The notes beneath the pieces are model-generated. The model made no database searches. It was not told the DNA's origin and worked only from the letters and a program-made list of their open reading frames with translations. A stretch of 64,000 nucleotides of DNA from the NCBI GenBank assembly GCA_016212515.1, contig JACRFZ010000037.1, positions 6,549-70,548 on the forward strand, given 5' to 3'. The DNA is from Candidatus Melainabacteria bacterium. GTDB taxonomy: Bacteria; Cyanobacteriota; Vampirovibrionia; Obscuribacterales; Obscuribacteraceae. Below, piece by piece: positions 1 to 64,000 of this stretch. Position numbers and translations under genes: made by a program. Positions within the stretch are counted from its first letter, which is position 1. The number at the start of each line of letters is the position of its first letter.

Positions 1-1
1 A

Positions 2-2146
2 GGCAAGGAAGCCAGCAACGCCAGCATTCGTTCATATGTGGATCAAATAGTCGCTCGTAACAAAGATCAAATCAAGGACGAAGACCTCATATATCCGGAT
101 CAAAAGTTCATTCTTCCGGAAATACCTGGAGAGAAGAAAGAGCAAGATAAGCCGCAAGACAAGAAGAATCCTGAGGAAAACTCAGAAAAATCCAAAGACA
201 AAAAGCCAGGCGAAGGTGAAGCCCAGAACCAGCCTAAGGGCAAGGACAAAAAGATACCACCCGATGGAAGCACCGTTCCTCCTGGTGACAACACCGTTCC
301 TCCTGGTGATAACACCGTTCCTCCTGGTGACAACACCGTTCCTCCTGGTGATAACACCGTTCCTCCTGGTGGCAGCGAATTGCCTCCCGCAGATATCTAT
401 GAAGGTCAGCGCAATGGCGGAGAAAACACCGTACCGCCTACTGACAGTCAAAATCCGCCGGTTGACCCTTCCACACAACAAATGTCTCATGGTGACATGA
501 GCAAATTCTACGCTCAGCCAGGCACGGCCGAGAATCCAAGCGTCGGAATCAACAACGCCCAGATTCAAGCCAACATAATATCGAATAACTTCGAAAACAT
601 TGATGCCGACCAAACCGGCTATGTAACCACAGCTGAATTCGACGCCTTTAAAGATAAGCTAAAGCAGGAAAAGGGCGAGACATCGGATGAATTCAAAGCG
701 GCTCAAGAAGCCAGGAAGAACTTCAGTGTAATCGCCAATACCGTGACCGGCGAGAATACCGGTGCCACGGACGAAGCACCATCAAGCATAAGTGCTGAGG
801 ACGTAAAACAATTCCCTACAGTACAGACACGTTTTGAAAATCAGTTTGCGGCAAGAGCCTATGCAAAGGAAAATTTTGACAAACTAGCGGCAGCTTCTGA
901 CGAAGAGGCAAATAAAGATCAACTATCGGCAAAGGATGTTGATTCCTATGCTCAGAAGCGAGCCACGGAGGGCGCCAGCCAGAACGAACTGGATCTGCTC
1001 ATCGGACTGAAAGAATCGGTGACCGCCGCCGATCCTGACGGTACCAACAACATCAAGAAAGAGGAGCTGGACACAAGGCTCTCCAATGAAAATGTCAAAG
1101 TAGATAACAGAGCCTACGGCGATCTGCAAAAGGACGTCACCGGCGAAGTACCAGCGGCAGACAATACAGTGGCACAGACAGATAGCACTGTTCCACCCGC
1201 CGACAATGCCCTGCCGCCAGTCATGGAAAACCCTTATGAAGATATGAGCAAATACTTCGGTCTACCGGGCTCTCCGTCGAACCCCACTGTCGGCTACTAC
1301 AGCGCAGAGAGGCAAGCCGCACTGCTGCGGAAGAACTTCGCCGCCATCGATACCGACAACAATAAAGGTTATATCTCGGCATCGGAACTAGATGCCTTTG
1401 CGGAGCTGCAAAAACAAGAAAAAGGCGAAACATCGGAAGAGTACAAACTTGCCGCCGATGCCCGCAAGAATTTCAGCACCATAGCCAACGGAGTCACCGG
1501 TGAAGGTGCCGGCACGGTGCCGGAAGCCCAGAGCAGCATCAGCGAGGAAGATCTGAAACAATTCTCCTTTGTCCAGTCGCGCTACGAAAATCAGTATGCC
1601 GGTCGTGCCTATGCTAAAGAGAATTTCGACGCCCTGGCTGCCGCCTCGGAAGACCCGGCTAAAGACCAACTCTCCGAGAGCGATGTAGAAGTCTACATGG
1701 ATCAAAGAATGGCGGCTGGAGCCAGCCAAGCGGAACTCAAAATACTGGCCGGACTGAAGGAGCTAATGGCCAATGTAGACACGGATGGCTCAAACAATGT
1801 CAAGAAAGAGGAGCTGGACGCCAGATTGGCAGACGAATTCATCAGAAATGACAACAAGCCCTATGCCGAGCTGCAGAAGGATGTTACAGCCCCTGTGGAC
1901 GACTCCAATGCGCAGCCAAATTCGGCTGGTATCACTCCAGAAAGTGATGTGACCTTGCCCACGGAACCGCCGCCGGAGGTAAATCCTGCACCAACTCCGT
2001 CGCCGGAGGTAAATCCTGCGCCGACTCCGTCGCCGGAGGTAAATCCTGCGCCGACTCCGTCGCCGGAGGTAAATCCTGCGCCGACTCCAACTCCCAATAC
2101 GGATCCACAAACTATGGCGCCTCCGCCTCCCGGTTCAGACTACTAA
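2..2146 (+). CDS. Repeat-rich secreted/surface protein, 5'-truncated by the window edge. It has a LysM-like tail fragment, two ~210-aa internal duplications with EF-hand-like loops, and Pro/Thr-rich tandem repeats.
   Basis: The frame is open from nt 2, with no stop before the listed GTG at 38. '...DEDLIYPDQKFILPE' resembles the end of a LysM motif. It has 12-residue DxDxxxxIxxxE-type loops (DADQTGYVTTAE, DPDGTNNIKKEE, DTDGSNNVKKEE). Repeats are DNTVPPG x5 and PEVNPAPTPS x4. A strong hairpin terminator follows the stop. Confidence 0.75.
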   Translation, partial: GKEASNASIRSYVDQIVARNKDQIKDEDLIYPDQKFILPEIPGEKKEQDKPQDKKNPEENSEKSKDKKPGEGEAQNQPKGKDKKIPPDGSTVPPGDNTVPPGDNTVPPGDNTVPPGDNTVPPGGSELPPADIYEGQRNGGENTVPPTDSQNPPVDPSTQQMSHGDMSKFYAQPGTAENPSVGINNAQIQANIISNNFENIDADQTGYVTTAEFDAFKDKLKQEKGETSDEFKAAQEARKNFSVIANTVTGENTGATDEAPSSISAEDVKQFPTVQTRFENQFAARAYAKENFDKLAAASDEEANKDQLSAKDVDSYAQKRATEGASQNELDLLIGLKESVTAADPDGTNNIKKEELDTRLSNENVKVDNRAYGDLQKDVTGEVPAADNTVAQTDSTVPPADNALPPVMENPYEDMSKYFGLPGSPSNPTVGYYSAERQAALLRKNFAAIDTDNNKGYISASELDAFAELQKQEKGETSEEYKLAADARKNFSTIANGVTGEGAGTVPEAQSSISEEDLKQFSFVQSRYENQYAGRAYAKENFDALAAASEDPAKDQLSESDVEVYMDQRMAAGASQAELKILAGLKELMANVDTDGSNNVKKEELDARLADEFIRNDNKPYAELQKDVTAPVDDSNAQPNSAGITPESDVTLPTEPPPEVNPAPTPSPEVNPAPTPSPEVNPAPTPSPEVNPAPTPTPNTDPQTMAPPPPGSDY
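266..370 (+). repeat. Tandem 21-bp coding repeat, 5 units (GA[CT]AACACCGTTCCTCCTGGT; first unit degenerate), encoding xxTVPPG
   Basis: Read directly. Units are at 266-286, 287-307, 308-328, 329-349 and 350-370, alternating GAC/GAT. Confidence 0.95.
1973..2092 (+). repeat. Tandem 30-bp coding repeat, 4 units (CCGGAGGTAAATCCTGCGCCGACTCCGTCG), encoding PEVNPAPTPS
   Basis: Read directly. Units start at 1973, 2003, 2033 and 2063; the last unit diverges at its end. Confidence 0.95.
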
Positions 2147-2192
2147 GAGCCTGAGCCAATCAATTCGGACGGTGCAAGACCTAACAAGTCAG

Positions 2193-2240
2193 GGCAAGGA
2201 GAGCAATCGGCAAGATTGCTCTCCTTGCCTTGCTTCTTTG
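2193..2240 (+). terminator. Intrinsic terminator after the repeat protein
   Basis: A perfect 16-bp stem pairs GGCAAGGAGAGCAATC (2193-2208) with GATTGCTCTCCTTGCC (2214-2229). The loop is 5 nt and a T-rich tail TTGCTTCTTTGG follows. Confidence 0.8.
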
Positions 2241-2407
2241 GAGTAGGTCACGCCCAAACTGACGCAGGGAGCAAAGTCTACTTGCACCACCGTTCCAATT
2301 GAAACCTTCTTCTCTCGAAACCGAAACTTGCAACCAAAATAGCAGGGGCAGGCAACCTGTTCCAGAGAGCACAGTGAACCACTAATCACGGCGGAAGCAG
2401 AATAACT

Positions 2408-3217
2408 ATGCAAGCACAAATTAATCAACTTGCAATCAAATGCTGGTATCCTCCAAAAGCCGGATGCATGAAGTCGCGCCCAGGAATGGGAGGGAAGAAA
2501 GTGTACGCCAAGGAAGTTTTGCAGCAGGCTGAACAAACAACATTTATCGATCGAAATGGGAAAAGCCGCAGGTTGACTATTTTGCCGCCCCTTTCGGAAA
2601 AGGAAACTTCAAATCTGGAATCTAGTTTGGGTTGCTCACTACCTGATGAAATGCGAGATCTCCTCAGCTACAGCAGGGGCTTCGAGGGCATACTCGATAC
2701 TGTTGATTTCAGCGGCAATCTACCGTTTGAGTTTGAACTCTTTCCACATGGGCTTTCCATTGCCGCTGATGAATGTGGCAACTTTTGGGTTATCGATCTA
2801 ACTTCCGGCGGCGCATCAGACACCACTGTTTTCTATGTCTGCCACGATCCGGCTGTCATTGCTTTCCAATCCGGTTCAATTGCTCAATTCATCAAGGAAG
2901 TACTCCGTCAGGGAAATCAGCCCTGGAATAGCCAGCTCACTTCCGTGCAAGAAGAGACTGTCATGAATATTTGGAAAAACAATCCTTACGTGATAGAGCG
3001 GAAAGACGCCCTCAAATCTGATGGCGATTTGAGTAAATTCGCCGAATCGCTTGATGAAAGTTTCGAATTCGCTGATCTACGCAACGCAACTCTTGGAAAA
3101 GGCTTTAGCTGGGGCCGATACGGAGCCGAAACAGTATGCAAACGCTTTGGGGAAACGCGCATTTTTGCATGTCAAAGACGAGAATTAAGCTGGTTCCAAA
3201 AACTATTCGGCGTATAG
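2408..3217 (+). CDS. SMI1/KNR4 (SUKH-1)-like protein; start codon uncertain
   Basis: 'LSEKETSNLESSLGCSLPDEMRDLLSYSRGFEG ... CGNFWVIDL ... VFYVCHDP' matches the usual SUKH/SMI1_KNR4 layout. Alternative in-frame ATGs are at 2468 and 2486. Confidence 0.55.
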   Translation: MQAQINQLAIKCWYPPKAGCMKSRPGMGGKKVYAKEVLQQAEQTTFIDRNGKSRRLTILPPLSEKETSNLESSLGCSLPDEMRDLLSYSRGFEGILDTVDFSGNLPFEFELFPHGLSIAADECGNFWVIDLTSGGASDTTVFYVCHDPAVIAFQSGSIAQFIKEVLRQGNQPWNSQLTSVQEETVMNIWKNNPYVIERKDALKSDGDLSKFAESLDESFEFADLRNATLGKGFSWGRYGAETVCKRFGETRIFACQRRELSWFQKLFGV

Positions 3218-3518
3218 CCGCTTAGCAAGCTAGCGAGAGCGCTGACACCATAAATTGGACAAGATTATCAAAGCCCAAAGATTCAAACGCATTAGCGCCC
3301 CGCCGCGATCGGGCAATACTGCTCCAAACCGGCATTTCTGCTTGACTCCGACAGTTTGCAAGTGCTAGGAAAAGGTATTCTCATCAGAACCGATCAGGCA
3401 AGCGACAACTTAACACCGTACCAAGCCACAACCAACCCTTTCATCAATCCATCTAACCTTTTTAGGCGGGCGGGGTTGATCGTTCTTGAGATACCAACCT
3501 TCATCAATACTAAAGAAC

Positions 3519-4094
3519 ATGGAAACTCCAAATTACGAGCTCAAGATCGTTGTAAACGGACAAGAACTGCAAGAACACGAACACGAAGGCAAATACTACG
3601 TCGTTGCCACTGCCGGACAGAAGTTCAGCGTGCGCATGGTAATCCCTACAACCCCTGAGGGAGCAGGCGTAGTCCTCTTGGTGGACGATATTCTTGCTTA
3701 CGGGCATGACTCTAACCTCGGACTCGGATGCCTCATGGGCAACGGCAGTGGCTACAGCCCGCGAGGAATGAATCAGGAGTCTGATGACCGTTCAGAAAAC
3801 GAAATCCCTGGACCGCTGGTAGGGAACTCAATCGAAGGCAACTTCATGTTCAAAAAGATCATGGGTGATGAAACCGAGAACTACGGCACTGTGCGTGTCG
3901 AATTCTACGAAAACGCCCATCGAAAAGTGGTTAAGGCGCAAACACGCGGTTGCGACATGCGCACGGAGGTTGTACCTGGTACCGGCTCTATTGACTTCGC
4001 AACAGACTTCGTTTATGAACCAGGACCACTAATGTTGACTCGCGAAATTCGCTATGGCTCTGAGGCTTACCTCAAGCACCTGGGGATCATCTAA
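3519..4094 (+). CDS. Hypothetical protein (191 aa)
   Basis: Long ORF. The start was moved to ATG 3519 (METPNYELKIVVNG...). I recognise no family. Confidence 0.5.
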   Translation: METPNYELKIVVNGQELQEHEHEGKYYVVATAGQKFSVRMVIPTTPEGAGVVLLVDDILAYGHDSNLGLGCLMGNGSGYSPRGMNQESDDRSENEIPGPLVGNSIEGNFMFKKIMGDETENYGTVRVEFYENAHRKVVKAQTRGCDMRTEVVPGTGSIDFATDFVYEPGPLMLTREIRYGSEAYLKHLGII

Positions 4095-4159
4095 GTAGGC
4101 GAAGTGATCATGCAGTTGGCGGTCCAACAGCCTGCTTAAATTTCACTAGAGCCTGAATA

Positions 4160-4200
4160 AAACCGGCTGCCAACCGCGGCAGTCGGTTTCAACTTTCTGT
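4160..4200 (+). terminator. Hairpin/terminator candidate
   Basis: A 12-bp stem with one G.U pairs AAACCGGCTGCC (4160-4171) with GGCAGTCGGTTT (4178-4189). The loop is 6 nt and the T tract is weak. Confidence 0.45.
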
Positions 4201-4233
4201 TTGACCAAAAGTGTTTTGAAAGAGGAAACAAGC

Positions 4234-5844
4234 ATGACTAACATCAAGACTAAAGCCCAGAACCCAGAAGCAGTAGTATTCTCTACTTCCGGTCAAATCG
4301 GATACCTGTTCAAGGCTGTAGAGGCCGGCACAATGACCATTGCCCTCCCGGGTCAAAACCCTCAACTTCTAGACCCTGAAGCCATCGTGCAATCTTATAA
4401 TCCTCTTGAACAGCGAGATCTAATCTCAATCACACGCGGAGTATACTCCAACGAAGAGGGCATCGCTCACGCAGCGAAAGAACTGAAAGGAAAGCGCGTG
4501 CTTTTGGCCGACAACAAGAAAAGTCGAGTCGGTACCATCAATCACATAGAAGGTAACGACACTGAGGGTCACAAGATCTTCCTGGCAGTTGAAGGCTCCG
4601 TAGCCGTTATCAATGCCCGTGATGTAATCGAACTGGAGGAGAGGCCACAGGACTTCTTCATTACGGTTCAGACTCTCGATAGCGGTGAGTTCATCTTCTG
4701 GCTCAAAGACTTCGTCAAAGTCGATGTATCCTATACTCTCGCTGCAAAACGGGTAAGAATCTCCGCTACTGTCTGTTCCATCATCGACCCTGAAATTATC
4801 TTCACAGCCAATAAGGTAATGATCACAGATCAAGATCTCAGCTGTGTAGATGACCTCGAGGGTCTTGAACGCTACGAGATCGCCTGCGGTGAAGTGAGAC
4901 TCTCCCCCGAGCAGACAGGATTCAATCTCTATTCAGCACCACTTAGCAAACTAGAGGAAATCACGAGCCTGTCCTTCAATGGATTCTTCTACAAATCCGG
5001 CAGGCAGGGCATCGAGTTTACGAAATCAAGAACCTTCATCTTGACCGCCAGAGAGCCTGAAAACTTCAGCGCCGCTCTTAAGAACATGAGGGGACGAGCG
5101 GCTTTCGAAGGTAAGACCTACCAGGTTCACAACACAGAAATCTCTCAATCCGATGGACTCTGGTTAATCAACACTGACTCAAAGCAGCTCATCTATGGCG
5201 ATTCCGACTGGAGTGCGCGGAGTGATGAAACAGCGGTTCCCGTTCTGAGAAATGCCAGCGAATCGGCCCGGTTGGAACTCGTCACCTACACCGACAAATT
5301 GAGAAAGCTCACGATCTACGCCAGTAAACTGGGTCTTGAAGCAGGACAGACTGTGCTTGCAACAGGATTACCAGACTCACTCAACGAAATCTGCTGCAAC
5401 AGATCAGCAATCCCGGTGGAAAATGGCGTAGCTCGCTTCAGTGTCGATAATTCATCCTCCAGTGTCGAATTCCTGAATAAGGAAAGCGGAATCAGCAATA
5501 CGAAATGGCATACTAGCTACGCACTCATCGATGATTCAGGCGCAATCGACTACCACAGCCTCTCTCGCCTCCCTGCTCAGATCTTACAAGACTTGGCGAA
5601 AACGTTTCTTCTGCGCTTCAACGACAGCTGGCAAATATACTTGCGCAAAACGGAACCTAAACGCGATCTTCTGCAGCGCCTTGTGCACTCAGAGACGAAA
5701 TACACAAATCATCTAGCTGTCTTACGGCTTGTCAAATCCGGACAACTGGACGAGATTGAGGAAGCCACGGAGGACTTGCGGGAACCGGCAGAGCAACTGC
5801 TCGAAGCCATCAAAAGCACGGTGACGGAGGTCTGGACAGCCTGA
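4234..5844 (+). CDS. Hypothetical protein (536 aa)
   Basis: Long ORF. ATG 4234 is preceded by AGAGGAAA. No motif recognised. Confidence 0.6.
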   Translation: MTNIKTKAQNPEAVVFSTSGQIGYLFKAVEAGTMTIALPGQNPQLLDPEAIVQSYNPLEQRDLISITRGVYSNEEGIAHAAKELKGKRVLLADNKKSRVGTINHIEGNDTEGHKIFLAVEGSVAVINARDVIELEERPQDFFITVQTLDSGEFIFWLKDFVKVDVSYTLAAKRVRISATVCSIIDPEIIFTANKVMITDQDLSCVDDLEGLERYEIACGEVRLSPEQTGFNLYSAPLSKLEEITSLSFNGFFYKSGRQGIEFTKSRTFILTAREPENFSAALKNMRGRAAFEGKTYQVHNTEISQSDGLWLINTDSKQLIYGDSDWSARSDETAVPVLRNASESARLELVTYTDKLRKLTIYASKLGLEAGQTVLATGLPDSLNEICCNRSAIPVENGVARFSVDNSSSSVEFLNKESGISNTKWHTSYALIDDSGAIDYHSLSRLPAQILQDLAKTFLLRFNDSWQIYLRKTEPKRDLLQRLVHSETKYTNHLAVLRLVKSGQLDEIEEATEDLREPAEQLLEAIKSTVTEVWTA

Positions 5845-5888
5845 AATCCCGAGCCCCTAGCCACCCCTTGCACTCCCCTGAAAACCCT

Positions 5889-5909
5889 GGGCTCCTCAGC
5901 CCTTTTTTT
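5889..5909 (+). terminator. Short GC hairpin plus T7
   Basis: GGGCT-cctc-AGCCC followed by TTTTTTT (5903-5909), 45 nt after the stop at 5844. Confidence 0.55.
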
Positions 5910-5960
5910 GGCCCATAATAGTCGACCGGTCTATTACTCATCCTCAAAAAAAGAAGAAGG
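5903..5960. repeat. GACCGGTC-core intergenic repeat, copy A
   Basis: T7 (5903-5909), then N14, GACCGGTC (5924-5931), N14, A7 (5946-5952) and GAAGAAGG. It lies between convergent genes ending at 5844 (+) and 6118 (-). Confidence 0.85.
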
Positions 5961-6117
5961 CAGCCGGCCTGTTAGTTCAGTGCCAGCCACCCCTTACTAA
6001 TTTCCTAAATGCAACCGTTCCGGCTCCTTCAATGAGCGACAGCCAGGAATGGTCACCAACCTCCGGAAGAGCCTTGAGCAGACTCGAACACAGAGGCGGT
6101 GACCACAGGAAGCAACT

Positions 6118-8448
6118 CTAGGAGGCAGCGTTGTAGGTGAAGACCAGCTTCCCTTCCGCACCGCCAACCCCAGGCTCGCCATCAACGAAGATGGTGCCGC
6201 CGCTACCAGACTCTGCTTTCAAAAGCTCTACGGAAAGAGGATCTTCCAACAAGTCGGTGATAGCGCGCTGCATTTCGCGGGCGCCAAACTTGACACTGTA
6301 ACCACGCTCGATTAATACATTACGGGCTGAAGCGGAGAGAGTAAGTGTGAAACCATACTCTTCGGCAACCACCGTGACCAGATCGGCGAGCAACAGGTCG
6401 ATGATTTGATAGACCTCGCTCTTCAGTAACTGACTGAAGACGATAATCTCAGAGAGGCGGTTGAGGAACTCAGGACGGAAGTACTGCTGTAAAGCAGCCA
6501 TGACTTTGGCTTTGATTACCTCGTATTGCTTTTCTGCAACAGCCTTCTCATCAGGCTTACCAAGGTCGAAGCCGAGACCGGAGGACTCTGCCTTGCCCAT
6601 AATCGCCAATGACCCCACATTAGTGGTCATGATGATGATCGTATTCTTGAAGTCCACGGTCCGACCCTGGGCATCAGTGAGACGTCCGTCGTCCAGAAGT
6701 TGCAGCAAGGTATTGAAGACGTCGGGATGAGCCTTTTCAATCTCATCAAAGAGGACCACGCTGTAAGGACGACGACGCACGGCGTTGGTCAATTGTCCGC
6801 CTTCGTCATAGCCGACATAGCCGGGAGGGGAGCCAATCAGCTTGCTCACCGTGTGGCGCTCCATATATTCCGACATATCCAGGCGAATCATATTCTCTTC
6901 GCTGCCGAACATAAACTTGGCCAGCAGCTTAGCGAGCCAGGTCTTACCTACCCCGGTGGGACCGGCGAAAATGAAGCTGGCAATCGGCTTGGAACTGCGT
7001 CGCAGGTTGGCTCCGCTACGGCGCATAGCCTTAGCCACAGAGGTGACGGCAGCGTCCTGACCAATGATGCCCTGGTGAAGAATATCCTCAAGGTGTAGCA
7101 GCTTTTCTTTCTCGCTTTGTGTCAGCTTGGAAGCCGGCACACCGGTGATTCGCGACACGGTTTCAGCCACAGCGGCTTCATCCAGCACCAGAGGCGCCTC
7201 ATCCGCACCATCGACCACACCCATACGCAAGTGAGAACCAGCCTGGTCAATAATGTCCAAGTCTTTATCTGGGTGGAAGCGGTCGCTGATGTAACGATCT
7301 GAGAGTTTCACCGCCAGCGCCAGTGCTTCATCTTGAATGACTACGCCGTGGTGCTTCTCGTAAGAATCCTTCAGTGCCCGCAGAATCTCAAGAGTCTGCT
7401 CACTGGTCGGCGCTTCAATTACTACCGGTTGAAAACGACGAGCCAGCGCGGGATCTTTCTCGATGCGTTTGCGGTACTCATCAAGAGTTGTGGTACCAAT
7501 CAAACTGAGTTCCCCACGGGAGAGCGGTGTTTTGAGCATACTGCTCATATCTACGCTACCCTCTGAGGAGCCAGCGCCCATGACGGCATGGATTTCATCG
7601 ATAGCGAGAAGGATGTTGCCGGTCTTGATCACCTCGGCAATAACGCCTTTGACGCGCTCTTCAAATTCACCGCGGAATTTGGTACCGGCAACAAGCGCAC
7701 CGATATCCAGGGTCCGGAGTTCCTTATTGCGCAGGGGCTTGGGTACATTACCAGCCACAATGCGCTGAGCCAGTCCTTCAAGAAGCGCGGTTTTACCGAC
7801 ACCGGCTTCCCCAACGATGACAGGGTTGTTCTTTTGAAGCAGCCCGAGAATATCGATCATGCGCACAATCTCGGCATCACGCCCGTGAACGGGACGCAGT
7901 TTGCCTTGACGGGCCTGTTCAGTCAAGTTAACAGTGTAGGAATCCAAGGCGGGAGTGCGCACGGCTGCGCCCTTGGAATGGTTGTTAGAAACAGTGTTGT
8001 CAGCCATTTCACTTGCCTTTGCTCTTAATTTAGACAGATCAACCCCAAGTCTCACAAGGAGCTTAGACCCGGAGTTTGTGGGGTCGGAGAGAACCCCAAG
8101 TAAAATGTGTTCAGCCCCAATCAACTCGCGGCCCTGTTGCTTGGCCATGTTCGAGGCTTGCTGCAGAGCCTGCTTGGAGAAGGCACCTAATTCGACGCGA
8201 GCTTCAGAGCCCGGACGATACTTTCCAATCGATGAAGAGGCAGAATCGGCAGGCGGGGAAATTGCCACCTCTACTTTTCGGTAGTCACTAATGAAAGCAA
8301 GAATGGCGCGAGCGGCAGCAGAAGTACGTTCTAGGACAATACCATAGACAATGTCGTCCGTATCGACGTTGGAACGTCCCCGTCTTTCCGCGCTTTTCTT
8401 GGCGAATTCGAGCGCATCGAGAGCGCTTTGAGTAAAACGTTCAGCCAT
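6118..8448 (-). CDS. Two-ring Clp/Hsp100 AAA+ ATPase, ClpA/ClpC type
   Basis: N-terminal Clp_N-like repeats are present. D1 has GEAGVGKTAL and LLAIDEIH. D2 has GPTGVGKTWLAK and VVLFDEIEKAH. There is no long ClpB-type middle coiled coil. A GLGF loop is a plausible ClpP-docking tripeptide. ATG 8448 has GAGG upstream. Confidence 0.9.
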   Translation of the reverse strand: MAERFTQSALDALEFAKKSAERRGRSNVDTDDIVYGIVLERTSAAARAILAFISDYRKVEVAISPPADSASSSIGKYRPGSEARVELGAFSKQALQQASNMAKQQGRELIGAEHILLGVLSDPTNSGSKLLVRLGVDLSKLRAKASEMADNTVSNNHSKGAAVRTPALDSYTVNLTEQARQGKLRPVHGRDAEIVRMIDILGLLQKNNPVIVGEAGVGKTALLEGLAQRIVAGNVPKPLRNKELRTLDIGALVAGTKFRGEFEERVKGVIAEVIKTGNILLAIDEIHAVMGAGSSEGSVDMSSMLKTPLSRGELSLIGTTTLDEYRKRIEKDPALARRFQPVVIEAPTSEQTLEILRALKDSYEKHHGVVIQDEALALAVKLSDRYISDRFHPDKDLDIIDQAGSHLRMGVVDGADEAPLVLDEAAVAETVSRITGVPASKLTQSEKEKLLHLEDILHQGIIGQDAAVTSVAKAMRRSGANLRRSSKPIASFIFAGPTGVGKTWLAKLLAKFMFGSEENMIRLDMSEYMERHTVSKLIGSPPGYVGYDEGGQLTNAVRRRPYSVVLFDEIEKAHPDVFNTLLQLLDDGRLTDAQGRTVDFKNTIIIMTTNVGSLAIMGKAESSGLGFDLGKPDEKAVAEKQYEVIKAKVMAALQQYFRPEFLNRLSEIIVFSQLLKSEVYQIIDLLLADLVTVVAEEYGFTLTLSASARNVLIERGYSVKFGAREMQRAITDLLEDPLSVELLKAESGSGGTIFVDGEPGVGGAEGKLVFTYNAAS

Positions 8449-8571
8449 AATGACCTCGGTGGAAACAATAAATGGATAAAGAAAAATCACCGGAAGCCAG
8501 AGGCAACCGGCTAACTGCTAAAACCCTGACAGGGCATTGGGGTCATCACCCAAGAGCCCTGGGTTCAGGTG

Positions 8572-9243
8572 TCAGGCTTGGAATTTGATCAAATCCGGCG
8601 AAGGCGGGTTCTTTCCGGCCACATTGGCAACCATGATGATCAGGAAGGTAAGGGCGCGATTGCGCAATAGGAAGAGCGCTTCACTGCTCCCGGCTTGTGC
8701 GATACTCGCTTCATCACCGGAAAGGAAAGCCTTGATCAGTGCCACACCATTGGTTAGACGCAGACCAAGTTGCTTGACTTCAGCGTAGTCGCTCAAGTTG
8801 TAGCAAAAGTGCCGCAAAGCTCTCTCTTGTTCGGTGGCCTCCTTAAGCGGTTCAGGTTCTTCTCCAAGCTCGACGGCACGTGCATAGGCCAGGGGTGCCA
8901 GAGGATCAAGCTCTGAGCCGTAGTATTGCTTTAACGCAGCGTCTAACTGTCGATAGACCTGCGTAGCAGTATCTACGCTAGCGCCCTCAAGAGAAAGATC
9001 GCAAATGGAGAGAGCGGTCTGAGCGCCGGCTTTTACTTCCACTTCATCGATATTCTCAAGCTGAAAGAGCAGAACTTCTTGCTCCTGGCTCACCTGCTCT
9101 TGCACGACCAGTAAAGCCTCTTCCATGAGCGGTAAAAGCTCCTCCAGATCGACTGCCATGCCCTTGAAGAAGCGATAATAGCCCTCAAGCGCAGTCTTGG
9201 CTTGTTTAACGATCTGATCCCGTGACAAAAAGTCGAGATCCAT
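8572..9243 (-). CDS. Hypothetical acidic, probably helical protein (223 aa)
   Basis: ORF with GGAGG 8 nt upstream of the ATG. It lies co-directionally between the propeller-like gene and the Clp ATPase. Confidence 0.6.
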   Translation of the reverse strand: MDLDFLSRDQIVKQAKTALEGYYRFFKGMAVDLEELLPLMEEALLVVQEQVSQEQEVLLFQLENIDEVEVKAGAQTALSICDLSLEGASVDTATQVYRQLDAALKQYYGSELDPLAPLAYARAVELGEEPEPLKEATEQERALRHFCYNLSDYAEVKQLGLRLTNGVALIKAFLSGDEASIAQAGSSEALFLLRNRALTFLIIMVANVAGKNPPSPDLIKFQA

Positions 9244-9315
9244 AATGCAAACCTCCAGACAATAAAGTGTAAATTCAAAAACGATCGACTAAGTAGCAAA
9301 CACTTGGCCGTCCTG

Positions 9316-10284
9316 CTACTGATAAAGAGCTACCAGATGCCCGGTAAAGGGACTTAGCTCGGCAAGCACGAGGGGCTTAGCACTGCGGTAAATTTCATAG
9401 CTACCAACATCCAGAAGGGACCGCGGGTCGATATCTGCCGGTGCAGCATCTGCGGAAGCAGCAGTGTCCTCCGCAGGGGCGGTCATTTCAGAATTAACCG
9501 CGAGGTAAATTTGTACTACCTCGCTGCCAGTGCCGACTACAACGTCTCCATCAGGTGTAAAACTCAAGGAGTTGACCACCTTTGAAGGATCGTTGAGAGC
9601 CAATTCAATCACCACGCCGCTGTTCCACTCTTTTATGAAAAGCTGGCCGTTTCGTTGAAGCACAGCAAGAACTGGGAGGAACGGGTGCTGTTTGACGATC
9701 TTAATATTCAAACTCTCACCGGCGGCAGACTTCACCTCCTCTGCAGAGCTAGTCGTGAGTGAAAACAGTTGACCGTGGTCGTTATAAGCCAAGATATGCT
9801 CCGGACTATCCGTAGCCAGTACCTTAAGAACGCGGGCATCAACGGGCAGGGTGAAACGTCGGCGATAAACTGATGAAGAAGCTTCGCCTTTATCAATGGC
9901 GCCGGAAGAGTTAACCGGATACTCAAGCACAGTACCGTTTTGGTAACCGACGAGAAGATTCTCGCCACTGGAGTCATAGGCAATCGATGAAGCATCAGAG
10001 ACTTCCATAGTAGGGGCGCCAATCTGATTGACTAAATCGATGAAGTAAAGACGCGTGCCAGGACCATAGCTCAAAAGTGCCAGACCTACTGTAATCCCGT
10101 CCACAGTGCGGAAAGCTAAATCTTGCACTTCCACTTCAAAGGGAATGCTCGCACGAAGCAAGATGTTGCCATTCTTATATAGACGGAAGTTGGCTCCAGG
10201 TCCGCCCAGGCCAACATATGCACCATCCGGAGAAAGACGAAGCCATCCCGTATGGGAGGGATCAATGAAATGCTGGGAAATCAT
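9316..10284 (-). CDS. Hypothetical protein, beta-propeller/WD40-like repeats suspected
   Basis: ORF with GAGGAA upstream. It shows repeated beta-strand-rich segments (…LAFRTVDG…, …IAYDSSGENLLVGYQNGTV…, …SFTPDGDVVVGTG…). The fold call is a weak inference. Confidence 0.55.
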   Translation of the reverse strand: MISQHFIDPSHTGWLRLSPDGAYVGLGGPGANFRLYKNGNILLRASIPFEVEVQDLAFRTVDGITVGLALLSYGPGTRLYFIDLVNQIGAPTMEVSDASSIAYDSSGENLLVGYQNGTVLEYPVNSSGAIDKGEASSSVYRRRFTLPVDARVLKVLATDSPEHILAYNDHGQLFSLTTSSAEEVKSAAGESLNIKIVKQHPFLPVLAVLQRNGQLFIKEWNSGVVIELALNDPSKVVNSLSFTPDGDVVVGTGSEVVQIYLAVNSEMTAPAEDTAASADAAPADIDPRSLLDVGSYEIYRSAKPLVLAELSPFTGHLVALYQ

Positions 10285-10433
10285 AAGGGTTCCTCAGTAA
10301 ATAGCTAGATTTACAACCACCCAGAGGCAGCCTTCGAAAACTTCAGAAGTAGAAGAAATAGGTAGGAAGGCTGGTGTGAATACCTCATGGGAGATTTGGG
10401 TGGAATGCAAAGAACATTGTTATGGAAACATTC

Positions 10434-10467
10434 AGACGGGTGCGGTTGCAAGCAACCACCCCCGTCT
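10434..10467 (-). terminator. Strong imperfect hairpin downstream of the TPP-enzyme gene
   Basis: AGACGGGTGCGGTTGC pairs with GCAACCACCCCCGTCT (16 bp, 2 mismatches). It is 136 nt after the stop at 10603. The T tract on the minus strand is poor. Confidence 0.4.
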
Positions 10468-10602
10468 CAAGTGCGAGCGGCAAGCAGTCTCAAGTGCCAT
10501 AGATGCTCACGCTCATGACAAAGTACGGCAGAATCGCACAGATTAAGCACGACTAAGACCCATAGAGAACGCTATCAGTCCTCACGCGAGCGAGACTGGC
10601 AA

Positions 10603-12306
10603 CTAGCGGTTAGATGACAGTTCCTCGGCAAGTGGACACAAATTAGAGAGGCGCTCGCCGGGAGAGAGGAGGTCAGGACTGACTTTCAATGTGATGATGG
10701 AAGGACCGGAAGCCTCAAGAGCACGCTGAAAGGCCGACCGAAACTCAGATGTCTTGCCAACTTCAATGCCCAGGCAGCCGTAGGCTGCTGCTAACATCAT
10801 GAAGTCAGGATTATCCAGATCGGTTCCAAACTTATGGCATGGATAAGTTTTCTCCTGGTGCTGCCTGATAGTACCGTAGACACCATTTTCTACGATGATA
10901 AAGATGACCTTCAAACCAGCCTTTGAGGCTACCACAAGCTCATTCATATTCATCTGGAAGCAGCCATCTCCATTCCAGGAGACAACAGTTGCCTGCGGTA
11001 AAGCCAGCTTGGCGGCGATTGCGGCTGGAACGCCATAGCCCATGGAACCGCAGCGGGAAGTGAGTTTGGTCTTGAGAGTACGGTACTGAAAGAAACGGTC
11101 CAACCACTGGGCGTTATTGCCGGCACCGTTGGCAATAATGGCATCGGGTGGCAGCATAAGCTGCATGGTCTTCACAACCTGAGAAAGATCAACTTGCAGA
11201 TCCGCCCCGTCATACTCAAGAAAACTCAAATAGGCAGCATTAGCCCCTTCCACTAACTCTTTGCGCTGCACGAGATTGCCTTCTTCATAAAGACCGCTAA
11301 AGCCGTGCAGAGCAGCAAGCATGCCGCTTACGCCGGCATTGATAGGTAGTTCCGCCTGATACACGGAACCAAGTTCTTCTGCTCTGGGATAAATATGTAC
11401 CAGGGTTTGCTCGGGCTTTGGTGCGGAAAGCAGGCTATAACGACTTGTGGTCATCTCATCAAGGCGACATCCAAGAGCAATGAGAAGATCGCTTTTAGCG
11501 ATCAGTTCAGCCAGAGCCGGATTCATCCCCACGGTGGCCACTCCAGCATAATTGGGATGGTCGTTCGGGAATAGATCATTGCAACGAGAGGCTGTTGCCA
11601 CAGGAATAAAATTATCCGAGGCAAAGGCAATCAACCGCTCTTGCTCTACTCGACTCCAACCAGGCCCCCCAACAATAAGAAGCGGGCGCTCGGCTTTTCT
11701 GATCATGTTTATCAGTCGTCCGATTTCAGCAGGGGAAGGACTTCCAGAAACTGCCGTATGAGGAAGGAGTGGGTTGGGCAGTGTTACTCGCTCCAACTGC
11801 ACATCATGGGGAAGGACGACCACAACCGGGCCTGGTTCACCGGAGGTAGCGATCTGAAAGGCAGCATTGACAATCTCCGGAATCCGAGAAGCAACGCGCA
11901 CTTCCAGAACCTTCTTGCTGATACTGCCGAAGACACTACCATAATCAATCTCTTGAAAGGAGTGCCGTCCATAGACAGACTGATCCACCTGACCGACGAA
12001 CATCACCAGGGGGGTAGCATCCTCATTGGCAACAGCTACTCCAATGGCAGCATTAGCAGCGCCGGGAAAGCGAGAGACGAACAGCACGCCGGGTTTACCG
12101 GTCACTTTGGCATAGGCTTCCGCCATGAAGGCCGCTCCGCCCTCATGCCGATTTACGAAGAAACGCAACTTGTCCCGATGCTCTCGCATGGATTCAAGAT
12201 GGGCAAGAAAGCTTTCACCGGGAACACCAAAAATTGTATCGACCTGATTACTGATCAACACACGGATGAGCAGTTCCGCACCCGTAACGGTTGAGATGGT
12301 TTCCAT
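10603..12306 (-). CDS. Thiamine-pyrophosphate-dependent enzyme, acetolactate synthase large-subunit (IlvB) family
   Basis: It has the typical three-domain TPP-enzyme sequence (…GVPGESFL…, …GSMGYGVPAAIAAKLA…WNGDGCFQMN…). ATG 12306 has GGAG upstream. No small-subunit gene is adjacent. Confidence 0.85.
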   Translation of the reverse strand: METISTVTGAELLIRVLISNQVDTIFGVPGESFLAHLESMREHRDKLRFFVNRHEGGAAFMAEAYAKVTGKPGVLFVSRFPGAANAAIGVAVANEDATPLVMFVGQVDQSVYGRHSFQEIDYGSVFGSISKKVLEVRVASRIPEIVNAAFQIATSGEPGPVVVVLPHDVQLERVTLPNPLLPHTAVSGSPSPAEIGRLINMIRKAERPLLIVGGPGWSRVEQERLIAFASDNFIPVATASRCNDLFPNDHPNYAGVATVGMNPALAELIAKSDLLIALGCRLDEMTTSRYSLLSAPKPEQTLVHIYPRAEELGSVYQAELPINAGVSGMLAALHGFSGLYEEGNLVQRKELVEGANAAYLSFLEYDGADLQVDLSQVVKTMQLMLPPDAIIANGAGNNAQWLDRFFQYRTLKTKLTSRCGSMGYGVPAAIAAKLALPQATVVSWNGDGCFQMNMNELVVASKAGLKVIFIIVENGVYGTIRQHQEKTYPCHKFGTDLDNPDFMMLAAAYGCLGIEVGKTSEFRSAFQRALEASGPSIITLKVSPDLLSPGERLSNLCPLAEELSSNR

Positions 12307-12325
12307 AAGGAACTCCAGAATCAAT

Positions 12326-12347
12326 AGGTTTACATGAGGTTTACATG
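12326..12347. promoter_or_regulatory. Perfect tandem 11-bp direct repeat (AGGTTTACATG x2)
   Basis: Read directly. On the minus strand it reads CATGTAAACCT x2, 20-41 nt upstream of the TPP-enzyme ATG. Confidence 0.6.
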
Positions 12348-12954
12348 AGCCGGAAAAGCTCTTCAGACCTTCACGAACAGCTCCAATTCAAAGCTGCTTC
12401 TAGATAGGCTGAGAGCGTGCGGCGATTTGGAAAGAAAACTCCAAATTGAAAAACGAGGAAAGGAAAATGTAAGGAAAAACTAAATTCAAACTGACACACT
12501 CCGCCAATGCATCACAACATCCCAAGCAAACGAGAATGCTTGGGAAAGAGCGAATTCCGCCCGGCGGCAGAATAGCCCGGCATGAAAACCGCTTAACGAT
12601 TCAACAACCAGCTAGCGTCCCTGCGACATCGGCGCAGGCCTGGGATCGGACCAGCCAGGTAAACCCAAATTGAATGCGAGAGACCAGCCAAGATTGTTTG
12701 CACTGCATTTAGTGGCATCCTATCCCACCAGGGGGGTCCCAGGTGGCAATAACGGTTCTGTAACGAATGTTGTTCATGTAACAATTTCCGCCGCTACCCT
12801 GATTGCAGCCCAGAGCCAATGACGCAAAAGGAAGATCAGGAGCGAGTTTTCGGTCACCACCAGCGGTATTAACAGATAACGAAATATCAATTAAGAGACG
12901 CTCACACAGAATCAACATAGATATAGAATCGACTAACTCGAGAAAGGAGCCGCT

Positions 12955-14184
12955 TTGACCATAAGTTTCAATAGAAACCGTTCTGACAATCTCTTACTGC
13001 GAAATCTAGAAAACCGCTTACACAGACTCGATACCTTCGCCCCCCTGGGCGGGCCTTATGTAATGCACAATGGCCGTTCCCTTATATCCTTCGCCAGCCA
13101 CGACTGGTTGGGTCTGTCCTCTCATCCATGCTTAAAAGAAAATGCCATCAAGTTCGTAACCAGATACGGTGTGAGCAATGCATCCTCACACCTGACAGAG
13201 GGTAACATCGACGGTTATGACAGAGTCGAGAAAAAGCTGGCAGCCTTGACCGGCTTTGAAACAGCCCTGCTCTTTCCCAGCGAAGAACGGCTGCAGGAAG
13301 TTCTCTTTATGCAACTTTTCTCCAATAGATCAGTTGTTGCCGTTGATAGATTGATGCCCAGAGCCATGGTGGAAACTCTCTCAAAAACATCGGCTAAGTG
13401 GTTCAGCTACAGGCATTCTCAGCACGAGGACGCAAGAGTGAGGCTGGGTGCGGAAAGATACGACGACTGTCAGGACAAATGGATTCTAGCCCAGTCCCTT
13501 TACAGCCTGGACGGTTCCGTGGAAAGCATTCCAGCCATCGAGAAAATGCACAAAACTTTCGGAATCAGTGTCTTACTTGACGACTCTAACGCTTCAGGAG
13601 TGTTGGGAGTAAACGGCTTGGGTCTGGCTTCATTCATTTCCAAAGACGGACTGGCCTTTGGCAGTTTCGGAAGAGGACTGGGAAGTGCAGGAGCCTATCT
13701 ACTTTGCTCCAGAGCCATCAAGAGTTTCCTGACAAACTGCTGCCCGGCAAGTATCTATACGGCACCAATCCAACCGGCAGTTCTCGGAGCTATCGATGCG
13801 GCGCTTGATATAGTTCCCGGCATGCAAAAGGAACGACTAAAGCTTTTGCAAATGGCCGAGGACTTTCGCAAGGTGGTACTAAGGATGGGCTTTGAAACAG
13901 GACCATCCTCCACTCAAATAATCTCCATACTGGTCGGTACAGATGCTCAAGCAATAAGAATTGCGGAACATCTCTATGACAACGGTATTTTTGCAGCCCC
14001 CATCAGACCGACCAATATCGCCGAGGGCAATGCCAGATTGAAGATATGCATTTCCTTAAAACACGAAAAAGAACACATATTCAGACTGCTTCGCTGTCTC
14101 TCTAATTTCAGATCCAATGGTAGCAAACCGCTTTCCGCCCAGGAAAAACAACAAGAAGAAACCATAAGAAAGCCTTCAGCCTAG
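12955..14184 (+). CDS. alpha-Oxoamine synthase (BioF/Kbl/SPT) family homolog lacking the PLP-binding lysine; probable pseudoenzyme
   Basis: It is collinear with E. coli BioF (SFASHDWLGLSSHP / NFSSNDYLGLSHHP). Where BioF has TFGKGFGVSGA this protein has SFGRGLGSAGA. DDAHGTG has become DDSNASG, and DRLSHAS has become DRLMPRA. The TTG start has AAGGAG 6 nt upstream. Confidence 0.8.
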   Translation: MTISFNRNRSDNLLLRNLENRLHRLDTFAPLGGPYVMHNGRSLISFASHDWLGLSSHPCLKENAIKFVTRYGVSNASSHLTEGNIDGYDRVEKKLAALTGFETALLFPSEERLQEVLFMQLFSNRSVVAVDRLMPRAMVETLSKTSAKWFSYRHSQHEDARVRLGAERYDDCQDKWILAQSLYSLDGSVESIPAIEKMHKTFGISVLLDDSNASGVLGVNGLGLASFISKDGLAFGSFGRGLGSAGAYLLCSRAIKSFLTNCCPASIYTAPIQPAVLGAIDAALDIVPGMQKERLKLLQMAEDFRKVVLRMGFETGPSSTQIISILVGTDAQAIRIAEHLYDNGIFAAPIRPTNIAEGNARLKICISLKHEKEHIFRLLRCLSNFRSNGSKPLSAQEKQQEETIRKPSA

Positions 14185-14187
14185 ACC

Positions 14188-14220
14188 GACCGGTCAATTC
14201 CAGCCTCAAAAAAAAGAGAA
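14188..14220. repeat. GACCGGTC-core intergenic repeat, copy E (right half only)
   Basis: cTAGACC-GACCGGTC (14188-14195), N12, A8, GAGAAAG. The stop codon of the upstream gene lies inside the element. Confidence 0.75.
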
Positions 14221-14224
14221 AGCC

Positions 14225-14280
14225 CCTGAAAGAGATCGAAAGCTTGGCTTTAAGCCCTTTCGATCTCTATAGATTTCAGG
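14225..14280 (-). terminator. Long hairpin between convergent genes, a likely terminator of the permease gene
   Basis: AGAGATCGAAAG (14231-14242) pairs with CTTTCGATCTCT (14257-14268), extended by CCTGAA/TTCAGG. On the minus strand it is followed by GGCTTTCTCTTTTTTTT. Confidence 0.7.
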
Positions 14281-14289
14281 TCACAGGCT

Positions 14290-15840
14290 CTAGTTCGAGC
14301 TATTCAGGCGGCTATGTTTGAAACCGTAAGCCAGATAAATAAGCAACCCGACTAGCAGTGCCACACCATAGAGCATCCACACCTGAGCGCCGAGGCTCAG
14401 CATCATGACGATACTGATAAGTGCTCCCAGAGCGGGAACCGCCGGCATCAGAGGACAACGGAAGGTACGACTGGCATCTGGGGCCAGATAGCGCAACACA
14501 ATCACACCGATGCAAACTGCTACAAAAGCAGCCATCACACCAATGTTTACCAAACCGGCAAGAGTACCAATTGGGAAAAGTCCGGAGGCAAGGGCGCTGA
14601 ACAAGCCAACGACGGTGATAGCTACGTAGGGAGTGTGGTGCTTGTGACTGACAGCACCGATTTTGGGGGGCAGCAGTCGATCCCGACTCATACTCATGAT
14701 GATCCGAGATTGGGCGTAAAGCATGACATTGAGAGTGCTCTCAATAGAAATCAATACCCCCAGAGAAAAGACACTGACCAACCAACCGTAACCTACTTTA
14801 CGCAGAACGAAAGCCAGCGGTGCATCGGCCCCAAGTTCCGCATAAGGCACTGCAGCCACCATAGTCAGACCGACCAGAATATATAACACAGTGCAGACAG
14901 CCAGACTATAAATAATGGCGCGAGGCATAGACTTCTCCGGCTGCCGGCACTCATCACCCATAGTGGTAATGGAATCGAAACCTATGTAAGCGAAGAAAAT
15001 GGTACCGGCACCGGAAATAATGCCCAGTGGACCAAAAGGCATTAGAGGTTCAAGATTGGCGGTATTAAAAGAACCTGCCGTCAAGACTATGAAGCCAATT
15101 ACCAGAGCAGTCTCAATAACACTCAAAAATGTAGTGAAGCGGACGCTCTCTTTCACTCCATGGTATAGGTGCAAGCTAATTAGCGCGATGGCGGCCACGG
15201 CCACTAGGTTGATCGATGTAACCAGAGGCAGAGCTATAGCCAGTTTAAAAGCTCCAAAGGCAGCCAGAGGCACCCATAAGAAGCTTAACAATCCGCCACT
15301 GCGACCGAGCCAGTGCATGACCAGACCAGCAGCAAGAGAGCCCGCACCAAGCATAATCGCCGCTCCAACATCGTGGGCCGGCGCCTGGCTGAGCCAGGTA
15401 GGCAGAATGATACCAGTCGGTCGGAGAAGCTCCTCCAGATAATCTGATAGAGCCACCGCCACCGCACTGGATCCGACTGCGTAAGCCACAAGCACACTCC
15501 AGCCCATAAGAAAGGCGATTACCTCACCCATGGTGTGGTAGGCATACTCGTAAACAGAACCAGCCGAGGGCAGCATGCCCGCAAGTTCGGCATAGGCCAG
15601 AGCAACGCAAGCACAAGCCAGACCGGAAAGCGAGAAACTCAACCAGATGCCGGGACCGGCATGAGCCGAGGCAACCGTACCGACCAACACAAAGATACCG
15701 GCACCAATAATAGCGGCGATACCGTTCATGGTCAGATCGAAGGTACCGAGCACCCGCTTGAGAGGAGGTCCGTCATGTACAACCAGCGCAGAACCTAGAG
15801 TCTTACGCCGAAAAGCGGCCGAAAACTTTGGAATTTTCAT
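14290..15840 (-). CDS. APC-superfamily amino-acid permease
   Basis: About 12 predicted hydrophobic helices. The N-terminal 'LKRVLGTFDLTMNGIAAIIGAGIFVLVG' is typical of amino-acid/polyamine transporters. Confidence 0.85.
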   Translation of the reverse strand: MKIPKFSAAFRRKTLGSALVVHDGPPLKRVLGTFDLTMNGIAAIIGAGIFVLVGTVASAHAGPGIWLSFSLSGLACACVALAYAELAGMLPSAGSVYEYAYHTMGEVIAFLMGWSVLVAYAVGSSAVAVALSDYLEELLRPTGIILPTWLSQAPAHDVGAAIMLGAGSLAAGLVMHWLGRSGGLLSFLWVPLAAFGAFKLAIALPLVTSINLVAVAAIALISLHLYHGVKESVRFTTFLSVIETALVIGFIVLTAGSFNTANLEPLMPFGPLGIISGAGTIFFAYIGFDSITTMGDECRQPEKSMPRAIIYSLAVCTVLYILVGLTMVAAVPYAELGADAPLAFVLRKVGYGWLVSVFSLGVLISIESTLNVMLYAQSRIIMSMSRDRLLPPKIGAVSHKHHTPYVAITVVGLFSALASGLFPIGTLAGLVNIGVMAAFVAVCIGVIVLRYLAPDASRTFRCPLMPAVPALGALISIVMMLSLGAQVWMLYGVALLVGLLIYLAYGFKHSRLNSSN

Positions 15841-16006
15841 AGATTACGAAAAACTAGATTGAATCAAACTTTCTACGAACACGAGAAAGGTAAGGAGCAC
15901 CTCTCTCATGTCCGTCTAAGCGTCAATGGCACCCGGAAAAAAGCCACGAGGGCTCTCATGGCAATAGAGACGCCCTCTGGTTTCTACTCACTAATAAGTA
16001 GAGTCT

Positions 16007-16435
16007 CTACTGCTGTGCGTTAGCCGCAGCAGCCACAGCCTCAGCAAGATAGCCGGGGAAATGCTCAGGATAGCAGTGCAGATCACGGCCCTTAGCAAAA
16101 CCCAATTCATAGACTTGCTTCTGCCCATCGCAAAACCCGGACAAGACTTCCTCGGAAGGTAACTCTGCCGATAGAGAAGCAACATCGAAACCCAAATTAA
16201 AGGCTTCAAGATAAGGCTTGGGGCCGGCTTCATATTCAGCGATGGCCCGGGCGGAAATTCTCAATAGCGTAGGAAGATACTTATGCCCGTAATCGAAACG
16301 TCGTTGCTGATAAGTTTGAGAGTACAGGTTCCAGTCTGCTTCATTTTCAAAATGACCGGCTGATTTGCGAGCGCCTAACGCGGCATCGATTGCGGCTTGG
16401 TAACAAACAGGAGACTTATATTGGAAGAAAGCCAT
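16007..16435 (-). CDS. Hypothetical protein (142 aa)
   Basis: ORF. ATG 16435 has GGAG 9 nt upstream. It lies immediately downstream of the ClpP-like gene. Confidence 0.55.
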   Translation of the reverse strand: MAFFQYKSPVCYQAAIDAALGARKSAGHFENEADWNLYSQTYQQRRFDYGHKYLPTLLRISARAIAEYEAGPKPYLEAFNLGFDVASLSAELPSEEVLSGFCDGQKQVYELGFAKGRDLHCYPEHFPGYLAEAVAAAANAQQ

Positions 16436-16536
16436 AATGAAACTCCGAATTTTTAGAATGAAAGTGAACATGAAAGGTAAAGGCACTGCTCACCTTTCAG
16501 CCCGCAGGCTGGCAGACTGAGCAGCACCCGCAAGCA

Positions 16537-17358
16537 TCAAGGGCAAGTGCCGGAAAAGTCTGGTGCCTGCAAAATCTCATCGGCAAAACCGAGAGATACA
16601 GCCTCTTCAGCCTCTAGCCACCAATCTCGGCGATGGGCGCGCTCCTCTATTTGCTCTTCGCTGAGAGAAGAGCGAGCCGCCAGAATCTTCTTCAAGCTTT
16701 CCCAGAGACCGCGACAAAAGGCTGCCTTGTCTTCCATGGCATAAACACTGCCGATGCTTCCTGCTGAAACTGCGTGAATAAGAACCCGAGCATTAACGCC
16801 AATGATGCGCCTGTCGCCTGCCTGCAAAAGAATACCGCCCATGGAGGCAGCCATTCCAAAGCACATGACAGTGAGATGATGCCCCTGGGCACGCAATTGC
16901 TGGAGATAATCGTAAAGCGCGAGCCCAGCCAGAACAGACCCTCCAGGAGAGTTCAATATCACCGTTATAGGTCGCCCCGGAAAGCGTCGCCCAAGATTGC
17001 CGAGGTTCTCCAGAGCCGGTCTGATGCTCTCGTCAGTAACCTCGTCATAAAATGTGAAGGTGAGATTCTCAGCCTCAGTAGACCTGGCTAGCGCCGCATC
17101 ACGCTCCTTCTTCTCTAAATCGAGCCGGGCAATGCTCACCTGTGCTTCTAACTGCTGCAACTTCATTTTATTCTCAGAAGCAGCATACGCTTGCGCAGCT
17201 TGAGCGGTCTTGAGTCGCTGACGCGCCTCGGCTATGTGTAGTTTCTTGAGCTGCACGTCAAGGTCATTGCCACCAGGGCTGACTTTACTGTTGATAGAGC
17301 CAGGAACCGCCTTCGTGCTAATTCTCCGGCTCCTCCTCCGACTTTTCGGCTTGGTCAT
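16537..17358 (-). CDS. ClpP-family serine protease homolog with ~95-aa basic/coiled-coil N-terminal extension
   Basis: NSPGGSVLAGLALYDYLQ aligns with ClpP INSPGGVITAGMSIYDTMQ. The catalytic Ser is in GMAASMG, the His in LIHAVS and the Asp in RDWWLEAEEAVSLGFADEIL (ClpP [20 protein letters not shown]). The N-terminus MTKPKSRRRSRR... plus heptad-like region replaces the normal ClpP axial loop. Confidence 0.8.
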   Translation of the reverse strand: MTKPKSRRRSRRISTKAVPGSINSKVSPGGNDLDVQLKKLHIAEARQRLKTAQAAQAYAASENKMKLQQLEAQVSIARLDLEKKERDAALARSTEAENLTFTFYDEVTDESIRPALENLGNLGRRFPGRPITVILNSPGGSVLAGLALYDYLQQLRAQGHHLTVMCFGMAASMGGILLQAGDRRIIGVNARVLIHAVSAGSIGSVYAMEDKAAFCRGLWESLKKILAARSSLSEEQIEERAHRRDWWLEAEEAVSLGFADEILQAPDFSGTCP

Positions 17359-17504
17359 AACTACTTAATACCATTTGCAAAACATTGTCCTTAACTGCTC
17401 GAACATTCGGGAATCTCGCACCACTGCAGGCAGTTCGCTCCACATCCCAAAGGAGAAGGGCAAATAAGCTCAGGCAGACGGGTCGGGTGCAAAAACTGAC
17501 GACT

Positions 17505-17933
17505 CTAGCTCATTGGCTTGGGAATTAGATGACGAACAAATTCGTGTCCCACTTGCTCCGGCCCTATAACACTGCCCTGCAACATCTTGAAGAAACTCTC
17601 CAGGTCGGAAGTCGGGCTTGGCTGGCAGTGCAATTCATGACCGTTTATGGTGGGCGGCATATAAGCATTCAAAACCAATTCGTCACCAAATTCGGTTCGA
17701 TAGACTTGAGACTGTCTGCCGGATTCACAGCGTCTCCAGGTGCGACCGTAATGGTCAGACCCTTCCAGCGAACAGTTCTGCAAGTAGGCCCCGTCCGCCT
17801 CGCTGGTGTCGGCATCAAAGCCGGTCCATACCGCACGCATGCCGCGTGCTTGAATCACATCCTGAATAGCTCTGGCATCCTCTTGCGATGCGCCGAAGAA
17901 GCGCACGAGGATAACTGATTGAGTTGGATTCAT
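17505..17933 (-). CDS. Hypothetical protein (142 aa)
   Basis: ORF from ATG 17933 (MNPTQSVILVRFFG...). No family recognised. Confidence 0.45.
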   Translation of the reverse strand: MNPTQSVILVRFFGASQEDARAIQDVIQARGMRAVWTGFDADTSEADGAYLQNCSLEGSDHYGRTWRRCESGRQSQVYRTEFGDELVLNAYMPPTINGHELHCQPSPTSDLESFFKMLQGSVIGPEQVGHEFVRHLIPKPMS

Positions 17934-18336
17934 GGTTTTACTGGTGAAAGTGTATAGATTTGGTTGGGAAGGTGAAAGAAGATAAGTTGAGCCTATACTC
18001 ACAACCTCCCGATAGCAAGCCCCTCAAGCGCGGGAAACGGCAACCAGCCGTAAAAGAAACCCTCGTCAGTGAGAATACTGGGGTGCAGCCAACATGAAAA
18101 ACGCCCAAGAATTAAAGAACCACCATGCCGCGCTCCGCTAACTCCACCTGAGAACAAAAGAGAGCGGAGCACGATATAGCTAAATAGGCTCCTCCATCCA
18201 AGTCCAATAGCCGACCGAATGAACATATGAGACATGGTTCCGTCACAAACCTTTCGATATATTGTCAACAATCTAATTTCGAGTGACCAGGCCCAATCGC
18301 TCTCCTCTCAACCAGACTCACCTGAAGGAACAAGCT

Positions 18337-18765
18337 ATGCACAATCCTTTCAACTCCGCCGCAAAGTCCAAGCTCTATAAGCTAGAGAAGGCAGCTTGCA
18401 GCAGCAGGAGCGATTGCAGCGAAAAAACAACCAACACAGTAATCCCTTATGATTTCGCTGCCCGTAAGACCGACGAAGGAGAGCCGCATCTCTGCGCCCA
18501 TCATCTCAAGCACTATGATGGACAAATCATATATTTGAACATGCACGGCGAGCGCAGCTGGTACTTTGGCAAAGTGCACTATCGAGGCGAGAACAGTTAT
18601 GTAAATTTGGCTGTCGACTACAGCGAAAATGAAGAAGGTAGTCACTCTGCAGCCTATCCATTTCATCCAATGATGCTAGCCACCTTCTGCTTTAGACCTA
18701 CAAACGAGAAGGAATCCCACGGACTGAAATTCTCGTACGAGGATTTTATAGAGCGCTGGAAATAA
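18337..18765 (+). CDS. Hypothetical protein (142 aa)
   Basis: ORF. ATG 18337 is preceded by GAAGGAA. Confidence 0.5.
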   Translation: MHNPFNSAAKSKLYKLEKAACSSRSDCSEKTTNTVIPYDFAARKTDEGEPHLCAHHLKHYDGQIIYLNMHGERSWYFGKVHYRGENSYVNLAVDYSENEEGSHSAAYPFHPMMLATFCFRPTNEKESHGLKFSYEDFIERWK

Positions 18766-18959
18766 GCAACCACCCCGTCGAAAGATCAGTAACTACATCA
18801 AGAACCATAGGCTGGGCCGCAAGAACTGAGCCAACGAGACTTCCGTGCCTGACTGCCAGGAGAATGTAACAAGGAATGTAAGTCGGCTAAACTCGGGGCA
18901 AGTACAAGGTTTCTAACGACTGCAGATGCAAAAACAAAACTTCTCTGCGTTACAAAGAC

Positions 18960-18987
18960 TTGCTAATCTCTTTCCATCGACCATAAT
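18960..18987 (+). promoter_or_regulatory. Candidate sigma70-type promoter for the met leader/operon
   Basis: TTGCTA (18960-18965), a 16-nt spacer, then CATAAT (18982-18987). The predicted 5' end is near 18994-18995. This is pattern match only. Confidence 0.3.
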
Positions 18988-18994
18988 TGAGCCC

Positions 18995-19063
18995 ATGAGA
19001 AATCGCAATATGATGAGCATGCAGATGATGATGCCTTCCCCGGGGGAGGTTGTTGCTGCATGA
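18995..19063 (+). CDS. Met-rich leader peptide MRNRNMMSMQMMMPSPGEVVAA (22 aa)
   Basis: Translated by hand. Six ATG codons lie between 19010 and 19033, and the TGA stop is at 19061-19063. An alternative start is at ATG 19010. The SD is weak or absent, so it may be leaderless. Confidence 0.55.
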   Translation: MRNRNMMSMQMMMPSPGEVVAA

Positions 19064-19104
19064 TTGTTCCAGGATAGAAAAATATCCCAACACTAACAAG
19101 CGAC

Positions 19105-19139
19105 ATCCCCTCCCGCAAACGCGCGAGGGGATTTTTTTT
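19105..19139 (+). terminator. Intrinsic terminator (attenuator) immediately upstream of the metB-like gene
   Basis: ATCCCCTC (19105-19112) pairs with GAGGGGAT (19125-19132), with a 12-nt loop and then T8 (19132-19139). The SD AGGAG follows at 19140-19144. Confidence 0.8.
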
Positions 19140-19151
19140 AGGAGAAAACCA

Positions 19152-20363
19152 ATGGGCATCGAAAATCAAGATAGAAAACTAGGCTTCAACACACTGGCCA
19201 TTCACCAGGGGCAAGAAAGGGACTCAGCCACCGGGGCACTAATCACACCCATATATCAAACTTCCACCTTCGTTCTCGATGAGCTGGGCAAGAATAAGGG
19301 CTATCAATACGCCCGCACCCACAATCCTACCCGCAGCGCCCTGGAAGAGTGCCTGGCCTCTCTGGAAGGAGCAAAGTACGGCATCGCCTGCGCTTCGGGG
19401 CTGGCAGCCGTTTCCATTGTCACAGACCTTCTCAACGCCGGCGACCATGTGATCGTGGGCGAAGATGTCTACGGCGGTGTCTACAGGCTATTTGAGCGAG
19501 TCAAGAAGAAATTCAATATAGAATTCACCTATGTAAATACAGCCGACCTGGCCCAGATTAAGGCTGCAATCAAGCCCAATACCCGCATTATCTGGCTGGA
19601 AAGCCCAACCAATCCGCTCCTCAAACTAGCCGACCTGGAAGCCATCGGCGAGATTGCCAAGAAAAACAACCTCATCTTTGCAGTAGACAACACCTTTGCC
19701 ACCCCCTACTTCCAAAGACCGCTCGAATTCGGCGCCGACATCATAGTGCACAGCACCACCAAATATCTCGGCGGGCACAGTGACGTTATCGGCGGTGCCA
19801 TCATCACCAACCGAGACGATCTTTATGAAGAGCTCAAGTTTTACCAGAATGCCGGAGGAGCGGTACCAGGTCCCTTCGACTCTTATCTAATTTTGCGCGG
19901 TCTCAAAACTCTCGCCCTCAGGCTCAAAGAGCATGAGCGCAATGCCTTTGCCGTAGCCAATTTCCTCAGTCAACACAAATTCGTGAAAGCTGTCTACTAT
20001 CCGGGTCTACCCTCTCACCCGCAATTCGACCTGGCTAAAAAACAAATGAGAGGCTTCGGCGGGGTAGTGGCCTTTGTGGTGGAAGGCGGACTGGAGGCAG
20101 CACGGGCCCTGGTTAACGGCACTGAACTATTTCAGCTGGCGGAAAGTCTCGGCGGCGTCAAGTCTCTCATCTGCCACCCCGCTACCATGACCCATGCCCC
20201 TATTCCAAAAGAAGTTAGAGAGCCCCTGGGGATTGTGGATGGACTGATTAGATTATCCGTAGGTATTGAAGATGCTCCAGACCTGATTTTCGACCTTGAG
20301 CAGGCTCTTTCAAAGGCACAGGACGCGGCCACAGTGAAAGCCGCCAGCACGAAAGAGAACTAA
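19152..20363 (+). CDS. Cys/Met-metabolism PLP-dependent enzyme (cystathionine gamma-synthase / beta- or gamma-lyase family)
   Basis: Typical family sequence with the PLP lysine in HSTTKYLGGHSD. ATG 19152 has AGGAG 7 nt upstream. The listed 19050 start reads through the terminator and is rejected. Confidence 0.9.
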   Translation: MGIENQDRKLGFNTLAIHQGQERDSATGALITPIYQTSTFVLDELGKNKGYQYARTHNPTRSALEECLASLEGAKYGIACASGLAAVSIVTDLLNAGDHVIVGEDVYGGVYRLFERVKKKFNIEFTYVNTADLAQIKAAIKPNTRIIWLESPTNPLLKLADLEAIGEIAKKNNLIFAVDNTFATPYFQRPLEFGADIIVHSTTKYLGGHSDVIGGAIITNRDDLYEELKFYQNAGGAVPGPFDSYLILRGLKTLALRLKEHERNAFAVANFLSQHKFVKAVYYPGLPSHPQFDLAKKQMRGFGGVVAFVVEGGLEAARALVNGTELFQLAESLGGVKSLICHPATMTHAPIPKEVREPLGIVDGLIRLSVGIEDAPDLIFDLEQALSKAQDAATVKAASTKEN

Positions 20364-20396
20364 ATCAACACATTGCCGACCGGCAGAGGATAAACA

Positions 20397-21659
20397 ATGT
20401 CAATTCAAAAAATCAAAGTCTTGAAGTTCGGCGGCACGTCCGTCAAGAACCCACAGCGCCTGGTTCACGTAGCCCAGATTATTGCCAGAGAGAAAGCCCA
20501 CAAATGCATCGTGGTTGTCTCGGCCATGGGTCAGACAACAGACACCCTGGTGAAACTGGCTTCTCGTTGTTCGCAAACACCAAATCCCAGGGAACTGGAT
20601 GTGCTATTAGCCACTGGGGAGCAGCAAGCAATTGCGCTCTTAAGTATAGTGCTGAGCGACCTGGGAGTGAGGGCCCGCTCCTTCACCGGCGCCCAACTGG
20701 GAATCATAACGGAAGCCAATTACGGAAATGCCGAGATATTGAGCATCGACAAAAGTAAAATTGAGGAAGCCTTCCAAACGCATGATGTAATTGTTGTAGC
20801 CGGCTTCCAGGGAGTCACCGCCACAGGAGACATAACTACACTGGGAAGGGGCGGATCGGATACATCGGCAGTGGCTCTGGCTGCCGCTACCCAGGCTGAA
20901 CTTTGCGAGATATACACAGATGTAGACGGCATCTTTACAGCAGATCCGAATATCATCAACGGCGCCCTTCAGCATTCAATTTTAAGCTACGAAGACTGCC
21001 TGGAGTTGGCTGCCAAAGGCGCCCAGGTCATTCACCCTAGAGCCGTGGAGTGCGCCCGGGAAAACGGCATTGATATAGCGGTTCGCAGTGTCTTCAATCC
21101 TGAAAACGAAGGCACTCTCATAACCAGCGGTAACGGCTCAACCTGGGAACGACCAGGACTGGTAGGCATTGCCGTTACTTCCGGCTTCAGCTTGCTGACT
21201 ATCGAATGCCAACAGGAATCGGACTTGAAAGAGTTGGATGACTTCATTAGAGGATTAGTTGGAGCAGTCAATGTACAGGAAACCATCTGGCGACTCGCTC
21301 ACACGGCTCAAGTGAACTACATAATTTCCGGGCTCAGTAAACCCATAGCAGAAAGGCTCCTGCAGTCACTGGCAGAAGCAGAAGCGAAGCCACGCGGCAA
21401 GCTGAGGCTGGACTATGTAAGACTGTCAATCGTAGGAAAAGAAGCACCGCTTGCCCCCCGAGAGAGTAAGACCATCGAAGAAATCCAGACCTGGCTTGCA
21501 CAGAATAGTTTACTCAGCACTGCCAGTGAACTTTCACTCTCAATCTATCTGGAGGAAGAAAAGGCAGTGGATGTCTGGAACCAACTGCACGAAATCCTGA
21601 AGCCGCAGCTGACTAAGGGGGAAGAGGCAAGAAAGGCACTGGTCGGGTCGACGGGCTGA
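20397..21659 (+). CDS. lysC: Aspartate kinase with C-terminal ACT-like regulatory region
   Basis: KVLKFGGTSV at the N-terminus, with GRGGSDTSAVALAA and EIYTDVDGIFTADP motifs. GAGGA is upstream. Confidence 0.92.
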   Translation: MSIQKIKVLKFGGTSVKNPQRLVHVAQIIAREKAHKCIVVVSAMGQTTDTLVKLASRCSQTPNPRELDVLLATGEQQAIALLSIVLSDLGVRARSFTGAQLGIITEANYGNAEILSIDKSKIEEAFQTHDVIVVAGFQGVTATGDITTLGRGGSDTSAVALAAATQAELCEIYTDVDGIFTADPNIINGALQHSILSYEDCLELAAKGAQVIHPRAVECARENGIDIAVRSVFNPENEGTLITSGNGSTWERPGLVGIAVTSGFSLLTIECQQESDLKELDDFIRGLVGAVNVQETIWRLAHTAQVNYIISGLSKPIAERLLQSLAEAEAKPRGKLRLDYVRLSIVGKEAPLAPRESKTIEEIQTWLAQNSLLSTASELSLSIYLEEEKAVDVWNQLHEILKPQLTKGEEARKALVGSTG

Positions 21660-21716
21660 AACCTCAATTCAATTAGCGTGGAGCACAAACGAAAACTTTT
21701 TGGCAAGGAGAACTAG

Positions 21717-23063
21717 ATGAGCAAAATAGTAGCGGGCCTTATAGGGCTGGGCACAGTCGGGACCGGAGTCGTGAGATTACTGGAGCGCCAGAATCATATC
21801 CGACTCAAGACCATAGCCGTGAGAGACATAAAGAAGAAACGAGAAGTTTCTCCATCATGCCTGATTACAGAAAATGTGCAGGACATAATTCAGGATCCTG
21901 AAATCGAACTGGTAATAGAAGTAGCAGGCGGCATCGAACCTGTTTACTCTTACCTGGAAGCAGCACTGAGAGCCGGGAAGCACGTCGTCACCGCCAACAA
22001 GAAGCTTCTGGCCAGGCGCGGACCGGAGCTTTTCTCACTAGCCAGGGCTAAGGGAGTGAATATTTTCTTTGAAGCCTCGGTGGCAGGCGGAGTACCACTT
22101 ATATCAACTCTACAGAAAGGTCTCAATGCCAATCAGATAAACTCCATCGCCGGCATTCTAAACGGCACCACTAACTACATCCTCTCAAAAATGCACAGCA
22201 GCGGCTGTTCCTTTGCCGAGGCCCTGAAAGAAGCACAAGAGCTGGGTTTTGCTGAAGCTGATCCGACCGACGATGTGGAAGGGCATGATGTGGCAAATAA
22301 ACTAAGTATTCTAGCGGCCCTCAGTTTCGGCCGCTTCGCCAACCCGGAGCAGATCCACCGAGAAGGAATCACCACTATCACAGCCAGGGATATTGCCCTG
22401 GCCAAGGCCAATGGCTGCGTCATAAAGCTAATCGGACTGGGTCTGCCACAGGAAAACAACAAGGTGGAACTGAGGGTGCATCCGGTTCTCGTGCCATTTG
22501 GACATCCCTTCTACGCAGTAAACGGGGCCGAGAATGCCATCCTTGTCAATGGCTCCGCCGTCGGACAGATTCTCTTGAGCGGTCCGGGAGCAGGAAGAGA
22601 ACCTACGGCTTCGGCAGTGGTAGGAGACGCCCTCAATCTTGCTCAGGTAATTAATCTTCCGGAGTTTGAGTCATTCTTCCAACCTAAAATAAACACGACC
22701 TGGGCTTCGCTCACGGAAGAATCAGAATTGGCTTTCGCCAACCTGGTGCGTATAAAGCTGCTCAGAAAAGGCGCTGATATTGAATTTGTGGCCAGAACGC
22801 TTTTGCAAAACGGGCTCAAGACACAAATAATCAATGCTGGAGAAGACGAAAGCGGATACAAGATTCTCTCGCTGACAACGGCAACACAGCCCGATGCCAT
22901 CGTCGAGGAAGCACTGGCTCATGTGCCAAATGCCATCGTCGAAAGCCGACTGAGACTTCTGCAAAACCAGCTTGCTGCCGGCTATCAAAGAGAGTCACGC
23001 GCACCGGCAAGCGCTCAGCAAACATTGAGAGGAAATTCTAGAGCTCTGAGCGTCAGTTGCTAG
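21717..23063 (+). CDS. hom: Homoserine dehydrogenase
   Basis: GLIGLGTVGTGV Rossmann start, plus KHVVTANKKLLA, GILNGTTNYILS and AEADPTDDVEGHDVANKL motifs. AAGGAG is upstream. Confidence 0.92.
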   Translation: MSKIVAGLIGLGTVGTGVVRLLERQNHIRLKTIAVRDIKKKREVSPSCLITENVQDIIQDPEIELVIEVAGGIEPVYSYLEAALRAGKHVVTANKKLLARRGPELFSLARAKGVNIFFEASVAGGVPLISTLQKGLNANQINSIAGILNGTTNYILSKMHSSGCSFAEALKEAQELGFAEADPTDDVEGHDVANKLSILAALSFGRFANPEQIHREGITTITARDIALAKANGCVIKLIGLGLPQENNKVELRVHPVLVPFGHPFYAVNGAENAILVNGSAVGQILLSGPGAGREPTASAVVGDALNLAQVINLPEFESFFQPKINTTWASLTEESELAFANLVRIKLLRKGADIEFVARTLLQNGLKTQIINAGEDESGYKILSLTTATQPDAIVEEALAHVPNAIVESRLRLLQNQLAAGYQRESRAPASAQQTLRGNSRALSVSC

Positions 23064-23227
23064 TGAAAGTCAAAAGTGAATTTACACTTCTAAGCCAGTG
23101 CGCACAAATGACTCTGAGCATGCTAACCTTTCATCAGCGCCGATTTGTAACTCCGCTTGCGGGCGCTTAATAAGATGTGCAGCTAAAGCGAGGCTAAGAC
23201 AAGTGATTTCAAAATAAGATTTTCAAC

Positions 23228-23262
23228 TAGAGGGCGAGTCCTGACTGCAGACTCGCCCTCTA
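23228..23262. other. Perfect 13-bp-stem hairpin with no T tract
   Basis: TAGAGGGCGAGTC (23228-23240) pairs with GACTCGCCCTCTA (23250-23262), with a 9-nt loop. It lies between hom and cysK. Confidence 0.6.
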
Positions 23263-23350
23263 ACACCATTCCGCAACCCTTTCAAAAGGCAACTCAAGCG
23301 TTGCTTAGATATACCTGGTTTAGATATGCCTACCTTGGCAAGGCAGAATA

Positions 23351-24346
23351 ATGACACAAATCATAAATCCACAGCAGAACAATACTATTGCAGACGATCC
23401 GCAAATCCTTAGCGATCTATCAAGAGCGGTAGGCAAGACACCACTACTGCGCCTGAATAGCCTCACAAAAGGCCTCGGAGCAACTGTTTTAATCAAGATG
23501 GAATCGATGAATCCACTTGGTTCAGTTAAAGATAGAATTGCAGTTGCCATGCTCGATGATGCGGAACAGCAAGGATTAATCGAGCCGGGGAAAACCCTTC
23601 TCATAGAACCGACGTCAGGAAACACCGGCATAGCGCTGGCATTTGTCGCTGCTGCCAGAGGCTACAAGTTGCTGTTGGCAATGCCGGAGTCTATGTCACT
23701 GGAACGGCGAAATGTACTGGCAGCCCTGGGAGCAGAGCTAGAACTCACTCCTGCGGCAGAAGGCATGAAAGGAGCAATCGCTAGAGCGCAGACACTGCTA
23801 AGCGAGAGAAAAAATGCATACACCTTGCAACAGTTCTCTAATCCCGCCAACCCCAGGATACACAATCGCACAACTGGACCGGAAATCTGGCAAGCCACAA
23901 GGGGTGGAGTAGATATTCTGATTGCCGGCGTGGGCACTGGAGGGACGGTATCTGGCGCTGGAGCCTACCTGAAATCACAAAAGCATACGATTAAGGTCTT
24001 TGCCGTCGAACCAAAAGATAGTCCGGTAATCACCCAGAGAAGAGCAGGTCAGGAAATAAAGCCTTCACCGCACAAGATACAAGGTATTGGAGCAGGCTTC
24101 ATCCCCGAGAATCTCGACCTTTCCCTCTTGGATGGAGTAGTCACGGTAAGTAACGAAGAGGCATTTGATACAGCGCGCAAGCTCGCCAGGCAAGAAGGGA
24201 TCTTTGCCGGTATCAGTAGCGGCGCCAATGTCTGCGCCGCTCTCAAGCTAGCCTCAATGCCCGAGAACCATGGCAAAACGTTAGTTACCGTAGCATGCAG
24301 CACAGGCGAACGCTATATCTCCACGGAACTGTGGGCTACAAAATAA
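23351..24346 (+). CDS. cysK: Cysteine synthase A (O-acetylserine sulfhydrylase)
   Basis: NPLGSVKDRIA (PLP Lys), TSGNTGIALA and GVGTGGTVSG motifs. Confidence 0.92.
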   Translation: MTQIINPQQNNTIADDPQILSDLSRAVGKTPLLRLNSLTKGLGATVLIKMESMNPLGSVKDRIAVAMLDDAEQQGLIEPGKTLLIEPTSGNTGIALAFVAAARGYKLLLAMPESMSLERRNVLAALGAELELTPAAEGMKGAIARAQTLLSERKNAYTLQQFSNPANPRIHNRTTGPEIWQATRGGVDILIAGVGTGGTVSGAGAYLKSQKHTIKVFAVEPKDSPVITQRRAGQEIKPSPHKIQGIGAGFIPENLDLSLLDGVVTVSNEEAFDTARKLARQEGIFAGISSGANVCAALKLASMPENHGKTLVTVACSTGERYISTELWATK

Positions 24347-24487
24347 CTCAGGCAAATCCTTGCTTTAAAAATTGGAAGAGCCTTGCTTCTATCTGAGAGC
24401 GAGTGCCCAGGCAGAGTCAAAGGCACGGCGAGGAGGTACTTACGACTTGTCGTAGTAGCCAAACAGCACGAAAAATGAAAGGAAACT

Positions 24488-24509
24488 AGAGGGTGGAAAT
24501 CCACCCTCT
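24488..24509. terminator. Hairpin between convergent cysK and the CpcT-like gene
   Basis: AGAGGGTGG-aaat-CCACCCTCT forms a 9-bp stem. The A-rich left flank would give a U tract on the minus strand. Confidence 0.5.
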
Positions 24510-24624
24510 GTCGAATCACTAATCACAAGCCGCCGAATCATCAGAATCACTTACAGGAAAATCAGGTGCTCGGTTCTAGCACCCGACTCATTGATGGCAA
24601 GCTTTTCGGAAGGACGGCAAAGCT

Positions 24625-25308
24625 CTAGATATCCAGATAGAAGTCTGAGGCGGCGGCGGCTGAGGGCAGGGGAACTATCTGAGTAGCGATAGCAGACTGC
24701 GACAACTTGGCAAAGGCGTGACCACCTACTCCATCGGGAGGTCCCATCACCTGCACACCATCGGCATCGAAGCCCACATCCTTCTGTAAGAGAACCGACT
24801 TGGAAAGTCGCGCCTCAGCCTCCAGTCTGGTTCCTTTAGCGGTGATACAGCCGGCACCAGTGACGCCTATATAGAGGTCCTCAGCGTCTTGGTATTTCCA
24901 GCTCATCTGGCATCCACACTGCTCATCCAATTCTTCCAAGCTCAGTACCGCGAGTTTTGTCGGGTCGACAAAGGCACCCACTACAGCCTGCTCGTTCTTA
25001 ATCTTGAAAATGCGACTAACAACTTCGCCAGTGCTGGCTAGCGAGGCGATCTGATAAACACGCACTCGATATGGAGGCGAATCCGGCATAAAGACTCCCT
25101 GTTCAATATACAAGGCTATGCCGGCGAGCCCCGGTAACTCTATTGGGGCAATGCGCTGATACACAGCTGCGTGCTGATAGGAAGCAGAACACACAATGTC
25201 TTGCTTCACTTGTTCCAGGGTGGTGAACAGTCCGGTCAACCGTGATGCAATCTCATACGCGTGCAAGTCACTCTTATCTAAAAGTAGAGGCGAAAGAAAT
25301 TTAGCCAT
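24625..25308 (-). CDS. CpcT/CpeT (DUF1001) family protein
   Basis: It is collinear with cyanobacterial CpcT. LYIEQGVFMPDSPPYRVRVYQI matches LFLEQAYDFMLQRPYRLRVLKL. FKIKNEQAVVGAFVDPTKLAVLSLEELDEQCGCQMSW matches FKVKDEENFYGAARDLGKLAQLTPADLEPMHGCDMIV. The C-terminus has G..AFAKL. Confidence 0.7.
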   Translation of the reverse strand: MAKFLSPLLLDKSDLHAYEIASRLTGLFTTLEQVKQDIVCSASYQHAAVYQRIAPIELPGLAGIALYIEQGVFMPDSPPYRVRVYQIASLASTGEVVSRIFKIKNEQAVVGAFVDPTKLAVLSLEELDEQCGCQMSWKYQDAEDLYIGVTGAGCITAKGTRLEAEARLSKSVLLQKDVGFDADGVQVMGPPDGVGGHAFAKLSQSAIATQIVPLPSAAAASDFYLDI

Positions 25309-25731
25309 GAAAATTTACCTGTGATGCGAAGTTTGGATGAAGACCGGGAATCTAGTACTGCCTTAAAGGAGACAAAGAGATCTGTCTCAAACGCAAAGAA
25401 CCGAAATGGCAGCGAATAAACTAGAGCAGCAAAGATCCTCGAAAAAGCTTCATAACCAAATGAACAAACTCAACCTACCGCCAGGAACAGCCAAATTGCT
25501 GCAGTCGGACCTTAGCAAAGGATCACGGTCACAACTAGACCTAGCAACCCTCCGCAAAGAATATGGGGGCTTCCACGAAATCAAATCACTCATGACCGCT
25601 GAATCAATACGAACCAAAAGACCGATGGGACACACACTACCCATCGGTCTTCAGGTTTGCAGGCAACAACTTGCTGATGAGATCGCCTTTTCCGGAGGTC
25701 AATCAATTGCCTGACAGTTTATAGCTCAAGT

Positions 25732-26634
25732 TTATTTAGCCAGGGTGGCCAGAGCTTTCTCTCTTTCAACAACATAGGTGAGCACACCAGGTTTCCGGGG
25801 CTCCCACTTGAGGTCAGCCTTAGCCCTGGCGAAGTCAATCTTCTGACTTAAACCATAGACTTCGGCCAAAACTCCAAATTTTGCCCTACTCTGCTCAATA
25901 GATAGAGACCGTTTTTCCTTGATGGAAAAAGCCTTCGAGATGGCTTCAGCCAGCTCTAACTGAGAAACGAAATCACTTGAGCCGGCCTGATAGAGGGCAC
26001 CGGCGGGAGCCTTTTCGATGGCGCGCAAATAAAGATCGACAAGTTCTTCAATGTGCACATAAGTACCCACCGATCTACCTTCGGTAAGGAAGCCGACGAA
26101 GCGCTCTCTCCGAGAAGTAGTTATCACTTCATCAATGTAGTCGCCTTCGAAGCCATAGATGATGGAAGGGCGAATCACGATAGAACGGATACCTTGCTTG
26201 GCAGAATCGAGCACAAGCCCTTCAATTTGAGCAAGTGGTGCAACTAAGGCTGGCGGAGAAAGAGGAGTCTTCTCATCGGCAAGCACGTTTCCGGTCTCAC
26301 CAAGAACCCAAGCACTGGAAGTATAAATGAAGGTCTTGTTGGTTCCCTTAAGAGCAGCGATGATCCCTTCGACAACGGTGCTCTCAGAGTGAGCAAACTT
26401 CAAGTCGAAAAGGTCTGGAGTGCGAATGACTATGTCTGAGGCAGACAGAGCGCCGGTTAAGCCAGCCGTATCGGAAGTATCGCCCCAGAAAAGAGCGGCA
26501 CCAGTGGACTCGACCAGCTTAGCCTCCTCCTGAGTCTTTACCAGCACTGTCACCTTGTGACCAGCAGTCTTAAGCTTATAAATGAGTGAGTGATTCAGGT
26601 AGCCTTTGCTCTCAGTGAAAAAAACGTTTGCCAT
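25732..26634 (-). CDS. NAD(P)-binding-fold (NmrA/atypical SDR-like) protein with degenerate glycine motif
   Basis: Rossmann-like layout. The expected GxxGxxG reads TESKGYLN, and no clear YxxxK is seen. ATG 26634 has AGGAGAG upstream. Confidence 0.6.
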   Translation of the reverse strand: MANVFFTESKGYLNHSLIYKLKTAGHKVTVLVKTQEEAKLVESTGAALFWGDTSDTAGLTGALSASDIVIRTPDLFDLKFAHSESTVVEGIIAALKGTNKTFIYTSSAWVLGETGNVLADEKTPLSPPALVAPLAQIEGLVLDSAKQGIRSIVIRPSIIYGFEGDYIDEVITTSRRERFVGFLTEGRSVGTYVHIEELVDLYLRAIEKAPAGALYQAGSSDFVSQLELAEAISKAFSIKEKRSLSIEQSRAKFGVLAEVYGLSQKIDFARAKADLKWEPRKPGVLTYVVEREKALATLAK

Positions 26635-27152
26635 GATTAACTCTCCTATCGAGTTGAAATATAAAGGGTACTTAGTTATTTGTTCGCGAGCGAATACAAA
26701 GCGCAGCAAGAGCCCGCTTCAAGGCATAGCGATACCGCCCGCAGTATCACAAGCCCGATTTGCGCATGCAGAAGAGAGATAAACCAGGACAACCGCTAGA
26801 CCCAGTCAATCGACAGAACTGAATGAAGGCGACCGACCGGCAAAAGCGACCTGCCAAGGCAGACTCTCACTCTGGAAACGCTATAAAAACTAATACTTCT
26901 GGTCGCACGACCAGTCTAAATATTGTCCCCGCAGGGACACATGCTGCAGCAACAATTGCAGCATTGGCAAAAAAGAGCTGTGAAAGAAACAGGCATAAGG
27001 CTGCTAGACCGGTTACCACCGGTTAATTGAGCTTGAATGTCGGCCTGCGGCAGATTCATCAAAAACAACTCTCTACTTCAACAACCCAATTATACTGTTC
27101 GGAAATACTTTCGCAAGTGTTCGTAACAACTATTGGAACCAAACAACCTTAA

Positions 27153-27962
27153 TTAAGCGGGATAATCCAGCCGCGCAAAGAGTGAGCTGCCCGTGCCGGA
27201 ACTCGCCAACTTGGCAGATGGCCAATTGAGACTCCAGCCTGAACTTAAACCAGCATGAAAAGTACAAGCCTCAACAAAGGCCTCAAACAAAACATCATTA
27301 TTGTTGATATCACGCTCTGGATGCCATTGAACACCAAGAGTAAATGGTCTCCATGGAAGTTCAATAGACTCTATAACGCCGTCTCCCGCCCTGGCACCGA
27401 CTTTCAATCCACGTCCAAGACGATGAACGGCTTGATGATGTGAACTTGCCACAACGATTTTGCTTTCTCCATAGATCTGCTTTAGCAGGCTATCTGGCTC
27501 TATAAGTACGTCGTGTCTACTCAACTCACAACCAGTCCCGGCCGGATTCAAATGCTCCACCGCACTAAAGGGCAGAGCCTCTCCGATGTCCTGAATCAGA
27601 CTTCCACCGAGGCTTATATTCAAGAGCTGATGCCCGGCACAAATTCCAAGGAGCGGAAGAGTGGTTCGATTCAAACAATATTTAACAAGGTCAACATCAA
27701 ATTTCTGACGAACAGGATGAGCCGGCTCTACCAACGAGCTGGGCTCCTCACCATACAAAGAAGGATGATAATCCTTCCCCCCGGTCAAAACGAGCCCGGA
27801 AAGTCCACATAACTGCTGGCGCCAGTCTACTGCTTCAAAGGGCGCTAGCAAGACTGGCTCGGCACCGGCGCCCACCAGAGCTTCATAGTAAGCAGTATTT
27901 AGCACATACTGATCGGGAACTCCGGCGCGAAAATCAAGATTCAGTCCAATACGTGGTCTCAT
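27153..27962 (-). CDS. Class-I glutamine amidotransferase / gamma-glutamyl hydrolase (peptidase C26, PuuD-like)
   Basis: LLGICAGHQLLN (nucleophile Cys) and GVQWHPE (His/Glu). ATG 27962 has AGGAGG upstream. Confidence 0.8.
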   Translation of the reverse strand: MRPRIGLNLDFRAGVPDQYVLNTAYYEALVGAGAEPVLLAPFEAVDWRQQLCGLSGLVLTGGKDYHPSLYGEEPSSLVEPAHPVRQKFDVDLVKYCLNRTTLPLLGICAGHQLLNISLGGSLIQDIGEALPFSAVEHLNPAGTGCELSRHDVLIEPDSLLKQIYGESKIVVASSHHQAVHRLGRGLKVGARAGDGVIESIELPWRPFTLGVQWHPERDINNNDVLFEAFVEACTFHAGLSSGWSLNWPSAKLASSGTGSSLFARLDYPA

Positions 27963-28238
27963 GTTCACCTCCTGAGGGAACAGCACACTGAATCAATCAA
28001 CACGATTGATTAGAGTCTTTGCTATGGGTAAAGTGAAAGCTGTGGCGGTCTGAGACCGCTAAATTTTATTGCCCCAGGCGGGGACAGTTTAAGACAAACC
28101 GGCAGCGACAAGCAGCACAGAACGCAGCCTCTGACCTGAGGACATTGGTCGGCGAAAATATTCCGGCTAGCAATTGAAAACTGTACATAGCATCAATTTA
28201 TACATCGAAATCGCAAAAACTGAAGCCAGTGTTACAAA

Positions 28239-29177
28239 CTATCTTGCTCCAATTTCAAAATCCTCTCGCAAACTAACGGTGAGGATATCTCCCTTGTGCA
28301 ATTCCAGTTCCTTGCCGCTGGTCGCTACACCCTGTATTAATGCCCCTCCGGGTAGACCGCGACCAACGCCCATGACAAAGCCCTTTTTCTTGGAAAATTG
28401 CTCATCGTCTTCCACTGGTCTGCCGGCAGCAAAGTTCTTATTGGCACTGCCGGCCAGACCTGAAACCAGTGCACTGGTGAGAATGCCAACCGGACCGGTG
28501 GCCAGCCCCACCGTACCGATTGCAAGATCCATTGCCGCATACTTTCCTACTGCATATTTGACGAGATACTCCCCATTCTTATTAGCCACAAGCTGAGCCC
28601 TGGTCTTCTTCACCTGGTTGACACTGGTCTTCTCGGAGGGCACAGCGTCAATTTTTAAGAGAGCGCCGGCAGAGTCGACAATGCCGCTAAAACTAAAGCC
28701 TATACGCCCCTGCGCATCAAGGAAATTCTTGCCGGGCAGGTAAGATTTGATAGTGCGGCGACTATGACTGACCATACTAACAATGCCCAGCACGGGCTGG
28801 CCGGCCCTGGCAATAAGAACGCTACCGGCCCTCAGCTCATCCACAAGGCTGGCAGAAACTGCAGTACCCTCCTGCACAGAATCGCTTGAAAGGTCCTGCT
28901 CAAGTCGCACTCTGAACTGGCTTCCCTTAAGAACCTTGATTTTCCCGGCCGGCTCCTTTTGGAATTGCCAGACGAGCTTTTCGGTACCGGCATCTGCCTG
29001 CATGTCTACTTCGGAGACCCCGGCCGACAATGAACTGCCGGGAGCAATGCCAACATCCCCACTTCTTTCTGCGCCTGACTCAGATTGAGAAAAAGCGCTG
29101 TTCAATGACAGTGCATTAGCAAAGAGTAGAGCAAGCGCAAGAATTAGGGCACGATTCTTGTCATAAGGACGGGTCAT
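28239..29177 (-). CDS. Secreted protein with signal peptide and Gly-rich hydrophobic C-terminal segment; weak TrbI/VirB10-like resemblance
   Basis: N-terminal ALILALALLFANALSLNSAFS. GAGGGGG is upstream. The domain resemblance (…VQEGTAVSASLVDELRAGSVLIARAGQPVLG…) is tentative. Confidence 0.55.
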   Translation of the reverse strand: MTRPYDKNRALILALALLFANALSLNSAFSQSESGAERSGDVGIAPGSSLSAGVSEVDMQADAGTEKLVWQFQKEPAGKIKVLKGSQFRVRLEQDLSSDSVQEGTAVSASLVDELRAGSVLIARAGQPVLGIVSMVSHSRRTIKSYLPGKNFLDAQGRIGFSFSGIVDSAGALLKIDAVPSEKTSVNQVKKTRAQLVANKNGEYLVKYAVGKYAAMDLAIGTVGLATGPVGILTSALVSGLAGSANKNFAAGRPVEDDEQFSKKKGFVMGVGRGLPGGALIQGVATSGKELELHKGDILTVSLREDFEIGAR

Positions 29178-29526
29178 AGCGACGCGGAACCCCCTCTTTC
29201 AAAATCACACAAGAGTCATATTCTATACCCCTAGCACAAGCGACGCCATCCCCCATTGCACCAGGTTAGACGGTAATCACCCGACCGGAATCGCCGGAAG
29301 CGCAAACCAGTGCGGAAAAACTTAATATCCGATTGCCTCAGGCAGCACCCAACTGCTCGAATCAATTGTAGCCAGTCTTCCATTAACAAGCCGAGAAACT
29401 TCTGAGATAGAACCAACCAACCTCTAGAAAACAACACAAGCAGGATTCCTGCTCTACCGGAGGAAGCCAAATTTCGGTTTGTCTTTGAAATGTACTTGCT
29501 GCAAATCCACAATGAGGAAATTCATC

Positions 29527-29781
29527 ATGAAAAAGATAGCTGTTCGCCTTTCGGCCGTGACGCTTTTGGCAATTATTCTGGCAGGCAGTATGGCAGCCGC
29601 TCTCACGCTTCTAGCAGGAGGGGTAGCGGTGGCCGGTATCTCAGTTGGAAGAAAGAAGCCCACGAGCGGCAACGCACTCTATAACGGACTGCAGACCGGA
29701 AACGATACTGAACTAGCAGTGGCCATCGAAGAAGCCAGGCAAGAAGGCTGGGAAGTCACTATCGTTCAGCGAGAAGGCTAG
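29527..29781 (+). CDS. Small membrane protein (84 aa)
   Basis: ATG 29527 has GAGGAAA 8 nt upstream. It has a hydrophobic N-terminal helix. Confidence 0.5.
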   Translation: MKKIAVRLSAVTLLAIILAGSMAAALTLLAGGVAVAGISVGRKKPTSGNALYNGLQTGNDTELAVAIEEARQEGWEVTIVQREG

Positions 29782-29839
29782 ATACCGTCTTGTTTCCTGA
29801 ATTCTTACCAAGTCAAATCTGAACACTCACGGTGCATCT

Positions 29840-29865
29840 CGAGGGCAGTGTCAGCGCTGCCCTCG
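29840..29865 (+). terminator. Hairpin after the small membrane protein gene
   Basis: CGAGGGCAG pairs with CTGCCCTCG (9 bp) with an 8-nt loop. The T tract is weak. Confidence 0.45.
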
Positions 29866-29901
29866 CTTACATAAGCTTGCAAACATGCCGAGATAAACGC
29901 C

Positions 29902-30666
29902 ATGAAAATTATTGACTCCAAAAGACAAGACGAAACACCCGGAAAGAAGGATAGTTCCACCTTTATGTCAGACCTTAAACAGCTTCTGACAGAAGCTTAT
30001 AGCGGCGGAAAGGAGGAAGTTCTAACCTCTTTCGAGGAAATTGAGGGTGTCAGGATCGTGCAAAATATCAATATCCAGTGGACCGGAGAAGGCACTTCCA
30101 GCGCCATATGGCTGCCGGACCGAGCCTGCCCCACCCTCGTCTATCGAGCGCCCGAGTGCGACGGCACCTACTTCCAGTATGGACTGCATCGTCTCGGTGA
30201 CGACTATCTAACCTATATTTCCAAAACCGATGACGAGCCGGTCATTATCCACTTAGTTGACTGCCGCGAGGGTTCAAAGACCCTCCACAATCGACTCAGT
30301 GTCACTCTCAAACCGGATATCACCAAAGCAATAGTCATCCCCAGAGGAGTGGCGCATCTTCCCACCAACTTGAAGGGGGCCATCTGCCTCAACAATCATA
30401 AGTGGTACGTAGACCTTCCATCCTACTTGCGATATTCTCGCAAGTTCGACATACAGAACGTTCCGGCTGATACCGAGGCGGCGAGATTTCCAGTCATCAA
30501 AACAGCTCGCTTCGCAGTGCCGATCTGGGCTTACCCCATCTTCGGAGCGCTGATTAGATTACGTATCGTGCCTGAAAACAGCTGGGAAGTACCCTTCTAT
30601 TTTGACGGCACCATGCAAGGAAAACCAACCACAGTCATGCTCAGACGCAAGCACTCTGACGTCTGA
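29902..30666 (+). CDS. Hypothetical protein, possible RmlC-like cupin
   Basis: 'YGLHRLG ... HLVDCREGSKT ... IVIPRGVAHLPTNL' is reminiscent of dTDP-4-dehydrorhamnose epimerase-like cupins. Weak. Confidence 0.45.
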   Translation: MKIIDSKRQDETPGKKDSSTFMSDLKQLLTEAYSGGKEEVLTSFEEIEGVRIVQNINIQWTGEGTSSAIWLPDRACPTLVYRAPECDGTYFQYGLHRLGDDYLTYISKTDDEPVIIHLVDCREGSKTLHNRLSVTLKPDITKAIVIPRGVAHLPTNLKGAICLNNHKWYVDLPSYLRYSRKFDIQNVPADTEAARFPVIKTARFAVPIWAYPIFGALIRLRIVPENSWEVPFYFDGTMQGKPTTVMLRRKHSDV

Positions 30667-30707
30667 CCGCTAGACTCACATCCAAATGCATCTCAGGAGC
30701 ACCATCT

Positions 30708-30854
30708 ATGCCGCTTAGCAATATTCCTAAGGCTCTCGCCTTCGCACTCATTTCTTCGCTCTTGATTATCGCTCTGTTCCATTCATGCGTCGGTCTCAGC
30801 CCTAACTCACACGATGATGACTGCAGGCGCTCAAGGCTACACTGCCGCAGGTAA
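30708..30854 (+). CDS. Small ORF (48 aa) with hydrophobic N-terminus and Cys/Arg-rich tail
   Basis: Not in the ORF track because it is under 60 aa. AGGAG is 9 nt upstream of ATG 30708. MPLSNIPKALAFALISSLLIIALFHSCVG... is possibly lipoprotein-like. A terminator follows. Confidence 0.4.
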   Translation: MPLSNIPKALAFALISSLLIIALFHSCVGLSPNSHDDDCRRSRLHCRR

Positions 30855-30878
30855 ACGCTAAAGGACTAAAAGAATCGT

Positions 30879-30927
30879 AAAGCGGCTTATGAGGGGAAAA
30901 CTGCCTATTTCATCAGCCGCTTTTTTT
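30879..30927 (+). terminator. Hairpin plus T7
   Basis: AAAGCGGCT (30879-30887) pairs with AGCCGCTTT (30915-30923) around a large 27-nt loop. The T run is at 30921-30927. Confidence 0.55.
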
Positions 30928-30978
30928 GCCGGGCACTAGTCGACCGGTCTATTTCTTTCTTCTAAAAAAAGAAGAGCG
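30921..30978. repeat. GACCGGTC-core intergenic repeat, copy B
   Basis: T7 (30921-30927), N14, GACCGGTC (30942-30949), N14, A7 (30964-30970), GAAGAGCG. The spacing is identical to copy A. Confidence 0.85.
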
Positions 30979-31026
30979 AACCGATGGCAGTCTCTAAAGA
31001 CCTACATCAGTCCGCTCGTCCTTAAG

Positions 31027-32604
31027 TTAGGCGGAAGGAGCGGAGAAATGCTCATCCCACTTTTGCACCCATTCATCGCGCAGGATGGTCTCACGCTCAA
31101 GAAGGAAGGGCACCATTACCTCATTGATGAAGCTACGCATCTCAGGCGTATTGAGGATGGACTCGGCCCGCTCCCGACACTCATCAAGAATCTTCTTGAT
31201 CTCGCGATCGATCTGATTAGAACTTTCGACACCAAGTCCGTAACCCTGTTCGGTAGCCATAGCTCGACCCAAGAAGGGATCTTGCTCATCGGCACCGATG
31301 GAAATAGGGCCAAGACCGCTCATGCCCCAGCGCGTCACCATCTTCTTCACGATCTGATAAGCCCGTTTGAAGTCGTTGTCGGCACCGGTGGAAGTGGTAG
31401 ACAGAAAGACATGCTCGGCCCGATTCCCGGCCAAAGCGAGAGTAACCTGTCCCAATAACTGTTCTTTCGTGTAGAAACTACGATCGTCCTCAGGAATGGT
31501 GGCAGTGTAGCCACCGGCACCACCGGCTCCGATGATGGTGACCTTAGAAACTGGATCGCCCCAGAGCTTGTTCCAACCGGCATTCTGCCGAAACAAAGCT
31601 TCGCTGACACAGGCATGACCCAGTTCATGGTAGGCAATCAAACGCTTCACCGCTTCAGATTGACGTCTTGACTTGCTTTCATTGGAGCCACCCAACTGCA
31701 GGGCCCAGACGGCACGATCCAGGTCGGCTTGAGTTATGGCTTCCGCTTTCTCATCACGGCGCACAGCGCTCATAGGAGCGTGCACCTTCATGATCGCCTC
31801 CAGGTCGGCGCCGCTACTACCGGCGGTGTGGCGTGCCACCACTTCCAGATCAACATCGTCTGCAAGTTTAAGCTTACCGGCATAAAGGCGAAGAATCTCC
31901 AATCGCCCCTGTTTGTCCGGTAAATTCACAGTCACACTGAAATCACCAAAACGACCGGGGCGCAAAATAGCGGGATCAAGCTTGTCAGGGCGGTTGGTGG
32001 CGGCCATGACAATCACCCCTTCTCGACCATCAAAACCGTCCAGTTCAGTCAGTAGCTGGTTGATGGTCTGCTCCCGCTCATCGTTAGAAAAGCCTATTCC
32101 GGCGCCGCGATGTTGGGCCACCGCATCAATCTCATCAATGAAGAGAATACAGGGAGCACTCTCCCGCACAGCCTTAAATAGTTCTCGCACCCGGGCGGCT
32201 CCCACTCCTACAAACATCTCCACAAACTCGGAAGCAGAAATGTAGAAGAAGGGAACACCGGCCTCTCCCGCGACGGCTTTAGCCAAAAGGGTCTTACCGG
32301 TTCCGGGAGGTCCCACCAGCAAAATACCACTGGGCACTTTCCCACCGAGCGCCACGAGCGTACCGGCGTTCGACAGGCAACCGACGAAACGTTGCATATC
32401 TTCTTTTACTTCATCAAGACCGGCCACATCAGCAAATGTGACCTTACCATCCTCAGGCTTGAAGCGCTTATGCCGGCCGTTTCGACTGTCTGTGATGCGG
32501 CTTTGCTGCCGCATGTTCTTCAACCCCATGATGAGGAAGGCAAACAACAGCGCATAAAACGTGAGTTGCACGAAGATACCAATCAATGCAGAATATTTTT
32601 CCAT
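31027..32604 (-). CDS. FtsH-family AAA+ zinc metalloprotease paralog with a single N-terminal TM helix and no periplasmic domain
   Basis: GPPGTGKTLLAKAVAGEAGVPFFYISASEFVEMFVGVGAARVRELF, ATNRPDKLDPAILRPGRFG and the HELGHA zinc motif are present. It is about 526 aa with one hydrophobic segment (YSALIGIFVQLTFYALLFAFLIMGL). The start is uncertain (32604 or 32640). Confidence 0.88.
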   Translation of the reverse strand: MEKYSALIGIFVQLTFYALLFAFLIMGLKNMRQQSRITDSRNGRHKRFKPEDGKVTFADVAGLDEVKEDMQRFVGCLSNAGTLVALGGKVPSGILLVGPPGTGKTLLAKAVAGEAGVPFFYISASEFVEMFVGVGAARVRELFKAVRESAPCILFIDEIDAVAQHRGAGIGFSNDEREQTINQLLTELDGFDGREGVIVMAATNRPDKLDPAILRPGRFGDFSVTVNLPDKQGRLEILRLYAGKLKLADDVDLEVVARHTAGSSGADLEAIMKVHAPMSAVRRDEKAEAITQADLDRAVWALQLGGSNESKSRRQSEAVKRLIAYHELGHACVSEALFRQNAGWNKLWGDPVSKVTIIGAGGAGGYTATIPEDDRSFYTKEQLLGQVTLALAGNRAEHVFLSTTSTGADNDFKRAYQIVKKMVTRWGMSGLGPISIGADEQDPFLGRAMATEQGYGLGVESSNQIDREIKKILDECRERAESILNTPEMRSFINEVMVPFLLERETILRDEWVQKWDEHFSAPSA

Positions 32605-32727
32605 GGCTTTATAAGAGTTAAAGAGTGTACAAGTGAGCATCAAGAAGGTATCCAGGACGGGACGCAAGAGATGGTGCCGAGCCTGGATACGAGTATGCTA
32701 GATTAGCCTCAAATGGCAATAGCCGAA

Positions 32728-33312
32728 CTAGTTACAGCAGTGCTGAAAGCGCTTGCCGAGATAGTCTTTCTCATCCCGTTCAGGCATACCAAGGTACTTG
32801 CTGCGTAGATGCTGCCACAAGGCAAGCTTGGAGAAGTCCGGTGGCGAGAGACTACGCCCGCTTGCGGTGAGGAAGGGATTGGGCAGGAAGATGGTCAACT
32901 GCTGCTGGTCAAGTCCGTTGAACAGGCGAATCCCCCAGGAGATTGGCTCATCGCCATCGTTCAGGTGCCGATAGAGTTCGGCCCGACTGACTTTTCGCTG
33001 CGCCGCTACTTCGGCGGCAGTGGGATAGCGTCGACTCCCACGGGTGTTCCCGATGCAAACATGAAAGTGGGTGGCTCCAAAACTAACGGTCAGATAACCG
33101 TCCAGAAGACGCACCAGGTCGGGAGCGCAAGGGGGAGAAATCTCCAGAACAGCACCCTGGATTAATATACCAAACTGCACCTCGTGCCAGTGCTGATTAA
33201 AGACTTCGGTCAAAAGCTGCTCTAAAACTGCCTCTTCCGGGGGCAGTGAAAACACCTCAAGCCGACCATTACCAGGCTCTTGCAAGGTCAGCGCAGGAGC
33301 GGAAGTATTCAT
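32728..33312 (-). CDS. Hypothetical protein (194 aa)
   Basis: ORF with GGAGGAAA upstream of the ATG. Confidence 0.6.
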   Translation of the reverse strand: MNTSAPALTLQEPGNGRLEVFSLPPEEAVLEQLLTEVFNQHWHEVQFGILIQGAVLEISPPCAPDLVRLLDGYLTVSFGATHFHVCIGNTRGSRRYPTAAEVAAQRKVSRAELYRHLNDGDEPISWGIRLFNGLDQQQLTIFLPNPFLTASGRSLSPPDFSKLALWQHLRSKYLGMPERDEKDYLGKRFQHCCN

Positions 33313-33348
33313 ATGTTTCCTCCAGTTGGGGAATAGATTTCAACCGGG

Positions 33349-33636
33349 CTATTGCACCGGCGAACTTGGATCGGGAAGTTGAATAGTGACATTTTGATCT
33401 ACGGCCACCACGGAAGCTCCACGAACTGGCTTGAGAGCAAATCCTGAGGCCAGATACAAATCACCATCAAGGAACAAAACCCCGACATTGGTATCAAGGG
33501 TAAATCCATCGATGGCAAGAGCCGCGGCAAGCGCCAGCTCCGCAGACTCGGCCTTAATGGTGACTAAAACATCGCCGGTCAGATCGCTGCCGGGGAAGGA
33601 AGAAGAGGAAGGCGAAGGTTGGCAACATGAACTCAT
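33349..33636 (-). CDS. Hypothetical small protein (95 aa), Ser/Cys-rich N-terminus
   Basis: ORF with AGGAG upstream of the ATG. Confidence 0.55.
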   Translation of the reverse strand: MSSCCQPSPSSSSFPGSDLTGDVLVTIKAESAELALAAALAIDGFTLDTNVGVLFLDGDLYLASGFALKPVRGASVVAVDQNVTIQLPDPSSPVQ

Positions 33637-33682
33637 AGGAAACTCCTAAAGCTAATTTTTTGAATGACAGATGAAAGCAATG

Positions 33683-34309
33683 CTAAGTCTCAAGCCCGAC
33701 CTTAATGATCTTGCCGGGGAAGCCATCGAGAAGTTCAGACGGGAAGGCAGCGGGGGCTTCTCCCAGGTACTTGACCTGAACTACTGAACTATCGGCGCTC
33801 TCTTTGAACCAGTCGACACATAGTCCGGTAGCCCGGGCCACCTCGTCGGCCCAGAGATCCACCTGAAACAACTCGAAGGGGTTTGTTACCTCTGCAAGGA
33901 GCAGCAGTTTGCCCCGCTCTACGACGCGCCCGTCACAACACCCCAACCAGCGCCGCATCACATCGAAAATTGAAATCCGACCGCCTGGCGATTCTGTAGA
34001 ATCCAGCGGACGAAACTCCAACTCCTGGATAGACTCACTTTCAAAGAGAGAAAAATACTCTTCGCAGGTGAAAACATCTAACTGCTCCTTGAGACCGGCG
34101 CGAATTGCCTCGTTAAGAAAAATCGGCAAACTCCTGCGGGAGAGGAAAAATGTCAGGTCTTGATCAAGTCGAACTACAATGCGCCGACCAGCATTGCAGG
34201 CCAATTCAGCTTTGACGTAGAACTGAAAGAGGGAATACATGTTCATGATTAATTGAATGGGAGAATCGATTACTAAGCGGACGACAATCCCCGACGCCCC
34301 TAGCGACAA
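33683..34309 (-). CDS. Hypothetical protein (up to 208 aa; start uncertain)
   Basis: ORF. TTG 34309 overlaps the upstream gene's end by 10 nt. Alternative ATGs are at 34246 and 34240. Confidence 0.5.
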   Translation of the reverse strand: MSLGASGIVVRLVIDSPIQLIMNMYSLFQFYVKAELACNAGRRIVVRLDQDLTFFLSRRSLPIFLNEAIRAGLKEQLDVFTCEEYFSLFESESIQELEFRPLDSTESPGGRISIFDVMRRWLGCCDGRVVERGKLLLLAEVTNPFELFQVDLWADEVARATGLCVDWFKESADSSVVQVKYLGEAPAAFPSELLDGFPGKIIKVGLET

Positions 34310-35202
34310 ACCGCCAGTTCCGGCTCACAAACGAAAGAGCGAGTTTGGGCGGCCGAGAAGAACTTGAGAGCTGTCTCTCGATGACGACGCAACAGGCCCG
34401 AACTGAAATCTTGAAACCGCCCTAACTCGTCGTAGCGACAGCGAGCATAAAGCAGCAGCTCTGAAGAAACCTGATACATGGCCTCCACAACCTGAGTCTG
34501 GATGGAATGCAGCAAATTAGGCGCTATCACAAATGCATCATCGTCGAATACGAAGCCGGTTCTGTCTGTTTCAAAGATGAGCGCGCCGGCATCAAAGGCA
34601 AATCCTGAGATGTTGCTCAGTCTCATTTTCGAGTCAACTACCGTGAGATTTCCGGAATAGGTACCGCAAGGCAGGCCGAGATCGACACCCAGCGGTGCGC
34701 CACGCCAGAAGGAAGACCGCTCCTTGCAAGTCTCTTTGATAGCACCGATGCTCGTCAGTTTATACTTCGCTCCGTAGAGAACACTGAGTTGCAGACGCAC
34801 CCCAGGCTCAATCAGGAACCAGAAATCTATCAAGCCGGCATTCACACTGATATCCGGCATAAGCCATAAACCACAGCCGGCATCGAGAAACACTCCGACA
34901 ATCTGATCTAGGACCGGTTCATTGAATTGACCTTCAGGCATACCGATACCGCTAGCGGTGCAGTGAGATTCTCGCTCTAACTGCAGGGGCTTAGTCAGAA
35001 TGACACTGGCGGATAGACGATATGCGTCGAGATTGAACTTAGCACCGGAAGCATCAATTACGAACTTACGCTTCAAGGGGGTTGCTTCCAGATGCGAGTT
35101 GGAAGGGACAAAAACGGCGCTCCGACCGGACCAGGCGCCCGTATGATGGGAGACGAAATTCTCCCAGTTGGCTTCGGGAACAAGAAATTGTTCGCTATTC
35201 AT
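34300..35202 (-). CDS. Hypothetical protein, DUF3598-like N-terminus suspected
   Basis: 'WENFVSHHTGAWSGRS' resembles the W..f..h.G.W.G start of DUF3598 proteins from cyanobacteria and plants. This is weak recall-based similarity. Confidence 0.5.
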   Translation of the reverse strand: MNSEQFLVPEANWENFVSHHTGAWSGRSAVFVPSNSHLEATPLKRKFVIDASGAKFNLDAYRLSASVILTKPLQLERESHCTASGIGMPEGQFNEPVLDQIVGVFLDAGCGLWLMPDISVNAGLIDFWFLIEPGVRLQLSVLYGAKYKLTSIGAIKETCKERSSFWRGAPLGVDLGLPCGTYSGNLTVVDSKMRLSNISGFAFDAGALIFETDRTGFVFDDDAFVIAPNLLHSIQTQVVEAMYQVSSELLLYARCRYDELGRFQDFSSGLLRRHRETALKFFSAAQTRSFVCEPELAVCR

Positions 35203-35295
35203 GGCTTCAGCAACATTCAGAAATGTGCGATATGTGAGTAAGCCCCGGCTAAGGACTAGTCGGGACCGGAAAAACGATTTCGGGCAACTCAGACG

Positions 35296-35559
35296 CTACC
35301 TGGCAGCCTCAAAGGGCGGCTCGAGGTACACAACTATGCGAATACGGTTCTTGCACAAAAGCACTATTCGCGCCGCTACACTCGTCCGGGAGTTGAGGTT
35401 GAATGCCGAAACGGCAAAGCCGGCAAAATCAGGCAGGCAGTTGTTATTCAAGTATTCCTCAGCCTTGTTAGCGGCTAAAAGAAGATTTGACCGGGCTAGA
35501 TCTTCAAACATAATTGCCGCTTCCACACCGGTGACCACGGCGGTATCAAGTTCTTTCAT
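35296..35559 (-). CDS. Possible small protein (87 aa)
   Basis: This is the protein-like C-terminal part of listed ORF 35296..35793, starting at ATG 35559 with GGGGA upstream. An Arg-rich antisense ORF on the + strand is a less plausible alternative. Confidence 0.35.
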   Translation of the reverse strand: MKELDTAVVTGVEAAIMFEDLARSNLLLAANKAEEYLNNNCLPDFAGFAVSAFNLNSRTSVAARIVLLCKNRIRIVVYLEPPFEAAR

Positions 35560-35957
35560 GAGACTATGTCCCCAAGAATAATAATAATCGAGAAGAAAAT
35601 TAACGCACTTGGGGTGTCGTTTAGAGACTGCTGCAAGGGTGACTAAAGAGTATCTCGAGTGGACGTGACAAGTACATACCAGACAAGCAAGATGACCGGA
35701 GTGGTTAAGAGAGAAGGGATGGCGCCTGCAACTATTTCGATTTGTTGGAAAACCCGTTAGAAAAATGGAGGACAGTAACTTGAGAGATTTCATTATGGAA
35801 GCTCATGATGCTTATTTCCAGAAGCATTATGGGCAACTACCGACTCTGGTCCTTAATCGCCGCTCAACTGCAGTACCCCGGATAATTCAGCTTGCGCAAT
35901 CAGACAAGAATGTAAACAGGAGGAAAGCGCCGAGGAGCTGGCAGCCCATTACACGCC

Positions 35958-35998
35958 GACCGGTCTACTATTCTCACTCCAAAGAAAAAGAAGAAAAG
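35958..35998. repeat. GACCGGTC-core intergenic repeat, copy C (right half)
   Basis: GCC-GACCGGTC (35958-35965)-TACTATTCTCACTCCAAAGAAAAAGAAGAAAAG. It is 99-139 nt downstream of the minus-strand stop at 36097. Confidence 0.75.
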
Positions 35999-36096
35999 AA
36001 CAGGAAGGAAGGAGGGAAGAGCAGCAAATCGAAATTCGCTACTCCTCCGCTTCACGTAGTGCTGGAACTAGGCTTGGTTAGGCCCTTGTGAGCCGC

Positions 36097-36615
36097 CTAT
36101 TGATAAGGTTTGAACTCACGAGGGAGAGGCTCGCTGGCACCTTGAGGTAACTGCCCGACATTGGTGAATGCAAAGTTGATCTTCACCATCTGGGCATTGT
36201 ACTGGGCAGCCAGATCATTGAAGCTAGCCTTCATTCCAGCGACCTCAGCAGTGATCTGATTGAAGGATTCAAGATCGGTGCGGGCCCACTGGGAGCGAGG
36301 CTGGGGCTTGCCGTCCACGATATAGGCATCGGTCAGAGCCTTCAGTCGCAATTCCTGGGCGACAATATTGGCTTTCTTGGCATCCAATTGAGCGCTGGCA
36401 TCTTTGAACCACTCGTATTTCTTGAGCAAGGCTCGGGGAGAAGTCTCTTCCCGCACCACTTGAGCGCCGTCATTAACATAGCCGATAACGAAGTTGACAG
36501 CACCGATACCCAGACTTGCCACCACGATGATGAGAAAGACCATCCAGATATAGGAAATCGGACCTTTAGAATTGTTCGGATCGAGATTGTTCCAGTCGTT
36601 AAGTTTGCGACTCAT
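36097..36615 (-). CDS. Single-pass membrane protein, distantly LemA-like
   Basis: One TM (ISYIWMVFLIIVVASLGIGAVNFVIG). The C-terminal '...YNAQMVKINFAFTNVG' is like the LemA '...YN..i..FP.n..a..fgf'. GAGGAA is upstream. Confidence 0.5.
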   Translation of the reverse strand: MSRKLNDWNNLDPNNSKGPISYIWMVFLIIVVASLGIGAVNFVIGYVNDGAQVVREETSPRALLKKYEWFKDASAQLDAKKANIVAQELRLKALTDAYIVDGKPQPRSQWARTDLESFNQITAEVAGMKASFNDLAAQYNAQMVKINFAFTNVGQLPQGASEPLPREFKPYQ

Positions 36616-36724
36616 ACGTTTATTCCTCAGAAACTAGTTTTGTTTTGGAAAAGAGAATTGGCAAAAGCAACCAAGCGGCAGACATGGTCTGCCGCTGGTA
36701 GAAGAGCGATGAAGCAGAAATGAC

Positions 36725-37270
36725 CTACTTCTTCACTTGCTCAAGATTCAGAACTACGCTGGGTACGTTCAAAGGCTGGTCTGAAATATGAATAATCTGA
36801 CCGCCGGTGAAATAGTGTTGATGATAGCGCCCGGAAGAATCAAACCAGAAGATGTATTCCGAGGACGTACCATAGGTACCGTCGTCTTGCAACACCTCGG
36901 AAGTGTAATGCTTATCGCCGCCGAACATAATCGGAAAACCGTAGGTAGAGCTGTTGATCGTGTTGGGCGTGAGACGCTTGCCGGAGGATGTCACCTTGCC
37001 TTTGACGGTACTGTAGATTAACACCTGCCCGCTAGTAGGGGCGATAATGTAGAGGTGCTTGACTGAACCGACTGCGTTATCGAGCAAAAGTCGCTTTTCA
37101 ATGTTTGACTGTTCAATGGTCTTGCCGGTGGTTGGATCAACGGCAACCTGCACATTCACCTTCTGCACACCGGAAGTGGCGCTAGGCTGTTCCGGTGTGT
37201 AACCGCAACTGACCAGATTCGCCAAAACAAACAGACCGGACAAACCGAAAAGTACGCGATTGAATTTCAT
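36725..37270 (-). CDS. Lipoprotein, paralog 1 of a tandem pair
   Basis: Signal peptide with lipobox (LANLVSCG). It shares long identical blocks with the next gene (VDPTTG.T.EQSNI, LIYSTVKGKVTSSGKRLTP, LQDDGTYG, GRYHQH.FT.GQ.IHIS.QPL). Confidence 0.7.
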   Translation of the reverse strand: MKFNRVLFGLSGLFVLANLVSCGYTPEQPSATSGVQKVNVQVAVDPTTGKTIEQSNIEKRLLLDNAVGSVKHLYIIAPTSGQVLIYSTVKGKVTSSGKRLTPNTINSSTYGFPIMFGGDKHYTSEVLQDDGTYGTSSEYIFWFDSSGRYHQHYFTGGQIIHISDQPLNVPSVVLNLEQVKK

Positions 37271-37325
37271 AGTAACCTCGTGAGTTTTCTACTTGTACTG
37301 CATGGACATGAACAGCGAAACGCGC

Positions 37326-37862
37326 CTATTGACTCAAATTCAAGACAACTGAAGTCTGCGCCAGCGGTTGAGCGGAAATATGAATCACCTGCCCTTCTGT
37401 AAAGAAGTGCTGGTGATATCGTCCCTGAGCATCGAACCAATAGAGATATGGCACGGAGTTGCCATAGGTGCCGTCATCCTGAAGAATCTCAGTAGTAATG
37501 TACTCGGCACCACCAATCACAACTCTTTGACCTTCGTAATGCACACAGTCCTTTCCGCAGTCGTATTTCTCAACGGTGGTGCGGGGGGTGAGGCGCTTAC
37601 CGGAGGAGGTGACCTTTCCTTTGACTGTAGAATAAATCAAAGCCTGACCGGACTCAGGACTGAGTACGTAAAAGTGAGCAATATGACCGGTTCTGTTATC
37701 CTCCGTGAGGCGATTAACAATATTGCTCTGTTCCGTGGTGCGACCGGTAGTTGGGTCCACTGGCACACGCACACTGACACGACCTACAGCTAGAGCGGCA
37801 AAAGAGATACCGCAACTGAGCAGCGCCAGTGAAAGAAAGATGGATCTAGTTGGAAATTTCAT
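37326..37862 (-). CDS. Secreted/lipoprotein, paralog 2 of the tandem pair
   Basis: The start was moved to ATG 37862 (MKFPTRSIFLSLALLSCG...). ATG and TGA overlap the upstream prepilin-like ORF as ATGA. Confidence 0.7.
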   Translation of the reverse strand: MKFPTRSIFLSLALLSCGISFAALAVGRVSVRVPVDPTTGRTTEQSNIVNRLTEDNRTGHIAHFYVLSPESGQALIYSTVKGKVTSSGKRLTPRTTVEKYDCGKDCVHYEGQRVVIGGAEYITTEILQDDGTYGNSVPYLYWFDAQGRYHQHFFTEGQVIHISAQPLAQTSVVLNLSQ

Positions 37863-38098
37863 TGCAAAGCTCCAGACTTTAGAAATTCGGTACCGGAGAC
37901 GGAAGCTAATTGATGCTGATTCGCTTGTCCGAAACAATGGGCAGGACGTGGAACTCGCCCCGGCGGGGGACAGTAGGAACGGTGGCGAAAGGCTGCGGGA
38001 AAGAACATTGCAACAATTACGCCAACAAAAATGAGGCAGACGAGCAATTCAATCAGGGTAAAACCTTTATCTCGGCGATCCGTGGGTTTTAATTTCAA
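37859..38098 (-). CDS. Short protein with prepilin-type N-terminal cleavage/methylation motif (79 aa)
   Basis: MKLKPTDRRDKG|FTLIELLV... is the classic G-FTLIELL signature. The TTG start has AAGGAG 9 nt upstream. The protein is unusually short and has a low-complexity tail. Confidence 0.6.
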   Translation of the reverse strand: MKLKPTDRRDKGFTLIELLVCLIFVGVIVAMFFPAAFRHRSYCPPPGRVPRPAHCFGQANQHQLASVSGTEFLKSGALQ

Positions 38099-38210
38099 AA
38101 TATGAGGCTCCTTGAGTTAACGGATGAGAATGAAGAATTTGATGGAGGCAAGTCAGTGCACAAAGGTCCGTGAATATAGACCCCTGTGCACGATGCCCAA
38201 TTGAAAGATG

Positions 38211-40034
38211 CTAGCTGCCGGTCAGAGCTTCAAGGTCCATATCTTTGATGGAAGTGACAGCTAAATCAGCACTACCTCCGATGAACTCAATTTGCACACT
38301 GTCGCCGACTTGCATGAGCGGTAAGTCGCGGCTGACTTTCAGGGTTGCGGTAAAGGGCTTACTTTGACCGGTCAGCAAAACATGGAAAGTGGATTCACCT
38401 TGCTCTACCGACAAACCTAGCCGCACAATCTGACCAGAAGCCTTCTGCAACTGAGCTAATTGAGAGATCTCAGCAGCCGATAGACCACCTCCGCTGGCCA
38501 GATAGCTGGCATAGCGCGAAAGTGCAGTGTTCATGTCCGGCGCCATAATTACGTTGGCACCATTCAAATGCCGGGCGTCCACCAGGCCGACTGCAGCAAA
38601 AGATTGTCCGTGGCTGCCCTGCGCCTGCGTATAAACACCAACCCAGGTCGGCACTGAGTTAATCGAGTACAACTGTACCGCATCGATAGGGAAGGAACGA
38701 ATATTACTGGCAGCATTCTGAAATGTGTGGGTGACATTCTCGCCTACACCAAGTCCGCTCAAGCCCGGATAGAAGATACCTTTGTTATCGCGGGTGTCAT
38801 AGAGAATCACACCGGTAGAACTGGCATTCGATGACTGATGGGAACGCATGGGAATGAGCCAAACCGGAATATCGGAGTTGTTATAGACCAATTCCGGGGT
38901 CTCAGGAGTCATCTGATACTGTCCGGCAAAGTTAGGCCATTGATTGCGGCTATCAGCAGATGACCAAAGTCCCCACTGAAACACACGATCAGTGACCAGG
39001 CTGCTTGAAAAGACTCGGTCTAACCAGGCGGGAGCCTGACCCGGCTCATATTCAACAATATTGCCGGAGGTGGCATCGACTACCAGGATTTTCTTAACCA
39101 CGGTACCTGTAACACCAAACTGAGGGGTTAGCACCGCTGCTGTGAAATGAGGATGGAAGTCCTCGTCAATCTCGAAGGTCGGTTTATCTAACATAGTGTA
39201 ACCATATTGATAAACATGGCGATAGAGATTCTGCTGGAAAAAAGCACCAGGTAGATATCGCAAGGGCGCGCTGCTAACAATTCGAGCATCGGCATTGGGG
39301 TTCTCCGCATCCACAAGCACATAGCCGGGGCTAGCCTCGATCTTCTTGCTAAAGATTCCGAACTGGCTCAAAGGGTTAGCATATTCAAGCGGAGCAGCGT
39401 AATACAAATGACCTGCAATTGACTGACGAACCCATTCCTCGGGTCTCAATAAGAACAGAGAGCCAAGATTGTCACCGACACTGTTGAGAGCTTGCTGCCC
39501 AAGATATTGAGCAATATCGGGTGTAACTAGAACAATGTTCTTGGTGTCGGTCTCGGGCAGCTTGTCTTCCGGGCTGGCCACTTCAATATTTGCCAGAGCG
39601 GCAAATTTCTCAGCCTTGTCGGCGCCCCAGGTAACAGCGGCTGTGTTGACAGTCCAGAGCGAACACTCTGCTAATAGAATGATCAGAGCGGCACAGATAA
39701 GGGCAAAACCTGAATTAGAGTCCTCTTCAAGTTGACTGGCGATGAAGCCGGCCAACCCAACATATATAGTCAGCGCGAAAACAGTCCAGCCCTGACCAAA
39801 GAGAAAACCTTCTTGCACAGGCAGAAAGAAATAGAAGACCAGGAAGTTATAGGCGAGACTACTGGGTATTGTCCACGCGAGGGCGCATCGGACAACGCCA
39901 TTCTTCTTGCTGGAGAGGGTGACAAGACCGACAACCAAAGCTGTCTCCAGAAGCGACCAACTGACTGTACTGGCTAGAAAACTGATCATCAGTGTAAAAA
40001 CTCCAAAAATAAATTGACTAGGGAAAGCCCCCAA
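38211..40034 (-). CDS. Large polytopic membrane protein with a ~430-aa extracytoplasmic domain; no family recognised
   Basis: About 5-6 N-terminal hydrophobic helices are followed by a long soluble region. The start is uncertain (TTG 40034 or ATG 39989). Confidence 0.65.
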   Translation of the reverse strand: MGAFPSQFIFGVFTLMISFLASTVSWSLLETALVVGLVTLSSKKNGVVRCALAWTIPSSLAYNFLVFYFFLPVQEGFLFGQGWTVFALTIYVGLAGFIASQLEEDSNSGFALICAALIILLAECSLWTVNTAAVTWGADKAEKFAALANIEVASPEDKLPETDTKNIVLVTPDIAQYLGQQALNSVGDNLGSLFLLRPEEWVRQSIAGHLYYAAPLEYANPLSQFGIFSKKIEASPGYVLVDAENPNADARIVSSAPLRYLPGAFFQQNLYRHVYQYGYTMLDKPTFEIDEDFHPHFTAAVLTPQFGVTGTVVKKILVVDATSGNIVEYEPGQAPAWLDRVFSSSLVTDRVFQWGLWSSADSRNQWPNFAGQYQMTPETPELVYNNSDIPVWLIPMRSHQSSNASSTGVILYDTRDNKGIFYPGLSGLGVGENVTHTFQNAASNIRSFPIDAVQLYSINSVPTWVGVYTQAQGSHGQSFAAVGLVDARHLNGANVIMAPDMNTALSRYASYLASGGGLSAAEISQLAQLQKASGQIVRLGLSVEQGESTFHVLLTGQSKPFTATLKVSRDLPLMQVGDSVQIEFIGGSADLAVTSIKDMDLEALTGS

Positions 40035-40045
40035 CCCAAACGGTC

Positions 40046-40079
40046 AAAAACCGCAACAGAAGAATCTGCTGCGGTTTTT
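40046..40079. terminator. Bidirectional intrinsic terminator
   Basis: AAAAACCGCAACA pairs with TGCTGCGGTTTTT (one mismatch) with an 8-nt loop. The A-run and T-run flanks give a U tract on either strand. It separates the Rieske cluster from the pilin-like cluster. Confidence 0.75.
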
Positions 40080-40334
40080 GTGAAAATAGGGAACGGGTGT
40101 GAATTGACTGGATGGACTTTCCTAAACGAGCGGTGCAAAGATATGCCTCAAACCAACCAGAAAGAGCCCCTCTTTGCAACCCGGCGATGGCGGCAATGAT
40201 CCATCAAAGATGCGCAGAGCGCCCGCCAGAGGCAGGTCATCGGTTGGCGCTAACCTGGCCCATGGTGAATCTACGGGCCAGAGCTGGCAGCGCTAACCAC
40301 AGGCAAGCAATCGTCTTATTCCTTCACACAAACC

Positions 40335-41369
40335 CTATGCTCCGTGCACCAGACCTCTTAAGAGACTTCGATACTGAAGCTCGGTGGCATCGCTGGCCAC
40401 AGACAATTCACCGTTCGGGAAAAGAGGCATGGGCCCGAGCTGAGACTCTACCACGGCACGGTCGGCATCGAAGACCTTAGTTGTCTGGGAGCGGAACTCA
40501 AAGTCCCAGAGTGGATTGGTGAGGAAGTTTCGATAGGCCACCCAGTAAGTACGGGTCTTGCCCTCGGCTATGGGTACGTTTGCATCAATAATTACCATCT
40601 TCTTCCCAAAACCAAGGTCGAGGTCCAGCCTGGTTAAATTGGGAATCAGGAATGAGACGCTGCCCTTAACCGACAGCTTCTGCCCACCCTTGACCAGCCA
40701 CTGCATAGCCTTCTGCACAAAATTATCAGGTGGCAGAAGCAACTGCTCAGCCGTTGCCCCACCGGCAAAGCGAATGGGGCGAAAGGCACCGACCTCGGTA
40801 CGATCGCTATTGCCAAACTGCTTTGGATGCACAAAGGGCAAGTGAGAAAAATCGATACCGTTGGCCGTCACCCGTGTGAAATCTGCCTGCCAATCGTAAA
40901 CACCGGAAATAGTGCGCCAGGAGCCAGACTCCAGGGAAAAGAAAGGCTCTACATCAGGGGTAAATTCAGGCTCTGAACCAAGATCTGAATCCACAAGCCG
41001 GAACTGCAAAGACTGGTCGGAAAGAACAACCCCGGTCTCGATGAAAACCCAGCCGGCAAGAGCAAGGGTCTTTATGGCGCGGGTTTGAAACCTGGAACCA
41101 AGCTTGTGTTCCCCGTGAGCGGGAATGCGCTTTACCGCACCGCAGCCGTCAAACTCCCAGCCGTGCAGGGGACAAGCCAAACAACCTTGGCTTACCTTTC
41201 CTAACGCCAGGGAGGCTTGCCGGTGCGGACAGGCATCAAGGAGGCAAGCCGGTCCCTCCGGCGTATCAAACAAAACAACAGGCTGATCCAGGCAAGTCAA
41301 CTGCAAAGGTTTATCCTTTAAATGCAGAAGGGATGGACCAGCCAACCAAACTCTTTTCATTGAACTCAT
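40335..41369 (-). CDS. Rieske [2Fe-2S] non-heme iron oxygenase (PaO/Tic55-like)
   Basis: CPH-x16-CPLH Rieske motif, and D-x2-H-x4-H (NGIDFSHLPFVH) for mononuclear iron. GGAGG is upstream. Confidence 0.85.
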   Translation of the reverse strand: MSSMKRVWLAGPSLLHLKDKPLQLTCLDQPVVLFDTPEGPACLLDACPHRQASLALGKVSQGCLACPLHGWEFDGCGAVKRIPAHGEHKLGSRFQTRAIKTLALAGWVFIETGVVLSDQSLQFRLVDSDLGSEPEFTPDVEPFFSLESGSWRTISGVYDWQADFTRVTANGIDFSHLPFVHPKQFGNSDRTEVGAFRPIRFAGGATAEQLLLPPDNFVQKAMQWLVKGGQKLSVKGSVSFLIPNLTRLDLDLGFGKKMVIIDANVPIAEGKTRTYWVAYRNFLTNPLWDFEFRSQTTKVFDADRAVVESQLGPMPLFPNGELSVASDATELQYRSLLRGLVHGA

Positions 41370-41426
41370 ATAGACAGCCTCCAGAGAAACTTTTGCTGGA
41401 ACTTTCGATAGATGTTTAGCGGTCCG

Positions 41427-42140
41427 TCAAGAGTAGCCATTCAAGCGCTTCAGCACTTCCACCTGTCCGTCGCGAGCCTGCTGAGTCAGGTGACTATCAT
41501 GACCGGTATGGCTTTCTAGAATAGGGAGAGCGAGACGATAACAATCAAGAGCATCTTGCAATTGTCCATGCTGGAACATAATGAGAGCCAGATTATTGAG
41601 AAGACGTCCTTCCCGCTCCGAGTTCTTGCCGTAGATTTTGCGAGCCAGTTCGATGCATGAGCGCAAGTCATCTTCCGAGTCATTGGTCATACCAAGGGCG
41701 TTTCGCACGGAAGCGCGCGCAAAGAGGGCGTCGAGTTTGACCTTGTCGCGACCGGAAAGGGCAGCAATGTCGCAAGCCCGTTCCACCAGAGAAAGAGCCT
41801 GCCGCTCGGAGCTAGCCCCAATGTTGCCGCGCAGATAGCAGAGCGCCTGCTGAGCGAAAATTCCTGCACTCAAGGGCAGATTTTGGATACCGGAGGCGGC
41901 GAGATTCTGCTCAGCCTCTTGCAGGTAGCGCAAGGCACCATTAAACTCGTTGCGTCGCAATAGCTCCTTGGCCAGATGATAGTTGCGAGTGGCACGCTGT
42001 TCGTCGGCACCATTTAGATAAGGACTGTTGAGAACCCGCTCCCGCCCCCAGAATTTGGCGTAGCGAAACATGAACTTAAAGCCAAGCGCAGCCATAATGA
42101 GAGCTGCCAAACCCAGGCCGGAATCGTAACTGTTAATCAT
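41427..42140 (-). CDS. Membrane-anchored TPR-repeat protein
   Basis: N-terminal TM (GLGLAALIMAALGFKF) followed by TPR-like repeats (…ALRYLQEAEQ…, …NNLALIMFQHGQLQDALDCYRLAL…). ATG 42140 has GGAGAA upstream. Confidence 0.65.
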   Translation of the reverse strand: MINSYDSGLGLAALIMAALGFKFMFRYAKFWGRERVLNSPYLNGADEQRATRNYHLAKELLRRNEFNGALRYLQEAEQNLAASGIQNLPLSAGIFAQQALCYLRGNIGASSERQALSLVERACDIAALSGRDKVKLDALFARASVRNALGMTNDSEDDLRSCIELARKIYGKNSEREGRLLNNLALIMFQHGQLQDALDCYRLALPILESHTGHDSHLTQQARDGQVEVLKRLNGYS

Positions 42141-42218
42141 TTCAGATTCTCCAGAGAAAGAAAAGAAAACGGCGGGAGCACTTAAAACACCCCCGCCCAC
42201 TGAACTGGAATATGGAAA

Positions 42219-43325
42219 TCATGCAAATGAGCGTCGACAGAAGCGCTCATATGTCCGAATTTGACCACGCATAGGCGATGGAAGAGGTTGCTTGCCGGAG
42301 GCGGTTACTGAGTAGCCCAACTCCGCTTCAGCAAGACCGTTCTTGCGCCACAGTTCGCGGTAGAAAGCCGGGAAGGCGTCAGAACGCAAGACTATGCGAG
42401 GAAGCTGTCCTTCCGTCTCAATCGTTTCCACCACGCGCTGGTCTTCTTTGAGTATTCGAGCGATATTAAGTGTGGCCAGGAAGTCCACAACCTTCAAGTA
42501 AGGCTCGGGGCCCTTATTGAAATAGTTTCGGAAGAAGAAATAGCGCAAGCGCGTAGTGCTGTCGGTCTCTGGTGTGAGAGCAGTGAAAACGGCAAGCTGA
42601 TACTGTCCCGATTGGAAGCGAACCAAGATGGCACCAGGAAAGAACATGGTCACTTCGATGGGGGTAAGGCCTGCTCTGGTGGCACGATCCCCAGGCATAA
42701 AGAGAGCGCCCGTTTCGGACAACTTGTACTCAACCTGAGCGCTTCCACCCCAGGCACCACGAACCACATCATAAGGCTCAACACGGCTATAGAGACGGTC
42801 ACCAAAGGCATGTGTTGCATGAACGTGGGCTACATCCATGAGATTCTCAGCCACCAGGGGCAGCGGCACCTGCCAGAGAGTCTGGCCGGCTACACAGCGG
42901 AATTGCTTATCGGCAAAAAATGGAGCCGCAGGCGGCTTGTTGTCATCGGCAAGAGTTGTTCCGACATAAACCCAGACCAAGCCCGAGTTTGCATCCTCGT
43001 GTACCGGATAATTTTCCAAGAGGGCATTAACTGGTACCTTCCCATCAGGTTGAGCGGGCACCATGGTGCACACACCTGCCTCGAAAGTCCAGCGGTGATA
43101 GGGACAGATCAGATTGCTACCCTCCACATCACCAATAAGTAAGGAAGCGCCACCATGGGGGCAAACCGAACTGACCGCTACAAGCTTTCCTTGTGAGTCG
43201 CGATAAACGGCCAGTTTGCGCCCCCAGAGACTGACTGCCACAGGTTTCTCACGGCTTGGGAAGTCGGAAGAGACACCGATTGGATACCAGCCGGAGACAA
43301 TAGTCTCAGAACCTAACTTAGACAT
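42219..43325 (-). CDS. Rieske [2Fe-2S] non-heme iron oxygenase (PaO/Tic55-like), second copy
   Basis: CPH-x16-CPYH motif and ENLMDVAHVHATH (E-x3-D-x2-H-x4-H). Confidence 0.85.
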   Translation of the reverse strand: MSKLGSETIVSGWYPIGVSSDFPSREKPVAVSLWGRKLAVYRDSQGKLVAVSSVCPHGGASLLIGDVEGSNLICPYHRWTFEAGVCTMVPAQPDGKVPVNALLENYPVHEDANSGLVWVYVGTTLADDNKPPAAPFFADKQFRCVAGQTLWQVPLPLVAENLMDVAHVHATHAFGDRLYSRVEPYDVVRGAWGGSAQVEYKLSETGALFMPGDRATRAGLTPIEVTMFFPGAILVRFQSGQYQLAVFTALTPETDSTTRLRYFFFRNYFNKGPEPYLKVVDFLATLNIARILKEDQRVVETIETEGQLPRIVLRSDAFPAFYRELWRKNGLAEAELGYSVTASGKQPLPSPMRGQIRTYERFCRRSFA

Positions 43326-43344
43326 AGGAGATCCTAACCATCAA

Positions 43345-44166
43345 CTAGTTGATATCAATGACATAAAAGGGATGAAGAAAGGCTGCTACGAAAGCAGAGC
43401 GTGCAGAATCATTAGCTCGCTTCATTTCGTCGGCATCAGTGAGATTGAGGCTGTCAACAAAGCACTGAGAAGCGGCGGCAATAGCATCGTTAATATGCAA
43501 AGCAGCAGCCGATGCATAGCTAATCAGGCGCTCCTCGTGCAACAGCGGTTGAGCCGATACAGCAGCACTAACTTCTAAAGAAGTGGAGCGGCGCCAGTGT
43601 TCCAACACGCCAAAATAAAGGGCAATGGAGGAGATTGCCCCGTCCAGTTCTGAGAGAACCTCGCTCACATTAAGAGATGAGCCGGCCGCTTTGGGAAACT
43701 GCAGATTCTCAGAGATAAAGCTTCTCAGCTGACTCAAGCGCTTAGAATTATCACAGGCTATTCGCCAGAACACACCACTTTCGGCAGCAATAGAAACATT
43801 GGCAGGTAGAAGGGTAAAGACCCCGGTAAGCACCTCCCAGATGCCGAAACCGGCTGAGCCGACTAAAGTACTAGTGAGTCCGTAAACGGGAATCTGCAAG
43901 AGTGCTTCTGTCAGTTCGTAGAATGCAGAGGAAACGGCTTCGTAGAAGGCATCATCTCCCCCAGCTACATTTTCACTATCCAACTCGAAGGACAATCGCG
44001 CCAGCGGACACGTGATATACTTGCTCTTGGATGAATCACCCGTGACATCGTGAGCAGAGAAGAACAGCTGGGCGTCAGGAATAAGCAGACTGACCAATCG
44101 CTTGACCAGATAGGCCTCAGGGCTGAGACCGGCAACAAGCACATGGCTGGAATCGTTAATTTTCAT
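43345..44166 (-). CDS. Hypothetical protein (273 aa)
   Basis: Long ORF, 19 nt upstream of the Rieske gene. No motif recognised. Confidence 0.55.
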   Translation of the reverse strand: MKINDSSHVLVAGLSPEAYLVKRLVSLLIPDAQLFFSAHDVTGDSSKSKYITCPLARLSFELDSENVAGGDDAFYEAVSSAFYELTEALLQIPVYGLTSTLVGSAGFGIWEVLTGVFTLLPANVSIAAESGVFWRIACDNSKRLSQLRSFISENLQFPKAAGSSLNVSEVLSELDGAISSIALYFGVLEHWRRSTSLEVSAAVSAQPLLHEERLISYASAAALHINDAIAAASQCFVDSLNLTDADEMKRANDSARSAFVAAFLHPFYVIDIN

Positions 44167-44278
44167 ATTTTTGACAAAGTTGTTTTGGATAATTGTCTTG
44201 AGACTGGATGGTCTGAGCAGGGAAAGGACCAGAACGCGGTGCAGTCAGGAAGAGCACCGCGTCCAATCCAACAAATCA

Positions 44279-45199
44279 CTACCCCTTACTTTCATCGGCT
44301 CCTGGGTGGGACGGCGCGGAACCACCATCAAGGAGCAATTCCGGAGGCGCGCCGGATTGGCTCTCCAACTCGCTGGCAGCCTGAAGAACATCTCGGTACC
44401 AACGGGCATTGAAGCGGCACACAAGAGCCATGGCACTGAACTCAATCAGGGGTTCAAGCACATTCATGAGTGCGGGACTCAGTCCCATCATGCCAACATT
44501 GGCTAGAATTGCCGCGAAGTAAATGCCGGCAGAGCGCTTGATCAAAGTGGAGCCCCAGATAATGCTTCGATAAATGGCGGCAAAGTCAAAGGCTTGACGC
44601 AAATCTCCGCTGTGAGCGAAGCGGGCAAGCCCGACGGGAGCCATAACGATGATCACCCAGAAGGAGAAAGGCATGGTGAAGCAAGCCGAAGAAAGAAAGA
44701 GACTCAGGTAAGAAGCCTCTGTGGCAGAGGGGCTAGCAGGAGAATTGACTGCGAGAAGTACAAGGAAATAAAGCGGTAAGCTCAACGAAAGAGCAAACAA
44801 CGCGTAAACAATTTGCACCAGGTTGGTAAACAGACCAAGCTTAAATAAACGCAGCAAGTCAGTAAGGTTCAGCCTGGGCCAGATCGCCAGATGGTTGTGA
44901 GCATCGCCGTGAATCTCCTCTTGCATGATGCGCAAGTAGTACCCCGCGGCAACAGACTCAATGAAGAAACTAAGCAAAACTCCAACCCAGGGCAAGCGGA
45001 ACACTCCCAGCACGGCTAGAAGCAAGATGTAACCGTAAATAAGGGAAGCGAGACTTTCACTCTTGATGAAAAGAACGATAAAGTCGCGGAGCTTAACTCG
45101 CACGGTGGGTTGGGTTTCCACATCGAGATAGGCGCGAGCGCCGACCTCAATTAACTTCTGTTCTTCCATGAGCTTGTCCCGCGTGGACTCGGCATCCAT
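44279..45199 (-). CDS. Polytopic membrane protein (306 aa), family unknown
   Basis: Several hydrophobic helices. GGAG is upstream of the ATG. Confidence 0.6.
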   Translation of the reverse strand: MDAESTRDKLMEEQKLIEVGARAYLDVETQPTVRVKLRDFIVLFIKSESLASLIYGYILLLAVLGVFRLPWVGVLLSFFIESVAAGYYLRIMQEEIHGDAHNHLAIWPRLNLTDLLRLFKLGLFTNLVQIVYALFALSLSLPLYFLVLLAVNSPASPSATEASYLSLFLSSACFTMPFSFWVIIVMAPVGLARFAHSGDLRQAFDFAAIYRSIIWGSTLIKRSAGIYFAAILANVGMMGLSPALMNVLEPLIEFSAMALVCRFNARWYRDVLQAASELESQSGAPPELLLDGGSAPSHPGADESKG

Positions 45200-45724
45200 G
45201 GCAACTCCAGATTAATAAAACAGACTGAGACAATTTCCACCGGCGCCTACCTCTACTCATAAAACTGAGCATTAATCCAGACAGGCTAAAGATTTAGAAG
45301 GTGTGCGACGATTTCAGAAAGGTAAACACTCTGGTGAGAAATTGAATTCATGGTTAACATCCCAAGTCAATCAGAATCGCTGGTCAAGAGCAACGCAAGA
45401 GGTTACGGGCTGCTTTAATCCGAAGGCTGGAAGTGCCACAGATAGAGCAATGGTGGCTCCGCAGCAAGATGAAACACCGCTCATCCGGCAGAAACGACTA
45501 CCTGCAGTTCGCGCAAAGCGCTCTACTCCGATAGCGACGCCAGGATTATTTTTCCGACTTCTCCCAAACTACATGCGAAGCAATCAGGAGACCTTGACTG
45601 TAGAACCAATCTCAGGCTTAGGCTGCAAGTATCAAGTCCTTATCATCCTGCAACCTGCAAACTTAGAAACAAACTCCAAATTCCAAACCAAATAACTGGT
45701 CGCAGAAGAAACATCGAAATCTAG

Positions 45725-64000: not shown

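Follow-up and report, generated by a model that had tools for sequence, protein, structure and literature searches.

The E. coli NemR box is TAGACC-n4-GGTCTA, and the regulons of NemR and of Thermus PfmR each consist of a handful of promoter-proximal sites, among which no terminator-flanked or strand-polar class has been described. The operator of R. sphaeroides AcuR, identified by experimental mutation, is TAATAGAC/n6/GTCTATTA and lies over the -35 element TTGATT and the -10 element TATTAT (PMC3017554). The Thermus TetR-family protein PfmR binds TACCGACCGGTCGG-like sites, and the sites of PfmR/TTHB023, pseudo-palindromes of 15-16 bp (e.g. CCTACCGACCGGTCGG) over core promoter elements of redox/fatty-acid-type genes, contain a CGACCGGTC-like core, as does the motif described here (PMC7022988). 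Proteins bound as roadblocks, such as LacI, CodY/CcpA and EcoRI*, stop RNA polymerase at a fixed distance upstream of their sites. For EcoRI(Q111), E. coli RNA polymerase is halted about 14 bp upstream of the site. The RefZ RBMs and RacA ram sites of B. subtilis and the SlmA SBS sites of E. coli are sets of tens of short GC-rich (pseudo)palindromes in one chromosomal domain, bound for a non-transcriptional purpose by a protein of transcription-factor fold; the ram sites (TGACGCCGGCGTCA) cluster near the origin, which in B. subtilis is also flanked by stringent arrest sites, and we know of no report of strict strand polarity or terminator flanks for the RefZ, RacA or SlmA sites. In Tus-Ter and RTP-Ter, asymmetric protein sites form two opposed groups relative to replication; these sites at the terminus are polar and need shelter from transcription, to whose invasion they are sensitive. 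REP/BIME elements, MITEs and HIP1, finally, are short extragenic repeats that contain palindromes and are often located at gene 3' ends.

The family of sites described here would share the traits just named with the roadblocks, the chromosomal-domain sites, the Ter sites and the extragenic repeats, respectively. It is unlike REP/BIME, MITEs and HIP1 in having about 30 copies and not hundreds, with similarity limited to an operator and T/A runs; unlike the known roadblocks, which are single regulatory cases, in being dispersed, built into terminator pairs and replication-polar; and unlike the Tus and RTP Ter sites, with which it has no sequence or protein similarity, in surrounding the origin and not the terminus.

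The window, i.e. the whole stretch of DNA analysed, comprises 64,000 nucleotides (contig C16, positions 6549-70548) of the source genome, G000, a Candidatus Melainabacteria bacterium represented by 6.1 Mb in 124 contigs. An earlier note on this DNA had described an intergenic repeat built on the 8-bp palindrome GACCGGTC, with copies A to E, and had counted four exact copies. Copies A, B, C and E were indeed located at the coordinates given there, and copy D (60550) reads GACCAGTC as it had been written, but a scan of the window gives five exact occurrences of GACCGGTC (5924, 14188, 30942, 35958 and 38366); the one overlooked, at 38366, carries none of the shared flank features. Shuffled windows contained a mean of 0.54 copies, and none of 100 shuffles reached five. 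Throughout the source genome GACCGGTC occurs 188 times versus 181 expected (Markov), mainly within genes, and it ranks 23 among the 8-bp palindromes, so that the intergenic enrichment supposed for the 8-mer fails genome-wide. The true repeated unit is not the 8-mer but the asymmetric 17-mer TAGNCGACCGGTCTAYT, derived by scoring both strands around those occurrences of GACCGGTC that share a longer motif; its arms TAGAC/GTCTA flank and overlap GACCGGTC. Using an nhmmer profile, we identified 33 sites in the source genome, none of them in any convincing gene (8 overlap short ORFs of 71-131 aa only) and all confined to 13 of the 124 contigs (0.92 Mb together), with the highest density on the lower-G+C contigs C16, C29, C47, C102 and C120. 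The reversed pattern, employed as the control for the motif search, gave 0-1 matches per genome. Copy E was not recovered by nhmmer at E<0.05. The proposal of a repeated intergenic element is upheld, the element being lineage-specific. The suggested likeness to HIP1 falls, since over-representation of the 8-mer is lacking and the members of the family, on 13 of 124 contigs, number only about 30.

The copies in the window (Table 1) belong to class T, a derived, genus-specific form of the site with about 30 copies, the remaining sites being the promoter-associated class P. Copies A, B and D are flanked on either side by hairpins of -8 to -31 kcal/mol that have the properties of intrinsic terminators, and the owners of the terminators in the window include the ClpC-like, FtsH-like and permease genes. 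In copy C the upstream side has a gene start and not a gene end, hence no T-run, and copy E possesses the A-run side only. A search of the window against Rfam matched no family, and a structured RNA was rejected: T-run and A-run could pair, but the arms between them are not complementary. The best matches of the ClpC-like protein are found in Gastranaerophilales, Chloroflexota and similar groups, at 40-54% identity; the organism probably belongs to Vampirovibrionia.

Table 1. Copies of the 17-mer in the window, with flanking terminators and one chance occurrence of the palindrome
Feature	Position	Strand	Remarks
Copy A, operator TAGTCGACCGGTCTATT	5919..5935	+	class T; palindrome 5924-5931
Copy A, left terminator, hairpin GGGCTcctcAGCCC and T7 (5903-5909)	5889..5909	+	serves gene 4201-5844(+); 14 nt from T-run end to palindrome
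Copy A, right terminator, hairpin (-26 kcal/mol), then TTCTTCTTTTTTT	5946..6006	-	ClpC-like gene 6118-8490(-); + strand A-run 5946-5952, starting 14 nt past palindrome
Copy B, operator TAGTCGACCGGTCTATT	30937..30953	+	class T; palindrome 30942-30949
Copy B, left terminator, hairpin (-17 kcal/mol) and T7 (30921-30927)	30882..30927	+	14 nt to palindrome
Copy B, right terminator, hairpin (-31 kcal/mol) and T-tract	30964..31024	-	FtsH-like gene 31027-32667(-); + strand A-run 30964-30970, 14 nt from palindrome
Copy C, operator ACGCCGACCGGTCTACT	35953..35969	+	palindrome 35958-35965; purine/A-rich tract from 35980 onward
Copy D, operator CCGTAGACCAGTCTATT, core GACCAGTC	60545..60561	+	T6 60530-60535 and A6 60572-60577, each 14 nt from core and backed by strong hairpins (-19 and -23 kcal/mol)
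Copy E, degenerate AGACCGACCGGTCAATT	14183..14199	+	overlaps stop codon of gene 12955-14184(+); A-run 14208-14215 with hairpin is the terminator of permease gene 14290-15840(-)
Chance GACCGGTC, not a family member	38366..38373	.	inside ORF 38211-40034(-) (607 aa)

The 17-mer is predicted, from sequence comparison, to be the operator of an AcuR-like TetR-family repressor. Class P sites, seen in at least five genomes, have the layout TTGACn-N4/5-TAGACGACCGGTC-TATTAT, a sigma-70-type promoter frame. Across the bacterial family they precede genes for AcuR-like TetR proteins and for reductases of the detoxification type. In the source genome, a TetR-family gene of 202 aa has two motif copies upstream, separated by about 330 bp, an arrangement kept in G001 (92% identity), and in G010, a member of another genus (50% identity), three copies in clear promoter frames (e.g. 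TTGACG-ATAC-TAGACGACCGGTC-TATTAT) stand upstream of the TetR gene. Of 19 genomes of the family, 17 encode the TetR subfamily (at least 39% identity), whereas none of 12 genomes from other groups does, and the 17-mer is confined to the same family, two of the TetR-carrying genomes having no match at up to one mismatch. Across the family there are one to three AcuR-like paralogues per genome, nearly all with the motif just upstream; it stands directly upstream of the acuR-like gene in G000 (C108:37107-37715 and C75:79992-80654), G001, G004, G010, G011, G014, G015 and G018. Both TetR paralogues of the source genome have AcuR (NF051457) as the best NCBIfam match, with 176 and 203 bits, below the equivalog cut-off of 247, and RefZ is among their weak matches. 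The class P targets of the source genome, i.e. an OYE/NamA-like plus MDR reductase, an NAD(P)H oxidoreductase, an SDR and the two repressor genes, would make up a set typical of electrophile/quinone detoxification. As in the AcuR system, the inverted repeat TAATAGAC/n/GTCTATTA of class P forms the -10 element TATTAT with its right arm, the -35 element is TTGAnn, and the site lies upstream of an autoregulated TetR gene beside reductase genes. The spacer is, however, 5 nt and not 6, with the extra palindrome GACCGGTC, the TetR proteins score under the AcuR cut-off, and class T sites stand not before genes but between terminators, in about 30 replication-polar copies. Among the options that the earlier note had offered, a reused protein-binding operator thus appears to be the best fitting one, given the match of the motif to what is probably the operator of an AcuR-like repressor. 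Integron attC sites, dif-like sites and DNA-uptake sequences were set aside, the motif being identical to the promoter-embedded operator and without their defining structures. As to individual class P loci, the site TAGACGACTGGTCTATT (at the locus C52:9913-10637 of the source genome) is kept in all members of the genus, and the NAD(P)H-oxidoreductase gene of about 720 bp that follows it in the source genome is absent at the orthologous position of G001 (C1:~1464700). Upstream of the TetR gene on C108 lie two small ORFs (C108:36572-37017; L013 3573-3821 and 3857-4018) of 82 aa (Asn, Thr, Gly-rich) and 53 aa (hydrophobic), each preceded by an operator copy, and this layout is present in G001 as well.

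For the analysis of class T, the 30 sites of the source genome other than the 3 class P sites were set in motif orientation and aligned. The consensus sequence, TTTTTTTG-N9-TAG(T/C)CGACCGGTCTAYT-N9/10-(C)AAAAAAAA, i.e. T7-N14-GACCGGTC-N14-A7, keeps the core and the right arm, position 4 being usually T or C, and its overall layout is hairpin-T7-N14-GACCGGTC-N14-A7-hairpin, with the operator midway between two intrinsic terminators standing face to face. Outside the T/A runs no sequence is conserved, but both sides carry strong hairpins, each of them unique. The gap from T-run to palindrome is exactly 14 nt in 15 of 24 sites, and the A-run starts 14 nt past the palindrome, or 16-17 nt past it in the AAGAAAAAA variants. 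An A-run is present on 18 of 23 gene-end sides versus 2 of 10 gene-start sides; since the A-runs track gene ends, the runs can be identified as T-tracts of terminators that belong to the adjacent genes. The conservation of the 3' flank, pointed out in the earlier note, is real, the A-run beginning 14 nt past the palindrome in mirror image of the T-run that ends 14 nt before it. That the copies are not terminators, also stated there, is right only in part: what recurs is an operator at a fixed distance between two terminators, but the shared 3' flank AAAAAAAGAAGA with its hairpin is the intrinsic terminator of the convergent gene, just as the T-run before the palindrome belongs to that of the other gene. 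On the five dense contigs, class T sites are found at 14 of 29 convergent junctions, at 5 of 147 tandem junctions and at none of 28 divergent ones; when C63 and C66 are added to give the seven copy-rich contigs, a copy adjoins 14 of their 34 gene ends that bear a terminator, versus 2 of 372 elsewhere. T/A runs facing each other without the motif were observed at 17 of 789 convergent junctions, with no preference in spacing. The region that holds class T appears variable and rich in paralogues and is lower in G+C.

All 33 sites of the source genome (30 class T and 3 class P), on 13 of 13 contigs, carry the forward motif on the strand with negative local GC skew, that is the lagging, C-rich strand (two-sided p ~2e-4 at the contig level); for class P sites overall, orientation is without replication polarity. 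In G001, a closed relative with a contig of 7.02 Mb, the GC skew of 20 sampled segments of 20 kb placed the origin in the interval 6.30-6.65 Mb, which includes dnaA (6.469 Mb), and the terminus near 3 Mb. Its class T sites, '+' at 6.07 and 6.33 Mb and '-' at 6.67-6.96 and 0.04-0.19 Mb, span about 16% of the chromosome, from about -0.4 to +0.74 Mb relative to dnaA, and their orientation flips at dnaA, so that the motif points toward the origin on both arms. The left arm holds only two or three class T sites, one site (6237464, at 6.237 Mb) runs against the polarity, and the vicinity of the terminus, which the skew puts at about 3 Mb, yielded no site. In G005, dnaA is at 124 kb on C4, with a '+' site on one side (99 kb) and a '-' site on the other (247 kb). 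Class T sites agree with the skew in 6 of 6 cases in G005 and in 3 of 3 in G002, and the exceptions in G004, C5:52962 and C5:99956, are class T-like sites without an A-run on the G-rich strand. As in Ter-type systems, the asymmetric sites thus form two opposed groups relative to fork direction, but they are arranged around dnaA and the origin, not around the terminus. The asymmetry of the motif, its strict orientation to replication and its clustering near the origin had all escaped the earlier note. A ParB_N-domain protein was found neither in G000 nor in G001 (the latter 99% complete), nor did canonical parS at up to one mismatch rise above control level in these two genomes. A parS/ParB centromere was ruled out as the identity of the element, the 16-bp TGTTNCACGTGAAACA being unrelated to the motif here and ParB_N not being found. 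With respect to base composition, AT skew is unusually strong, at +0.14 for the window and 0.08-0.18 for the 13 motif contigs, and it is the C-rich lagging strand that is enriched in A; GC skew is about 0.05, and the strand bias of genes relative to replication appears weak.

As the best explanation overall, which we hold at somewhat less than an even chance, we propose that class T is a repressor-bound, transcription-insulated boundary or roadblock between convergent genes. The repressor on its class T operator would act as a boundary shielded from transcription: with the active site of RNA polymerase on the last U of a terminator, its front edge, about 14 bp ahead, would meet the protein, and the bound protein would strengthen pausing and termination from both sides, so holding convergent polymerases 36-37 bp apart, while the fixed orientation would show every replication fork the same face of the asymmetric complex. 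The boundary would be conditional, because TetR repressors leave the DNA when ligand binds. The specific mechanism, the stopping of polymerase at the bound repressor from both sides, is a function that we infer with a slightly lower probability. As with known roadblocks and bidirectional terminators, the context is one of convergent genes, which need mutual insulation, and the 14-nt gap observed here matches the leading-edge distance of polymerase; if the edge of the protein is set by the 17-mer rather than by the 8-mer, however, the gap to the T-run is 9-10 nt and not 14. The distance between the two termination points of class T is 36-37 bp, and RNA polymerases that have collided head-on stand with 26-31 bp between their active sites (bioRxiv 10.64898/2026.04.06.716678). 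The outer inverted repeat is weakened by the non-A at position 4 of class T. Binding of the same repressor there is an assumption. The roadblock by itself predicts neither replication polarity nor clustering near the origin, and an extra assumption is needed for both; the only natural explanations for strict polarity are a function connected with replication and a way of copying that was specific to single strands. Three biofilm metatranscriptomes with a strain of about 96% identity gave sparse contigs, with mRNA of the clpC-like gene only, reaching 6003 (the extent of a contig, not a mapped end), and these contigs gave no coverage around copy D. Of the sequence words sampled from positions 5000-9000 of the window, 98% and 69% are present in the DNA runs X1 and X2, which represent groundwater or drinking-water communities rich in this organism.

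The 14-nt spacing alone fits a promoter frame equally well, and by spacing the roadblock and a promoter are inseparable. Class T sites could accordingly be orphan promoters under an AcuR-like repressor, with the start at the A-run and transcription directed toward the origin, giving either antisense RNA over the 3' end, with its terminator, of the leading-strand gene that converges on the site, or sense RNA that enters a tandem gene on the lagging strand, in which case electrophile stress would induce about 30 transcripts; we consider this a serious rival, though an unlikely one. The frame of class P is indeed kept, with at least 14 copies having a TTG in register where the T-run ends, an 18-bp spacer to the -10-like TAYTnn, and the A-run, a purine run, at the predicted +1; such a form is that of the real promoter overlapped by the R. 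sphaeroides AcuR operator (PMC3017554), and eight copies in tandem context lie 24-338 nt upstream of a co-oriented gene. The TTG is, however, unspecific, G following the T-run in 32 of 64 terminators of the source genome, and the -10 element is degraded when compared with class P, position 5 being rarely A and position 6 being T in about half. The bias toward convergent and away from tandem and divergent junctions is the reverse of that of promoters. Often just 58-110 nt separate a site from the convergent stop codon, a space occupied by the terminator of that gene, and inspection of the sequences after the A-runs found no consistent small ORF. Class P sites being unpolar, 30 of 30 promoters directed head-on would also stay unexplained.

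The replication polarity could be accounted for if class T were an old miniature mobile element of about 52 bp (TTTTTTTG...operator...CAAAAAAA) that spread via single-stranded DNA into terminators on the lagging-strand template, which fixed its orientation, the copies persisting where harmless or as terminator T-tracts or repressor decoys. Elements that act on single-stranded DNA are known by their strict strand polarity; examples are IS200/IS605, the terminator-targeting class C group II introns and integron attC sites. The ends of such an element would be the 8-bp inverted pair TTTTTTTG/CAAAAAAA. Sites are non-orthologous between the more distant species of the genus, as had been proposed as a check on relatives: proteins encoded beside class T in G002, G004 and G005 are unrelated to the neighbours in G000, coding DNA beside class T gave no blastn match across the genus, only the element of about 55 bp matching, and the copy number varies by species (about 30, about 14 and 3-6). 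Neighbouring copies, moreover, share variants at positions 4 and 5, TAGTC on C16 and TAGCC on C47. Against this, no two copies are alike outside the core and the T/A runs, and pairwise identity equals the column expectation both at 19 inner spacer positions (32% mean, 63% maximum) and at 48 outer variable positions, so that recent copy-and-paste was rejected. The 11-nt core is near-invariant across class T, and an invariant core beside randomised spacers points to selection on binding and not to recent transposition. At G001 loci with an orthologue in the source genome the site is present in both genomes in every case, copy A is retained in related strains in four DNA metagenomes (with C>T at 5923 and no joints), and no empty site was found in these strains or at the shared loci. 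The whole-element similarity and the filled and empty alleles that characterise REP/BIME elements and MITEs are thus lacking, and the REP/MITE-like option of the earlier note fails with them. The T/A runs follow gene ends and so behave as the terminators of genes, not as ends of an element. Neither a RAYT link nor an associated transposase was noticed, and the 'master' copies flank the repressor gene. In view of these points we regard the mobile origin as rather improbable. The C>T change at 5923, observed in a drinking-water metagenome strain, is at position 5 of copy A and turns TAGTC into TAGTT, a variant also present in other copies of the genome.

To the same rather low degree we credit a third possibility, that an AcuR-like TetR repressor or a paralogue was co-opted, in a lineage without ParB/parS, for about 30 origin-flanking, transcription-shielded sites pointing to the origin, where, depending on orientation, it would serve as a barrier or a marker, be it for the replisome, for loop extrusion of the SMC type or for the positioning of the origin, and the terminators on either side would prevent transcription from stripping the complex. 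The invariable polarity in the source genome and the arrangement around dnaA in G001, and likewise in G005, agree with such a role, for which the lack of ParB_N and canonical parS in the two genomes searched leaves room; SlmA, and RefZ with its origin-flanking binding motifs, are precedents within the TetR family. The clustering may, however, just mirror the variable, paralogue-rich region in which the sites lie, the window itself having no close orthologue in G001; the left arm of G001 is poor in class T, two sites in G004 are exceptions, and a TetR survey of the genomes yielded no paralogue restricted to the class T-rich species. The region of the window is probably variable, paralogue-rich and origin-proximal: it has no G001 orthologue above 90% identity, other shared regions showing 92-97%, and its matches there are only paralogue-like, at about 65-71%. 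Genes similar to metB, lysC and hom have second copies elsewhere in the source genome (C92 and C62), and a clpP-like match adjoins the class T site at 6.957 Mb of G001.

An ordinary TetR regulon with many targets, in which terminator flanks and orientation were coincidental, is very improbable: many-target TetR regulators are known (PMC6790063) and class P sites behave exactly in this way, but the polarity across all 33 sites and 13 contigs, the exact N14 spacing on both sides, the enrichment at convergent junctions and the rarity of paired T/A runs without the motif all argue against it.

If class T sites are occupied, the operator of a small-molecule repressor would have been reused about 30 times for a job beyond gene switching, under three design rules that are rarely found together in bacteria, i.e. 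placement between terminators, confinement to the origin domain and strict orientation to replication. The boundary between convergent genes, if true, would represent a testable, protein-assisted and possibly ligand-conditional insulation. Alternatively, the sites could represent a novel type of polar element of the origin domain, in a phylum-level group, the non-photosynthetic relatives of cyanobacteria, that has no cultured genetics and no ParB-parS; they would then be a bacterial counterpart of polar boundary elements, maybe switchable by ligand. Even as mere relics of a strand-specific mobile element, the copies would still mark the direction of replication and the variable origin-proximal region.

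Three class T copies of G001, at C1:40718, 48115 and 49575, lie within 10 kb and have homologous flanks, namely a gene 3' end on the upstream side and a AGCAGGGTGCGTTCAAGCAAGCTCC stretch on the downstream side, which are found in metagenome contigs as well; the homology of these flanks shows a local duplication of the gene end together with the element.

Follow-up and report, generated by a model that had tools for sequence, protein, structure and literature searches.

A candidate methionine-codon leader-peptide attenuator ahead of the metB-lysC-hom operon of Obscuribacterales

The control of methionine genes is normally ascribed to SAM riboswitches, T-boxes or proteins of the MetJ/MetR type. 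To our knowledge, the accepted repertoire of leader peptides (Trp, His, Leu, Thr, Ile/Val, Phe and, more recently, Cys) does not include methionine. The locus described here, part of a 64-kb stretch of DNA (the window) from an uncultured Obscuribacterales bacterium (Melainabacteria) related to cyanobacteria, raises the question of whether it should, as a short ORF crowded with Met codons lies directly ahead of a Met-branch operon. A preliminary description had proposed that this leader is a methionine-sensing ribosomal attenuator.

The operon and its leader reading frame

The gene identities previously assigned to the operon hold. The first gene encodes a PLP enzyme of the cystathionine gamma-synthase type (NF005871, 521.6 bits, cutoff 513), and the gene order is metB-like, aspartate kinase, homoserine dehydrogenase and cysK, with intergenic gaps of 33 nt between the first two genes and 57 nt between the second and third. 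These gaps, and the Shine-Dalgarno (SD) sequence and ATG of the metB-like gene, are as first reported (Table 1). By its annotated content (cystathionine gamma-synthase, aspartokinase and homoserine dehydrogenase), the operon fits control by methionine.

Table 1. Sequence features and predicted RNA elements of the leader and operon, in window coordinates
Feature	Position	Strand	Details
Promoter-like site, sigma-70 type	18960–18987	+	−35 TTGCTA 18960–18965, 16-nt spacer, −10 CATAAT 18982–18987
Leader ORF, 22 codons, MRNRNMMSMQMMMPSPGEVVAA and stop	18995–19063	+	No SD; ATG 18995, TGA 19061–19063
Met-codon run, putative regulatory codons	19010–19033	+	ATG at codons 6, 7, 9, 11, 12 and 13
Anti-antiterminator hairpin (segments 1:2), predicted	19012–19068	+	Fold, −22.2 kcal/mol
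Antiterminator 5′ strand, predicted	19044–19057	+	Segment 2 (GGGAGG) plus UGUUGCU; constrained fold
Small spacer hairpin, predicted	19072–19087	+	GGAUA...UAUCC, inside antiterminator; predicted fold
Antiterminator 3′ strand, predicted	19099–19114	+	AGCGACA 19099–19105, CCUCCC 19109–19114; overlaps terminator 5′ arm
Intrinsic terminator (segments 3:4), predicted	19105–19139	+	Segment 3 AUCCCCUC(CC) 19105–19114, segment 4 GAGGGGAU 19125–19132; 8-bp stem AUCCCCUC/GAGGGGAU, inner 3-bp stem, U tract to 19139
SD and metB-like gene	19140–20363	+	SD AGGAG 19140–19144, ATG 19152; proposed first regulated gene
Aspartate kinase, lysC-type, monofunctional	20397–21659	+	Protein-family match
Homoserine dehydrogenase	21717–23063	+	Protein-family match

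The leader ORF carries six ATG within eight codons (codons 6–13), and both the ORF and the run lie where they had been placed. Chance is rejected as the origin of the run, because only 3 × 10−5 eight-codon stretches with at least six ATG are expected per window and one was observed.

The same parts occur in the same order in all 12 orthologous Obscuribacterales genome loci and in at least 11 metagenome loci: promoter, ATG without SD, Met-run ORF, hairpin, variable spacer, terminator, SD and metB-lysC(-hom). The metagenomes were scanned with a DNA pattern combining promoter and Met run, and the matches listed are mostly chance; at least 11 are real leaders, all preceding metB, and the contig of L112 ends before the gene can be identified. 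The lysC gene lies directly 3′ of metB in 11 of the 12 genome loci, the exception (L010) ending ∼200 nt past metB, and, among the metagenome matches listed, in every locus with a long enough contig. A homoserine dehydrogenase gene follows lysC in L003, L006, L007 and L128.

In each of the 12 genome loci, the short ORF has in-frame Met codons just 5′ of the hairpin. The ORF, 22 codons long in the window and 22–32 codons across all 25 relatives, starts at the promoter-proximal ATG and keeps its frame open in every leader, ending 5′ of the terminator. The Met codons follow the pattern M-x-M-x-M, with the last Met mostly at codon 13, and the run abuts the hairpin in every leader; all eight genome-derived leaders that have the window's architecture carry ATG at codons 9, 11 and 13. 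Met runs are present in 11 of the 14 lineages. The exceptions belong to one subclade (L003, L006 and L007), in which the RNA architecture is kept and several Lys/Arg codons stand in place of Met. These leaders keep only two, two and one internal Met codons, respectively, so Met richness is not universal. Outside this subclade, the run singled out in the preliminary description is conserved.

Single-base codon differences among the leaders of close relatives fall mostly at third positions (16/23). An ORF that is always open and a dominance of third-position changes make up a coding signature consistent with translation. Compared with the near-identical strain L128, 3 of 145 leader positions differ (2%), and 74 of 404 third codon positions of metB (18%); judged by sequence, the leader is under strong purifying selection. 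The N-terminal motif M-x-N-R-x-T of the peptides is fairly conserved. Apart from the Met run and the residues that the hairpin imposes (P-S...G), neither the sequence nor the length (22–32 aa) is conserved, and no Pfam or NCBIfam profile matched any of seven leader peptides, even at E ≤ 10. No second copy of a Met-rich or leaderless mini-ORF was found in the window or the other loci retrieved.

The promoter-like site noted earlier is present upstream of this ORF. A TTGNNN/[CG]ATAAT pair ends 6–7 nt 5′ of the leader ATG in all 13 genome-derived leaders (7 nt in the window), the relatives' promoters being of the TTGACA/CATAAT type. Between the window and L128, 13 of the 35 aligned positions directly 5′ of the ATG differ, although the two hexamers have changed little: CATAAT is identical, and TTGCTA corresponds to TTGCAT in L128. 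An SD-like motif is absent at 12 of the 13 leader ATGs and present at all 13 metB starts. We infer a leaderless mRNA whose first nucleotide is the A of ATG 18995 or one adjacent to it, and translation of the leader presumably begins directly at this 5′-AUG. The first model of the leader stands with respect to the ORF, and is refined by this leaderless start without an SD.

Alternative RNA structures

A covariance model was built from the leaders of the window and L128 and iterated once. The resulting alignment (A5) was adopted because plain MAFFT (A1, local G-INS-i) put helix arms out of register. The model recovers all 25 leaders at E ≤ 3 × 10−5 and gave no further matches in 897 kb, a search space that took in 68 loci from other phyla and the remainder of the window. 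A single consensus could not be written for the proximal antiterminator helix or the lower stem of the first hairpin, as their register differs between lineages, and duplex energies of cognate and non-cognate strands were therefore compared by permutation.

The leader folds better than 200/200 shuffles (z = −3.5). The first hairpin has a core in which CCUUCC (19034–19039) pairs with GGGAGG (19044–19049), both at the positions first given, and a lower stem in which CAUGCAG (19018–19024) pairs with CUGCAUG (19056–19062). Since the hairpin extends to 19012–19068, Met codons 9–13 are themselves predicted to pair with the strand 3′ of segment 2. Segment 1 had been limited to CCUUCC; that pairing stands and its extent does not, the segment being larger and including the Met codons. 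The extended hairpin is predicted in all 14 lineages, at −20 to −34 kcal/mol, with the Met codons inside its 5′ strand in every case. Duplexes between the Met-run region and the distal strand give −9.9 kcal/mol for cognate and −7.6 kcal/mol for non-cognate pairs (permutation p = 0.0014). The core 1:2 hairpin alone gave no cognate specificity in the duplex-energy permutation (p = 0.11), because CCCUCC/GGAGGG is nearly invariant. The core scores as terminator-like and a U-rich stretch comes after it; the hairpin may double as a pause site.

The antiterminator is a two-part helix. The pairing of segments 2 and 3 through GGGAGG:CCUCCC, as first described, is retained; it was incomplete, a second, distal helix (19051–19057 with 19099–19105) bringing the whole to ∼13 bp. 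When segment 1 was masked and the RNA cut 5′ of the terminator 3′ arm, segment 2 paired with the terminator 5′ arm in 12/12 leaders. The antiterminator is the minimum-energy fold of the full leader in L008 and L009. Over their full length, most leaders reach minimum energy as hairpin plus terminator, and in these the antiterminator is predicted to win only kinetically or with segment 1 masked, which is expected for attenuators and is not proof. In the window the energies are balanced, at −22.2 kcal/mol for the hairpin, −22.0 kcal/mol for the antiterminator duplex and −17.5 kcal/mol for the terminator. Cognate antiterminator strands give −22.6 kcal/mol vs −17.4 kcal/mol for non-cognate strands, a difference reached in 0 of 20 000 permutations (p < 5 × 10−5). 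The distal helix did not enter the fit of the alignment used to assess it, which relied on the other two helices alone, and is 74.6% paired there, compared with 10–44% when slid. The spacer hairpin is not conserved in sequence between lineages, and the spacer columns of A5 are variable.

Segments 3 and 4 form the 8-bp G+C-rich terminator stem at the positions first reported. The T run spans 19132–19139, so its eight Ts include the last stem base, and the first U of the reported U8 belongs to the stem. Across the 23 aligned sequences 96.7% of the cells in this helix are paired, and 22 of the 23 leaders have a canonical terminator with a U tract, that of L192 being weak. The predicted folds leave the metB SD, located 3′ of the terminator, unpaired. 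The alternative pairings of the preliminary description are conserved and co-vary in the constrained folds, in the permutations and in compensatory (double) changes, which occur in five of the six distal antiterminator pairs and seven of the eight terminator pairs.

An Rfam search over the 64-kb window gave no hits at gathering thresholds, and at E ≤ 10 positions 18700–19300 gave only chance matches of <20 bits, against thresholds of 45–60. Models for SAM riboswitches (SAM-I to SAM-VI), T-boxes and Trp, His, Leu and Thr leaders did not match the region, as had been anticipated for the SAM and T-box families, and no relevant Rfam family was found over 13 loci of other phyla.

Proposed mechanism and rival explanations

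With conserved parts and a co-varying terminator and antiterminator, the attenuator interpretation is supported in refined form, and none of the computational tests proposed with it spoke against it. We consider it probable (about 0.8), on the strength of sequence comparison and predicted folding, that the leader is a classical ribosome-mediated transcription attenuator with Met regulatory codons, controlling the metB-aspartate kinase-homoserine dehydrogenase operon; a read-through response to charged tRNA-Met is what we infer from this. RNA polymerase would initiate on the A of ATG 18995 or on a neighbouring nucleotide, and a 70S ribosome would begin the 22-codon leader on the leaderless mRNA. 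The nascent RNA would fold over 19012–19068, with Met codons 9–13 and CCUUCC as the 5′ strand and GGGAGG and UUGUUGCUGCAUG as the 3′ strand, and at this hairpin polymerase may wait for the ribosome to catch up. With Met-tRNA(Met) plentiful, the ribosome would pass the Met run to the UGA at 19061 and cover the 3′ strand of the hairpin, or the hairpin would re-form behind it, so that the terminator (19105–19132 and the U tract) would form and transcription would end before metB. If charged elongator tRNA-Met were scarce, the ribosome would linger on the Met run and mask the 5′ strand, and 19044–19057 would be free to pair with 19099–19114. As this antiterminator would consume the terminator 5′ arm, polymerase would then read into metB-lysC-hom. 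A ribosome stalled at codon 6 or 7, the earliest of the Met run, would leave the antiterminator strand masked. In addition, Met starvation should limit fMet-tRNA too, and leaderless initiation might then fail when read-through is needed.

The AUG triplets could instead be recognised as repeats by a TRAP-like multimeric RNA-binding protein, loaded with Met or SAM, that stabilises or masks the 5′ strand, the ORF being incidental. They are often exactly 3 nt apart (AUG-NNN-AUG-NNN-AUG), which resembles the spaced (G/U)AG repeats bound by B. subtilis TRAP (PMC3064811). However, this spacing is not conserved, the window and Acidobacteriota leaders having adjacent AUGAUGAUG, whereas the reading frame is: every Met run is in frame with the promoter-proximal ATG without an intervening stop, the ORF always ends 5′ of the terminator, and third-position/synonymous changes prevail in the codons flanking the run. 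No gene linked to the locus is a candidate for such a regulator, and we regard this explanation as very improbable. A similarly slight chance is given to an undescribed Met- or SAM-binding riboswitch that acts on the same terminator and antiterminator and leaves the short ORF a by-product. Methionine genes are commonly under riboswitch control, many small SAM classes exist and new ones are still being found, and an undescribed class is compatible with the absence from Rfam. On the other hand, the spacer between hairpin and terminator varies freely in sequence and length, and there are no conserved unpaired nucleotides for a ligand pocket. Outside the helices, what is conserved is the ATG codons, the start codon and the spacing between the latter and the −10 box, and it is the Met run, and not the RNA fold, that other phyla have in common.

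A leader that depends on the ribosome might still not be specific for Met. It could sense general translation or leaderless-initiation capacity (fMet-tRNA, formylation or 70S availability), or act mainly through translational coupling or Rho rather than through the intrinsic terminator. Because the start appears leaderless, initiation itself depends on fMet-tRNAfMet; in Acidobacteriota and Planctomycetota, the output of the analogous leaders appears to be sequestration of the metB SD rather than a U-tract terminator, and the leaderless polycysteine sORFs of mycobacteria work at the translational level (bioRxiv 10.1101/834739). Such a sensor is nevertheless unlikely, given an enrichment specifically for Met codons, before a Met-branch operon and in several phyla, the co-varying canonical U-tract terminator in 22/23 aligned Obscuribacterales leaders, and a metB SD (19140–19144) outside the terminator stem. 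We find it most improbable that the ORF encodes a functional micropeptide, or that the ATG run supplies redundant starts, with the hairpin as the constitutive terminator of a small gene. The fairly conserved N-terminal motif would suit a micropeptide, and the leader transcript might exist as a free small RNA or mRNA, like rnTrpL/peTrpL of Sinorhizobium (PMC7298713), but the variability of the remaining peptide and its lack of Pfam/NCBIfam matches argue against it. Moreover, a constitutive terminator 12 nt before the SD would silence a promoterless operon of an essential pathway, and the co-varying antiterminator would have no role.

Known systems and wider occurrence

The proposed attenuator corresponds closely to the trp, his, leu, thr, ilv and pheA attenuators of enterobacteria (the Yanofsky model), which likewise have a short ORF rich in codons for the end product, regulatory codons in segment 1, mutually exclusive pairings 1:2, 2:3 and 3:4, and a U-tract intrinsic terminator just 5′ of the first structural gene. 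The his and phe attenuators also share the arrangement of several regulatory codons in a run. The attributes of an attenuator, namely a translatable short ORF, enrichment for codons of the pathway, an intrinsic terminator and an antiterminator that excludes it, all appear from the sequence to be present in the window. Unlike the enterobacterial attenuators, the Obscuribacterales leader is proposed to sense Met, for which no established example was found, has no SD and apparently a leaderless 5′-AUG, belongs to no Rfam leader family, and resides in Melainabacteria.

In E. coli, cystathionine gamma-synthase, aspartokinase and homoserine dehydrogenase are encoded by the metBL operon, controlled at the promoter by the SAM-dependent repressor MetJ. 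There the same three activities are under Met-specific control in one operon, with kinase and dehydrogenase fused (MetL); in the window they are separate genes, and the switch proposed acts at the level of RNA and ribosome. Met T-boxes (such as that of S. aureus metICFE-mdh, PMC3771891) and SAM riboswitches are likewise cis-acting leader RNAs with alternative terminators and antiterminators, coupling Met-gene transcription to Met-tRNA charging and to SAM, respectively. They differ in that uncharged tRNA or SAM is bound directly by the RNA, with no ORF.

The mycobacterial polycysteine sORFs (Canestrari et al.), which act on translation (bioRxiv 10.1101/834739), are also leaderless first cistrons with consecutive codons for a sulfur amino acid 5′ of genes of that pathway. 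They work via ribosome stalling at scarce charged tRNA, as proposed here for the Met leader. In contrast to the latter, they have Cys rather than Met codons and no intrinsic terminator, a very stable duplex sequestering the SD; a codon tract sequestering the downstream SD in place of a terminator is not what is found in the window. No description of a classical Met leader-peptide attenuator was found in the openly searchable full-text literature, that is, outside subscription journals, and according to one survey (PMC4833913) reliable data on attenuation are lacking for the cyanobacterial lineage. The sole precedent found is a weak one, the proposal of a Met-dependent leaderless leader peptide, 'metL', upstream of metNIQ in S. 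lividans (PMC8079986). It too precedes a Met-related operon, but this encodes a transporter rather than biosynthesis, the peptide (MSTTSDRTPATEATTTPGARCMCRRMCAF) contains just two internal Met residues, with Cys interspersed, and no terminator was identified. The proposal comes from one genome, and there is no sequence similarity to the Obscuribacterales leaders.

Leader ORFs with a Met run are likewise found ahead of metB-hom in Acidobacteriota, Planctomycetota and one Bdellovibrionales MAG, the homoserine dehydrogenase gene lying directly after metB in the Acidobacteriota and Planctomycetota loci. The parallel leaders of these two phyla suggest a broad theme; they appear to resemble SD-sequestering translational attenuators of the mycobacterial type. 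No second operon with a Met-run leader was found in the window, the retrieved loci or the metagenome matches listed, so nothing within these points to a regulon. Tentatively, and at slightly worse than even odds, Met-codon leader ORFs before metB-(lysC)-hom may form a widespread, unrecognised class of Met-sensing ribosome-dependent attenuators, found in at least four phyla, with interchangeable outputs and leaderless or nearly leaderless starts. If so, the class would span Melainabacteria, Acidobacteriota, Planctomycetota and Bdellovibrionota, with output through SD sequestration except in Obscuribacterales and the Bdellovibrionales MAG, where an intrinsic terminator would serve. Given such starts, the switch would read both the initiator and the elongator Met-tRNA pools.

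The simple signature and the covariance model can be used by annotators to call such leaders. Since Met serves in initiation as well as in elongation, and the start is seemingly leaderless, the locus also poses the question of how the switch stays on when a shortage of Met reaches initiation too. A well-supported Met attenuator would fill a gap in the amino-acid repertoire of leader peptides, and would place the mechanism in the cyanobacterial/melainabacterial lineage.

Leader, operon and flanking genes

Every leader part named in the preliminary description, from the promoter-like site, which a consensus scan recovered, through the ORF with its Met run and the four complementary segments to the SD and start codon of the metB-like gene, was found again where it had been placed, the other parts by a reading of 18600-19400 (see the table). 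The Met run is the sole stretch in the window with at least six ATG in eight codons (expected 3e-5 per window). At -50.2 kcal/mol, the fold of the 160-nt leader is lower in energy than all of 200 shuffles (z = -3.5). AT skew on the + strand is positive (A over T, 0.04-0.32) in every 2-kb bin of 1-64000, regardless of the strand of the long ORFs.

Coordinates of leader features in the window and in related or comparable loci
Feature	Locus	Position	Sequence or remark
ClpP-like protein, 273 aa	window	16537-17358 (- strand)	long N-terminal extension
ORFs without family match	window	16007-18765
Promoter-like site	window	18960-18987	TTGCTA-16-CATAAT
Leader ORF	window	18995-19063	MRNRNMMSMQMMMPSPGEVVAA; ATG 18995, TGA 19061-19063
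Leader N-terminus	window	18995-19009	codons 1-6 in relatives
Met run	window	19010-19033	six ATG within codons 6-13
First hairpin	window	19012-19068
Hairpin extension	window	19018-24 : 19056-62	CAUGCAG : CUGCAUG
Segment 1	window	19034-19039	CCUUCC
First hairpin core	window	19035-19059	followed by UUGUUGCUGC
Segment 2	window	19044-19049	GGGAGG
Antiterminator	window	19044-19049 : 19109-19114
Antiterminator, added helix	window	19051-19057 : 19099-19105
Segment 3	window	19105-19114	AUCCCCUC(CC)
Segment 4	window	19125-19132	GAGGGGAU; T run then reaches 19139
SD of metB-like gene	window	19140-19144	AGGAG
Start of metB-like gene	window	19152	ATG
hom-cysK gap	window	23064-23350	287 nt
Promoter-like site in gap	window	23335-23364
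Leader of same family	L112	2398-2605	MQIRTGALTMSMQMPPKLGK...
Lys/Arg-containing leaders	L003; L006; L007	4794-4886; 4794-4886; 382-480	...NKRKMQMRKPS / ...NKRSKQMRKPS
Met-run leaders, Acidobacteriota	L035; L043; L049; L053; L059	4837-4991; 4835-4991; 4851-4994; 4835-4991; 4810-4991	end ...GRMMMR[R/C]PGA.A, stop
Met-run leaders, Planctomycetota	L052; L071; L062; L058	4776-4991; 4782-4991; 4756-4991; 4621-4961	M.MSMPSPGAG
Met-run leader, Bdellovibrionales MAG	L063	4694-4825	ORF ends MHRSMMQMCMTNAAA, stop

The gene order was also as described: the metB-like gene, encoding a PLP enzyme of the cystathionine gamma-synthase type (NF005871, 521.6 bits, cutoff 513), lies 33 nt ahead of the aspartate kinase gene, and 57 nt separate the latter from the gene for homoserine dehydrogenase. 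The E. coli metBL operon, controlled by MetJ, provides cystathionine gamma-synthase, aspartokinase and homoserine dehydrogenase activities, and since the window operon has the identical three, its content fits Met-sensing attenuation. Because the gap between hom and cysK is long and holds a promoter-like site, cysK may lie outside the attenuated operon; in the related loci examined it is not adjacent. The ClpP-like protein sits among ORFs without a family match, and it matches ClpP and phage head-maturation protease models only below their thresholds.

Conservation of the leader and its alternative structures

A protein-guided scan, with one genome per species, gathered 12 loci from Candidatus Obscuribacterales / Melainabacteria MAGs whose MetB is 68-83% identical to that of the window; the next-best MetB matches (at most 60%) were all from other phyla. 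The 350 nt upstream of metB have the same order of parts in all 12: a promoter whose -35 box resembles TTGACA and whose -10 box reads [C/G]ATAAT, a leader ATG 6-7 nt past the latter, an ORF that is 25-32 codons long and contains Met codons in frame (usually as M-x-M-x-M(-x-M), with the last at codon 13), a C-rich/G-rich first hairpin immediately 3' of the final Met codon, a spacer that varies, and a G+C-rich terminator hairpin with a U tract, then the SD and metB start. Aspartate kinase directly follows metB in 11 of them (the contig of the other, L010, ends ∼200 nt past metB), and homoserine dehydrogenase follows lysC in L003, L006 and L007. A metagenome scan with a promoter-plus-Met-run DNA pattern, whose matches were mostly chance, added at least 11 further leaders, all preceding metB(-lysC). 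No second operon with such a leader was found in the window, the fetched loci or the metagenome matches listed. The sole candidate for another downstream gene among the matches listed is L112, where a leader with terminator and SD (E=3e-8 with R2, a covariance model of Obscuribacterales leaders) precedes a gene beginning MSCSDI... and cut by the contig end; this gene could be metB with a divergent N-terminus.

In most leaders, the minimum-energy fold of the full-length RNA is the first hairpin plus the terminator. The pairing of segments 1 and 2 proposed from the sequence stood, its extent did not: the hairpin is longer and includes the CAUGCAG:CUGCAUG pairing. Segment 1 thus contains the Met codons, just as it contains the regulatory codons of the trp and his leaders. 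All 14 lineages have a comparable extended hairpin (-20 to -34 kcal/mol), and pairing of the Met-run region is stronger with the distal strand of the same leader than with distal strands taken from other lineages (-9.9 vs -7.6 kcal/mol; p=0.0014 by permutation).

To mimic a stalled ribosome, the RNA was kept single-stranded as far as 12 nt beyond the last Met codon's first base, and for antiterminator folds the RNA was also cut ahead of the terminator's 3' arm. In 12/12 leaders, the freed 3' strand then paired with the terminator 5' arm and with bases immediately 5' of it. In the window, the proposed pairing of segment 2 with segment 3 was reproduced, with an added helix. In the related loci L008 and L009, the complete leader has the antiterminator as its minimum-energy fold even unconstrained. 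Cognate antiterminator strands average -22.6 kcal/mol vs -17.4 for non-cognate ones (0/20 000 permutations). For the window, the first hairpin (-22.2 kcal/mol), antiterminator duplex (-22.0) and terminator (-17.5) are predicted to be energetically balanced alternatives.

Because plain MAFFT alignments left the helix arms out of register, a covariance model was built on the hairpin-plus-terminator structure, with one iteration. It recovers 25/25 Obscuribacterales leaders (E≤3e-5) and has no other match in 897 kb, a set that includes the remainder of the window and 68 loci from other phyla. In the resulting alignment of 23 leaders, the modelled helices are 90.9% paired, with double changes in eight pairs and 48 cells (reached by 0/500 shuffles). 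Compensatory changes were found in relatives. Taken alone, the terminator has 96.7% of its cells paired and covariation in 7 of its 8 pairs. In the distal antiterminator helix, 74.6% are paired (slid controls reach 10-44%), and 5 of the 6 pairs show double changes; for instance, a G-C pair in one of the sister lineages L007 and L003 is A-U in the other. The alignment was not fitted to this last helix, since it was outside the covariance model.

Probable leader translation, proposed mechanism and alternatives

The comparative evidence supports the reading first proposed, refined in three respects. The best-supported explanation, with a probability of about 0.8, is transcription attenuation of the classical ribosome-mediated kind in which Met is the amino acid sensed. 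A U-rich stretch comes after the first hairpin core, which a simple scan flags as terminator-like, and the hairpin might act as a pause site synchronising polymerase with the leader ribosome, a role likened to that of the trp 1:2 hairpin.

Translation of the ORF from a leaderless start is suggested by several features. Every leader keeps the ORF open and in frame with its promoter-proximal ATG; this ATG lies 6-7 nt past the end of the -10 box in 13/13 genome-derived leaders; and an SD-like motif is absent from -20 to -4 at 12/13 leader ATGs and present at 13/13 metB starts. Among single-base codon differences between closely related leaders (pairs that are not phylogenetically independent), 16/23 are at the third position and 13/23 are synonymous. 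The leader N-terminus is fairly conserved (M-x-N-R-x-T, codons 3-4 being AAY CGN) among lineages that differ in their remaining non-Met codons, and might matter for leaderless initiation or early elongation.

Between the window and L128, a near-identical strain (MetB 98% identical), 3/145 leader positions from ATG to U tract differ vs 74/404 third codon positions of metB, so the entire leader transcript is far more constrained than synonymous sites; immediately 5' of the ATG, 13 of 35 aligned positions differ.

Were the leader a micropeptide gene followed by a constitutive terminator, the operon would be silenced and the antiterminator would serve no purpose. The peptide is unconserved except for the Met run, an N-terminal M-x-N-R and the hairpin-dictated residues P-S...G, which argues against a functional micropeptide. 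Recognition of spaced AUG triplets by a TRAP-like protein does not fit, as the frame and ORF are conserved but the AUG spacing is not; nor does a new riboswitch class, given that the stretch between the two antiterminator strands is free to change in both length and sequence. The element could instead sense translation or initiation in general, or act through Rho or at the level of translation, but this is less economical: the codon bias is Met-specific and the intrinsic terminator co-varies.

Met attenuation has its own weak points. Met starvation should also hit initiation of the leaderless ORF, stalling too early in the Met run would be unproductive, and the L003, L006 and L007 leaders have only 1-2 internal Met codons. 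This Obscuribacterales subclade, whose leaders contain three Lys and two Arg codons, has retained the hairpin as well as the antiterminator and the terminator. It could have shifted to mixed Lys/Met sensing, conceivable because the operon includes aspartate kinase, or its Met sensing could have decayed.

Met-codon leaders in other phyla and known attenuators

A Met-run mini-ORF lies directly upstream of metB in 10 of the 68 other-phyla loci fetched with MetB: five Acidobacteriota, four Planctomycetota and one Bdellovibrionales MAG. Homoserine dehydrogenase follows metB in 7/9 of the Acidobacteriota and Planctomycetota loci (L035, L049 and L053 among the former, and all four of the latter) and not in the Bdellovibrionales locus. 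All ten leaders have a TTGAC-type promoter 8-11 nt ahead of the ATG and no SD, and neither the Obscuribacterales covariance model nor Rfam matches them. Their predicted folds sequester the metB SD without a U-tract terminator, except in the Bdellovibrionales locus, which has a clear one (CCCCGGC...GCCGGGG + U7, ∼130 nt upstream of the metB ortholog). In Acidobacteriota, a CCCUCC element is paired with the metB SD in predicted folds, which looks like translational instead of terminator-based control. The metB SD is likewise paired in the predicted Planctomycetota folds, and the M-P-S-P-G stretch there resembles the window's MMMPSPGE, probably reflecting a similar CC..CCCGGG..GG hairpin. Since ten other-phyla loci carry such mini-ORFs, Met-codon leaders before this metB operon are a recurrent theme, whether by descent or by convergence.

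The element is in no curated sequence family. Rfam at gathering thresholds gave no match, tRNA or other, across the 64-kb window; on the leader region at E≤10 it gave chance matches only (freshwater-2, 19.5 bits, and PyrR, 18.7 bits; thresholds 50-54), in line with the expectation of no SAM riboswitch or T-box. Seven leader peptides matched no NCBIfam or Pfam family at E≤10. No description of a classical Met attenuator was found in the full-text literature searched. A 2005 survey placed methionine under S-box RNAs, with no RNA element for methionine in Actinobacteria (PMC1262725), and a 2016 survey noted that reliable attenuation data are absent for cyanobacteria (PMC4833913). The nearest precedents are the mycobacterial polycysteine sORFs, which are leaderless and act on translation (bioRxiv 10.1101/834739), and the leaderless 'metL' peptide upstream of metNIQ in Streptomyces lividans, a single-genome proposal (PMC8079986) with two internal Met and no terminator identified. 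uORF attenuators are still being reported for other amino acids within the known mechanism (Cys/cysS, Phe/aroF; PMC8632094).

Judged from its sequence, the element has each testable defining feature of leader-peptide attenuators. Since it also falls in no curated family and no Met attenuator was found described, what would be new relative to known attenuators is its Met specificity, its leaderless start and its lineage.
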